Below, piece by piece: positions 1 through 64,000 of a stretch of 64,000 nucleotides of DNA. The notes under the pieces are model-generated. The model saw only the letters and a program-made list of their open reading frames with translations, searched no databases and was not told the DNA's origin. Source of the DNA: Coraliomargarita sp. GTDB taxonomy: Bacteria; Verrucomicrobiota; Verrucomicrobiia; Opitutales; Coraliomargaritaceae. The stretch covers positions 2,592,001-2,656,000 of the forward strand of contig OZ244160.1 in NCBI GenBank assembly GCA_965216325.1, given 5' to 3'. Each line of letters opens with the position of its first letter. Within the stretch, counting starts at the first letter, position 1. The position numbers and the translations under genes were made by a program.

Positions 1-684
<684 letters not shown>

Positions 685-752
685 TTGAGCTCAGTTTAAA
701 TTTCCGAAGCATCTTAATTCAGAAACGCTTCGACAAAATTTGTTCTTTGTAA

Positions 753-1541
753 ATGGCTGTCTCTTCCAAATCTCTGAAATACATTCGTTCCGACGAAGAA
801 ATTCAGTCGATTCGTGAAGCCTGCCAAGTGGCTGCAACTGTGTTGCAACGCTTGGTGGATTCTGTGGAAGCGGGCATGACCACCTACGATCTCGACCAAC
901 TTGGTCGCAAACACATCGAGTCGCTCGGTGCGGAAAGTGCTTGTTACAACTACCGCTCCGGCCACAACGTGTTCCCAGCCTATACCTGCATTTCAGTGAA
1001 CGACGAAATCGTTCACGGTATTGGTAGCCTCAAGCGTGTGATTAATGAGGGGGACGCGGTATCTATCGATGTGGTTGTGCGCTACAAGGGGTTTATCGGC
1101 GATAATGCAAAAACGGTGCTGATCGAGCCCGTCGCCGAAGAAACAGCCAAGATGGTCAAAGCGACTCAAGAAGCATTGAACTATGCCATCACCTTTGCCA
1201 AAGCCGGCAATCGGGTGGGGGATATCTCCAATGCGGTTGAGCGCTTCATCAAACGTCACAACTACGGCATCGTCCGTGAGTTCGTCGGCCACGGGGTTGG
1301 ACGGACCATGCACGAAGCACCGCAGATTCCGAACTTCGGCCGTCGTGGTAGTGGAGCGTTACTCAAGCCGGGCATGGCGCTCGCGATTGAGCCGATGATC
1401 AATCTCGGCACCCATGCGGTCGAGATGCTAGACGATGGATGGACGGCAGTCACACGCGACGGGAAGCCTTCCGCTCATTTTGAACACACCGTTCTGGTAA
1501 CGAACGCGGAACCAGAAATCTTAACAATTCCCAAAATTTAA
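753..1541 (+). CDS. map: Type I methionine aminopeptidase
   Basis: CISVNDEIVHG, GHGVGRTMHEAP, AIEPMIN and SAHFEHTV motifs. Confidence 0.97.
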   Translation: MAVSSKSLKYIRSDEEIQSIREACQVAATVLQRLVDSVEAGMTTYDLDQLGRKHIESLGAESACYNYRSGHNVFPAYTCISVNDEIVHGIGSLKRVINEGDAVSIDVVVRYKGFIGDNAKTVLIEPVAEETAKMVKATQEALNYAITFAKAGNRVGDISNAVERFIKRHNYGIVREFVGHGVGRTMHEAPQIPNFGRRGSGALLKPGMALAIEPMINLGTHAVEMLDDGWTAVTRDGKPSAHFEHTVLVTNAEPEILTIPKI

Positions 1542-1559
1542 CTTTCCAAAAGGAATTTA

Positions 1560-1597
<38 letters not shown>

Positions 1598-1617
1598 CTA
1601 TTAACGTATTTTTTATT

Positions 1618-1980
1618 ATGCCACGTATCTTAGGAGTCGACATCCCTGCTAACAAGAAGCTCGAATACTCGCTTCGCTATGTCTACGGCATTGGCCCGAC
1701 ACGCGCGAAGACAATCGTCGCCGAAGCCGGCTTCGATCCAGATCGCCGTGCTGGTGACCTGAGTGAAGAAGAGCTCAACAAGCTCGCAACTATTGTTGCA
1801 GACAAGCAATACGTCGTTGAAGGTGACCTCCGTCGTGAGATCACTGCCAACCTTAAGCGCCTGATCGCTGTTCGCAGCTGGCGTGGAATGCGTCACGCAC
1901 GTGGCCTTCCGGTTCGTGGCCAACGCACTAAGACTAATGCTCGCACGCGCAAGGGCGCTGTGAAGCCAATCCGCAAGTAA
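1618..1980 (+). CDS. rpsM: 30S ribosomal protein S13
   Basis: MPRILGVDIP, VYGIG and GLPVRGQRTKTNARTRKG motifs. Confidence 0.98.
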   Translation: MPRILGVDIPANKKLEYSLRYVYGIGPTRAKTIVAEAGFDPDRRAGDLSEEELNKLATIVADKQYVVEGDLRREITANLKRLIAVRSWRGMRHARGLPVRGQRTKTNARTRKGAVKPIRK

Positions 1981-2022
1981 TTCGCGAAATCGCGTAAAAA
2001 CATTTAGAAAAGGACATTTGCA

Positions 2023-2532
2023 ATGAGCGAAGAGCAAGCAAACCCATCCGCAGAAGAAGAAAAGGTCGACGCAGTAGCCGCTGCTGAAGCACCCGAAGCA
2101 CCTGTAAAGAAGGAAGAAACCGCAGAGGATCTCCTTAAGAGCGATCTTGACGGTGTTAAGATCCGTCGTGCTAAGGGCAGCAAGAACATTACCTCCGGTA
2201 TTGTGAATGTGCTCGCTACTTTCAACAACACTAAGGTGACCTTCACCGATGCACGCGGCAATGTGATCTCCTGGTCCAGCGCAGGTAAGTGCAACTTCCG
2301 CGGTTCCCGCAAGTCCACTGCATACGCAGCTCAGGTCGTAACACAAGACGCAGGCCGCGTCGCTGTTTCCCACGGCATGAAGGAAGTCGTCGTTAAGCTG
2401 AAGGGTCCAGGTATGGGCCGCGACTCCGCTGTTCGTGCACTCCAATCTTTAGGCATGGTCGTGACTGAAATCGTTGACGTCACACCCGTTCCACACAACG
2501 GCTGCCGTGCTCCAAAACGTCGTCGTGTCTAA
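2023..2532 (+). CDS. rpsK: 30S ribosomal protein S11 with an acidic N-terminal extension
   Basis: [16 protein letters not shown] and [11 protein letters not shown] motifs. Confidence 0.98.
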
Positions 2533-2593
2533 GGTGTAATCTGCCACCTGGACGCACTCAATACTCCGCAGAACAAAACCAGAATAGAATACC

Positions 2594-3202
<609 letters not shown>

Positions 3203-3278
3203 TCAGTTAGTTAGGGTTGACCTCAGGTTAATTCTACTAGACGAATTTATAATTTCTTAAACCCGTTAACAAAGAAAT

Positions 3279-4285
<1,007 letters not shown>

Positions 4286-4302
4286 TTAACCTACCCGAAA
4301 GC

Positions 4303-4879
<577 letters not shown>

Positions 4880-4907
4880 TTCTTCTGACTTTAAGAAAGA
4901 CTTGAAT

Positions 4908-4940
4908 AAGCGTCTCGGAGTAATCCGGGGCGTTTTTTTT
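4908..4940 (+). terminator. Intrinsic terminator ending the alpha operon
   Basis: AAGCGTCTCGGA-GTAA-TCCGGGGCGTT hairpin followed by a T8 tract. Confidence 0.85.
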
Positions 4941-5251
4941 CGGTCCAGTTGGGAACCGGTATCCGGACTACTGGAAGTTGGTGAAATTGATGTGGGCAGA
5001 GGCGGAAATTGGTTTCAAACGGGTTAAATGAGCCTGTCATTTGCATTTTTGAATGGCTCTGTTTACATATGTTTTAGCTAACTATCTGACATGCATCATG
5101 TTACTCCTTACGGCACTAAAATTGCCGTTTTTATCGCATATTTACTCGAAATTACCCTGAATCGCGTTAGGGTAGATTTCGTTATTTTAAATCGTGGCTG
5201 CGAGCGATTCGCGCCTGTAGTCGCAACACACTAACCCACAACCACACGTAT

Positions 5252-6856
5252 ATGAAAATCACCCAAAAGCTCCTCGGAGTATCTGCAGTTGCAGGGATGA
5301 TCTTCGTCGGTGCCACGCAGCTTACAGCGCAGCGCGAAGTCGATGAAGGTAAGAACTTCACAGTCTCAGATTCTCCTGAAACGACGGTATTCAATCTTCA
5401 GAATCCGTCTACCAATCGTCACATCCACGATCTGGATCGTGATGAGCCGAAGCCTGCGCCAGCTGAGCCAGCACCAGTCGTCGATTGCGATCCAGGTGTT
5501 GTCTCCAGTAGTGTCGACAAGTATGCAGTCAGTCTCGACAAGTCTGCGCCTGCTACAGTTGCGCTGAATGAGCCTTACACATACTCTTACACGGCCACTG
5601 CGAAGCAGGACCTGAAGAAGGTTGTGGTTGAGGAGCAAATCCCATCCGGAACCGTTTATGTTTCCAGTGATCCGGAAGCGGACGTGAAGGGCAGCAACGT
5701 AACCTGGACACTTTACAACCTTGAGGATGGCCAAAGTGTGCCACTCACATTGGTTGTAAAGCCAACGACTGTTGCCGACCTGAGCAACTGCGCCACCATC
5801 ACTGCATATCCAGAAGCTTGCACCACAACAACTGTTGGTCAGCCTAAGCTCGCGATCACTAAGACCACTCCAGAGGAGCGTGTCCTGATCGGTTCTGGAG
5901 TGCCTTGGGATATCACTGTTACCAACGTGGGTGATTTCTGCGCATACGACGTCGTTGTTACAGATACGCTTCCATCTGGTGTGACACACGAAAGTGGTGA
6001 GAAGACACTTACTACTGAGATTGGCACACTTGCTCCGGGTGAAAGCCGTGATATCTCTGTCGACACCACTGCTGCGGCAACTGGTCAACACTGCAATGTT
6101 GCGCGTGCGGATTCCTCCAATGCAGGTTCCGCTCAAGACGACGCATGTGTCACCATCGTTGAAGCTGGTCTTGATATCGTCAAGGACGGTCAAGACATGC
6201 AGTTCCTCGACAAGACGGCAACTTACACCATCAAGGTCACTAACACCGGTGACGTTGCTCTCGATGACGTAGTCGTAACTGACACTGCTCCAGCTGGCAC
6301 TGAAATCGCTTCTGCACCAGGTGCTGACGTTAGCGGCAACACAGCTACATGGACAACTGCGCTTGCAGCTGGTCAGTCCAAGACATTCGACCTCAAGCTT
6401 GTTGGTCGTGAGCCTGGCGTTCTTTGCAACGAAGCAACTGCTGCCTCCGACAACTACGGCTTGAGTGATACGGACGATGCTTGCACCGAGTGGAAGGGCT
6501 ACCCAGCGCTTCTCCTTGAGGTAATCGATAGCCATGACCCACTGCTTGTTGGCGAAGAAACAACCTATGTGATCCAAGTAACTAACCAGGGCACCGCACC
6601 TGACACCAACATCGACATGAAGGCAGTCGTTCCTGCTGGCCTCGAGTTGGTATCCGCTTCTGGTGACACTAAGGGTAGCATCTCTGGTAACACAGTTACC
6701 TTCGCTCCATATCCGAAGCTCGAAGCTAAGGAAGTTATCCAGTTCCGTGTGATTGCTAAGGCAACCGCAACGGGTGACAAGCGCTTCAAGGCTTATATGA
6801 CCTCCGACCTCCTCAAGGATCCAGTTCCAGAAGAGGAAGCAACCCAGGTCTACTAA
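5252..6856 (+). CDS. Exported Cys-containing DUF11-repeat protein resembling chlamydial OmcB
   Basis: Signal peptide; repeated DUF11-like units (ITVTNVG..VVVTDTLP, YTIKVTNTG..VVVTDT); WKG..LEVIDSHDPLLVGEETTYVIQVTNQG segment resembles OmcB; highly biased codon use. Confidence 0.75.
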   Translation: MKITQKLLGVSAVAGMIFVGATQLTAQREVDEGKNFTVSDSPETTVFNLQNPSTNRHIHDLDRDEPKPAPAEPAPVVDCDPGVVSSSVDKYAVSLDKSAPATVALNEPYTYSYTATAKQDLKKVVVEEQIPSGTVYVSSDPEADVKGSNVTWTLYNLEDGQSVPLTLVVKPTTVADLSNCATITAYPEACTTTTVGQPKLAITKTTPEERVLIGSGVPWDITVTNVGDFCAYDVVVTDTLPSGVTHESGEKTLTTEIGTLAPGESRDISVDTTAAATGQHCNVARADSSNAGSAQDDACVTIVEAGLDIVKDGQDMQFLDKTATYTIKVTNTGDVALDDVVVTDTAPAGTEIASAPGADVSGNTATWTTALAAGQSKTFDLKLVGREPGVLCNEATAASDNYGLSDTDDACTEWKGYPALLLEVIDSHDPLLVGEETTYVIQVTNQGTAPDTNIDMKAVVPAGLELVSASGDTKGSISGNTVTFAPYPKLEAKEVIQFRVIAKATATGDKRFKAYMTSDLLKDPVPEEEATQVY

Positions 6857-6878
6857 GACTCAGCAGTCTCAAACTTTC

Positions 6879-6911
6879 AGAGGTGTCCGCAGTGCGGGCA
6901 CCTCTTTTTTT
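6879..6911 (+). terminator. Intrinsic terminator that serves as the group IIC intron insertion signal
   Basis: AGAGGTGTCCGC-AGT-GCGGGCACCTCT hairpin plus T tract, ending 2 nt before the intron GTGCG. Confidence 0.9.
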
Positions 6912-6913
6912 GT

Positions 6914-8827
6914 GTGCGCCCGGCAGGGCGCACTTACTCGACAGTGATTATTAATGGAAATTGATGAAAGTCTGTTACTCGCCCGGCAAGGGGAAGAGTT
7001 AGCCGAAGGGCAACTGCGGCATCGCGAGGTGTTCGTGGGAAGGAAGCCTATGGCAAAGCACTGGCCTGACGAACAGGAATCGCATAAGAGGCGTTTGCGT
7101 TGGATGAGGAGGCACAGAACTTCAAAGTCCGAAACTTGCCCGGAAAGCGCAGGCGTATATGCGGCAGGCATAAGTGTGACGGTAAGTGCGCATTACCCGG
7201 GGAGGTCTCTGAACATGCTACTGGCTACCAGTGTCGCGAGGCACTGGGATGTGTTTAGAGAAGTCAGCCGAGATCATAGTAGCCTGCACAGGTCGCGGGC
7301 GAAGGATCGAACCGAAGAACGACAACAAGGACTGAGACCATGAGCGAGAGCAGGGAAGCAGAAGCTGGCGGCACCACCCGTCAGACCCGCGTGGAAGGAA
7401 CCGGACGGCATCTGGGGCGAGTCCATGCGGGCGCATCAAGCGCGCCATCGGCCTTGGAGAACCGAGTTGCTCACCAATACGACCTGATTCGACAGGTGAC
7501 CGAGCGCGGCAATATCAAAGCCGCGTGGAAGAAAGTGCGCCGCAACGGCGGCAGAGCGGGCATCGACGAGCGCGACATGGAAGCCAGCCTGGCGTATCTA
7601 AATGCGCACTGGGAGCAGATCGAATCGCAGTTGCTGACCGGGAGGTATCGTCCCCCGGCAGTGCTGCGTCTGGAGATCAAAAAGCCGGGCGGGGGCACCC
7701 GCAAGCTGGGCGTTCCCACGATCGTTGACCGTGTGCTGCAACAAGCGGCCTTGCAGATACTCAGCCCGATCTTCGACCCCCTGTTCAGCGAACACAGCTA
7801 CGGGTTCCGCCCCGGACGCAGCGCAGGACAAGCGGTCGAACAGGCGCAAAAGTATCAGCACGAAGGCAAGAACTGGGTCGTGGATATGGACTTGAAGGCC
7901 TTCTTCGACGAAGTGAACCACGACCTGCTGATGGCGCGGGTGCGCCGTCATGTGAAAGACAAAGCCATGCTCAAACTGATCCGCTCCTGGCTTAAAGCTG
8001 GAGTGATGATCGGCGGGCTGGTTCAACCCACGGAGAAAGGCACGCCTCAGGGTGGGCCGCTCTCTCCACTGCTGTCCAACATCATGTTGGACGATCTGGA
8101 TAAGGAACTGGAGAAGCGCGGCCATAGCTTCTGCCGCTACGCGGACGACTGTAACATTTACGTCGCCACGCAGCGCAGCGGCGAGCGTGTGCTCGCTTCG
8201 ATCACGAACTATTTGGAGACCAAACTGAAGCTGAAGGTCAACCACCTCAAAAGCGCGGTGGATCGTCCGAGCCGCCGGATCTTCCTCGGCTACAGCTTCA
8301 CTGGGGGCAAGCATAGCCGCATTCGCGTGCCCAAACAGACGACTCAAAAGATGAAGTCCAAGCTGCGGAAACTCTGCCGCAAAGGGCGCGGGCGCAACCT
8401 GCGCCGCTTCATCGCTGAGACGCTCAATCCAGTGCTACGCGGCTGGACGAACTACTTCCGCCTGAGTCAGACGAAAACCTTCGCCGGGGAACTGGACGAA
8501 TGGTTACGACATCGCTTGCGGTGCATCCTCTGGCGACAGTGGAAACGTCCCCACACCCGCTACAGGAAGCTGGTGCAGCTTGGGCTCAGCCCCGAATGTG
8601 CACGCAAAAGCAGCTACAACGGACGCGGGGCGTGGTTTAACAGCGGAGCCTCTCACATGAACCAAGCCCTCCCACGCAAAGCCTTCACGCAAATGAAGCT
8701 CCTATCTGTCTATGATTTGCTCGAATTGATGAGAGCCGAAATCCTTCTTCGGAACCGCCGTGATACGTGAACCGTACGTCCGGTGGTGTGAGAGCTTGGA
8801 GCGGGCAACCGCTCCCGGCTACTCGAT
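6914..8827 (+). mobile_element. Group II intron, class IIC, apparently intact
   Basis: 5' GTGCGCCCGGCAGGGCGC; domain V AACCGCCGTGATACGTGAACCGTACGTCCGGTGGT with CGC triad; domain VI ending CTACTCGAT; located right after a terminator. Confidence 0.93.
7340..8770 (+). CDS. ltrA: Group II intron reverse transcriptase/maturase without an endonuclease domain
   Basis: RKLGVPTIVDR, SYGFRPGRS, DMDLKAFFD, GTPQGGPLSPLLSNI, YADD, FLGYSF and RGWTNYF motifs. Confidence 0.96.
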   Translation: MSESREAEAGGTTRQTRVEGTGRHLGRVHAGASSAPSALENRVAHQYDLIRQVTERGNIKAAWKKVRRNGGRAGIDERDMEASLAYLNAHWEQIESQLLTGRYRPPAVLRLEIKKPGGGTRKLGVPTIVDRVLQQAALQILSPIFDPLFSEHSYGFRPGRSAGQAVEQAQKYQHEGKNWVVDMDLKAFFDEVNHDLLMARVRRHVKDKAMLKLIRSWLKAGVMIGGLVQPTEKGTPQGGPLSPLLSNIMLDDLDKELEKRGHSFCRYADDCNIYVATQRSGERVLASITNYLETKLKLKVNHLKSAVDRPSRRIFLGYSFTGGKHSRIRVPKQTTQKMKSKLRKLCRKGRGRNLRRFIAETLNPVLRGWTNYFRLSQTKTFAGELDEWLRHRLRCILWRQWKRPHTRYRKLVQLGLSPECARKSSYNGRGAWFNSGASHMNQALPRKAFTQMKLLSVYDLLELMRAEILLRNRRDT

Positions 8828-8846
8828 GCGCCGTTCGAAGGAAATC

Positions 8847-9248
8847 CTACCAATCGCAGTCGTCGGGAATCTCTTCCGGGCCGAGTAATTTCTCAATATC
8901 GCGGCGATCCTTCTTAGTCGGGCGACCTCCGCCTTCATGTTTGAACAGACGTGCGTTGGCGCGTTGTTCAAGTGCTGCGTCGATGGCTTCTTGTGGTGTC
9001 CGGTCTTCGGAGAACTCAGGCACGCGCGGTGCGCCGACGCGTTTCTCGGTCAGTCCGACCACGTGCAAGGTGCGCGTCATCGCTTTGGTGCGTGCGATGA
9101 CCGTGTCGCCAATTCGCACTTTGGCGGAGGGCTTGGCGATGACATTGTTCACCCGGACTGCCGAGCCTCGGCAAGCCTCAGCGGCATCGCTGCGCGTCTT
9201 ATACAGACGCACCGCCCAAAGCCATTTATCCAAGCGAACAGATTCCAT
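8847..9248 (-). CDS. hslR: S4-domain ribosome-associated heat shock protein Hsp15
   Basis: VRLDKWLWAVRLYKTRS.A and GRPTKKDRR motifs. Confidence 0.9.
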   Translation of the reverse strand: MESVRLDKWLWAVRLYKTRSDAAEACRGSAVRVNNVIAKPSAKVRIGDTVIARTKAMTRTLHVVGLTEKRVGAPRVPEFSEDRTPQEAIDAALEQRANARLFKHEGGGRPTKKDRRDIEKLLGPEEIPDDCDW

Positions 9249-9261
9249 TTCTTCGAAAGGG

Positions 9262-9330
9262 GAACATCGAACATTTAACGTCGAACTAAGAATTCACGAT
9301 TCGACGTTGGAAGTTCGATTTTCAACGTTC
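9262..9330. repeat. Inverted pair of GAACRTC-type heptamer arrays with no gene inside
   Basis: gaacatc gaacatt taacgtc gaactaa followed by gacgttg gaagttc gattttc aacgttc. Confidence 0.8.
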
Positions 9331-10479
9331 CTTAAGGGCAGCTTTCATCTTCTCTAAGCCTTCAATTAGACGGCTTTGCGGGCAGCCAAAGTTTAGACGT
9401 ACGTGCTGGTGTCCGTCGAAGGGAATGCCATCGGAGAGGCCTACGCCGTGGTCTTCAAAGAATTTCACCGGGTTGTCCAACTCCAGCTTGCTGACGTCGA
9501 ACCAGGCTAGGTAGGTGGATTCCATCGGACGGAAGGTGATATCCGGCATTTGTTCTTTGATGAACTTGAAGAGTAACTCGTAGTTGCTTTTCAAATATGC
9601 GAGGAGCGCCTGACGCCATGGCTCACCGTGGTTGTAAGCAGCCTCGCAACCAGCATAGCCAAAGCAGTTTACCTCGGTGATGATGCCGCGGATGGTCTTC
9701 TGGAATTGTAGACGCAACTTGCTGTCTTCAATTACCGAGAATGCACAGGCTAGGCCAGGTAGGTTGTAAGTCTTGCTTGGAGCCATGAGCGTGACAGTGC
9801 GCTTCGCGATCTGCTCACTCAGTGTCGCGGTGACGATGTGCTTTGCGTCATCATCGAACACGAGGTCGCAGTGGATCTCGTCTGAGATCAGGATTAGATC
9901 GTGGCGCTCGCAGAAGTCAGCCATCTTGGTCAACTCTTCGCGCGTGTAGACACGGCCGACCGGATTGTGGGGGCTGCATAGCACGAAGACCTTGGTGTTT
10001 GGCTTTACCAACGCTTCCATCGCCTCGAAGTCGAGTGTCCAGACATCGTCTTCGTTCAGGCAAAGCGGTGCCTTGATCAGTTCGCGATTCGCGTAGTCGG
10101 GTGCGCTGAGGAAGGGCGGATAGACCGGGGTTGCGGTCATGACCGAATCACCGGGCTCAGTAAAGGCGTGGCAGCAGAGGTTGATGGCCGGCACGAGGCC
10201 AGGGAGGAAGTTGAGCCAGCTAGCCTTGGCTTCGTAGTTGTGTTGACGCTGCAGGTAATTGAGCACTGCTTCGACGGGTGCGTCGAAGGGAACGGTGTAG
10301 CCAAATACGCCGTGGTCGAGACGGGCTTGCAGCGCGTTCAGGATCTCAGGCGCAGAGGTGAAATCCATATCAGCGACCCAGAGCGGTAGGATGTCTTTGC
10401 CCTTATACTTGTCCCACTTGAGAGAGCCATAGCCCGTGCGGTCCGGGCAGCTGTTGAAATTGTAAACGGTGTCGGTCAT
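9322..10479 (-). CDS. MalY/PatB-family PLP-dependent C-S lyase (cystathionine beta-lyase type)
   Basis: PLWVADMDF, HGVFGY, LCSPHNPVGRV, ISDEIHCD, APSKTYNLPGL and RLNFGCP motifs. Confidence 0.92.
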   Translation of the reverse strand: MTDTVYNFNSCPDRTGYGSLKWDKYKGKDILPLWVADMDFTSAPEILNALQARLDHGVFGYTVPFDAPVEAVLNYLQRQHNYEAKASWLNFLPGLVPAINLCCHAFTEPGDSVMTATPVYPPFLSAPDYANRELIKAPLCLNEDDVWTLDFEAMEALVKPNTKVFVLCSPHNPVGRVYTREELTKMADFCERHDLILISDEIHCDLVFDDDAKHIVTATLSEQIAKRTVTLMAPSKTYNLPGLACAFSVIEDSKLRLQFQKTIRGIITEVNCFGYAGCEAAYNHGEPWRQALLAYLKSNYELLFKFIKEQMPDITFRPMESTYLAWFDVSKLELDNPVKFFEDHGVGLSDGIPFDGHQHVRLNFGCPQSRLIEGLEKMKAALKER

Positions 10480-10602
10480 ATGGGCGCAAAGATCAACAAG
10501 CAGTCTCGCGCCTGCAAATCATTTTGAGCTTTTGTTATTCACATCATTCGTAGATGACATGGGCGTTTATCAGGAGCACGGAAGTGCTATGATGATAAAC
10601 TT

Positions 10603-11691
10603 ATGCAAAACCCCACATCATCTACACGGACAACTAAGAACGCACTGGGCACAGTAATCAAGCTTGGCATTGACGTGCATGCGAGCACCTACGTGGTGGT
10701 CATGAAGATCGATAGCAGCGCCCCTTCACGCGCGAAGCGCATGAAGCCTGATATCTTCCTTCGATGGATTAAGCAGCTGAGCACTCAGTGCGAGCAGTTG
10801 CAAAGTTGCTACGAGGCCGGTCCTTTTGGTTACAGCCTGCACCGCAAGCTCAAGGCGATGGGCGTGAACAACCACGTAATCCGCCCGATCAACTGGGACA
10901 CTCATGGTAAGAAGGTAAAGACCGACGCGCGTGATGCGTTGCAAATGGTCTTGAGTCTGGACGGCTATCTGCGGGGCAATGACCGCAGCTTCAGTGTCGT
11001 GCGTGTGCCCAGCGAGCAAGAAGAGCGTCACCGCAGCCTAACCCGGCAGCGTGAAAGCTTCGTCAAAGAACGTGGCCGTGCGGCCAAGCGTGGTAAGAGT
11101 CTGGGACTGTATTACGATCAACCCTTACCCAGCGGCTGGTGGAAGCCGCGCAAATGGATGCAGCTACTCGAACAGCTCGACGATTTTTTGATCAGCCTGC
11201 TGGAGCCACTGCGGTTAAACTGCCTGCACTTTAGCGAGCTAATCAGCAACATCGAAGAACGTATCGAAGCGCTCGAGCCGGAACGGGTGCTGCCTAAAGG
11301 CATGGGGGTGGTCCTCTATGAACAGATCGAACGTGAGGTCTGCAACTGGAAGCGATTCAACAACCGCAAGGCGGTCAGTTCCTTTACCGGACTGTGCCCA
11401 AGCGAAGACACTAGTGCAAATCGGCGTTTCCAGGGCTCGATCAACAAACACGGCAGTCCCCGCCTGCGGCATATGCTACAAGAGTGCGCCTGGTTATTGA
11501 TCCGGTGGAATCCCGGCTACAGTGGGGTGCGTAAATGGCAGGCCAAGCTCAGCGACGAGACCACCAGTAAGGCGACCCGCAAGAAAATTGCCGTGGCCAT
11601 CGCCCGGCAGTTCGCCGTGGACTGGTGGCGCATACGCACTGGCCAATGCAGTCTCGAAGACTTCGGACTGATAAGCAGACAAAACCCATAA
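10603..11691 (+). CDS. IS110-family DEDD recombinase/transposase
   Basis: LGIDVH, YEAG, KTDARDA (DEDD); GLCPSEDTS (Ser loop); INKHGSPRLR; IAVAIARQ motifs. Confidence 0.95.
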   Translation: MQNPTSSTRTTKNALGTVIKLGIDVHASTYVVVMKIDSSAPSRAKRMKPDIFLRWIKQLSTQCEQLQSCYEAGPFGYSLHRKLKAMGVNNHVIRPINWDTHGKKVKTDARDALQMVLSLDGYLRGNDRSFSVVRVPSEQEERHRSLTRQRESFVKERGRAAKRGKSLGLYYDQPLPSGWWKPRKWMQLLEQLDDFLISLLEPLRLNCLHFSELISNIEERIEALEPERVLPKGMGVVLYEQIEREVCNWKRFNNRKAVSSFTGLCPSEDTSANRRFQGSINKHGSPRLRHMLQECAWLLIRWNPGYSGVRKWQAKLSDETTSKATRKKIAVAIARQFAVDWWRIRTGQCSLEDFGLISRQNP

Positions 11692-11758
11692 GTCCGAACC
11701 AACGCTAAAGGCCTTCACCCTCTGATTTTAACGTTCTTTTGCAGTTTTCCTTTGTGCG

Positions 11759-11903
11759 GAGTGAGTCTGACCAAGCCCCTGTTGCCAACACAACGATTTT
11801 GTAGAATAGGCCACTTCGCCACCAAGCTTTTGAATGACCCAATGGATAGGTCATAGTGTGCTCTTCTGAGAAACACTCAGAAACACGGATAGCAGGTTAT
11901 CCC
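11759..11903 (+). ncRNA. Predicted bridge/seek RNA core (target-binding and donor-binding loops); true RNA ends unknown
   Basis: Guides AAGCCCCT (11773-11780) and GTAG (11801-11804) match the target; GTCAT (11850-11854) and ATAGCAG (11889-11895) match the donor junction; each pair flanks an internal stem and is closed by an outer stem. Confidence 0.75.
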
Positions 11904-12029
11904 GGATCATCGAAACTCCGAGGCCATGCGCGGTGGACGCTCAAAGACGATTGCAATCAAAACAAACCACTTATCTTATGTAAAAACACTCACACGCTTC
12001 TACACTCTTGACAGAAACGAACATAGCAG

Positions 12030-12051
12030 GGGCTTTGCTTGCGAAGCCCGC
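12030..12051 (+). repeat. 3' part of the REP palindrome interrupted by the IS110 element
   Basis: GGGCTTTGCTTGCGAAGCCCGC; intact copy at 62380..62405 on the minus strand. Confidence 0.88.
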
Positions 12052-12103
12052 AGTTTGTTCGATAGATCTAGCAAGCGCGTTCGGCTTGCTTTGTGCGGGC
12101 GTA

Positions 12104-12131
12104 GTGCGCACCGAGACGGTGCTGCGCTACC
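12104..12131 (-). repeat. GTAG-type REP palindrome, family 2
   Basis: Reverse complement GGTAGCGCAGCACCGTCTCGGTGCGCAC is identical to 22289..22316. Confidence 0.8.
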
Positions 12132-12187
12132 AACTTTTCCGCGAATAGGCTTCTAACTTCCAACTTCTCCCTTCTAACTTCTTAAGC

Positions 12188-12865
12188 ATGAAAGCACGCA
12201 ACAAACTGGCCGAATCCACCACTCCTGACGGTGCGCCGATGGCGCTCTATGAGCATGACGGTCATTATTCGATCAGTTTTCAGGGGCAGGAACTGATGCA
12301 CTCGGATGCTTCGGCCTCTGAACTTCGTTTGGGGGAATTGGGCATTGAGCAATTGGATCCTGAGGGTGCCCCTCGCGTGTTGATTGGCGGACTCGGCTTA
12401 GGTTTTACGCTCCAGTCGACGCTGGCAGGACTTGGATCGGAGGCTCGGGTCGATGTCGCGGAGCTGGTGCCGAAGGTTGTCGAATGGAACCGTGAGTATT
12501 TACAGAGCTTGAATGGGGCACTTGTCGATGACCCGCGCGTGAATATGATTGTGGGCGACGCCGTTGCGTTGATTCGCAAAGCCCCCCCAAATACCTACGA
12601 CGCCTTGATTCTCGACGTAGACAATGGTCCGACGGGAATGGTAAAGCCCAGCAATAGCTCGCTCTATTCCGCCAAGGGACTCTATGCTGTCAAGACGGCG
12701 CTCAAGCCTGGTGGCCGCGTAGTCTTTTGGTCGGCAGGCGAAGACCAATATTTCAAAGCACGCCTCGGCCGAGTCGGCTTTCGCGTCGGTGTGGTTCCGG
12801 CCAAGGTCCACGAGCGTGCGAAACGTGCTGCTTACCGAATCTATATTGGGGATAAAAAGGGCTGA
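12188..12865 (+). CDS. Spermidine-synthase-like SAM-dependent methyltransferase
   Basis: VLIGGLGLGFT SAM motif; DALILDVDNGP. Confidence 0.8.
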   Translation: MKARNKLAESTTPDGAPMALYEHDGHYSISFQGQELMHSDASASELRLGELGIEQLDPEGAPRVLIGGLGLGFTLQSTLAGLGSEARVDVAELVPKVVEWNREYLQSLNGALVDDPRVNMIVGDAVALIRKAPPNTYDALILDVDNGPTGMVKPSNSSLYSAKGLYAVKTALKPGGRVVFWSAGEDQYFKARLGRVGFRVGVVPAKVHERAKRAAYRIYIGDKKG

Positions 12866-12866
12866 A

Positions 12867-12972
12867 GAACATCGAATAGTGAATTGTGAGCAGGACGATG
12901 ACAGCTCAACGCCTGATCGTCTTTAGAGAGCTTATTTAAGGTTCAATGTTCAGTGTTGAACGTTCGATGTTC
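12867..12972. repeat. Inverted GAACRTC-type heptamer arrays around a ~50-bp spacer
   Basis: gaacatc gaatagt gaattgt ... aaggttc aatgttc agtgttg aacgttc gatgttc. Confidence 0.7.
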
Positions 12973-12994
12973 AAGCTGCGGGCACCCGCAGCGC

Positions 12995-13573
12995 TTAGCC
13001 CCACTGAGGTGGGTTCTGTAGCTCGGGCTTGAGCACACCGATGCAAGGTAGTTGGCGGTAGCGCTCTGCGAAATCTAGGCCGTAGCCGACGACGAATTCA
13101 TCGGGAATCTCGAAGCCGACATAGTCCGCATTAAAGTTGATCTTGCGTGGTGTCTGTTTGTCGAGCAGCACGCAGGTCTTGAGGCTGGCGGGATTCATCT
13201 GCGCAATTACTTCAGTGATCTTTGCGAGAGTGTGACCGGTGTCGAGGACGTCATCAATGACGAGCACGTCGATGCCTTCGAGGTTGAGGCGGACGCGATC
13301 AATGATTTCCGGATCTTTGACTGGTTGGGTTTCGTCCCAGTAACTGGCTACCCGAATACAGTCGAGCTGTACGGGAAGGTTCATCTGCCGGATTAGATCC
13401 GCGACGAAGATGATGGCGCCGTTGATGATGGCGATGACTGCCAGTTCACGTCCATCGTAGTCTGCTGTGATCTGCGCGCCGAGTTCTTTGAGGCGGTGTT
13501 GGAGTTGTTCCTCGCTGACGAGGATGTTATCCAGATCTTCAGATGGGCAGGGCGTGTGGTCGTTGGGTGGCAT
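12995..13573 (-). CDS. hpt: Hypoxanthine phosphoribosyltransferase
   Basis: [18 protein letters not shown] motif; [14 protein letters not shown]. Confidence 0.95.
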
Positions 13574-13753
13574 TCAGAGGTTTAGATGGCGTAAAAATGG
13601 TTTGGATTCAAGAGTAAGTTAAGCTGCATGGAGCTTCTTAATGGTCCGATCAGTTAACTGTCGGTCTTGTCGTCGCCTTGCTCCACGGAAGTAATCCTAC
13701 TCTGAATCTTACTCTACTCTGAATCGGGCTGATTAGGATTAAGGCTGATCGGC

Positions 13754-15115
<1,362 letters not shown>

Positions 15116-15139
15116 GGCAGGCACCCTAGGGGTGCCGGA

Positions 15140-15230
15140 GTGAAAGTGAAGGTGAAAGTGAGAGTGGTTTAGTCGTCGGACTGGAGGCAGTGATGGAAGT
15201 CACTTTTACCCTCACTCTCACCTGCACTCC
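15140..15230. repeat. Inverted hexamer arrays (GTGARR / CACYYY)
   Basis: gtgaaa gtgaag gtgaaa gtgaga ... cacttt taccct cactct cacctg cactcc. Confidence 0.65.
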
Positions 15231-15340
15231 GTTTTTTGACGCGAGCGCCGAAAAAACGGATGCTTTACAAGGCTGTCACAGTTGCTAGCGTCCCACGTTT
15301 GGATTTTTCCGCTCTGCGGGCCTGATTACACACGAATTTC

Positions 15341-16669
15341 ATGAAACAACGCACCATTCTTAGGGAGGTTTCCATCAAAGGGAAATCCTTGCACACTGGC
15401 GAAGAGGTCAATTTGACGCTGAAGCCGGCACCGGAAAATCACGGCATCGTGTTCAAGCGCATTGACCTTTACGGCAAGCCAGAGCTCAAGCCAGTCGTGG
15501 ATTTGGTGGAAGATCTGGTCCGCAGCACGACGATCGCTGACGGTCATGCCAAGGTGCATACGGTCGAGCACGTGCTCAGTGCGCTCAACGGCTGTGGCGT
15601 CGATAACGTCCTGATTGAAATGGATGCCAGCGAGCCGCCGATTTTGGACGGTTCTGCCAAGCACTTTGTTAATTTGGTCCAGCAGGCTGAGCCAGTTGAG
15701 CAAGACGCCGAGCGTGAGTATTTCGAGCTGGATGAGCCGATTTCGGTAACTCGTGGTAGCAGTTCCATCATTGCGCTGCCGCATGATGGTTTCCGTATTA
15801 CCTGCACCTCGGCCGATGACCGCGGCATCCACACCCAGCACCTAATGCTGGATATCGATCCGGAAACTTATGTGGCTCAGGTCGCACCGGCGCGCACATT
15901 CACGATTTACGAAGACATCGAGGAGCTGCTGAAGCTTGGCAAGATCAAGGGCGGTAGCCTCGACAGCGCGATCGTCATCAAGGGCGACAAGATCGTGTCC
16001 AAGGAGCCGCTACGCTTTAAGGACGAATTCGTGCGCCATAAGATGCTCGATATCGTTGGCGACATCGTCCTCGCAGGCATGCCAATCAAGGCTCACATCA
16101 TCGGTGTGCGTCCGGGGCACGCCCTGAACGCGGAGCTTTCCAAGAAGCTACGTCAGAAGATCCTTGAAAAGGCCAAGGGCAAGAAGGCGGCAGCGAAAAA
16201 GCCACTGCCAGTCGAGTCTCACGAGAAGACCATCGACATTCGTGGGGTGCTGAACCTGCTGCCACACCGCTATCCGTTCGTAATGATCGACCGCGTGGTG
16301 GAGATCGTCAGCGACGACGAGCTGGTTGCGCTCAAGAATGTGACCATCAACGAGCCGTATTTCCAAGGTCACTATCCGGGCCGCCCGGTGATGCCGGGAG
16401 TCTTGCAAGTCGAGGCAATGGCACAAGCCGCTGGTGTCCTCTTGCTGCGTAAGCTTCCAGCTGACGACAACAAGATTGCGTTCTTTATGAGCGTGGATAA
16501 GGTCAAGTTCCGGCAAGCGGTTGAGCCGGGTGACTCGATTGAAATTCGCGTCAAGCTCGTCAAGATTCGTGGTAACAAGATTGCCACTGCGACCGGTGAG
16601 TGTAAGGTAAATGGAAAGACCTGCTCCAGCGCAGAGCTGATGTTTATGTTGGCGGACGCGACCGATTAA
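15341..16669 (+). CDS. lpxC: Bifunctional LpxC / FabZ fusion
   Basis: TVEHVLSAL and EFVRHKMLD (LpxC); LPHRYPF and [22 protein letters not shown] (FabZ). Confidence 0.96.
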
Positions 16670-16688
16670 TTTTATCTACTTTCGAGTC

Positions 16689-17465
16689 ATGGCTACAGAG
16701 ATCCACCCCACCGCGATTATTGAATCGGGTGCCGAATTGGACGATGGTGTCGTTGTCGGCCCCTACGCCTACATCGGCGCGCATGTAAAGATCGCCAAAG
16801 GCACAGAGGTGATGCACCACGCGACTGTTGATGGTGCGACCACGATGGGCACGGACAACGAAGTCCACCCGTATGCGTATGTCGGTGGTAAGACACACGA
16901 TCTGAAGTATCAGGGCGGCATTCAGCGTTTGGAGATCGGTAACAGCAATGTTTTCCGCGAGTTCACCACGATTCACTGTGCGACTCACGATGATACACTG
17001 ACTAAGCTTGGGGACAACAACCTTATTCTTTCCTATAGTCACGTGGCACACGAGTGCATCATCGGCAACCACTTGATCATGAGCAGCCATGCGGCGCTTG
17101 GTGGTCACGTTGAAGTGGGCAACCACGTCAATGTTGGCTGGGGCGCAGGTGTGCACCAATTCTGCCGTTTGGGTGACCACGCGATGGTTGGTGCGGCGTC
17201 CAAGGTGGTGCAAGATGTACCGCCATTTATGATCAGTGATGGCAACCCCGCAGCAGCGCGCACGATCAACAAGGTGGGCCTTGAGCGTTCCGGTTACAGC
17301 AAAGATGAGATCGCGCTCGCGCGACGTGTCTTTAAAGCCTTCTACAAGGATGGGCTGAATCGCACGCAAGCGATCGATGCTCTCAGGGAGTCGACCGACA
17401 TCGAACACCGTGTGGTGAAAACCTTCTTGGACTTCACCGCGGGTAGTCAGCGTGGGCTGAGCTAA
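16689..17465 (+). CDS. lpxA: UDP-N-acetylglucosamine O-acyltransferase
   Basis: IHPTAII hexapeptide repeats, [20 protein letters not shown] and NKVGLER motifs. Confidence 0.96.
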
Positions 17466-17548
17466 TGCTGTGCTCGGTGCGCACTAATAGCTGATCCAGT
17501 GTCGCAACATAAGTAGCCGTCTTCCGATCTAAGGCTAGAATCGGAAGT

Positions 17549-17938
17549 ATGAAACCAGGTCTAAAAAATCCACTGCTCAGAGTGACGAATCTGTTGCTCT
17601 ACCTATCGTTCTGCGGACTCGTTGGCACGGGCGCCTTACTCACATGGAAGCTCGTTCCGGGCTCACGCGGCGGCCATGGCCTGCGTGTCTTTGAGATGAG
17701 TCGGCATGAGTGGGGAGATATTCACTTTTGGTGTGGTGTTGTGATGCTCGCCGCAACGGTGGTGCACATGTTGCTGAATTGGGCATGGCTCAAGAAGATC
17801 GCGACCTCTGGGCACATGTGGCGTTTAGTGCTTGGGCTGGCGTTTGGCCTAGCGATCATTCTGGGCATCTATTTTGCGCCGATGACGGATGCTTCAGGCA
17901 AGGAGCATGTCCACGAAGTAGAGGAACATGGGCATTAA
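17549..17938 (+). CDS. DUF4405-like membrane protein with a His-rich tail
   Basis: Three hydrophobic segments; W..IH.W.G and H..LNW.W pattern; C-terminal HVHEVEEHGH. Confidence 0.65.
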   Translation: MKPGLKNPLLRVTNLLLYLSFCGLVGTGALLTWKLVPGSRGGHGLRVFEMSRHEWGDIHFWCGVVMLAATVVHMLLNWAWLKKIATSGHMWRLVLGLAFGLAIILGIYFAPMTDASGKEHVHEVEEHGH

Positions 17939-18039
17939 GTGGCGCTTCCGGGAGGGGGGCGATGTGCACAATTCAGCTCGGTCTTGGCATCTGATGCAGA
18001 ATCTGCTTTATTAACTAGCGTTGGAGAAAATCCAATCGA

Positions 18040-20280
18040 ATGAAACAGACAGACGACCAATCAAAGTGGATTGAGGTGCTTGCCGATTTCCTCAAGCGAA
18101 CGCCTGCGGTGGAGGCCGTGCGTCTCAACGAAGACCAACGCTCGCTGGAGATTGCAACGCTCGGTGAGGTGGATTTACAGGCCTTGAGGGATCAGCTCGT
18201 TGAGACCCTCAATCAAGTTTCGCAGCAAGCCACTGGTGAGGGCAGTCCGAGGGCGGAGCCGGGCTGGACCCTTCGCTCCGAGGAGGATGGCTCCTTTGAG
18301 TTACAACGTCCAACGTGCTTGACCGCCCCGCGCTTATGGCGGTGGCGTCGGATTGATTGGCCAGACGATGCACCGGAGGCGGAAGAACATGATGACTGGC
18401 GTGTGCTTGCTGGCCTTGCGGGCTTATGTGCATTGTTTGGAATTGCTGGTTGGGTCTTAAGTTCGGTCGCGGAGATACCCCTGTGGCTGCCAGTTGTGCT
18501 GTATGCAGTCTCTATGCTGGCGGGCGGATGGGATGCGATTGGCGATGTCAAAGAAGGCCTGCCGAAAGGGGAGTTGGACATCCATTTTCTGATGCTCGCA
18601 GTTGCGATTGGCGCGGCTTCGATCGGTGCTTGGGCTGAGGGTGCGCTCCTGCTTTTCCTGTTTTCGTTTTCGGCTGCCTTGGAGGCCTTTGCGATGCATC
18701 GTACGCGCAGCGAAATTGAAACATTGTTTAGTGCGGCACCGAAACAAGCACTCATCGTCGATAGTGCAGGTGAAGAGGTCGACACGCCAGTGGATCAGGT
18801 TGCTCAGGGAATGACCGTTCGCATTAAGCCCGGAAATCAATTCCCGGTAGATGCGGTGGTCCTGAGTGGTCAGAGTGCTGCGGATGAATCGAACCTGACC
18901 GGTGAGGCCAATCCTGTGGAGAAGCTCGTCGGTGATGAAGTCTATGCTGGCACGGTTAACCTCTGGGGCACCGTGGACACACGCGTGCTGCGTCCAGCCA
19001 GTGAGAGCTCGCTGAGTAAGATCATTCGCCTCATCAAGGAGGCCCAGCACTTGAAGGCGCCCAGTCAGCGTTTCACGGATCGTTTTGGAACCGGCTATAC
19101 CATTGGTATTCTGAGTCTGACTGCGGCCATGTTCCTTATCTGGTGGCTGGGCTTTGGGATTCAGCCATTCACCAACTCAGAGATGGGCTTTTCTGCCTTC
19201 TACCGTGCTATGACGCTCTTGGTGGTAGCGAGCCCTTGTGCCTTGGTTCTGTCGATTCCGTCTGCGATTTTGGCGGCGATTGCATGGGGCGCGCGTCATG
19301 GAGTGCTGTTTCGCGGAGGAGCGGCGATTGAAAAATTAGCGCATGTCGACTTGGTCGCGTTGGATAAAACAGGCACACTGACAACTGGTGAGATGGAGGT
19401 TGCGAAAGTGGAAAGCTTTCCTCCTGGACGGGAACGCGAGGCGACCGAACTCGCTTATTCGTTAGAGGCGCATGGAACGCACCCGATCGGGCGCGCCATC
19501 AAGAAGTATGGTCAATCCTTGGGCTTGAGTCCGCGTGAGATCAAGGACTTCCGAGCGATGTCCGGTAAGGGCCTGCAAGGTCGCGATGGTGATACGCTCT
19601 GTTTGTTGGGGCGGCGTGAGTTATTGGAGAGTGGTCCGCTGGCAGAATGGGCGCGCTCTTTGCCGGAGCCTGAACCTGAGTATACCGAGAACTGGGTGAT
19701 TAAGGACGACTTGATTGGTCGTATCTTGTTGCGAGATCAAATACGCGAGGAATCCAAGCCGATTCTCGAGCGGTTGAAGCGACTGGGCCTGCGCTGTGTC
19801 ATGCTGACGGGCGACCGTCGCGGCTCCGCTGAATCCGTGGGGCTTGAGCTCGGGGTTGACGAAATTAAGTCGGGCCTGACTCCAGAGGATAAGGTTGCGG
19901 CAATTAGATCGTATTCTGAATCTGGATACAAAGTTGCGATGGTTGGCGACGGCGTGAACGACGCTCCGAGTCTGGCTGCTGCCTATGTTTCGGTTGGAAT
20001 GGGGGCGCGTGGAAGTGACGCTGCTTTAGAGCAAAGCGAGGTTGTTTTGATGAATGATCGAATTGATCACTTCCTCAGTGCGATTGAATTGAGCTCGCGG
20101 GCACGGACTGTGATCAGGCAGAACCTAGTCATCGCACTTGGGACGGTTGTGCTCATGGCCTTGGCTGCGATTCTGGGGTGGATCCCACTGAGTGTCGGTG
20201 TATTTGCTCACGAAGGCAGCACGGTCCTCGTCTGTATGAACAGTTTGCGCTTATTGTTCGCGCGTGGATCAAGGGACTGA
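18040..20280 (+). CDS. Heavy-metal-translocating P1B-type ATPase (SPC motif, P1B-4-like)
   Basis: LTGE, ASPCAL, DKTGTLT, HP, MLTGD, GDGVNDAP and HEG motifs. Confidence 0.93.
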   Translation: MKQTDDQSKWIEVLADFLKRTPAVEAVRLNEDQRSLEIATLGEVDLQALRDQLVETLNQVSQQATGEGSPRAEPGWTLRSEEDGSFELQRPTCLTAPRLWRWRRIDWPDDAPEAEEHDDWRVLAGLAGLCALFGIAGWVLSSVAEIPLWLPVVLYAVSMLAGGWDAIGDVKEGLPKGELDIHFLMLAVAIGAASIGAWAEGALLLFLFSFSAALEAFAMHRTRSEIETLFSAAPKQALIVDSAGEEVDTPVDQVAQGMTVRIKPGNQFPVDAVVLSGQSAADESNLTGEANPVEKLVGDEVYAGTVNLWGTVDTRVLRPASESSLSKIIRLIKEAQHLKAPSQRFTDRFGTGYTIGILSLTAAMFLIWWLGFGIQPFTNSEMGFSAFYRAMTLLVVASPCALVLSIPSAILAAIAWGARHGVLFRGGAAIEKLAHVDLVALDKTGTLTTGEMEVAKVESFPPGREREATELAYSLEAHGTHPIGRAIKKYGQSLGLSPREIKDFRAMSGKGLQGRDGDTLCLLGRRELLESGPLAEWARSLPEPEPEYTENWVIKDDLIGRILLRDQIREESKPILERLKRLGLRCVMLTGDRRGSAESVGLELGVDEIKSGLTPEDKVAAIRSYSESGYKVAMVGDGVNDAPSLAAAYVSVGMGARGSDAALEQSEVVLMNDRIDHFLSAIELSSRARTVIRQNLVIALGTVVLMALAAILGWIPLSVGVFAHEGSTVLVCMNSLRLLFARGSRD

Positions 20281-20335
20281 TCGTTGCGCTAACCAGCTTT
20301 GCGAGTGCGTAGTCTCTGCGCTGCAGGTGCTGGCG

Positions 20336-20884
20336 CTAAGCCGCGTGTTCGATACTTGCGGCTAGGTTTTGCACCGCAAAGGCATGCTTTGCCAGAGCAC
20401 TGGTCTCGGTAATGCCTTCTGTTTGCTCGAGCATCGATACGAGCACGAATTGTCGATCATTGAGGTAGATCGGCATGGTGAAGATGATCAGCTGGAGTGG
20501 GGTGTCAGAGCCCTCTTGTTCGATGGTGCATTGTTGCACGTCGACTTTGCCTTTGAGGCTGTTGAGCACCGCATTCACGCCGCCACATAGCTGGCAATTG
20601 ATCGATGTGCCGCAGCCGCCGGAACCTTCGTCCGCATGCACACATTTGAGTGCTTCTCCGGGGCGCATTGCATAGAGTTCTGCAGGATCTTTAGTTCCAA
20701 GCATTTCAATGCAGGCTGTGTTGGCATACACGATTTGTCGTTGTGGATTGAGTAACATGACCAACTTGCTGGTCTGCTTTACTTGCTCCTGTAGGGCAGG
20801 ATTCTCCATCAGCGTGCACATCTGCGCATGCAACTCATCCCAAGTTGCGCGTTCTGCTGGGGCATGTTCGGTGCGTTCGTCCAT
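20336..20884 (-). CDS. Stand-alone PAS-like domain protein with a four-Cys motif
   Basis: RQIVYAN, then PGEALKCVH..GGCGTSINCQLC. Confidence 0.6.
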   Translation of the reverse strand: MDERTEHAPAERATWDELHAQMCTLMENPALQEQVKQTSKLVMLLNPQRQIVYANTACIEMLGTKDPAELYAMRPGEALKCVHADEGSGGCGTSINCQLCGGVNAVLNSLKGKVDVQQCTIEQEGSDTPLQLIIFTMPIYLNDRQFVLVSMLEQTEGITETSALAKHAFAVQNLAASIEHAA

Positions 20885-20946
20885 CCTATGGTTAACGGAC
20901 TTTAACCAAGTAAGCGGACTTGTCCATCGTTTATACTTTTACCGGT

Positions 20947-22158
20947 CTACGGTATTAGCATACCTGCGATGGCTGCGCTGGAGAAATTGGCGAGACTGCC
21001 CGCGAGCACGGCCTTGAGCCCGAGTTGCGCGATCTGACTGCGGCGTTCGGGGACTAGGCTGCCGAGGCCACCCAGCAGAATCGCGATGGAGGAGAAGTTG
21101 GCAAAGCCGCACAGAGCGAAGGTGAGGATTGCTTGAGTGCGTGTGCTGAGTGAGTCAGAGACTTGCGTAAACTCGGCAAAGGCGACGAATTCATTGAGCA
21201 CGAGCTTCTGGCCAATAAAAGAGCCACCCATGCTTGCTTGGTCCCAAGGAATGCCGATCAGCCAGGCGATCGGACTGAAGGCATAGCCCAGTAGCAATTG
21301 AAGGCTCAGTGTATCATTGCCAAACCAGGTTCCGATCCAGCCGAGTAAGCCATTGATGAGTGCGATCAAACCGACGAATGCGATGAGCATCGCACCGACA
21401 TTGAGTGCGAGTCGCAGGCCATCACCTGCGCCATGTGCTGCTGCGTCGAAGACATTGACCGGTGCGCCTTCTTTGTCTTCCGCGAGCTTGCTGTTATCTG
21501 GAGAGGCGGTTTCCGGTATGAGTAACTTTGCAAACAGCAAACCCGATGGAGCGGCCATGAAACAGGCCGCGATTAGATATTCGAGTTTCACCCCCATGGC
21601 TGCGTAGCCCGCCATGACACTGCCAGCGATTGAGGCAAGGCCACCGACCATCACGGCGAAAAACTCAGACTGAGTCATTCGTGGCAAGTAGGGCTTAATT
21701 GCTAAGGGGGCTTCCGTCTGTCCCACAAAAATGTTGGCAGTTGCGCTGAGCGATTCGGCGCGACTGGTGCCGAGCAGTTTGCGAATGGCACCGCCAATGA
21801 TCGACACGATCAACGGCATGACTCGGAGATAGTAGAGCACCGAGATCAGCGAAGAGAAGAAGACGATGACCGGCAGCACCTTAAAGGCAAAGATGAAGCC
21901 GAGACTGGATCCAGAGTTACTGAGATCGCCGAAGAGAAATTCAATGCCGTCGTCACCAAAGCCAATGATTGCGGCGACGAGTTCGGAGAGTTTGCCGAGG
22001 GCCATCTTGCCGACGGGCACGAACAGCACCAGTGCGCCGAAGCTAAATTGAATCGCAATGGCAGCTGCAATGGTTCGCCAGTTGATATCCTTGCGAGACG
22101 ATGAGCAAAGCCACGCAAAGGCGACCAGTGCACAATATCCCAGTAGGCTGATGAACAT
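20947..22158 (-). CDS. NupC/CNT-family nucleoside transporter
   Basis: [33 protein letters not shown] and FALCGFAN motifs. Confidence 0.94.
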
Positions 22159-22210
22159 GCTGCGCAGTGTGTCGCCTTACGATGGGAATGCAAGTCACAT
22201 GAGATTGCGA

Positions 22211-22790
22211 CTTGTAGGAGCGGTGAGCGCTATGACTTGAATGCTGTAGCGATTAATCTACAGAGCCAGATAGGGCTTAGCTTTGATTGGTAGCGCAGCA
22301 CCGTCTCGGTGCGCACCACGTTGTGAAAGTATAAATGTCAGGCCTCGAATGCGGTGCCATTTCGACAGGCTCAAGGCCCTGAGTTTATCGAAGGGCGAGA
22401 CGCACTGAATGTTACTACCTTAAGGCAAATTTAAGAATTCTCAGAGACAAATAGCACCTCCCCAGCCATGGGGAGGTGCCTGCGCAAGCAGACGGAGGGG
22501 TATGACCGAAGAAAGGCCTATAATACCAGTCTTCAATTATTTCTGGTAGGACGAATGCTATTGTTGGGTAGGGAGGCATGCCCTCATGCCTATGAAAGTC
22601 GGAGGGGACCTCCCTACCTTTTTAAGGGGAAAAGTTACAGTATGGTATAACACAGCAACCAACCACCTCCCCCTTCGACAAGCTCAGGGGACTCCTCCTA
22701 ACCAAGGAAGAGAGTTTTAAACAGTCTATACCGCAATAGAACATCCAGCCCATAATTATCCTTAAGGTAGTGCCATTCGAGACGCACCTG
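22211..22790. repeat. Mosaic of several REP-like palindrome families
   Basis: GTAG-initiated hairpins (22289, 22568), CCTCCCCAGCCATGGGGAGG, TTCGACARGCTCA modules, and a 12-bp IR ACTACCTTAAGG (22414-22425 / 22760-22771). Confidence 0.75.
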
Positions 22791-22803
22791 CGCTGTTGCC
22801 TGT

Positions 22804-25617
22804 TCACTCTGATTGGAAGCTATACGCCTCGAACGCAGCCTTATCGACGGACTTCTCGATGCCGTCAGGAAAGAGCGGAGCAAAGTCATCGTAGTCTTCA
22901 CGCACATCGGGGTTCGGTGGCCAGAAGACCCCGGATTTGATTTGGCCGATGATGGCTGCGGCGCAGGCGCGGGCTGAGTCTAGATGGTTTTGCGTGAAGT
23001 CTTCCCAGCGCGCGAGGCCGCTTTTATCGAGAGTCTTTGCCAAGTTGAAGTAGGCGACCGAGGGACGTGTTGCGCCACTTTGCTGTTGCGATAAGACATA
23101 GAGTGGCAGCTGTAGATCGACCCAACGATAGGTTTTACCCTCGTGGTCGAAGAAGGCTGCATCGGGCAAGTGGGCCGGTGGTGCTTTTTTTGCGACTGTT
23201 TTGAGGTGGGCCTCTTGAGGGGTCTTTGCGCTGTCGGCAGTTTTGTAGTCAATCAGTTCGAGGCGGTCCCCACGTTGGTCGATGCGATCAATACGTCCAC
23301 GAATCGGCATGCCTGCAATGTCTAGGTTGAACTCAGACTCTGTAGCCAAAATTTGGATACTTCCGTTGGCTTTGATGTCTTCGAACTGATGTTCGGCGAA
23401 GGCATTGAGACGGTGGAGCGCTGCTTCTTTCTGAATGCGCAGTGCGAAGGAGAGTTGCTTTCCGTAGCGATGCTGCATCAGGCGCTCGGCGATGGCGTGC
23501 AATGTCTTGATCAGCTCTTGTGGACTTTTGGCCGTTTGCACTTGCTCGCTACTCAACAGATCGAGGGTGTCGTGAACGAGGTTACCAAAGGTGGCCGGTG
23601 TGAGTTCGCGTGAGGAGACATCGACTGGGCGCATATGCAGTATATGACGCAGGAAGAAACGGAAGGGGCACTCCAGATAGTTCTTGAGTGCGCTCACTGA
23701 TAGTTGCTCCGGAAGCGTAATGCCTGGAGGGGGGCTGAGCTTCCACGGGGCGGCATGTGTCTGACTGCTGTGAGTCTTATCGCTTGCGCTGAACAGCGCA
23801 CGAGTGCGTGGCAGCAGGCTGTCTGGTGGCCCGAGAAAAAGTAAGCGAGATGGCTTCAGTGGCGTTGCATCGGCAGCTGTCTGCGGCACGAGTATATCGA
23901 TGCGTCCGTTTGCTTGGGCGCGGCGGCGACACAATGCTTCGATCAAATACGCGTCACGGGCAAAGCGCTGTGCATTGGTGCGGAGACCAAGCGCTTCGCG
24001 CATGGTCTCCGGTAAGAAGGCATCGCCGACAACGGCCTCGGGCACGCTGCCTTCATTCATGCCGGCGAGAATTAGATGCGGTGCTTCGTTCCAGAGCAGT
24101 TCCAGCCAGCCGAGTAAGTCGTGTGCGTTCGATGGACGGTCGGGGTAGACCTTACTGGTCTTGAGTGCTTGAGCGAAGGTGCTGCGTGCAAAGTCTTGGG
24201 GGAGCTGTTGAAAACTGGCTTCGGTTGCGGCAGTCTGCTCAAGGAGTTTACGGACTGCTTTGGCACGCTCGGCAAAGGGGATCGAGTTCTCTGAACCGTT
24301 CTGAAGATTTCGATCGGCGTAGATGCGTTGCAGGGTGCCCGCCAGATGCGCGCTGAGTTGCTTGCCACGTAGCTGTTCGCGTAAGGACTGAATTTTGGTG
24401 AGCGCGACATTAAGCGATACCCAGTAATCGCCCTTGGCGGTGAAAGAGAGTAGGCCGTCGAGGTCTGCCGCTAGGTGTTGTTCGAAAGTCTTATCGAGTT
24501 TTTTGAGTAGCTCAGCAGTACTGGCTTCGGACTTGAGCCATGTCGTAAGGTCCGGATGCTGGAACAAACTGCGAAGTGTATGGATGCTTGGGCTGCTTGT
24601 GGTTGCGAGATCGCAGAGGCATTCAGCAAGTCGGCCGACGCTAGCGTTGTGAAGCGCTTCGCCTTCGGGGTCGTAGTAGGGGATGCCTGCTGCGCGAAAG
24701 CTCTCGGCGATCACCGGGTTCAGCTCTGTATTACTGAGTCCGATCAAGACCGATTCAGGCTCGGCGCCAGCGGTGAGTTGAGCGACCTTGGCGGCGGTTT
24801 GCTTGAAATCTTTTTGAGTGCTGAGTTGGCAGTTCCAAGCTTCGAGGTCGAGTGGCTTCTGTTGCCAGACCTCCGTGAGTGGCCGCCCCCATGTGTCGAA
24901 CTGCTCGGTTTGCTCGGCATAGATCCAGACTTCGATGGGGATTTGTGCATCGATCCGCTGAAGGGCTTGAAGGGGCAGGGCTTGTGGATCCGGGGTGGCG
25001 GCGAGAATGATGCGCTCAATGCCTGCAGGTGCACGGTATGTTTGGGCAGCCTCACGGCGGGCCTGCTTTGGGTCACGCAACTGTCTACTGTGCAGTTGGT
25101 CCAGATAGAGTCCTTCGAGGCGGGCGAGTTGATTCCAGCGCTCGCTTTCGAGTGCGACCTCGGCCGCTCGCTTCGCCGCTTCGTCGATGCTGAGGCCCTC
25201 TTCGCCGAGTTCGTTGCGCAGCTGGATCAGGCGATGGGCCATGCCGAGTTGCCAGCTGAGTGAGGGTTCCGGTGCAACCGGAAAGAGCGCCTGAAAACGG
25301 TCAAAGCTGATCTTGCTTAAGACTTCGACCCAGGCGGCGGTGCATTGACTTTCATTGGCAATGTTTTCGTCGGTCGCCTTTAGTGCTTCGGTGAGTAATA
25401 GGTCCGGGGTGACGATTTGCGGGGGCAGTAGACCACGCCCATCGTTTGCGAGCTCGAGCGCGAGTCCTTCGCGTAAGCGACGGCCGGACTGTCCAGTTGG
25501 CACGATAACCATTAGGCTACCTAGGTCGACAATTGGCCCGTGACCAAAGCTGAGGAGGCGCTCAGTAACCTGAGGGAGTAGGGGGGCGTTCCAGTCGAGT
25601 AGCGTCGTTGTAGGCAT
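22804..25617 (-). CDS. AddB/RexB-like PD-(D/E)XK nuclease (DSB repair subunit)
   Basis: IVPT...RRL N-terminus, LSVSALKNYLECPFRFFL, GRIDRID..LIDYKT and QLPLY motifs; start taken at MPTTTLL. Confidence 0.85.
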   Translation of the reverse strand: MPTTTLLDWNAPLLPQVTERLLSFGHGPIVDLGSLMVIVPTGQSGRRLREGLALELANDGRGLLPPQIVTPDLLLTEALKATDENIANESQCTAAWVEVLSKISFDRFQALFPVAPEPSLSWQLGMAHRLIQLRNELGEEGLSIDEAAKRAAEVALESERWNQLARLEGLYLDQLHSRQLRDPKQARREAAQTYRAPAGIERIILAATPDPQALPLQALQRIDAQIPIEVWIYAEQTEQFDTWGRPLTEVWQQKPLDLEAWNCQLSTQKDFKQTAAKVAQLTAGAEPESVLIGLSNTELNPVIAESFRAAGIPYYDPEGEALHNASVGRLAECLCDLATTSSPSIHTLRSLFQHPDLTTWLKSEASTAELLKKLDKTFEQHLAADLDGLLSFTAKGDYWVSLNVALTKIQSLREQLRGKQLSAHLAGTLQRIYADRNLQNGSENSIPFAERAKAVRKLLEQTAATEASFQQLPQDFARSTFAQALKTSKVYPDRPSNAHDLLGWLELLWNEAPHLILAGMNEGSVPEAVVGDAFLPETMREALGLRTNAQRFARDAYLIEALCRRRAQANGRIDILVPQTAADATPLKPSRLLFLGPPDSLLPRTRALFSASDKTHSSQTHAAPWKLSPPPGITLPEQLSVSALKNYLECPFRFFLRHILHMRPVDVSSRELTPATFGNLVHDTLDLLSSEQVQTAKSPQELIKTLHAIAERLMQHRYGKQLSFALRIQKEAALHRLNAFAEHQFEDIKANGSIQILATESEFNLDIAGMPIRGRIDRIDQRGDRLELIDYKTADSAKTPQEAHLKTVAKKAPPAHLPDAAFFDHEGKTYRWVDLQLPLYVLSQQQSGATRPSVAYFNLAKTLDKSGLARWEDFTQNHLDSARACAAAIIGQIKSGVFWPPNPDVREDYDDFAPLFPDGIEKSVDKAAFEAYSFQSE

Positions 25618-25622
25618 TTCGA

Positions 25623-25997
25623 CTAACGAAATAGTCCGATGACAGATTGTGCAATCTGCCAGTTGAGAAGAATTTCTGCGGCCAGATAGTGGTGCAGTCC
25701 AACGATGCACCAGTATGTGCGCTGAAAGCTGCGCTTCGAGGTCTTGTGGCGCAGCCAACGCTGTGCGACGAAGGCCGCTGGCCAGCCGCCGAGCAGCTCG
25801 AGTGTATGCAGTGAGGATTCGGGGGTGCGCCAGCCATTGCTCCGTGCGCGTCGTTTATCATGCCAATAGAGTAGCACGGTAATCACTGAGACCGTGCCAA
25901 GGTAGACGGTGACGATCTGCCAATTGGTTCGCGTGGTCAGTTTTACTAGCGCGACAGCTGGCAGAATTAAGAGAGGGAAAAAGAAACGAGTGGGCAT
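25623..25997 (-). CDS. DUF1294 family membrane protein
   Basis: Y..DKRRA...WRTPE..LH...LLGGWP.A..AQ...RHKT.K motif. Confidence 0.88.
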   Translation of the reverse strand: MPTRFFFPLLILPAVALVKLTTRTNWQIVTVYLGTVSVITVLLYWHDKRRARSNGWRTPESSLHTLELLGGWPAAFVAQRWLRHKTSKRSFQRTYWCIVGLHHYLAAEILLNWQIAQSVIGLFR

Positions 25998-26035
25998 TGA
26001 GTTCACTTGTAGAGCTCCCGAGTAAAGCACCTACG

Positions 26036-26533
26036 TCATTCGATCTGAAAGGACTTTTCTAAGAGCAGTCGATCGCCTGAATACACTTGGAAGGTCCAGG
26101 TGCCGGTAACGATTTCCCATGGATAATCGAAGGTGTAGCAGGTTAAGGTGGGCTCACCGGAGATGACTTCAGCGGGGAAGGTTTCCTGGCGTTGGTTTTT
26201 GCCTGTTTTGGGATTCGTCAGCCCCGCAGGTGGATAGATGATGACTTCGTTCAGTTCGATGACTTCGTCGGTGTCGCTGTTGATGACATATTCAATGCCG
26301 AAGCTGACACCCGGTTCTGCGGGCACACGTGTCGTTTTCTTCAACCATCGCACACCGTCGACAAATGCGGATTCACCGGTAATGGCATCTGGGTTTTCGA
26401 AGGTTTCGGTATGGCCGAATGTGCACAGGCCGTAGTTCGTGACGTAGGCTTTGCGCGGTTTGAGGTGAAAGAAACCACAGCTCGCAATGCATACGACTAG
26501 GATCGTCAGACATTGAAAGCAGCGTTGGTGCAT
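26036..26533 (-). CDS. DUF3859-like exported protein
   Basis: TTRVPA..G.SFG.EY and WE.V.G.WTFQV......L.EKSF pattern; hydrophobic N-terminus. Confidence 0.65.
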   Translation of the reverse strand: MHQRCFQCLTILVVCIASCGFFHLKPRKAYVTNYGLCTFGHTETFENPDAITGESAFVDGVRWLKKTTRVPAEPGVSFGIEYVINSDTDEVIELNEVIIYPPAGLTNPKTGKNQRQETFPAEVISGEPTLTCYTFDYPWEIVTGTWTFQVYSGDRLLLEKSFQIE

Positions 26534-26561
26534 GGGATAGAAGTTTACGATTCGGAGCGGC

Positions 26562-26867
26562 TTATAGATCGGCTAATATCGCGCGTAGCTCTTCCGCCGG
26601 ATCATCGTGGTGTTGCACGACTGCAAGCTCTAGAGCGTTTTCTAAAATAGGCTTGGCGGTCTCGGTTTGCCCGTCGGCGAGCAGTGCCTTGCCGAGGAGA
26701 ATACGTGCGAGCATCCAGTCGTCTCGTGAGTCTGCGCAGCGCTGTAAGTGTGGAATCGCCGCATTGGTATCTCCCTCATCATAGAGTGCTTGCCCGAGGC
26801 TGAAGCGGAAGAGCATGTTGTCGGGCTTGGCCTCGACTTTAGGGAGAAAGATTTCGGATTTTTTCAC
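26562..26867 (-). CDS. Small TPR-like protein
   Basis: FSLGQALY...AIPHL and LLGKALL helical repeats. Confidence 0.65.
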   Translation of the reverse strand: MKKSEIFLPKVEAKPDNMLFRFSLGQALYDEGDTNAAIPHLQRCADSRDDWMLARILLGKALLADGQTETAKPILENALELAVVQHHDDPAEELRAILADL

Positions 26868-26879
26868 GGTAAATTGGGT

Positions 26880-27599
26880 TTAATCGACGATGCCAACGAT
26901 GATGGTGATGTTGTCCGGGCCCTTATTCTGGTTCGCGGCATCAACCAGTTGTTGGCAGATGACTACAGGGTCGTCACCTGTTTTGAGAAAGTCGTGTATG
27001 GCGTCGGCACTTAGAACTTTATTCAGCCCATCGGTGCAGAACAGAATACGGTCTCCGGGTTCAATGCGCACGCGCGTTGTATCCACACGTAGTTCCGCAT
27101 CGTTCTGGCCAATACAGCGAGTGAGGGTGTGCGGATATTCAGGCGGCATCGTTACGCGGGCACTCTCTCCGATACGGTCAATCAATTCCTGAGCCATCGT
27201 GTGGTCGCTGGTGATCTTCTCGAGTGTGTTGCTGTGTTGAATGTAGGCAGCCGAGTCACCCACGTGAGCAATGTAGAGGCTGTCCTCCACCAGTTGGCCG
27301 ATGGTCAGGGTGCTGCCGGAGCCCGTGAACGGGTGTGCTTCCATGCTTTCGCGCACGATGATGCGGTTGATCTCGATGACTAGGTCAGCAAGATTGGGCC
27401 GTGCGTTGAGCGAACCGATAGTTTCGAAAGTCTTTTGCAGTAGTTGCACGATCCGTGCGCTGGTTTCGGCACCGCCGGGAAGTCCACCCAGTCCATCGGC
27501 GACAGCGTAGACCTGATGCGCTTCATCGATGAGGTAGGCATCTTCATTGGTTGGGCGCACAAGTCCCGGGTCGGTTAGGCCTGCGAGGCGGATATGCAT
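26880..27599 (-). CDS. PP2C/PPM-family Ser/Thr protein phosphatase
   Basis: G.VR..NED, VADGLGG, HVGDS, DHT, CTDGL and DNIT motifs. Confidence 0.93.
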   Translation of the reverse strand: MHIRLAGLTDPGLVRPTNEDAYLIDEAHQVYAVADGLGGLPGGAETSARIVQLLQKTFETIGSLNARPNLADLVIEINRIIVRESMEAHPFTGSGSTLTIGQLVEDSLYIAHVGDSAAYIQHSNTLEKITSDHTMAQELIDRIGESARVTMPPEYPHTLTRCIGQNDAELRVDTTRVRIEPGDRILFCTDGLNKVLSADAIHDFLKTGDDPVVICQQLVDAANQNKGPDNITIIVGIVD

Positions 27600-27637
27600 A
27601 CTCAGAGTGTGACGATTCGAAGGATTCTGTGAAGTCG

Positions 27638-29713
27638 TTAAAACGCGAAATTTGTAAAGACCTCATCGCGATTATAGCGATCGAAACGCTGGTAGTCCGG
27701 CGTATGCAGTGCATTGAGGAAACGCCCTCCATAGGTCTTGGTGAGAATACGTGAATCGAGCACCACGATGTTGCCTTTGTCTTCGTCGCGGCGGATCAGG
27801 CGCCCGATACCTTGGCGGAAGCGCACCAGTGCTTCCGGCACGGCTAGGTCGGCAAAGGGATTGCCGCCTTGGGCGCTAATGGATTCGCTGCGTGCTTCGC
27901 TCACTGGGTGACCCGGGTTTTCGAAGGGCAGTCGGGCGATGATGACCTGTGAGAGTGCGGGGCCGGGCACATCGACGCCGGTCCAGAAACTGTCGGTGCC
28001 AAACAGGATGCCGTTGCCGGCTTCGGCAAAGCGCTGTGTGAGCTCGCTGCGGGCATGACCATGGCCTTGAGCAAAGAGTGGACGCTTGATCTTTTGGAAG
28101 AAGGTTTCGGTGCGCTCGCGCACTTGGCGAAGGTCGAAGTGACTGGTGAAGAGTACTAGGCTGCCGCCTTCAACGCGTCGGCTACACCAGCAGATCATGT
28201 TAGCCAGATAGTCCAGATCCAGCCGACCTTTGCTAGGCTCGGGGGCAGGGGAGTCGGTTGCGATCAGAACGCGGCAGTTTTCTTTGTAGTTGAATGGTGA
28301 ATACTCGACCTGTGTCTCGGCGGCTTGCGCGCCGACTTTCTCTTGAAAGCTGTCGATGGTTTGGCCGTCAGAAAGTGTCGCACTCGTCAGCACTGCAGCG
28401 GTCTTGCGGCTAAAAAGTGCTTCGCGTAGGTAGGGGGAGACATCCAGTGGCGCACTGCGGAGGGTGACGATTTGGCCTTTCTTGCCACTGCGCTCCAGCC
28501 AGTGCACATGGTCGTCTTCGGCGAGCCGAATGAATCCGTTGATCGTATCCTGATAGCCAAGCATGCGGCGGCGGTGGTCGCGCAGCTCGTCTTGGGCGCG
28601 CTCGTCGTCGGTGTCCTGAATGATCTTACCCAGGCGCTCCGCGACTTCTTTGAGGGGGCCGGAGAGAATATTCTCGCAGAAGTCCGGCTCGTGGATACGG
28701 CGAATACTTTGCTTGGTGAGGAAGAGCTCTTTCAGCGAGGCAAAGAACTCGCCTGCGCCGGCGATGGCATTTTCGACCGCCGCGAAGTCCCATTGCATGC
28801 CATGCTTTTTCAGTGCGCCGCGCCCGGTGCGTGGGTTGAATAGACGCTTGAGCGCGCGATCGACTGCATAGGAGCTGACGTGAATGCCGAAATGGTCAGT
28901 CGCAATGGCCGGGATGCGATGGGCCTCATCGAGCACGACAAAGTCGTCGGCCAGGAGGATGCCACGTGCATCGCCTTTTGGAGGCATGCCGGCGTTGATG
29001 AGTGAAAACAGCAGGCTGTGATTCACGATCACGCAGTTGGCACTCATCAGCTGCTTGCGGGCACGCTGATAGAAACAGATCGACGAATCACAATTCTTGC
29101 GCGAGCAGGTCGAACTGTCCGCGTTGACGACATCCCACACGTCGGGGAGGGGAGGTGGGGAAAGTTCCTGAATCACGCCCTGCTTGGTCTCGGCGGACCA
29201 TTTGGCGAGGCGGATCAGGTCTCGTTTACCCTCGTCAGGGAGCAACTCGGTCTGTGCCGACTTGGCGTCCTTGAGTGCATTGCTCAGTCGGGTGGTGCAG
29301 CAGTAGTTGCCCTTGCCGAGCATCAGTGCGGTTTTGAAATATGCGTAGCGACCGAGTTCGGGCACCGCTTTGAACAAGTCCTCGCAGATCTTGAGATCCT
29401 TATTCCGGATCTGCTCCTGCAGCGTGATCGTATGGCTGGAAATGATGAATGGGCGTTCGCTATCGACGGCATGGATGATGCCGGGAATCAGATAGGCCAA
29501 GCTCTTGCCGACTCCGGTGCCCGCCTCGAAGAGTAGTGGCTGATCGCCCTCCAATGAGCTGGCGACCGAGAGCGCCATGGCGGCTTGCTGCGGACGGTAG
29601 TCGAGCCCGAGGACGGTTTGCAGGTGGCCGCCCTCCTTGAAGACCGCATCGACCAACTCCACAAGGTAGCCTGCCTTGCGTGGGGAGCCGGTGTTTTCGA
29701 TGAGACCTATCAT
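27638..29713 (-). CDS. DinG/YoaA-family ATP-dependent DNA helicase
   Basis: RPQQ Q-motif, EAGTGVGKS, Fe-S Cys residues, DEAH, TSATL, LPF and QGIGRLIR motifs. Confidence 0.93.
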   Translation of the reverse strand: MIGLIENTGSPRKAGYLVELVDAVFKEGGHLQTVLGLDYRPQQAAMALSVASSLEGDQPLLFEAGTGVGKSLAYLIPGIIHAVDSERPFIISSHTITLQEQIRNKDLKICEDLFKAVPELGRYAYFKTALMLGKGNYCCTTRLSNALKDAKSAQTELLPDEGKRDLIRLAKWSAETKQGVIQELSPPPLPDVWDVVNADSSTCSRKNCDSSICFYQRARKQLMSANCVIVNHSLLFSLINAGMPPKGDARGILLADDFVVLDEAHRIPAIATDHFGIHVSSYAVDRALKRLFNPRTGRGALKKHGMQWDFAAVENAIAGAGEFFASLKELFLTKQSIRRIHEPDFCENILSGPLKEVAERLGKIIQDTDDERAQDELRDHRRRMLGYQDTINGFIRLAEDDHVHWLERSGKKGQIVTLRSAPLDVSPYLREALFSRKTAAVLTSATLSDGQTIDSFQEKVGAQAAETQVEYSPFNYKENCRVLIATDSPAPEPSKGRLDLDYLANMICWCSRRVEGGSLVLFTSHFDLRQVRERTETFFQKIKRPLFAQGHGHARSELTQRFAEAGNGILFGTDSFWTGVDVPGPALSQVIIARLPFENPGHPVSEARSESISAQGGNPFADLAVPEALVRFRQGIGRLIRRDEDKGNIVVLDSRILTKTYGGRFLNALHTPDYQRFDRYNRDEVFTNFAF

Positions 29714-29864
29714 CCTGTGGAGTGTGCGTGAAAGTGAGCGTGTGCGCGATGAGTTGAGTGTAGTAAACAGATGAACAGTTCTTTAGGGACTTGGGAAGTC
29801 TGGAAGCTGAAAAAGGCAGAACTTTCGCAGTAACTTGCTGGAAGTCGCAGTTGCTGCAAATAGA

Positions 29865-29893
29865 GAAGCCCAGCTCCGGGGGAGCTGGGCTTC
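29865..29893. terminator. Hairpin downstream of amtB, probable terminator
   Basis: GAAGCCCAGCTCC-GGG-GGAGCTGGGCTTC perfect 13-bp stem; weak U tract. Confidence 0.65.
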
Positions 29894-29917
29894 AGGTTTG
29901 TTTGGGTGCTATCCTAG

Positions 29918-31306
<1,389 letters not shown>

Positions 31307-31325
31307 TTTGTTATTCTCTAGTTTG

Positions 31326-32588
31326 TTAGGAATTTGCGGCATCGGCGGTTGGAAAGAATCCCTCGTCGGCCATACTTTCAAGAAGGTGTTGGGTGGTGGT
31401 GTCGCTCTCTCCATAGTTCTTTAGGTCTTCAATGCACAGTGCGGTGCGCTGGCTGAGACCGATAGCGTTACGAAGCGTGCGCACTAGTTTGCTGTGCGAG
31501 AACTCTGCACGTGAATCGATTAGGTGTTGGATCGCACCTTCGGTAATCGACGACACGAGTAGGAACGGGTGGGCGGTGCGCAAGCTAGCAAGTAGTGCGT
31601 TGCAGATCGAAGGAATGTCTTCCGCACGCTCATCGAGTGAAGGCAGGACGGTGGCCGGGCGCTTGGCACGGATAGTTTGCACCACCTTGGCGACGCCTTC
31701 TTTAAACAGGGCCTCACTGCCATCGTGATGCGCGAGGATAATGCGCAGGTGCGGGTTGCGTAGGTTTTCGAGATATTCCAGAAAGAGGCTGACTTCCAAT
31801 GCAGAGGTTTCGTCTAAATCGTCGGTTTGCCCAATATAGCAATAGGCAGGTGTCTTTGCCTTTGCTGCGGCGCGTTCGACCTTTTCCAGGATGTCCGAGG
31901 ACAAGTCGTCGCTGGTGATGACATGCAGTGGTGTGCGGTCTGCGTTGACTTGGTAGTTTAATTCACGTGCAGCGAGTTCGAATTCCGCGCCTTCGCCTCC
32001 GGTTAGAATGACGACATTGCGATCCGCAGTTTCTGTTTTTAACTCAGAGACAAAGGCTTTCGAGCTCGGACTAATCGCCGTCATATAATGTGCGGTGACA
32101 GGAGCAATTTCCGTAATCGGAGCTGCGGCACTCTTGGTGCGTAACGCCGACTTCACTGAAAACTTTGAAGCGGGTCGTTTAAATGCGATCGGGGGGCGTG
32201 TGAGGCCGCTGCGCTTTATCGCAGTTGCATTTGGATTCGATACCGCGAGTGCTGACTTCAAGCGTGCTTTCGCGCGTTCAGCATGGCTTGGTATCACGAT
32301 ACAACTGTCCAATCCTTTCGGATAGTCTGTTTGTCCGCTTCGCTTGCGTTCGAATAAGTCGAAGCCGATGAGACGCAGGTTGGCATGCTGCTGTTTAAGT
32401 GCTGTAAGTACTTGTTCATCGGTGAGATCCTGTATGTCCAGCAGTATGGATTTGACTTCCATACTACTGGACAAGGACTTACACAAATCCTCACTAGTAG
32501 CGATAAATCTAGGTGGATATCCTAGGTCGTGTAGTAGCAACGATAGTTGGCTCTTGGCACGACGATCCGTAGTCACCACATGCATCAT
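31326..32588 (-). CDS. Receiver-like domain plus degenerate sigma54-activator-type AAA+ domain; no Walker A Lys, no GAFTGA, no obvious HTH
   Basis: ILLDI; VILTGGEGAEFELAARELN; LPSLDERAEDIP. Confidence 0.6.
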   Translation of the reverse strand: MMHVVTTDRRAKSQLSLLLHDLGYPPRFIATSEDLCKSLSSSMEVKSILLDIQDLTDEQVLTALKQQHANLRLIGFDLFERKRSGQTDYPKGLDSCIVIPSHAERAKARLKSALAVSNPNATAIKRSGLTRPPIAFKRPASKFSVKSALRTKSAAAPITEIAPVTAHYMTAISPSSKAFVSELKTETADRNVVILTGGEGAEFELAARELNYQVNADRTPLHVITSDDLSSDILEKVERAAAKAKTPAYCYIGQTDDLDETSALEVSLFLEYLENLRNPHLRIILAHHDGSEALFKEGVAKVVQTIRAKRPATVLPSLDERAEDIPSICNALLASLRTAHPFLLVSSITEGAIQHLIDSRAEFSHSKLVRTLRNAIGLSQRTALCIEDLKNYGESDTTTQHLLESMADEGFFPTADAANS

Positions 32589-32628
32589 GGCATCCTTAAT
32601 CAGTGTAAACTGGTTGTGTTGAGCTTAG

Positions 32629-33174
32629 TTAGTAAGACGTGCCACGGAAGGAACGTGTCGGTCTTGGGCGAACGGCTCGGCGCGGCACGGTTGCCACTTG
32701 TTCCGGTGTCGGTTCGTGTGCTGCTGGCTGAACAGGCTCCGGCGCAGGTGCGGGCGCAGTGACTGCAACCGGCTCGGGAGAGGGTGCTGTCTCAGGCGCG
32801 GTTACGCTGTCGTTCATGCTGGCGCGTAGCTGACTCAACACCTTAGGCGTGATGTGCTTCAATATCAGATTGGTCACCATGCGCAGGGAGACCAAATTCA
32901 CCGACGGCTCAACTGCAACCAGTAGGTAGACGTTTCGGCTACGTCGTAGCTGTATATACTTTTGCGGGAATTTGAGTAGGTAATCGTCGCAGGGAACATA
33001 GTTCTCATCGACCGCTTCATAGAGTGAGGTCACGCGGCGCGAGAGATCGTCCAGAAAGTCATCCAGAAAGAAGTCCGGTAGCGCGTTGTGTAATAAATTG
33101 CCCTTTTTATCGAGGATACAGGCGCCATCCACGCCCGGTAGTTCGAGCACATTTTTAATAATCTTATCTATCAT
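32629..33174 (-). CDS. Roadblock/LC7 (MglB-like) domain protein with a Pro/Ala linker and basic tail
   Basis: LELPGVDGACILDKKGNLL ... VNLVSLRM; C-terminal RSFRGTSY. Confidence 0.65.
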   Translation of the reverse strand: MIDKIIKNVLELPGVDGACILDKKGNLLHNALPDFFLDDFLDDLSRRVTSLYEAVDENYVPCDDYLLKFPQKYIQLRRSRNVYLLVAVEPSVNLVSLRMVTNLILKHITPKVLSQLRASMNDSVTAPETAPSPEPVAVTAPAPAPEPVQPAAHEPTPEQVATVPRRAVRPRPTRSFRGTSY

Positions 33175-33183
33175 TTTCAGCTC

Positions 33184-33492
33184 CTATCCGATCAATTCTC
33201 CGAGGATTTCTTCGACGTTCGCGCGGTTAGTGCACAACACACCAAGGGCGTCTTCGTCTTGTGGGATGCAGATTGCAGTGGTGTTGGCACTGCTGAGATG
33301 CACCTCCTCAATGGAATCCATACCGAAGGGTTCTCCGATCATGTCGGCTACTTGGGAGATGTAGCCCAGGATGCTTCCAAAGACTTCCAAGTCATCGCTG
33401 GTTGCATCAATTATCGAGCCACTCGCATTGCAGGCAATTGCCCCAATCAAGCCGCGCTCTTGTAGTTCCTCTAGGTTCGCACTTTCAAACAT
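33184..33492 (-). CDS. Small roadblock/LC7-like protein
   Basis: GLIGAIACNASGSII, IGEPFGM and LGVLC pattern; about 102 aa, acidic. Confidence 0.5.
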   Translation of the reverse strand: MFESANLEELQERGLIGAIACNASGSIIDATSDDLEVFGSILGYISQVADMIGEPFGMDSIEEVHLSSANTTAICIPQDEDALGVLCTNRANVEEILGELIG

Positions 33493-33704
33493 GCGTCTGA
33501 AACTAGCAAGACAGATGCCAGCGCATGCCAACTGAGTTTTTTCAATTGGTGCTTAACGATTTTTTTTAAAAGATGAAGGGTTTGTGGGGTGAGTCTTACA
33601 GCCGTGTGAACAAGTTTGCGTTGTTTTTGACTGATTTTGATCGGTATTGACCAAAATCTGGATGTATCTGAAATCCTGATACGAAAGTGAGCAAAATTGA
33701 TCCG

Positions 33705-34325
33705 CTATAGCTTGCTCAGAATATCTACGACAGCCGGCTGTTGAGGGGATTTGATTAGTTCGCAGATATAATCTGCGACATCTTCGCGACTCGTGCAGCC
33801 ATTGAAGTCAGCGAGGTCGGTTGCCGTTTCATACCCTTTCGTTATTTCATGGGTTAACCGTCCAGGGCGGAGAATGGTGTGGTTCAGCCCTGAGTCAGCT
33901 AAGATTTGGTCGGCGCTGGCTTTGGCGACGAGGTAGGGACGCAGTGCTTCGGCGGCTTGTTCAGGAGCCTTCGCTTTGAGCGCGCTTATCATGATGAAGT
34001 GCGCCACCTGGTGTTGCTTCGCGTTACGAATACATTGCACCGCACCCCATAGGTCGACCATGAGGGTTTTATCCTTACCGGTCGAACTACCCGAGCCAGC
34101 CGTGAAGACGACGATGTCGATGCCTTTGCAGAGTGAGCCAAGCTCGCTTTCGAGGTCGACGACGCGCACCTCGGCACCTGCTTGCTCTAACTCGGCCGCT
34201 TTGTCTGCTCGTCGAATGCTTGCAACTACGTGATGACCTGTTGCGAGTAGCTTGTGAACCAACAGGCGACCAATTTGACCACTGGCACCGACAACGAGAA
34301 TTTTCGTGGATAAATTTGTATTCAC
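33705..34325 (-). CDS. NAD(P)H-binding atypical SDR oxidoreductase
   Basis: VVGASGQIG, FTAGSG, YLVAK..AD, ILRPGRLT and SREDVA motifs. Confidence 0.88.
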   Translation of the reverse strand: MNTNLSTKILVVGASGQIGRLLVHKLLATGHHVVASIRRADKAAELEQAGAEVRVVDLESELGSLCKGIDIVVFTAGSGSSTGKDKTLMVDLWGAVQCIRNAKQHQVAHFIMISALKAKAPEQAAEALRPYLVAKASADQILADSGLNHTILRPGRLTHEITKGYETATDLADFNGCTSREDVADYICELIKSPQQPAVVDILSKL

Positions 34326-34366
34326 GTCCTATAGCTAAGTGCAGTTGTCGCTTAAAAAGCAATCTT

Positions 34367-35251
34367 ATGAAAGACGCTCCGCAGTATTATCAGCCCCCTG
34401 ATTCACACCATCAACATCTCCAGAGTATGTATCGCTGGTTGATCGTCTTTTTTGGTAGTCTTGCGCTTCTAGCCTTACTTTCGATTGTGTTTGCCAATTC
34501 AATTGCGCGAGCCTTGCCATTTTCTATCGAGAAGCGGTTTGTTAAACCCTACGAAGTGATGGCTGAGCGCTGGTTCAGCGATGATCTCGGCGATCCTGAG
34601 GTGGAAGCCTATTTGACTAATTTAGTCGCGGACTTGGCTGTTGTGATGGAGGTGCCGGACAGCTATACGCTGTCTGTGCACTTCATTGATAGTGCAGAGG
34701 CGAATGCCTTTGCGACTTTAGGAGGGCATATTGTGATTCTTGGGGGCCTGTTTGATCGAGTTGATGACGAGAACAGTTTGGCGATGATTCTCGCTCATGA
34801 GCTTTCTCATATTAAGCATCGCGACCCCTTGGCGTCAATGGGGCGTGGTGTTGCGATTCAGATGATGCTCTCTTATTTTAGTGGCAATTCACAGCACAGC
34901 CAAAACTTGGCGAGCTTAGGTGGGCAGCTTGGCTTGCTGTCGTATAGTCGGGAGCAGGAGGAGCGGTCGGACCTTGAAGCGCTTTGTGCCTTGCAGGCTT
35001 ATTATGGTCATGTGGCTGGTTTTGATGGCTTCTTTGGCTCAATGATCGAGGAAGCGGGCCATAAAGATGAATCACTGCTTTGGCTCCAGTCTCACCCGGA
35101 TTTGACGAATCGCATCGAAAGCATGCAGGCGCTCATTGCTGTGGAGGGCTTCACTCTGGGGGGAACGAAGCCGATACCTGTGCGCATATTAAAAAAACTC
35201 TCGGAGCCGCCAGCGCATCTGATGCTACGCCGAGAGTCCGAGAGTTTCTAA
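34367..35251 (+). CDS. M48-family zinc metallopeptidase
   Basis: NAFA, LAHELSH, YSREQE..SD and SHP motifs; N-terminal TM; start taken at MKDAPQ. Confidence 0.88.
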   Translation: MKDAPQYYQPPDSHHQHLQSMYRWLIVFFGSLALLALLSIVFANSIARALPFSIEKRFVKPYEVMAERWFSDDLGDPEVEAYLTNLVADLAVVMEVPDSYTLSVHFIDSAEANAFATLGGHIVILGGLFDRVDDENSLAMILAHELSHIKHRDPLASMGRGVAIQMMLSYFSGNSQHSQNLASLGGQLGLLSYSREQEERSDLEALCALQAYYGHVAGFDGFFGSMIEEAGHKDESLLWLQSHPDLTNRIESMQALIAVEGFTLGGTKPIPVRILKKLSEPPAHLMLRRESESF

Positions 35252-35272
35252 AAGCAACGAGGAATCGTTGGA

Positions 35273-35497
35273 TTAAGATGCTTTGATCGGCAGGCCTTCT
35301 TTGTCGGTGAAATTGCCGCAGACGATCATGATGAAGTCAATGATGGTCCAGATGCCGAGGCCTCCAAGTGTGAGGAGCATGAGGATGCCGGTCCCGATTT
35401 TACCGGCATAAAAGCGGTGAATGCCAAAGCCTCCTAAGAAGAAGCAGAGTAGAACTGCGGGAACGAAGCCCTTTTCGCTAATTGCGCTATCTGTCAT
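35273..35497 (-). CDS. TM2 domain protein
   Basis: [22 protein letters not shown]...GGLGIW..ID motif. Confidence 0.9.
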
Positions 35498-35512
35498 TTT
35501 GATATGTTTGGT

Positions 35513-35806
35513 TTAGGTTAATTTTTGCCCTGGATAACAAATTGTCTTACCCCGACCGTCTTTGAAACTACCGGTCAGCAGCATAATTGTGATGATGAAG
35601 GTGTGCAGTGAATCGAGAACGAAGCACAATGCTGCCCAGCCGATCTGCCCTGTGAAGTAGAAGTAAACAGTGGCGACGAACAGGCTAAAGTCGATGGTTC
35701 CCTCAATGTAACGACCGAGATAGAAGTGGTGCACTCCCATCACGCCGAAGATGGCCGAGATGCAGACTGCGACTACATAACTTTTGTCTGAAGGTTGGAT
35801 TGGCAT
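35513..35806 (-). CDS. TM2 domain protein
   Basis: KSYVVA...FGVMGVHHFYLGR motif. Confidence 0.8.
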   Translation of the reverse strand: MPIQPSDKSYVVAVCISAIFGVMGVHHFYLGRYIEGTIDFSLFVATVYFYFTGQIGWAALCFVLDSLHTFIITIMLLTGSFKDGRGKTICYPGQKLT

Positions 35807-35979
35807 GCCTCAATCTGATATCTTGAGAAGTTTGACATGGATATGAGGGCCTAATCTCCAATACGCAACCACTTATCATTCACTGTTCATCTATAGTGTT
35901 GAGTTGTTCTACGCGCAGAGAGGAACCCCTTCGATACCTTGGATTTGCTTTTCTGGTTCCTCCGTGTGATTGTGGACTC

Positions 35980-37398
35980 ATGGGCGATGTTGTGCATGCG
36001 GACAAACCTTTGATCGCGATTGCCGGTGCGAGTGGTTTTGTGGGCACGCATTTACGGCGTTATTTGGAAAAGGACTTTAACTTTCGTGCGCTGACTCGGA
36101 GTCCAAGCGTCGTGGAACGCAATCATTCTGAGGCCTCCGTAGAATGGCAGCATTGCGATCTGTATTCGCTGCCCAAGGTAACCGAGGCCTTGGAGGGCTG
36201 TGAGTTGGGCATCTATTTGGTCCACTCGATGGCGCCTTCGAGTCGATTGATTCAGGCTGACTTTGAGGACACGGATCTACTGCTAGCTGACAATTTCATT
36301 CGTGCGGCCGAAGCGGTTGGGATCAAGCATGTGATTTATCTGAGCGGCTTGATGCCTGAGGCAGGTGTGGAGCCGTCGCCGCATTTGCGCAGTCGTTGCG
36401 AGGTAGAGGCTGTGCTGCGGAGCCGATCGGTGCAGGTCACCGTATTGCGGGCCGGCTTGATTTTTGGGCCTGGAGGCTCGTCGTTTTCGATGCTGGTCAA
36501 TCTGGTGCGCCGTTTGCCGGTGATGATCCTGCCGAAGTGGACGAGTTCGCTGACGCAGTCGATCGATGTGCAGAATGTCTGTGAAGCCTTCGAGTTGTGT
36601 TTAACCGATCCTGGGTTAGCTGGCGAAATTTATGACTTGGGCGGGCATGCGCCGATGCGTTATGCCGAAATGATTGAGGGGACGGCTCGCGCCTTAGGCC
36701 GCCGGGTGCTCTCGCTGCGTTTTCCGGCGAACTGTTTCGCGCTCTCGCGACGTTGGGTCGCGTTGTATGGTTCAGTGCCGATGGCTTTGGTCGGTCCCTT
36801 GTTGGAAAGCTTGCAATTTGATCTACAAGCTCGGCCGAATGCTTTGTTGGAACGTTTACGGGCGAACTTGATTCCCTTCGAAGAGTCCTTGCGTCGTGCG
36901 GTTCAGGATGGTGTGCCGAAGGCCAATCCGCGCGCATCGACTCAGCAGTCGGATCGGCAGCGCATTCGCAAGCAGAGTCGGGTGCGTTCAGTGCAGCGTA
37001 TGCACTTGCCAACGGGCTGTACGGCGCAGCAGGTTTCTAAGGAATATGGCGAGTGGTTGACGCGTTTTCATCTTGGTTTGATACGGGTGCCGCAGGGCGA
37101 GGATGGTGTGATTCGGTTTGTGGCCTTGGGGAAGGTCGTGCTACTGGAGTTGACGCCGACGCCGTATACGGTAGCGAACCAGCGGCGTTGTGCGTATTAT
37201 ATATCGGGAGGTGTGCTGGCGCGTGAGGTGCAGCCGCCTGGTCGTTTGGAGTTCAGGCTTTTCCCGGATAGCGGTTGCTTGATTGCATCGATCCATGGCT
37301 TTGCGCCGCGTCTGCCTTGGTGGTTTTACTGGTGCACGCAGGCCAAAATCCACCTGTTTGTGATGTGGATGTTTGGAAAGCATCTGGCCAAACAGTAA
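35980..37398 (+). CDS. NAD-dependent epimerase/atypical SDR (YbjT-like) with a C-terminal extension
   Basis: GASGFVG, YLVHSM, HLRSR.EVE and LRAGLIFG motifs. Confidence 0.8.
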   Translation: MGDVVHADKPLIAIAGASGFVGTHLRRYLEKDFNFRALTRSPSVVERNHSEASVEWQHCDLYSLPKVTEALEGCELGIYLVHSMAPSSRLIQADFEDTDLLLADNFIRAAEAVGIKHVIYLSGLMPEAGVEPSPHLRSRCEVEAVLRSRSVQVTVLRAGLIFGPGGSSFSMLVNLVRRLPVMILPKWTSSLTQSIDVQNVCEAFELCLTDPGLAGEIYDLGGHAPMRYAEMIEGTARALGRRVLSLRFPANCFALSRRWVALYGSVPMALVGPLLESLQFDLQARPNALLERLRANLIPFEESLRRAVQDGVPKANPRASTQQSDRQRIRKQSRVRSVQRMHLPTGCTAQQVSKEYGEWLTRFHLGLIRVPQGEDGVIRFVALGKVVLLELTPTPYTVANQRRCAYYISGGVLAREVQPPGRLEFRLFPDSGCLIASIHGFAPRLPWWFYWCTQAKIHLFVMWMFGKHLAKQ

Positions 37399-37462
37399 GG
37401 GGACTCGTTTAGGCTGTGTGTTCGAGGTAGCTTTTTAGGTGAAGCTGTGATTCGTTCGCCGG

Positions 37463-39502
37463 ATGTCGCGTTCTATTGTTGCTGTTAGCCTTGGTCTCTG
37501 TTGCGGAACTGTTGTTTTTGCAGCTTCGGAGTCCGTTCGCTTGCCGGAGTATCGGGTAACGGCGACGCAACTGAGTCAGCCAAGCGCTCAGGTGCCCTTT
37601 GCGGTGAGCGAGCTGACGACTGAACAAATTCAGCGAGCGTCCTTGCAGCTTTCCTTGGATGAGCCGCTGCAAACTGTGCCAGGTGTCTTTGTGCTGAATC
37701 CGTATAATTACGCTCAGGACTCACGGATTGCGATTCGCGGCTTTGGGGCGCGGGCCAATTTTGGCATTCGTGGGATTCAACTCTTTGCGGATGGGATCCC
37801 TGCGACCACTCCGGATGGTCAGGGCAGTGTCGATGCGATCGACCTCGGATCGACGGAGCGTATTGAAGTCTTCCGGGGGCCGGCTTCTGCGATCTATGGT
37901 GCGTCGTCGGGGGGAGTTATTTGGCTGGAGACCGAATCGGGGGCCGAGCAGCCATTTCTGGAAACGCGCTGGACGGCTGGGTCGGATGATCTCTTCCAAG
38001 CGCAGATTAAAGCCGGTGGACAGCATGCCGACCTCCATTATCTGTTGAGTGGTAGCTATCTGGATTACGATGGCTACCGTGATCATAGCGAAACTGAGAA
38101 TCGACGCATGAACGCGAAATTTGGCTATGCGTTCAGCGCGGATTCCGATTTGACCGCGATTGTGAATGTGATCGACATTCCGGAGCAGAATGATCCGGGC
38201 GGGCTGACACTTGAGGAGGCGAAGACGGATCCTTCGCAGGCGCGGCAACGCAATGTGGATTTCGACAGCGGCGAGTCAGTTGAGCAAACTACGTTGGGGC
38301 TAATGTATACGCACCGTTTGAGTGCGCCGCACAGTATCGAGCTGAATTCCTACTATGTGCAGCGCGATTTTGAGAATCGTCTGCCCTTTGAGTCGGGCGG
38401 ACAGGTGGCGTTCGATCGTGATTACTGGGGCGGCGGTGCGTTGTATCGCTATCGTGAGGCTCAAGTGGAAGCGGTTGTGGGTTTTAGCTATGATCTACAA
38501 CAGGACGATCGCGTTCGTTACGATAACCTTAGTGGTGTGCGGGGGGACCTGAGTTTGCAGCAAGATGAAGAGATCGAGAACCTGGGTCTCTTTGCTGTAG
38601 GCAGTCTTGCTTTGACGGATACGGTGACCGTATCTGCGGCCTTGCGACAGGACTTCACAGAATATGCGGTGAAGGATCGCTTTCTGTCGGATGGGGATGA
38701 CTCGGGCGAGCGAGACTTTGATGAGACGAGTCCACTGCTGGGTGTGATTTGGGAGTTGAGTTCCGAGCATGCGCTGTATGCGAATGTGGCGCAGTCGTTC
38801 GAAACGCCGACCAGCACGGAGTTGGCTAATCCGAGCGGTGGCGGCTTTAATGCCGACTTGGAGCCGCAGACGGCGACGAGCTATGAGTTAGGTTTGAAGG
38901 GCTCGACGCGGTGGCTGAATGAGCGTGTAGTGAGTTATGAGTTGGTCGCCTTTCATATCGAGATCGATGATTCGATTGTGCCGTATGAATTGCCGAGCGA
39001 CCCGGGGCGGGATTACTTTCGTAATGCGGGTGAGAGTGCGCGTGATGGCATTGAGGCGGCACTTCAGCTAGTGCTGTTGGGCGATCTGACGCTCGACCTG
39101 ACTTATACTTGGTCCGATTTCGAATACACCGAGTTTGAGACTGCGGCTGGTGACTTTAGCGGTAATCAGTTGCCTGGAATCCCGGAGCACTTGGCCAATC
39201 TGCAGCTGAACTACCGTCATACGAGCGGCTTGTTTGTGCGCTGGAATACGCGCTATACAGGGAGCATGCAGACGGACGATGCGAACAGCACCAAGGTCGA
39301 TGATAGCACGGTTAGTGACTTGCGGCTTAGTTGGTTACATGAGCAGGGAGGCTGGACTGTTGAACCTTACCTCGGAGTGAACAACGTCTTTGATGAGTTT
39401 TACTTCGCGAATGTTCGGATCAATGCCTTTGGCGGACGCTACTATGAACCAGCACCGGAACGTAACGCGTATGCCGGGATTCGTCTGCGCTATGCCTTTT
39501 AG
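37463..39502 (+). CDS. TonB-dependent receptor (YncD/PqqU-like)
   Basis: NYAQD.RIAIRGFGARANFGIRGI, RGPASAIYG, FETPT..EL and YYEPAPERN.Y motifs; terminal F. Confidence 0.9.
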   Translation: MSRSIVAVSLGLCCGTVVFAASESVRLPEYRVTATQLSQPSAQVPFAVSELTTEQIQRASLQLSLDEPLQTVPGVFVLNPYNYAQDSRIAIRGFGARANFGIRGIQLFADGIPATTPDGQGSVDAIDLGSTERIEVFRGPASAIYGASSGGVIWLETESGAEQPFLETRWTAGSDDLFQAQIKAGGQHADLHYLLSGSYLDYDGYRDHSETENRRMNAKFGYAFSADSDLTAIVNVIDIPEQNDPGGLTLEEAKTDPSQARQRNVDFDSGESVEQTTLGLMYTHRLSAPHSIELNSYYVQRDFENRLPFESGGQVAFDRDYWGGGALYRYREAQVEAVVGFSYDLQQDDRVRYDNLSGVRGDLSLQQDEEIENLGLFAVGSLALTDTVTVSAALRQDFTEYAVKDRFLSDGDDSGERDFDETSPLLGVIWELSSEHALYANVAQSFETPTSTELANPSGGGFNADLEPQTATSYELGLKGSTRWLNERVVSYELVAFHIEIDDSIVPYELPSDPGRDYFRNAGESARDGIEAALQLVLLGDLTLDLTYTWSDFEYTEFETAAGDFSGNQLPGIPEHLANLQLNYRHTSGLFVRWNTRYTGSMQTDDANSTKVDDSTVSDLRLSWLHEQGGWTVEPYLGVNNVFDEFYFANVRINAFGGRYYEPAPERNAYAGIRLRYAF

Positions 39503-39531
39503 CTGGCGCTCTTGTAGATAGGGCGGGCTTC

Positions 39532-39568
39532 GCCCCTCGATTGGATCGAGGCCTTGAGCTTGTCGAAA
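39532..39568 (-). repeat. Variant of the TTCGACARGCTCA palindromic module
   Basis: Reverse complement TTTCGACAAGCTCAAGGCC... matches the module at 22361. Confidence 0.65.
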
Positions 39569-39691
39569 CGGCAATCCAAGCTTCTAGGACTTATGTGCGC
39601 TTAGGCTGAAAACTGCATTTTTCTAATAAGACCTAAGTTTGTTGAAAGCAGGCTTGCGGCTCGGCCTGTGATTTGAGTCTTTGCCTGACCT

Positions 39692-40333
39692 ATGTTGATT
39701 CGAGTGCTTTTGTCTATTTGTGCTGTCTGTTGTGCATCGCTGTCCGCTGCTCCTTGGGCGGGCGACCATGTGTTTGCCTTGAAGGCGGACCTCGATGAGC
39801 AATGGACTGTGCACTCACAATCGAAAGCGGTGCTTCGCGACAACTTTAGTGAGTTTCTGGGGGGCTACACTGGGATGGGGCTCTCGTATCAGCTGACAGA
39901 GCATTGGAATGCACGCGCAGGCTACCGTCATGTTTGGGCGGATTCGGGTGAGGAGTGGTTACAGGAGAGTCGCCCCTATGCGGAGGCTGCCTATGCGCGC
40001 TCCATTGAGGGCTTTCGTGTGAAGAACCGTGGCCGTTTTGAGTATCGTGCCTTCGATTTTGAGAAGGATGACATGTTGCGCTATCGCAATCAGTTGGCGG
40101 TCGAGGCGCCCTGGAAGCTGACTGCGTTGGAATTGCAGCCCTTTGTGGAGGAGGAGGTCTTTTACAGTGTCGATGAGGAGCGGATCGACATGAATCGCTT
40201 GGGGGCGGGACTCGCCTGGCGTCCGCTGGAGGGGTTCAAACTCAAATTCGGGTATCGCTGGACATACTTTCGGTCGGGGGAGGACTTTGTTAGCCGCAAT
40301 GTGCTGACGACTGCGCTGTCGCTCGCATACTAG
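39692..40333 (+). CDS. DUF2490-like outer-membrane beta-barrel protein
   Basis: Signal peptide; E.RPY, R.RFEYR, RYRN and NR..AG pattern; terminal aromatic residue. Confidence 0.75.
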   Translation: MLIRVLLSICAVCCASLSAAPWAGDHVFALKADLDEQWTVHSQSKAVLRDNFSEFLGGYTGMGLSYQLTEHWNARAGYRHVWADSGEEWLQESRPYAEAAYARSIEGFRVKNRGRFEYRAFDFEKDDMLRYRNQLAVEAPWKLTALELQPFVEEEVFYSVDEERIDMNRLGAGLAWRPLEGFKLKFGYRWTYFRSGEDFVSRNVLTTALSLAY

Positions 40334-40397
40334 TCTTTTTGATTGCGCCGGTGCCCGCAAGGCATTGTCCTGCACGGTTTTTTACAGCGCACTACCA

Positions 40398-41981
<1,584 letters not shown>

Positions 41982-41991
41982 TCGCTCGCCT

Positions 41992-42447
41992 TTAGGCGGA
42001 ACGGCTTACTTGATCTAGTTCGGCCAGTTGAAGCGAGAGCTGTTTGGCAAAGCTCTCGACCAGCGCGATATCGCTATTGGAGAAGGGCGGGCGTAGAGAA
42101 AATGAGGTGAAATTGATCGTTCCCCACACTTGGCCATGGTTGAAAATTGGAGCGCTGATGTAGGCTTCGAGGGGCATTTTCAAGTAGAGTGGATGGCCTC
42201 TTAGGCCGGGCCGACCATCCATTTCGGTGATGGCGATGGTCCTGCGCCCAGAAACCACATCGCGGCAGTAGGTGTCTGCAAGGGGCAGTATCGAACCGAC
42301 TTCCAGTGAACCTGCTGCGCATTTGAGTGCCACGATCTCATAGTTGTCGCTATAGATGTGACTCACAATCCCTACAGGCATGTGGAGTGCGCTCATGCCT
42401 TGTTGTAGTAACTCATTACTACGTTCAGTTATGCTGTGTGGAAGCAT
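41992..42447 (-). CDS. Stand-alone GAF domain protein
   Basis: TYC.....HPLY....LEAYISAPI...G..WGTINF pattern. Confidence 0.8.
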   Translation of the reverse strand: MLPHSITERSNELLQQGMSALHMPVGIVSHIYSDNYEIVALKCAAGSLEVGSILPLADTYCRDVVSGRRTIAITEMDGRPGLRGHPLYLKMPLEAYISAPIFNHGQVWGTINFTSFSLRPPFSNSDIALVESFAKQLSLQLAELDQVSRSA

Positions 42448-42503
42448 TTTTCCTCTTGGTTAAACAGTTTAAAATAACTGCAGCAGGGAGGATTGCGAGC
42501 GAC

Positions 42504-42662
42504 TCAGTCCTTTTTTTTGCCCAGTTTGGGCTTGGGGACTTTGCAGTCAACGCTGCCGCAGCCACAGCCTTTGTCGCCTTTCTTGGGTAAGAAAATTTTG
42601 CACAGGAAAATCGTTGCTCCTGCAATGATGATTGCGACTAGAACTGTATCCAGAATGCCCAT
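42504..42662 (-). CDS. FeoB-associated Cys-rich small membrane protein, 52 aa, absent from the ORF track
   Basis: Manual translation MGILDTVLVAIIIAGATIFLCKIFLPKKGDKGCGCGSVDCKVPKPKLGKKKD; starts 4 nt after the feoB stop. Confidence 0.8.
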   Translation of the reverse strand: MGILDTVLVAIIIAGATIFLCKIFLPKKGDKGCGCGSVDCKVPKPKLGKKKD

Positions 42663-42666
42663 ACGT

Positions 42667-44832
42667 CTAGAGGAGGCGCATGCCGACTTGGTAGACTAGC
42701 ACGGCTGCGAGCCATGCGATCGTGGTTAAGCCGAAGAAGCTGGCGCATGCCCAGCGCCAGTTAAGCTCTTTGGCGATTACGGCAACGGTGGCGCCACATT
42801 GCATGCAGAGTGCGAAAAATACCATGATTGAGAGTGCGACTGGCATGTTGAAGACTTTTTGGCCTTTGAGTTTACCCGTTTCCCATGTGGCATTGCTGAG
42901 TGTGGTGCGCAGGTCATCGGACTCTTCGTCAACATCACCGCCAAGAGAGTAGGTGATACCCAGTGTGGAGACGATGATCTCTCGCGCGGGGAAACTGGCG
43001 AGCACACCGACTGTGATCTTCCAGTCGTAACCTGCGGGGGCGAACAGCGGTTGGACCGCTTTGCCGAAACGCCCCATGTAAGATTGTTCCAGGTATGTGG
43101 CATCGACTAAATGGCTGATTTCAGCTTCCACTTCCTCACTGATCTCGACATCTTGATACTGAGCTACGATCTCGCGTTCGACCGCTTCCGGGCGTGGGAA
43201 GTAGAGTAGCGCCCAGATAATAATCGACATTGCAAAGATTACGGTGCCTGCACGCATGACGAATTCCTTGCCGCTTTCATACATCCGGAAGAAGGTGTGC
43301 TTGAGGTGCGGGATCCGGTAGTGTGGTAACTCCATCACGAATGGTTCGGGAGCGACGCCTTTGCTTAGTGTTTTGTTTAGGACCCAGGCGAGCGGTGCGG
43401 CCAGGAGGGCACCGACGAAGTGCATCGCAAAGAGTGTGATACCTGCAACTGTCGGCCCGTATTGCGGTTCAACAAAGGCACCGATCAAGAGTAAGTAGAC
43501 GGGCAGGCGAGCCGAGCAACTCATCAATGGTGCGATCAGAATCGTGATTACCCGAGCCTTGTTGTCGCTGATCGTGCGCGTGGCCATAATGCCGGGAATG
43601 GCACAAGCGAAACTGGAGAGTAGGGGGACGAAGCTCTTGCCGTTGAGGCCGCACCATTGGAACAACTTATCCATGAGGAAGGCGGCGCGGGCCATGTAGC
43701 CGGACTCTTCCAGTAATGAGATGAAGAAGAAGAGCACGAGGATTTGCGGTAGAAATACTAAGAAAGAGCCCACACCGCCGATGATGCCATCGACGATTAG
43801 GCTTTGTAGCATCGGAGTGCTTGCGAGCATGCTGCTGGCGAAATCGCCGACGATCCCGACGCCTCCTTCGATCAAATCCATCAGCGGGCCCGCCCAGCTG
43901 TAGACTGATTGGAAGACGACATACATCATGCCGACAAAGATCGCGAGGCCCCAGACTTTATGGAGCAATAGATGGTCAATGCTTTCGGATTTGCTCGTCG
44001 TCTTGAGTGCTGCTTGACGCTCGAGAATGTCATTCAGTAGCGGATTGAGGAAGCGGAAACGGAGCAGGGACTCGGCCGCGTCGGGCTGATAGCCGTCTTT
44101 ATAGAGCTGGTCGCGCGCTGCTTTAATGATCGGTTTGTAAGCTTGCGCGGGGCAGGTAAGCCGTTCGCAGACGGCGCTGTCGCGGTCGAAGAGCAAGCGC
44201 TGGAGCTCGCCGTCGCGTAGGATTTCGCCGCGTTGCCCAACGAACTCGCGTTTGAGCGTGTCGAGTGCCTTTTTGACAGGCTCTGGCCAATTGGGTCGAG
44301 TCAGCATCGGGCGTGTTTCGATTGCTTGCTCGACGGCTTTGGCTAACTCCGCGGTTCCCTTTTTGTGTTTGGCTACAGTTGGGATGACGGGCACGCCGAG
44401 GCGCTGCTCCAATAACTTGCTGTCTATCTGGAGGCCTTTTTTCTCGGCGACATCCCAGCAATTGAGTGCGATAACCATCGGCACTCCAAGCTCAGAGGCT
44501 TGCGATGCAAGGAAGAGGTTGCGGCGAAGGTTTTCAACATCAACGACTACGATGATCAGGTCGGGTGATTCTTCGCCCGCACGGTGGCCTGCCAGCACGT
44601 CGACGGCTACGCGTTCGTCGAGTGAGTTCGCGCTCAGGCTGTAGGTGCCCGGTAGGTCGATGAGTTCGACATCGTTACCTTGCGGCAGTGTCCACGTGCC
44701 GGTTTTTTTCTCAACTGTGACCCCGGAGTAGTTGCCGACATGCTGACGCATGCCAGTCAAAGTATTGAAGAGCGATGTTTTACCGGTGTTTGGATTGCCG
44801 ATGAGGGCGATACGGGTCGTTTGCTCAGCCAT
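42667..44832 (-). CDS. feoB: Ferrous iron transporter B
   Basis: GNPNTGKT, VGNYSGVTVE, DLPGTYS, EESGYMARAAF and MSCSARLP motifs. Confidence 0.97.
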   Translation of the reverse strand: MAEQTTRIALIGNPNTGKTSLFNTLTGMRQHVGNYSGVTVEKKTGTWTLPQGNDVELIDLPGTYSLSANSLDERVAVDVLAGHRAGEESPDLIIVVVDVENLRRNLFLASQASELGVPMVIALNCWDVAEKKGLQIDSKLLEQRLGVPVIPTVAKHKKGTAELAKAVEQAIETRPMLTRPNWPEPVKKALDTLKREFVGQRGEILRDGELQRLLFDRDSAVCERLTCPAQAYKPIIKAARDQLYKDGYQPDAAESLLRFRFLNPLLNDILERQAALKTTSKSESIDHLLLHKVWGLAIFVGMMYVVFQSVYSWAGPLMDLIEGGVGIVGDFASSMLASTPMLQSLIVDGIIGGVGSFLVFLPQILVLFFFISLLEESGYMARAAFLMDKLFQWCGLNGKSFVPLLSSFACAIPGIMATRTISDNKARVITILIAPLMSCSARLPVYLLLIGAFVEPQYGPTVAGITLFAMHFVGALLAAPLAWVLNKTLSKGVAPEPFVMELPHYRIPHLKHTFFRMYESGKEFVMRAGTVIFAMSIIIWALLYFPRPEAVEREIVAQYQDVEISEEVEAEISHLVDATYLEQSYMGRFGKAVQPLFAPAGYDWKITVGVLASFPAREIIVSTLGITYSLGGDVDEESDDLRTTLSNATWETGKLKGQKVFNMPVALSIMVFFALCMQCGATVAVIAKELNWRWACASFFGLTTIAWLAAVLVYQVGMRLL

Positions 44833-44846
44833 GCAATCTGTTTAGC

Positions 44847-45071
44847 TTAAATGTTCTCTACGGTGATATCTGCCGCGTCGCTGAGGCGCAGACTCATGTG
44901 GCAATCATTGAATTCGATTGCGATCGGATCTCCCAGAGGGGCTTCATGGATCAAACGTATCTCTTGGCCCGGCAGTAGGCCCATTGACATCAAGCGTGCG
45001 ATACAGCTGTTTTCGCAGTTCAGTTCCGTGACCCGAAAGAGTCCTTCTTTAGTGATTTGATCGAGGCGCAT
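44847..45071 (-). CDS. feoA: FeoA protein
   Basis: RLMSMGLLPG...APLGDPI...LR motif; directly upstream of feoB. Confidence 0.93.
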   Translation of the reverse strand: MRLDQITKEGLFRVTELNCENSCIARLMSMGLLPGQEIRLIHEAPLGDPIAIEFNDCHMSLRLSDAADITVENI

Positions 45072-45083
45072 GGTAGTTCTTAG

Positions 45084-45100
45084 CTGAGAACAAGTCTCAG
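45084..45100. promoter_or_regulatory. Candidate Fur-type operator upstream of feoA
   Basis: CTGAGA-ACAAG-TCTCAG dyad 12 nt upstream of the feoA start. Confidence 0.5.
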
Positions 45101-45142
45101 TAGCGTCTCGAAAGAGAAGCAGATTTACTTCAAATGCAAGCC

Positions 45143-45679
45143 CTACAGCTCGGAACCAAAGCGTTTCTTGTGCTCGCTGGAAACCGTGACGTATTTCACC
45201 GCAAAGTCTTTGGTCTTTTCGCGTTCCTCGGCTGAGAGGGCTCTCACGACCTTAGCTGGGGCACCGAGCACCAGTGAGCCTTCTGGGATTTTGGTTCCTT
45301 TGGTCACAAGCGCTCCTGCTCCGATGATGGATTGAGTGCCGATGACGGCTCCGTCTAAAATGGTCGCTTGCATTCCGATTAGGCATTCGTCGCCGATCTC
45401 GCAGGCATGAATCATTGCAGCGTGGCCGATTGTTACAAACTTGCCCACTTTGACCCCATAGTCGTCGGAGAGGTGGACAATGGTGCCATCTTGCACATTG
45501 GAGCCTTCGCCGATCTCGATCGTGTTGATGTCGCCGCGCAGCACCGAACCGTGCCAGACGCTTGCATTTTTACCAAGCTTGACTGCGCCGATGACGATTG
45601 CGCCTTTGGCGACGTAAGCAGATTCGTCCACTTTCGGTGATTGATCCAAGTAGGTTTCGATGCGTTCTTTAGTTGTCAT
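45143..45679 (-). CDS. Gamma carbonic anhydrase family protein
   Basis: VLRGD, SNVQDG..VH, TIGH.A.IH.C and GAPAKVVR motifs. Confidence 0.92.
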   Translation of the reverse strand: MTTKERIETYLDQSPKVDESAYVAKGAIVIGAVKLGKNASVWHGSVLRGDINTIEIGEGSNVQDGTIVHLSDDYGVKVGKFVTIGHAAMIHACEIGDECLIGMQATILDGAVIGTQSIIGAGALVTKGTKIPEGSLVLGAPAKVVRALSAEEREKTKDFAVKYVTVSSEHKKRFGSEL

Positions 45680-45848
45680 GGGTGCAAGCTAAGTTGAATC
45701 GAATGTGAGTGGAAAGCAGGAAGGGCGATTTTGACGCTAGTTAGCAGTAAAAATCATCAAAACATTGACAGAGTGTAATAAATTTATCCTTATGCACGGC
45801 TTCCATAAGTAGGGGCATGCTTCAAGGAGGAGCTGCTTCTATTTTACT

Positions 45849-45933
<85 letters not shown>

Positions 45934-45940
45934 GTAGATT

Positions 45941-45965
45941 GGCCCGCATTGCTGCGGGCTTTTTT
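45941..45965 (+). terminator. Terminator after tRNA-Leu
   Basis: GGCCCGCA-TTGC-TGCGGGCT followed by a T tract. Confidence 0.85.
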
Positions 45966-46042
45966 GTTTTTGTCAGCGCGGTCCTGCCACATTCCTGCCA
46001 TTTTTATTTGCTCTGGTGAATGGAAAGTAACCGCACAGGCCA

Positions 46043-46600
46043 TTGCGTCATGAAAGCCCAGTCAGATGGGAAAGAAAACTGACAACGTTCATTGAAAATC
46101 TGAATTAATACCCAGCGGGTGAGAAGCCCGTCTGATAGAGTTTGGCAAACAGTCAGAACCGAGTCTTGCATAGCTTTAGGCAACGAGGGCATGAAGCGTA
46201 GACAGGGTGATGCTGAGGCTGTGTTATTGAGCTCCGAAATTAGGTTTATCGGTTTGCGTCCTCCTACTTGGCCTAGCGGGGGAAGGAACCCCGCAGGGCG
46301 GAATCATCAGCCCTCTGTTGGCGAACATATACCTCCACGAAGTGTTAGATAAATGGTTCGTTGAACAGGTTCAACCGCTGATGAAAAGTGAATGCTTCCT
46401 TGTGCGCTATGCCGACGACTTCGTTATGGGTTTCCATGACGAGCGAGACGCACGGCGTGTGATCGATGTGCTCGCCTTACGTTTTGCCAAATATGGGTTG
46501 GTTATACACCCTGAGAAGACTCGTCTTCTTAGATTCACCAAACCATGGCAGAATCAGGGTGGAGGGCGAGGCGAAAGCTTCGACTTCCTCGGGTTCACTC
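46043..46600 (+). pseudogene. Decayed group II intron: 5' ribozyme segment fused to an internal RT fragment
   Basis: TTGCGTCATGAAAGCC start; ACCGAGTCTTGC..GGCAAC..GAAGCGTAGACAGGG..TTGAGCTCCGAAA domain I motifs; then [35 protein letters not shown]. Confidence 0.85.
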
Positions 46601-46638
46601 TACACAGAGAAAACTTTTACACTGCTAAGGATCGGGGC
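46596..46638 (+). repeat. 43-bp copy of the putative IS1380 right end
   Basis: CACTCTACACAGAGAAAACTTTTACACTGCTAAGGATCGGGGC is identical to 54545..54587. Confidence 0.85.
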
Positions 46639-46764
46639 TTCTTTACATAGGAGATCTTTATTGTGGAATGAAGCATGATGGGGGCTTAGGGATACTCGCT
46701 TCGCTGCAAATTTCGATTGAATCTGCGGAGTGAGTGTTTTTGCTCCGCAGATCTTATTTTTATT

Positions 46765-47748
46765 ATGCAACTTACACTTGGCACAGATATTGGTGGCACG
46801 AATACGTGCACTGGGGCGATCGATGAGATGGGCAAGGTCTTGGGAAAGGCGACGTTCCCGACGGGAGATCACTTGACTGCCGAAGCGTATGCAGACGCGT
46901 TGGTGGCTTCGGCCCGAGGTTTGATGAAGGACATCGAAGCCCAATATTCTGAAACATCCATCGATTGGCTGGGATGGGGTGTGGGTGCGCCAAATGGCAA
47001 TCAGTTGACTGGTTGTATTGAGCATGCGCCCAATTTGAACTTCAAAGGGATCGTGCCCTTGGTCGAGTTGCTCGAAGCGCGTATTGATCTCGGTCTGATT
47101 AAGCTCACGAACGATGCGAATGCCGCGGCAGTTGGTGAAAAACTCTATGGTGCCGCCAAGGACTTCGATAATTTTGTGATGATTACACTTGGCACTGGCT
47201 TGGGCAGTGGTGTTTTCGTTAACGGGCAGCTGGTCTGTGGTGAATCTGGTTTTGCCGGTGAAGTCGGTCACATGAGTGTCATTCCCGAAGGGCGCTATTG
47301 TGGATTCGGCCGTCGCGGTAGTTTAGAGAACTATTGTTCCGCTACCGGAATACGACGCACTTTCTTTGAGCTCATGGCACAGCGTGGTGAGTCCAGTTCA
47401 TTGGATCATATGGCTATTGCGGACGTGACCTCTAAGCACATTTCGGATGCTGCGGAGGCGGGGGATCCCGTCTGTGAGGCGACTATGCATTTTACCGGTC
47501 GCTTGTTGGGTGAGGCCTTGGCTTCCGTTGCACTGGTAACCGCACCAGGCGCGTTTTTCTTCTTCGGCGGTCCGGTCCAACCAGGTGGAACGTTGATGAG
47601 AACGACGCGTGAGTATTTCGAGAGTCACTTGATCCCGACCTATAAGAACAAGATTCAGTTAATCGAGTCGACTTTGCCAGCAGGAGACGCCGGGATTCTC
47701 GGTGCTGCTGCATTGGTGTGCAGCGAAGTGCCGAAGCTACATGATTAA
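46765..47748 (+). CDS. ROK-family sugar kinase (glucokinase-like)
   Basis: DIGGT, NDANAAA.GE, ITLGTGLGSG, GEVGH and G.LENY.S motifs. Confidence 0.92.
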   Translation: MQLTLGTDIGGTNTCTGAIDEMGKVLGKATFPTGDHLTAEAYADALVASARGLMKDIEAQYSETSIDWLGWGVGAPNGNQLTGCIEHAPNLNFKGIVPLVELLEARIDLGLIKLTNDANAAAVGEKLYGAAKDFDNFVMITLGTGLGSGVFVNGQLVCGESGFAGEVGHMSVIPEGRYCGFGRRGSLENYCSATGIRRTFFELMAQRGESSSLDHMAIADVTSKHISDAAEAGDPVCEATMHFTGRLLGEALASVALVTAPGAFFFFGGPVQPGGTLMRTTREYFESHLIPTYKNKIQLIESTLPAGDAGILGAAALVCSEVPKLHD

Positions 47749-47817
47749 TTGACCAGTTTGGGCGCCTGCAGGCTCTGTAGCGGTGCGCCTTTTTCATTGC
47801 GACAGTCATTTGCCTAC

Positions 47818-47848
47818 AAAAAAGCCCCGCTCGATTGAGCGGGGCTTT
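47818..47848 (-). terminator. Terminator for fusA, possibly bidirectional
   Basis: AAAAAAGCCCCGCTC-GATT-GAGCGGGGCTTT. Confidence 0.85.
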
Positions 47849-47897
47849 GTAAATGTCGGACCGTCTGATCTCTGTCTTCTGGCCTCTGTGCAACGCA

Positions 47898-50003
<2,106 letters not shown>

Positions 50004-50333
50004 TGTCTATTTTAGTTGATTTAAAAACGATGTTTTCTGCTGTGTATGAAGGGCTTTGGAAGTTTCCGCTAAGCCCGCAGATTTCCAAAAAAGAGGCGCA
50101 GATTAGGGTTCTCTCAGAATTCTGCAAGAACGGAAAACACAGTATTTTGCGGAAAATTTCATGCCTCAGAATCGTCCTATTTTGCGTCGAAAGTGTTGGG
50201 CCGATTTGTGCCGCTCCAGTTGGGGGCATACAGTCAATCCGGGAGGATGCCTCAGTCGACAGGATCGTCCACCTGCAGGTGCACGGCAGGACGCTGTGGG
50301 TGCTCGAGAGCTTCTTGAAGGAGTCGGCGAACG

Positions 50334-50538
50334 GGTAGGACGCGTTATCCTTAACGCGCCGGTAGTGGCTAGGGGGCGGGGCGTCTCGCGGTTCGACAGG
50401 CTCACCGCCCTGAGTTTATCGAAGGGCCGAGGTGACCGCTTCGAATGTGATGCTTACGCTAGAGTCGCGTCCAATCCACGATGAAATGATTAATCTGTAT
50501 CGCTTGGCGAACGGCAGCCTCGGCGAGGCTGCCCCACC
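50334..50538. repeat. Cluster of REP-like palindromes including a nested TTCGACAGGCTCA module
   Basis: GGTAGGACGCGTTATCCTTAACGCGCC; 50392..50427 matches 22361..22396 at 34/36 positions; CGGCAGCCTCGGCGAGGCTGCCCCACC. Confidence 0.75.
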
Positions 50539-50560
50539 AAATTAAACGATCTTTCAGCGT

Positions 50561-51994
50561 CTACCCGCGTTGCAGGTAGACGACCTGCGTCTGGGTAAAC
50601 TCCAGTAGGCCGTGCTTGCCGTCGGCGCCGCCGATGCCGGACTTGCGCCAGCCGGCGTGGTAGCCCTGCATGGCTTCGAAATGCTCGCGGTTCACATAGG
50701 TCTCGCCGAACTTGAGCTGATCGATGGCGTGCATCGCTTCGTTGATGTCCTTGGAGAAGATCGAAGAGGTTAGGCCGTATTCGGTGTCATTTGCCATCGC
50801 GAGTGCTTCATCGAGCTCGTCGTAGATCACGACTGGAGCGACGGGGCCGAAGACTTCCTTGCGCACGATGTCCATGTCCTGCGAGCAGCCGGCCACTACG
50901 GTCGGTTCGTAGTAGAAGCCGCCTGCGCCGTCGCCGCGTTGACCGCCGCAAAGGATTTCGGCACCCGCTTGCTTCGCTGAGTCGACGAGGCCGACGACCT
51001 TGTTGTAGCCGGCTTCGTTGATCATGGGCCCGTAGTCGATCGTTTCGTCGATGTTGGGATTGCCGTATTTAGCGGCCTGCATCTTGGCGACCAGTTTAGC
51101 GGTGAATTCATCGGCAACGCTGCGTTGCACGTAGACCCGTTCGGCGCAGTTGCAGACTTGACCGCTATTGATGACACGCGAGGCCTGAATCGCGGTTGCC
51201 GCGACATCGAGGTCTGCCTGTGTTGTGACGATTGCCGGGGCCTTGCCGCCGAGCTCCAGGTTCACGCGTGTGATGTTCTGTGCGGCCGCTGCCATAATGC
51301 GTGAGCCGGTGTCGACACTGCCGGTAAAGCTGAGCAGGCCCACTTTGGGATTGGCGCACAGTGCGCTGCCCGTGCTAGCACCGAGACCTGAGACGAGGTT
51401 GACGACGCCTGCCGGAAGGTCGGTTTGGTCGAGCAGTTTGCAGAACTCGAAGGCATTGTTGGGAGTTTCCTCGCTGGGCTTGATCACGATGGTGTTGCCA
51501 CAGATCAGGGCCGGAGCGAGTTTGCGCGCGATCAGGAAGAAGGGGAAATTCCAGGGCAGGATGCCGCCCACCACGCCTATTGGCTTGCGGTGCAGGAAGA
51601 TTTGCTCGCCGGGGCGATCACTGGGGATGATCTCGCCCTCGATACGACGGCCCCATTCGGCCATGTAATCGATATAGTCGGCCGTGAAGTTTACTTCCAC
51701 GCGTGCGAGGCCGAGTGTCTTACCTTGCTCCTCGGTGATGCAGCGGGCGAGGGGCTCGACGTTTTCGCGCAACTTATTCGCGAGTTGGTTCAAATGCTTC
51801 GCGCGTGCGATGGCGGGCAGTGCGGCCCATGCCGGCTGCGCTTGGTCGGCTGCGGCAATGGCCTCGTCGACAACCGAGGCCGGGCTATTCGGGATCGTGG
51901 AGATTTCCTTGCCGGTTGAGGGGCAAATTACGGTGATGCGTTCCGCATCGCATTCAACAAATTGTCCGTTCAGGTAGTTCGAGTAGTGGTGCAT
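50561..51994 (-). CDS. aldA: NAD-dependent aldehyde dehydrogenase (AldA/lactaldehyde type)
   Basis: PWNFP, KPSEETP, FTGS, LELGGK, GQVCNCAER, EVFGP and GIGGADGKHG motifs. Confidence 0.9.
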   Translation of the reverse strand: MHHYSNYLNGQFVECDAERITVICPSTGKEISTIPNSPASVVDEAIAAADQAQPAWAALPAIARAKHLNQLANKLRENVEPLARCITEEQGKTLGLARVEVNFTADYIDYMAEWGRRIEGEIIPSDRPGEQIFLHRKPIGVVGGILPWNFPFFLIARKLAPALICGNTIVIKPSEETPNNAFEFCKLLDQTDLPAGVVNLVSGLGASTGSALCANPKVGLLSFTGSVDTGSRIMAAAAQNITRVNLELGGKAPAIVTTQADLDVAATAIQASRVINSGQVCNCAERVYVQRSVADEFTAKLVAKMQAAKYGNPNIDETIDYGPMINEAGYNKVVGLVDSAKQAGAEILCGGQRGDGAGGFYYEPTVVAGCSQDMDIVRKEVFGPVAPVVIYDELDEALAMANDTEYGLTSSIFSKDINEAMHAIDQLKFGETYVNREHFEAMQGYHAGWRKSGIGGADGKHGLLEFTQTQVVYLQRG

Positions 51995-52049
51995 TCCGGC
52001 AGCTTCATAAAAGCACTGTTGGTAGCAACGCTAAAGCTGACACAAAAAG

Positions 52050-53133
52050 GGGGTCATGTCATTATCTTTGTGGTTAGCTGCTTGTAAGCCTTGCTGTGTT
52101 GGCCCTTGGTTTTTCTGAATTCAGATACGTAGCGGCTAACCGCGTCTGAGGTGCCCATGTTGAGTTGTTTAGTAATCCAGACATTCGTGGCACTGCTCTT
52201 TTGTTTCAGTAAACAAGCGAGCATGACTTTCCATTGCGCCGATTTGAGATCTGTTGTGATGGATTGAGTGTCTTTGCCTAGGGCGGCTAGCCCGGCATCC
52301 AGAAGCATTTCCCACCTCAACTGATTGGCCTCGCGTAGGCGTTGGCCATCATAGCTTGGGATCCTTTCCGCTGCAGCTTTGGAACCGTTATTGTCTTTGT
52401 CGTCTTCGACCTCTTCGAGCAGTGCCTTCTTGAACTCCTTGGTTCCGATGGCCCAGCCGCGACACATTGTTTCAAATGCCATCTCTTTCTGTGCGGCACT
52501 ATCCGCAGATAGCCATTTGAGGTAAGCTTCGTAGTGTGTTCTGCCTATCGGCGTATCTGCCAATGCCCCTGCAGCGTGTAATGCGCCTGAGCAATCGAGA
52601 TAAGTTGGGCGCTTGCGCTTATTGAACAGATACCAGTAGCTCGACCATCGGTAATGCTTTAGCTCTTCAACGCTAACCATTCCGGCTCTCACGGGGTTAA
52701 GGTGCACGTAGTGGAGCAGAGCTCCCAAATAGCCATCCTGCTCTACGATGAGACTTTTGTAGCGTCCTTGGAATAGTTTACCGTGAACCTTTCGGAAACG
52801 GTGGTAGCGGTTGGCGAAAGTCGATTGCAACCACTTCATGCCATAGATCAGGTTACCTCTCGGTGTACGCACGACTAAATGAAAATGATTGGTCATGACA
52901 CAGAACCCTTCCAGCACCCAACCGCATTTTTCGCAGGCTTCGAATAGGCAATTCTCAAAGGATAAGTGGGCGCCTTCGTTGATGAATAAGTCCTGCCGAT
53001 AGTTTCCTCGGTTGATAATGTGGTAAACACCGTTCTCCTTCTCAATGCGTAGACTCCGAGGCATGCTGTTATATCAATAATAGTTACTTTTTGTTGCAAT
53101 CACAAAGATAATGACATGACCCCTTTGGGGACT
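52050..53133 (-). mobile_element. Y1/HUH (RAYT-like) transposase unit bounded by perfect 23-bp inverted repeats
   Basis: GGGGTCATGTCATTATCTTTGTG (52050-52072) and CACAAAGATAATGACATGACCCC (53101-53123); terminal CCCCTTTGGGG hairpin. Confidence 0.75.
52054..53064 (-). CDS. REP-associated-type Y1 tyrosine transposase with a C-terminal helical (HTH-like) extension
   Basis: YHIINRG, MTNHFHL (HUH), LFQGRYKS, YVHLNPVRA and YRWSSY motifs. Confidence 0.9.
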   Translation of the reverse strand: MPRSLRIEKENGVYHIINRGNYRQDLFINEGAHLSFENCLFEACEKCGWVLEGFCVMTNHFHLVVRTPRGNLIYGMKWLQSTFANRYHRFRKVHGKLFQGRYKSLIVEQDGYLGALLHYVHLNPVRAGMVSVEELKHYRWSSYWYLFNKRKRPTYLDCSGALHAAGALADTPIGRTHYEAYLKWLSADSAAQKEMAFETMCRGWAIGTKEFKKALLEEVEDDKDNNGSKAAAERIPSYDGQRLREANQLRWEMLLDAGLAALGKDTQSITTDLKSAQWKVMLACLLKQKSSATNVWITKQLNMGTSDAVSRYVSEFRKTKGQHSKAYKQLTTKIMT

Positions 53134-53152
53134 TCTGACCCCTTTGGGGACT
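53117..53152. repeat. Two tandem copies of the 17-bp TGACCCCTTTGGGGACT motif; a third copy is at 53786-53802
   Basis: Read directly from the sequence. Confidence 0.9.
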
Positions 53153-53733
53153 TCTTTCTGTGCGGCACTATCCGCAGATAGCCATTTGAGGTAAGCTTCG
53201 TAGTGTGTTCTGCCTATCGGCGTATCTGCCAGTGCCCCTGCAGCGTGTAATGCGCCTGAGCAATCGAGATAAGTTGGGCGCTTGCGCTTATTGAACAGAT
53301 ACCAGTAGCTCGACCATCGGTAATGCTTTAGCTCTTCAACGCTAACCATTCCGGCTCTCACGGGGTTAAGGTGCACGTAGTGGAGCAGAGCTCCCAAATA
53401 GCCATCCTGCTCTACGATGAGACTTTTGTAGCGTCCTTGGAATAGTTTACCGTGAACCTTTCGGAAACGGTGGTAGCGGTTGGCGAAAGTCGATTGCAAC
53501 CACTTCATGCCATAGATCAGGTTACCTCTCGGTGTACGCACGACTAAATGAAAATGATTGGTCATGACACAGAACCCTTCCAGCACCCAACCGCATTTTT
53601 CGCAGGCTTCGAATAGGCAATTCTCAAAGGATAAGTGGGCGCCTTCGTTGATGAATAAGTCCTGCCGATAGTTTCCTCGGTTGATAATGTGGTAAACACC
53701 GTTCTCCTTCTCAATGCGTAGACTCCGAGGCAT
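53153..53733 (-). pseudogene. 3'-truncated duplicate of the Y1 transposase, part of a 650-bp direct repeat (52484-53133 = 53153-53802)
   Basis: Same protein sequence up to AAQKE, after which the frame reads into the 17-bp repeats; one synonymous difference noticed (52563 A vs 53232 G). Confidence 0.85.
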
Positions 53734-53802
53734 GCTGTTATATCAATAATAGTTACTTTTTGTTGCAATCACAAAGATAATGACATGACCCCTTTGGGGA
53801 CT

Positions 53803-54403
53803 GGAGCGCTGCGCCAAAGAGTTGCCGGAGTCGGCGTGGAGCGACGAGCAGATCGTGCGTTGGCGCGATGGCAAAGAACACCGTGCCCAGCACGCTTGGC
53901 TGCGCTATCAGCCGGAGGGCTGCGAGCAGCCACAGCTCTTTGCGGTGACGCGTCACCAACTGGCCGATGGGGAACTGTTCGGGCGCTATGCCTTCATCTG
54001 CTGTGAGTCGGGGCGTGAGGGGCGCGCCGATATGGCCGTGGAGCGGCACAAGCTCAAAGGCGACCGGGAGCGCCAGTTCTCACAAGTGCTCACCGACATG
54101 GATTTGCACCATCCCCCATGCAAGAGTCTGGCAGCCAATCAGGTCTTCTATGCAATCGGCGCGCTCGCGCACAACCTGCTCCAGGCGATCAAACTGATTC
54201 ACCTGCCCGACCACGAGCAGCCCATACGTATCCGCACCCTGCTGCATGTGCTCATGCTCATCCCTGTAACCTTCAAGCGCCATGCCCGTCAGCTCAAAGC
54301 AGTGTGCTGTGTGAACAGCCGTTGGCTGCCATGGCGGCGCAAGTTTGCCCACGAACTAGACGCACTCTCGGCGCTCTACAAGTTGCGCCCCTCGCCAGGC
54401 TGA
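53803..54403 (+). pseudogene. C-terminal fragment of an IS1380-family DDE transposase
   Basis: KGDRERQF...DLHHPPCKSLAANQVFYAIGALAHNLL resembles the IS1380 C-terminal motif; the 5' part is replaced by the Y1 element end. Confidence 0.7.
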
Positions 54404-54544
54404 TGCCGATCAAATTGCCCCGATACCCCTACGCGGACGCTGAGCCGCTCGCACTACCAATCCGCCCGAATCCCGTAACCCGAAGCACGTATCACGATCC
54501 GAACTACCCGTTCGGATGCGCCAGCTTGCGCGAAACGAACAAAA

Positions 54545-54587
54545 CACTCTACACAGAGAAAACTTTTACACTGCTAAGGATCGGGGC
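54545..54587 (+). repeat. Putative IS1380 right end (43 bp), repeated at 46596
   Basis: Lies about 140 bp downstream of the transposase fragment; identity with the other copy stops after GGATCGGGGC. Confidence 0.7.
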
Positions 54588-54708
54588 GACAACAAGAATC
54601 TTTCCGGTTGTATTGGTATTCACGATACTGAATCAAGGTTGCTGCGGCTAAATCGCAATCGATATCTCGGTGGGAACTGTGGCCAATTTGAAAAAATGGT
54701 ACGCAAAC

Positions 54709-54739
54709 AAAAACCGTTCACTTCGAGAAGTGAACGGTT
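54709..54739 (-). terminator. Terminator downstream of alaS
   Basis: AAAAACCGTTCACTT-CGAG-AAGTGAACGGTT. Confidence 0.8.
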
Positions 54740-54794
54740 GGAAGCTTCAGTCGATATGCGTCGGCGTTTAGACAAGCACAAGGCTTACGCGAGC

Positions 54795-57608
<2,814 letters not shown>

Positions 57609-57613
57609 CTTGG

Positions 57614-57655
57614 GAACATCGAACATCGAACGTCGAACGTCCAACTTCGAATGGC
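57614..57655. repeat. Six-unit heptamer array downstream of the four-helix-bundle gene
   Basis: gaacatc gaacatc gaacgtc gaacgtc caacttc gaatggc. Confidence 0.9.
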
Positions 57656-57667
57656 TCTTGGTTCAGG

Positions 57668-58082
<415 letters not shown>

Positions 58083-58087
<5 letters not shown>

Positions 58088-58124
58088 TCGATGTTCAATG
58101 TTGGAGGTTCAAAGTTCGACGTTC
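58083..58124. repeat. Six-unit heptamer array, inverted relative to 57614-57655 and overlapping the start codon
   Basis: gccattc gatgttc aatgttg gaggttc aaagttc gacgttc. Confidence 0.9.
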
Positions 58125-58144
58125 CAGTTTTAGAAAGATTTGAA

Positions 58145-59245
58145 CTACAAATTTTTCAAAACTGCGTCGCCCATGGCTTTGGTGCCGACGGTGTCGAGGC
58201 CGAAGGCGATGTCGCCAGTGCGGGTGCCGCCAGTGACTGCCTTTTCAACGGCTGCTTCGATGGCGTCTGCGGCTTCGAGTTCGCCGAAGCTGTAGCGGAG
58301 CATGAGTGCGCCGGAAAGGATTTGCGCGCATGGGTTGGCGATGCCTTGGCCTGCGATGTCCGGTGCGGTGCCGCCGGATGGCTCGTAGAGACCGAAAGGG
58401 AAGCCGAGGCTGTTCTTCTCAGCACCGAGGGATGCGGACGCCAGCATGCCGAGGGAGCCGCAGATCACACCCATTTCGTCGGAAAGGATGTCGCCGAACA
58501 TGTTTTCGGTGAAGAGCACGTCGAACTGGTTCGGGTCGCGAGCGAGCTGCATGGCTGCGTTGTCGACATACATGTGGCTGAGCTCGATTTCCGGAGCGTT
58601 CTTGGCGAAGTAGTCAGTGACCACCTTGCGCCAGAGCACGGAGGTTTCGAGGACGTTGGCCTTGTCGACGGAGCAGACGCGCTTGCCGCGTGCCTTCGCG
58701 GTGTCGATCGCAACTTGAGCGATGCGCTCGATCTCGCTGGTCTTATAGACCATGGTGTCGATCGCTTGCTCTTCGCCGTTTTCAAGTGTGGTGGTCGCCT
58801 TTGGCTGACCGAAGTAGATGCCACCGGTGAGCTCGCGGATACAAACGATGTCGATACCAGTTGGGATGCGCTCCTTCTTGAGCGGGGAGGCGTCGGTCAA
58901 TTCTGGGTAGAGCAGACCCGGGCGCACGTTGGCGTAAAGGGAGTAAGCCTTGCGGATCGGGAGCAGGGCTGCGCGCTCTGGCTGTTCCTTGGGAGGCAGT
59001 GTTTCCCACTTTGGACCGCCGACGGAGCCGAATAGGATCGCTTCGCTCTTGTCGCAGACGTCCTTGGTGCTGTCGGGGAAAGCGACGCCGTGGTTGTCGA
59101 TGGCGATGCCGCCGATGTCGGCATTCTCATAGTCGAGTGTGAAGCCGAACTTTTCACCAGCGGCTTTAAGAACGTCGAGAGCGACGTCCATGACTTCAGG
59201 GCCGATGCCATCACCGGGTAGAACTGCGAATTTGAGCGTTTTCAT
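58145..59245 (-). CDS. leuB: 3-isopropylmalate dehydrogenase
   Basis: [37 protein letters not shown] and APDIAG..IANP motifs. Confidence 0.97.
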
Positions 59246-59330
59246 AAAATTGTCTGGTTGAGGGAAAAGCGGAGTAATCTGCCCCTCGAACGCGACGCTT
59301 CAAGCCTTTTCGCGATTCGCTGTGCTGACC

Positions 59331-60857
59331 TTAGCGGTAGATAATCTCCAAGTCTGACTGTGCACTCTGGAGTGCCTCAATGCCTGCCTTGCTGGTTCGT
59401 GTGTTGGTCAGGAAAATACGCTCAAGATTTGCCTTGTCCTGCAGGTGCTTGAGGCCCGCATCACTGACTTGACTGTTGTAGAGATTGAGGTAGCTGAGCT
59501 TGGGCAGTTGTGCGATTGATGCGAGATTGGCATCGCTGACATTGCTGCCGTCGAGATGAAGGCGCTCGAGGTTCTTAAAGTGGGAGAGTTGGTGATAAAA
59601 ACTGTCCGGGAGTTCGAGCTTACTGGCGTCGATCCAGATCAGTTTGTCGCCGAAAGCTTTGAGCTGTTGGACCGCAGCTTCGAGTTGGCCGGGGTCGACG
59701 ACGCCGAGGTCGATGCGCACGCGCAGGTCGTTCCAGGCGTTGTATTCGGCTTTGACCCCGGTAGCGCTGATTTGCTCGATCAGCGCTTCGGTCGTGGTAT
59801 CGCTCAACTCGACGTAAGTCTCGGCGTATTTGGTGCGCTCGCTAGGTTTCGGCCAATAGGCACCGGCGGCGACCCATGCTTCGATGGCTGTTATGCCTTC
59901 AGCAGGCACGGCGGCCTTTTCTTCGGGGGGCATCACGTCATCGTCGTGGCGAGGGAGGCGAATGCGGTGAATGAGTTCACTGTCTTCGAGTTTGCCCGGC
60001 ACGATCGGAGCGAGTTTGCTTTTGCCGGCAGTCATGATGGCGACTGCGTTGTCCATACGATATTTGCCTTTTTGCTTGGTGGCACCGTGACAGTTGAAGC
60101 AGTGTGCTTGGAACACTGCGTGCGCTTTTTCGAAGGAGGCGAGACGTGGGTCCGCAGTGCGGGGGGGCGGCGGGGCGGCATCCATCGTGGGGGCCATCAT
60201 CATGTCCGCCATGGGCTCATCTGTCGTCGCGTCCATCATGGCTTCCATCTCCATGCTTGGTTCGGAAGTCGGTTCGCTTGACGTTGTTACGGCATTGGTC
60301 GGGGCATCCGTTTGAATTACTTGCTTTGAGATCTCTGTCGTCGGTGCTGCTTGTGGCGGTCTGCTTGCCACGGGAGCGGTGGGCGACTCTGCTTGCGTCA
60401 CGCGAACAGGCTCCGGTTCAAAGCCTTTAGTGAGGAAGCCTTTGCCGTGGATCAGTTCACCGCCAATATGGCCTGTGACCACCATGGTAATCGTGCAGGC
60501 AAGTAGTCCGAGATAGTAAACAAATCGGGGGACGAGTCGCTCGGAGATGCGTCGCAAGAGATAGAGGACACAGGTGACGCTGACCGCGGCGGCGAAGCCA
60601 TAGCCCCAATATTTATGACTGTCGATTTCGTCGCCATAACCGCCGTAGATCGCATACGCCAGGCCGAGGAATAGGCTGAGTAGGGTACCGAAGAAGAGCA
60701 GTGCGTGCAGGATGATCAGCGCTTGGTTCTTACGCAGGTCGCCTCGGTAAGGCGGCAGTAATTCGATAAACCAAATCGCAACAAGTACTCCAATCGGTAG
60801 ATGGAGCAGCACCATGTGAAAGGGGCCGAATGGGATTAGAAAGTCTGGAGTCGACAT
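59331..60857 (-). CDS. Membrane protein with a planctomycete-type cytochrome c domain and C-terminal LRR
   Basis: N-terminal TM block (H..LLHLPIG, GH.GG.L.HG); CFNCH heme motif with IVPG..SEL..R...MPP; L..L.L repeats. Confidence 0.82.
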   Translation of the reverse strand: MSTPDFLIPFGPFHMVLLHLPIGVLVAIWFIELLPPYRGDLRKNQALIILHALLFFGTLLSLFLGLAYAIYGGYGDEIDSHKYWGYGFAAAVSVTCVLYLLRRISERLVPRFVYYLGLLACTITMVVTGHIGGELIHGKGFLTKGFEPEPVRVTQAESPTAPVASRPPQAAPTTEISKQVIQTDAPTNAVTTSSEPTSEPSMEMEAMMDATTDEPMADMMMAPTMDAAPPPPRTADPRLASFEKAHAVFQAHCFNCHGATKQKGKYRMDNAVAIMTAGKSKLAPIVPGKLEDSELIHRIRLPRHDDDVMPPEEKAAVPAEGITAIEAWVAAGAYWPKPSERTKYAETYVELSDTTTEALIEQISATGVKAEYNAWNDLRVRIDLGVVDPGQLEAAVQQLKAFGDKLIWIDASKLELPDSFYHQLSHFKNLERLHLDGSNVSDANLASIAQLPKLSYLNLYNSQVSDAGLKHLQDKANLERIFLTNTRTSKAGIEALQSAQSDLEIIYR

Positions 60858-60884
60858 ATGTGGTCGTTGAAAGAGGCTAAGAAG

Positions 60885-60933
60885 ACCACCCCGGTCGGAC
60901 GAGCCGACCACTCCTCTTTGAACAGGAGGAGAG
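60885..60933. repeat. Double-hairpin REP-like element
   Basis: ACCACCCCGGTCGGACGAGCCGACCACTCCTCTTTGAACAGGAGGGAGAG; related layout at 22662-22714. Confidence 0.55.
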
Positions 60934-60972
60934 CTTTTGATGAGCATTCAGAGCCGGCATGTTTCAGTTTAA

Positions 60973-62256
60973 CTAAAAGAGTGCGGTTACGGGTTGGCCT
61001 TTGTCGGCAATGCGGAACGGACGACCTGAAGGGGAATAAACGACTTTGTCAATCGGGAGTCCGAGTGCATAGGCGATCGTTGCATTAAAGTCCGGAACGG
61101 TGACGGTGTTTTCGATGACGCTATGGCTACGCTCATCGGTGGCACCATAGACTTGGCCCCCCTGGATTCCGCCTCCGGCGAGCACGCAGCTAAATGCATT
61201 CGGGTGGTGGTCCCGGCCGGCGTTGCCATTGATTTTCGGAGAACGCCCAAATTCAGTGCCGATTACGACGAGTGTTTCGTCCAGCAGGCCGCGGTAGTGG
61301 AGGTCTTCGAGTAGCGCCGAGGCGCTTTGGTCGAGTGTTGTGGAAAGTGTTGCGACTTGATCGTGGTTGTCGTTGTGGGTGTCCCAACCACCAAGATTGA
61401 GTTCGACATAGCGCACCCCATGTTCGACCAAGCGACGGGCGAGTAGGCAGCTCTTGCCGAATCGGGATTCTCCGTAGACCTTGCGCATGTGTTGAGGCTC
61501 TTTACTCAGGTCAAAGGCTTCAAGGTCCTTACTATTCATCAGTTTGATGGCTTCTTGATAGACGTCTGAGTATGCGCGGACTTTTTTAGCGGGATACTTC
61601 TTATGGAAGCTGAGGTCCATCATTTTGGCGATCTCTAGTCGCTCACGCATTTCGATTTCGTCCACACTGTGGTGGCGATCAATGTGTGGTAGACCTTCGT
61701 CCGGATTTCCCAGATGCAGTGGTCCGTATTTTGAATCGAGAAAGCCTGCACCGCCGGGTGTGTTGTTACTGCCTCCGATACGAACATTGCCCGGAAGGGT
61801 GGAGTTGGTTTTGCCCGACATACTATTGAGCCATGCGCCGAGCCCGGGGTGTTGAATCGTCCCGCGCTGCGTGTAACTGGTGTGCATGAAGTAGTTGCCT
61901 TGTTCGTGGGCACCTTGATTGGAATACATCGAGCGAATGATTGCCATCTTGTCGGCGTGGCGTGCGAGGCCCGGTAAGTATTCGGAAAAACGGATGCCGG
62001 AGACATTGGTTTCGATCGGCTTGACGGGGCCTTGGTCTTCCCACTGGGGCTTGGGGTCAAAGGTATCGATCTGACTCATGCCACCGCTGAGATAGATGTA
62101 GATGACGTTACGCGCAGTGGCTTTGCGCGCCATTGAGGCTGCCCAGAGTGGATTGGCTGCGGTGGAGGACAGTCCGACGCCAAGCAGTGCCTTGGCTGAG
62201 TAGTGCACGAACTTACGGCGTGAGAGTTCGTCTAGCTTATGGAGTTCGTCAAACAT
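60973..62256 (-). CDS. DUF1501 domain protein with a Tat-like signal
   Basis: SRRKF, GGMSQIDTFDPK, LLARRLVE.GV, GWDTH, EFGRSP and GRDHH motifs. Confidence 0.92.
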   Translation of the reverse strand: MFDELHKLDELSRRKFVHYSAKALLGVGLSSTAANPLWAASMARKATARNVIYIYLSGGMSQIDTFDPKPQWEDQGPVKPIETNVSGIRFSEYLPGLARHADKMAIIRSMYSNQGAHEQGNYFMHTSYTQRGTIQHPGLGAWLNSMSGKTNSTLPGNVRIGGSNNTPGGAGFLDSKYGPLHLGNPDEGLPHIDRHHSVDEIEMRERLEIAKMMDLSFHKKYPAKKVRAYSDVYQEAIKLMNSKDLEAFDLSKEPQHMRKVYGESRFGKSCLLARRLVEHGVRYVELNLGGWDTHNDNHDQVATLSTTLDQSASALLEDLHYRGLLDETLVVIGTEFGRSPKINGNAGRDHHPNAFSCVLAGGGIQGGQVYGATDERSHSVIENTVTVPDFNATIAYALGLPIDKVVYSPSGRPFRIADKGQPVTALF

Positions 62257-62331
62257 TGTGAAGTGAAGGTGAGGGTGAATGTGGACGTGTTATCTCTTTA
62301 TTTGGTTAAGACTCGTACTGTCGTGTCAGTT

Positions 62332-62405
62332 GTAGGGGCGTTGCTTGCGACGCCCGCGGCTGTTGAGCTCTTTTGCTACGCGGGCTTCGCAAGCAAAGCC
62401 CCTAC
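62332..62405. repeat. Inverted REP doublet (REPIN-like); contains an empty IS110 target
   Basis: GTAGGGGCGTTGCTTGCGACGCCCGC (62332-62357) facing GCGGGCTTCGCAAGCAAAGCCCCTAC (62380-62405). Confidence 0.88.
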
Positions 62406-62447
62406 GTTCCTGTTGGCATGAGAGACTAAGAGTAGGATTATGAGTTG

Positions 62448-64000
62448 TTACTGAATAAAGATGAATTGCTGGGTGTTGAGCATCGCCCAGATGATGCGTT
62501 CACGGGCTTTCTCCGGGTTCTCAACAAAGTAGGGTAGCAGGGCTTCCATCTCGGCTTCGGTTGGCTTGCGTGCCAAGAAGCCGATATAGAGTGTTTCCAG
62601 TTTCTCGACTGGCGTTTGGGCTAATCGGGCTTCGATCACCGGAGCGGACTTGTGGGTGAACATACCGTTGATCTGCGGTGAGTTCATCAGGAAGAGTGCC
62701 TGCAACACGTTGCCACCATCATCGGAGTTCTCGATCAACATACGATCGGACTGCCCAAAGATTTCCAATAGGTGTCCATGAGGTGCGGGCGATGGGAGCT
62801 CGGATGCTCGACGAATGTGGGTCAACCATTTCACCTGCTGCCGGTTCTTCTTCTTCATTTGTTCCGCGTATCCGGGGAAGTCGGACATGGCTCCGCTTTG
62901 TGCGGTTTGCTGTGATCGGTCCTCATTGGGATCGACTAAGTTGTTCCACGCTTTGCGAGCAGAATTCATACGAGTGCGCGCTTGGTTGAGTTCGTCGGTG
63001 CCTTTGTAGTCGGGATCGCGGTTGAGTTTATAAAATATGGAACGTGCCTCAAAATACTCCTTATACACATCGCTCATCTCGATAATGTATTGGCTCAATT
63101 GTTGCGGAGACATCTCTTCCAGCATGGTGACCGATGCTGGCGGTTTAGAGGTACTATAGGTAATTCCACCGTTACGCCCAGTGTATGAATTGGTCAGTCG
63201 GGAGTCGATCTCGGGCGTCATCAGGGTCGCAAGTGAGTCCCAAATCTGCTCCGGAGTCATGCGCTGGAAGACGGGCCCTTGGAAGTGGTAGTCGTCGTCC
63301 TTGTCTGGATCATCCATGACTGATTGACGTTGGAAGTATTGGGTGTTGTAGAGTACGCGTTGGAACTGCTTGAGGTCGTAGTCCAAGGCACGCATCAACT
63401 TTTCCAGATAGGCCATTAGCTCTGGCGACTCGGCGACGGACTCGTCGGTCAGGTTATCGACGGGCTCGATCAGGCCTTTGCCCATGGCATGTTTCCACAT
63501 GCGATTCGCAATGACTGTGGTGAAGCGATCGTTGTTCTTACTGACGAGCCAGTTGGCATAGCTGTCGACCTTTGAAATCGAGTCATGTAATTTGGCATCT
63601 TCAGCTTCACCAAATAGGACCTTGGGTTTGACGACATCTCCCGCTTTGCCATCGCTATACATGTAGTCGTGCGGAAGCTTTAAGTCGCGTTTGGTGTGGA
63701 TGACACCCCAGCGCATTGGGTCGAAGAACTCTCGGCCGGCACGCATGGGGCTAGCCTGTTGGTTGTTGGGCAGCTTGCCGTCGTTGAGTTTACGAGAGGC
63801 CTCGCGCAATTTGGCCATGATCTTACGTACCTCTGGATTGTCGTTTACGCCGACGCCGGTTTTCAACCCGTAGGTGTAGGCTGCCAATTCGTAGAAGTCT
63901 TTCTGGGTCCAGACATCCGTCGGGTGATTGTGGCACTGGGCACACTGCATTTGAGTGCCCAGGAAAATCTGCGCAGTCATGGACATATTATCCAGTGGCA
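62448..64000 (-). CDS. DUF1549/DUF1553 protein, 5'-truncated by the window edge
   Basis: FLGTQMQCAQCHNHP, ANRMW...G.GLIEPVD, QALFLMN and WA.LN motifs; upstream of DUF1501. Confidence 0.88.
   Translation of the reverse strand, partial: PLDNMSMTAQIFLGTQMQCAQCHNHPTDVWTQKDFYELAAYTYGLKTGVGVNDNPEVRKIMAKLREASRKLNDGKLPNNQQASPMRAGREFFDPMRWGVIHTKRDLKLPHDYMYSDGKAGDVVKPKVLFGEAEDAKLHDSISKVDSYANWLVSKNNDRFTTVIANRMWKHAMGKGLIEPVDNLTDESVAESPELMAYLEKLMRALDYDLKQFQRVLYNTQYFQRQSVMDDPDKDDDYHFQGPVFQRMTPEQIWDSLATLMTPEIDSRLTNSYTGRNGGITYSTSKPPASVTMLEEMSPQQLSQYIIEMSDVYKEYFEARSIFYKLNRDPDYKGTDELNQARTRMNSARKAWNNLVDPNEDRSQQTAQSGAMSDFPGYAEQMKKKNRQQVKWLTHIRRASELPSPAPHGHLLEIFGQSDRMLIENSDDGGNVLQALFLMNSPQINGMFTHKSAPVIEARLAQTPVEKLETLYIGFLARKPTEAEMEALLPYFVENPEKARERIIWAMLNTQQFIFIQ

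Follow-up and report, generated by a model that had tools for sequence, protein, structure and literature searches.

A multi-copy IS1111-type insertion sequence in Coraliomargarita with a probable downstream guide RNA for the target and the right end

The segment at 10554..12029 of the window (the whole 64,000-nucleotide stretch of Coraliomargarita sp. contig OZ244160.1 analysed here) is probably an active IS1111-type member of the IS110 family, in which a DEDD/Ser recombinase is guided by a downstream RNA of ~185 nt that reads both the target and the right end of the element. We put the probability of this reading at roughly 85%. Sequence matches, insertion sites and copy number were observed directly, as was covariation, both within the stems and between the guides and their flanks. 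A first-pass annotation of this DNA had proposed a complete IS1111-type element with an AG core, and this central idea holds, the element being intact and present in multiple copies. As judged by comparison of sequences, the RNA is a real bridge or seek RNA of the IS1111 type, whose second loop had been drawn partly wrong. All coordinates below are those of the window, and all features in it lie on the + strand.

The insertion sequence is 1,476 bp long, counting one AG, and occurs as nine full copies in the genome, which is assembled as one contig of 3.06 Mb. Over 10555-12029, eight of the nine copies are identical and the ninth has a single change, C11884A. Read depth on the element is ~7-10 times that of the flanks in DNA runs X2-X4; no circle junction was found in contigs from four DNA runs. 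Among the sequencing runs listed as containing the element, none was an RNA run. The left target flank GT and the left copy of the AG core (10552-53) occupy 10550..10553 and read GTAG in eight of the nine copies and GAAG in one. The possibility that a variant copy with the GAAG flank has an altered left guide was rejected, given that the sole change, C11884A, lies in hairpin P2b of the RNA. The 49-nt left end (10554..10602) opens with the terminal ATGAC, followed by one arm of a sub-terminal inverted repeat (10559-10570). The right end, ATAGC, and the right copy of the core (12028-29) were placed at 12023..12029 by direct reading and by comparison of the copies.

To the right of the element, in all nine copies, the flank GGGCTT forms the 5' arm of a REP-like hairpin, GGGCTTTGCTTGCGAAGCCC (12030..12049). 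Hairpins of this family, comprising GGGCTTTGCTTGCGAAGCCC and its variants, are repeated across the genome; the one at 12030..12049 was also flagged as terminator-like. Uninterrupted sites read GTAG followed directly by GGGCTT, and the genome holds 34 empty GTAGGGGCTT 10-mers, against 6.5 expected from composition. We take AG to be the core because it is present at both junctions. The ends, target and core of the first-pass annotation thus agree with the flanks of the nine copies and with the empty sites. Its strings stand, and its coordinates are corrected here for the start of the element (10554), for GTAG (10550-53) and for the right AG (12028-29).

A repeated AG at both junctions and site-specific insertion are what is expected of the IS110 family, with its short core and lack of terminal inverted repeats. 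The sub-terminal inverted repeats of 7-17 bp that characterize the IS1111 group are present as well. Compared by eye, ATGGGCGTTTAT (10559-10570) and the reverse complement of 12013-12024 agree in 9 of 12 positions, with each arm 5 nt from the end of the element. The repeat is weak in the window copy; its consensus among relatives is ACATGGGG (ATGGGG) at one end and CCCCAT at the other. Also as in the IS1111 group, the long non-coding region lies downstream of the open reading frame, with 338 nt (11692-12029; previously estimated at ~335 bp) against 49 nt upstream.

The recombinase gene (10603..11691, 362 aa) was assigned from Pfam, NCBIfam and aligned relatives. Its product matches PF02371 (Transposase_20) with 52.9 bits and, at the borderline, PF01548 (DEDD_Tnp_IS110) with 29.2 bits against a cut-off of 29. 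The match to NF033542, 'IS110 family RNA-guided transposase', reaches 137.8 bits, 2.2 below the equivalog cut-off of 140. The protein has the domain plan of the family, an N-terminal RuvC-like DEDD domain and a C-terminal Tnp domain with a conserved Ser. In an alignment of six sequences (the window and five relatives at 47-72% identity, with L024 and L036 excluded for internal stop codons), D24, E71, D108, D111 and S271 are invariant. The Ser motif, GLCPSEDTSA, has A after S271 in place of the usual G (D, N or G in the relatives), and D24, E71, D108 and D111 align with GIDV, E and KTDA.DA of ISCro4. A single-sequence search of the PDB gave no match. A search with the six-sequence profile gave weak matches to the ISCro4 transposase (E = 2.8e-4, 23.7 bits) and to IS621 (E = 0.055), and the best tblastn identity to any PLSDB plasmid record was 31.8%. 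The score below the NF033542 cut-off, PDB matches by profile only and this low PLSDB identity together mark the protein as a divergent family member.

Relatives were sought in two ways. A scan of a genome collection returned 20 loci, all in Verrucomicrobiota according to their record titles, including Thalassobacterium sedimentorum (72%) and several copies in Candidatus Synoicihabitans (55-65%). With the protein alignment as query, a metagenome scan matched 601 stretches, of which 510 were confirmed as relatives; the best 80 of the 510, at 42-73% identity, were used. In this sample the branch is a divergent one, mostly from Verrucomicrobiota and soil metagenomes. A covariance model, R1, was built on 16 of 21 downstream RNA regions (the window and 15 of the 20 loci) with the structure taken from the window; the near-duplicates L030, L036 and L037 and the unalignable L038 and L039 were left out. 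R1 matched once in each of 86 of the 100 sources searched, namely in the window and in 85 of 99 loci; L036 was left out. All 86 are on the transposase strand, and they lie downstream of the gene in every locus with a mapped position. The single match within the window covers 11752-11927 and scores 130.4 bits, and Rfam returned no matches at E up to 1 in 10300-12400. On the basis of this Rfam result and of the best PLSDB identity, it is plausible that the element is uncharacterised.

Thermodynamics of the window alone say little about this RNA. Neither the whole non-coding region (z = +0.86) nor 11752-11927 (z = -1.37) is unusually stable relative to shuffled sequences. The free-RNA fold of 11692-12027 reproduces the first proposed loop exactly and does not reproduce the second, and for the 3' half the fold of the first-pass annotation, at -18.1 kcal/mol, is 6.5 kcal/mol costlier than the minimum free energy fold, at -24.6. 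The strings on which that annotation was built are all in place, with their pairs verified letter by letter: AAGCCCCT at 11773-80, GTTG/CAAC at 11781-84/11791-94 and GTAG at 11801-04 in the first loop; GGATAG (11844-49), GTCAT (11850-54), ATAGCAG (11889-95), TTATCC (11897-902), GTGT/ACAC and TTCTGAG/CTCAGAA in the second. With an unremarkable fold and an unrecovered second loop, the window alone is therefore indecisive and homologues are needed.

The homologues support a structured RNA with conserved stems in the long non-coding end, as is expected of a bridge or seek RNA. Overall, 78.2% of alignment cells are paired, compared with 66.0% in shuffled alignments (0 of 500 as high) and 31-47% with slid partners. 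This alignment (86 rows, 83 distinct) was fitted to its own input structure and hence leans towards it. The predicted RNA, ~185 nt at 11756..11940, has its ends placed from the helices. The R1 match covers 11752-11927 and a long-range helix, P4, has its 3' strand at 11927-36, so that the RNA would extend to ~11940. Its first domain is the target loop, whose outer and inner stems covary as the first-pass annotation had drawn them. The 5' strand of the outer stem (11756..11769) pairs with 11807-11819 as helices 1 and 2, which are 87.4% and 96.4% paired with compensatory change in 11 of their 13 pairs jointly. The inner hairpin, helix 3 (11780..11795), is 97.6% paired, and three of its five pairs show compensatory change.

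The second domain differs from the earlier drawing. It is closed by P4, whose 5' strand (11819..11828) lies directly 3' of the target-loop stem and pairs with 11927..11936, 3' of hairpin P3. On a plain MAFFT alignment of 78 distinct sequences, fitted to no model, 90.8% of P4 cells are paired and all ten pairs show compensatory change; none of 500 shuffles scored as high, and slid controls reached 46.7-59.4%. In the search for this helix, the longest helix per sequence averaged 8.70 bp, against 5.81 in shuffled sequences (76 distinct sequences). The window itself has CCACCAAGC and GCGCGGUGG in these places, with 7 of 9 standard pairs. Within the domain, hairpin P2b (11856..11886) separates the two donor-side segments. 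Its basal GUGU/ACAC is 84.5% paired and its distal part is variable. The GUGU/ACAC pairs show no compensatory change on the 86-row alignment, and RNAalifold recovers P2b with 5+5 compensatory sequences. Hairpin P3 (11903..11920) is 75.4% paired, with compensatory change in all four pairs. In the comparative model, three helices meet in the second half of the RNA, linked by two long single-stranded joiners, in place of a simple internal loop.

The helix that had been thought to close the second loop, GGATAG/TTATCC, is rejected as a conserved feature. Family-wide it is paired in only 50.6% of cells, with compensatory change in three of six pairs, and the covarying P4 closes the domain instead. 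We also rejected, as a family feature, an alternative hairpin that would sequester GTCAT in the window. This hairpin, ATGACC/GGTCAT (11833-38 with 11849-54), has 6 bp in the window, and family-wide the longest counterpart helix averages 3.76 bp, against 3.84 in shuffled sequences.

The target loop holds two guides that match both target strands and change with the flanking DNA. The right target guide, AAGCCCCU (11773..11780), is the exact reverse complement of 12028-12035, that is, of AG and the right flank. The right junction of each relative was set independently of the target guides, as the first exact copy of the locus's own 7-mer at least 60 nt downstream of the RNA. In 68 of 86 loci this left 8 or more bases of flank to compare; contig ends cut off most of the others. 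An exact copy is missing from four loci despite 330 nt of downstream sequence; L023, L024 and L025 are one base off and L040 has none. Compared as reverse complements, the 39 distinct 5' guides match their right flanks at 6.79 of 8 positions on average, against 4.02 when permuted (0 of 2000 permutations as high). When the common GGGTC class is removed, the figures are 6.82 and 3.58 (n = 28, again 0 of 2000). Two of the 39, those of L035 and L079, fit poorly, with only 2 of 8 positions matched.

Individual pairs illustrate the range. In the window the guide AAGCCCCT faces GGGCTT after the AG, and in many loci TGACCCCT faces GGGTCA. The guides CGACACCGCT (L031), CACGCGGCCT (L078), AGGGACGGCT (L061) and GTATGCACT (L086) occur with the flanks CGGTGTCG, GCCGCGTG, CCGTCCCT and TGCATAC, respectively. 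The same genome holds a second, single-copy family member outside the window, L130. Its loop behaves alike, with the guide GCTCCCCTCCT opposite a flank of AG followed by GAGGGGAG, and with CAAG on the left side where the left flank reads TCAAG.

The left target guide, GUAG (11801..11804), has the same sense as the left flank GT and the core, and would pair with the bottom strand. The left junction, defined as the conserved left-end motif preceded by AG, was located in 62 of 86 loci. Among 27 distinct 3' guides the base at -1 matches the flank in 25 and the base at -2 in 22, and at positions -3 to -6 the matches (5-10 of 27) are about at chance. The mean over six positions is 2.93, whereas permutation gives 1.74 (none of 2000 as high); L053 scores 0 of 6. 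A left guide thus usually amounts to 2 nt and the core, in agreement with the first-pass annotation (GUAG). A few elements have longer left guides, of 5 nt plus the core, such as L048 (CGCCAAG) and L070 (CTTCCAG). Covariation between guides and flanks in homologues had been named in the first-pass annotation as the check on both of its target guides, and both pass it. The order that it described, with the match complementary to the top strand first, is also that of published seekRNAs (PMC11187229).

On the donor side the evidence is uneven. The left donor guide is AUAGCAG followed by G (11889..11896), and 11889-95 is identical to 12023-12029, the right end and core. The 10-nt GGATAGCAGG, which contains ATAGCAG, is the most invariant stretch of the RNA. 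A copy of the 7-mer, as ATAGCAG or ATAGGAG, recurs at the right end of the element in 69 loci. ATAGGAG is the only variant (L031, L093, L095 and L085), and the right end also reads ATAGGAG in all four, in support of the left donor guide first proposed at 11889-95. The C-to-G change seems to have arisen at least twice, as judged from guide strings and not from a tree, because L085 groups by other features with L118, which has ATAGCAG. In most loci G follows the core in this segment and also begins the flank (49 distinct cases). In all four cases where another base follows the core (C for L031, L093 and L061, T for L032), the flank starts with that base. The converse fails, as four flanks that start with a base other than G are unmatched (L079, L096, L086 and L120).

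The right donor guide proposed earlier, GUCAU (11850..11854), is complementary to the left-end ATGAC and does not include a complement of the core. It is not supported as a feature of the family and does not extend beyond the sub-clade of the window. The segment is complementary to the left end over 5 nt in the window, L021 and L041, over 7 nt in the Synoicihabitans copies and over 6 nt in L025. In the large clade with the left end ATAACAT and in the L028 clade the match is only 2-3 nt, and a core complement is never included. RNA may still read the left end with no contiguous guide, as the right donor pairing of IS621 is itself discontinuous (PMC11208160). A leader-borne right donor guide at 10611-10624, the reverse complement of GTAG plus ATGA..GGG at 12 of 14 positions, was considered and rejected; its flank-matching part is not preserved in relatives whose targets are GAAG or AAAG, and a leader hairpin fits better.

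Could these matches be fortuitous, and the region ordinary non-coding DNA or an element that controls transcription or translation of the transposase gene? Matches of 4 and 5 nt are expected in 338 nt, the thermodynamic z-scores are unremarkable, and Rfam gave no match. Yet the RNA is present in 86 of 100 sources, no permutation equalled the guide-flank agreement over 39 and 27 distinct guides, and no shuffle equalled that of the stems. For domain 1, the combined covariation of stems and guides in the aligned relatives refutes chance, and for the region as a whole we give this explanation almost no credence.

A more substantial alternative is that only domain 1 guides, both choosing the target and directing excision from the matching flanks, and that domain 2 reads no donor DNA. 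Domain 2 would then be a scaffold, a processing signal or part of a precursor, the protein would recognise the ends through the sub-terminal inverted repeats, and the internal ATAGCAG would owe its conservation to something else, such as use as a protein site in common with the right end, or copying at the DNA level. In ISEc11 an 82-nt, target-only RNA moved a mini-IS better than the 154-nt form, and in the sections of that report used here its authors regard the role of the long RNA as unsettled (PMC11187229). The sub-terminal repeats are indeed present, and no contiguous right donor guide runs through the whole family. Moreover, covariation cannot separate RNA-DNA pairing from a copy at the DNA level, because ATAGCAG is a same-sense copy of the end; the four ATAGGAG cases would fit a shared protein site or gene conversion equally well. 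Against this stand the conserved structure of domain 2, with compensatory changes in P4, P2b and P3, and the position of GGATAGCAGG as the most invariant part of the RNA. The logic of a same-sense match plus core is also that of the left target guide in domain 1, which covariation has established, and the agreement of the base after the core with the first flank base, in all four non-G cases, is not something that a pure protein site would predict. Donor matches in IS1111 loops have, in addition, been reported by Durrant 2024 (PMC11208160). On balance we find it rather improbable that domain 2 reads no donor DNA. The 'bispecific' function that the first-pass annotation gave to the second domain is nevertheless only putative; the short target-only RNA of ISEc11 was sufficient for movement (PMC11187229).

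A further possibility concerns what the same-sense guides spell. In a donor module built as a three-way junction, they could represent the integrated junctions instead of the substrates, with the left end read in some way other than by a contiguous RNA guide. The left target guide would then run into the first base or bases of the left end (AG followed by A); the left donor guide, for its part, continues with the base that opens the right flank (C, C and T in the three lineages whose flanks start with C, C and T). We offer this as a speculative and, at present, unlikely reading. If it were true, the guides for the bottom strand would have a handshake-like or excision-reading function, which in IS621 resides on the right guides.

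Under the preferred reading, with an RNA for the target and the right end, a cycle can be proposed in which the element excises as a circle and its joined ends form a promoter. A candidate -35 box, TTGACA (12008..12013), lies 16 nt from the right end, and a promoter could arise when the ends join in the circle; the integrated copy itself showed no sigma-70-like promoter. Of 60 distinct right-end tails, 58 contain TTGAC, and in 42 of the 60 it lies exactly 16 nt from the end, a spacing that puts the left-end T(G/A)ACAT 17 nt downstream. The RNA would probably be made by read-through from this circle-junction promoter, with the transposase mRNA and the guide RNA co-transcribed, as proposed for IS1111 types (PMC11187229), and by homology with ISEc11 and IS621 it would then bind the recombinase. 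Domain 1, as the target-binding internal loop, may direct insertion to (G)TAG followed by GGGCTT, at the foot of the REP-like hairpin, with the RNA-protein complex pairing its guides with both strands of that site. In domain 2, closed by P4, two hairpins would be joined by single-stranded segments, of which AUAGCAG (11889-95) may read the right end and core. Candidates for reading the left end are GUCAU at 11850-54, a discontinuous pairing, and the protein, which would use the sub-terminal repeats. Strand exchange would take place at AG, with a chemistry that we suspect, by homology, to be that of ISEc11 and IS621.

Of the known systems, the IS1111 seekRNAs are the closest in arrangement. They have been shown experimentally for four elements, ISEc11, ISPa11, ISKpn4 and ISPst6 (PMC11187229), and for 93.0% of IS1111 elements the right end was predicted to hold a bridge RNA (PMC11208160). 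As described in the sections of Siddiquee 2024 used here (PMC11187229), these RNAs lie downstream of the gene, and in them the match complementary to the top strand precedes the other, an order opposite to that of IS110 types. The element studied here shares with them the long non-coding region downstream of the transposase gene, a top-strand-complementary segment 5' of the bottom-strand-complementary one with matches that overlap at the insertion point, the sub-terminal inverted repeats, and related elements whose changed guides go with changed targets. The long form of those RNAs is 145-172 nt, compared with a predicted ~185 nt here. Other features set the element apart: a recombinase of 362 aa instead of ~330-350 aa, A after the conserved Ser where G is usual (PMC11187229), a REP-like hairpin as target, the AG core, a left guide of only 2 nt plus core, and at most 31.8% identity to any plasmid-borne relative in PLSDB. 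The second domain, conserved here and with a match to the right end, is left unassigned in those sections of PMC11187229.

With the IS621 bridge RNA, as described in the parts of Durrant 2024 (PMC11208160) and Hiraizumi 2024 (PMC11208158) drawn on here, the system shares a DEDD and Ser recombinase, a single RNA with a target and a donor module, and left guides in the sense of the DNA top strand with complementary right guides. In IS621 the RNA is encoded at the left end, here at the right; the guides within the loop come in the opposite order; AG, not CT, forms the core; and a junction with a long-range closing helix stands in place of the simple internal loop that makes up the IS621 donor module. 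Nor is a right donor guide with a core complement evident here, and the proteins are related by profile only (E = 0.055). The best solved relative by profile is the ISCro4 transposase (PDB 9t56), with which the GIDV, KTDA.DA and GL.P motifs align; this match is weak (E = 2.8e-4, 23.7 bits) and does not appear with a single sequence.

ISPpu9 and ISPpu10 (PMC12288879; bioRxiv 10.64898/2026.03.19.712850) resemble the present element in their choice of site, according to the sections of these sources used here. They too insert in multiple copies into repeated extragenic palindromes, at targets in which a stem-loop adjoins the base-paired stretch. The right guide of the Coraliomargarita element differs in that it pairs with one arm of the hairpin itself. 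ISPpu10 is one of three IS110-group and three IS1111-group examples in a figure legend of Durrant (PMC11208160).

RNA-guided recombinases of the IS110/IS1111 type are under development as tools for genome writing, and the IS1111 side is far less understood than IS621. The known principle is unchanged by our findings. What they add is a second domain closed by a helix, a very short left guide and a large reprogramming series, and the supplements of the 2024 papers may hold related IS1111 structures. The element is intact, recently active and present in nine copies, and its relatives provide a natural reprogramming series in which 39 different right guides and 27 different left guides each occur with flanks of their own. 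In this branch the series indicates a small need for pairing on the left side, 2 nt and the core. From the perspective of the family, the comparative evidence suggests that the long form of an IS1111-type RNA carries a match to the right end of the element inside a conserved, helix-closed second domain.

Among the copies in its own genome, the IS1111-type element at 10554-12029 has a single sequence variant, the copy whose left flank is GAAG (RNA region C1:2070338-2070513, on the genome's own contig). Its one change, C11884A, disrupts a basal G-C pair in the P2b hairpin of the guide RNA (11856-11886) and lowers the score of the covariance model from 130.4 to 123.1 bits. The same copy, at C1:2070245 on the minus strand, provides the left flank of a contig assembled from the DNA sequencing run X1 over 10552-12500, and the copy at 10554-12029 provides the right flank. 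This single 2,501-nt contig, present at single-copy depth, could stem from a different strain in which two oppositely oriented copies have recombined to give an inversion, or the assembler's path may have run across the repeat. Two other repeats in the window are both unrelated to the element: a 300-nt direct repeat (52484-52783 and 53153-53452; 100% identical, with a spacing of 669 nt) and a 43-nt exact repeat (46596-46638 and 54545-54587; 7,949 nt apart).

The genome also carries a second, single-copy family member, L130 (C1:2769468-2771005), located outside the window. Its target guides differ from those of the element at 10554-12029 and match its own flanks, TCAAG on the left and GAGGGGAG on the right. 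This target also looks palindromic (CCCCTCCT...AGGAGGGG).

In Candidatus Synoicihabitans palmerolidicus, transposase reading frames are interrupted by one stop codon in locus L024 and two in L036. Despite this, the RNA region of the former still scores 176.9 bits and that of the latter still aligns in full. The right end is altered by one base in L024 and in another homologous locus, L023. In two further loci (L079 and L096) the right junction reads ATAGCAG, then CAG and then the expected target, which in L096 is without one G, as if the core had undergone slippage or a duplication of 3 nt.

TTGACA lies at 12008-12013, 16 nt from the right end of the element, and among 60 distinct right-end tails from the window and related loci TTGAC occurs in 58, with the 16-nt spacing in 42. 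Joining the right end to the left end would create TTGACA-N17-T(G/A)ACAT, which makes the circle junction a candidate promoter. At 10550-10625 a long nested hairpin is predicted, formed by the left end together with codons 1 to 7 of the ORF (-30.6 kcal/mol, z = -5.61; none of 200 shuffled sequences was as stable), in which GTAGATGA pairs with TCATCTAC, the latter inside the ORF, and the start codon falls within an internal loop. The motif CCCAC(A/G)TCATC, which matches the ORF-side arm and codes for a conserved PTSS, is retained in five of six aligned relatives, the exception being L028, with CCCACATCAC. We suggest that the hairpin may silence read-through transcripts until the 5' arm is lost from transcripts that a junction promoter would start within the left end.
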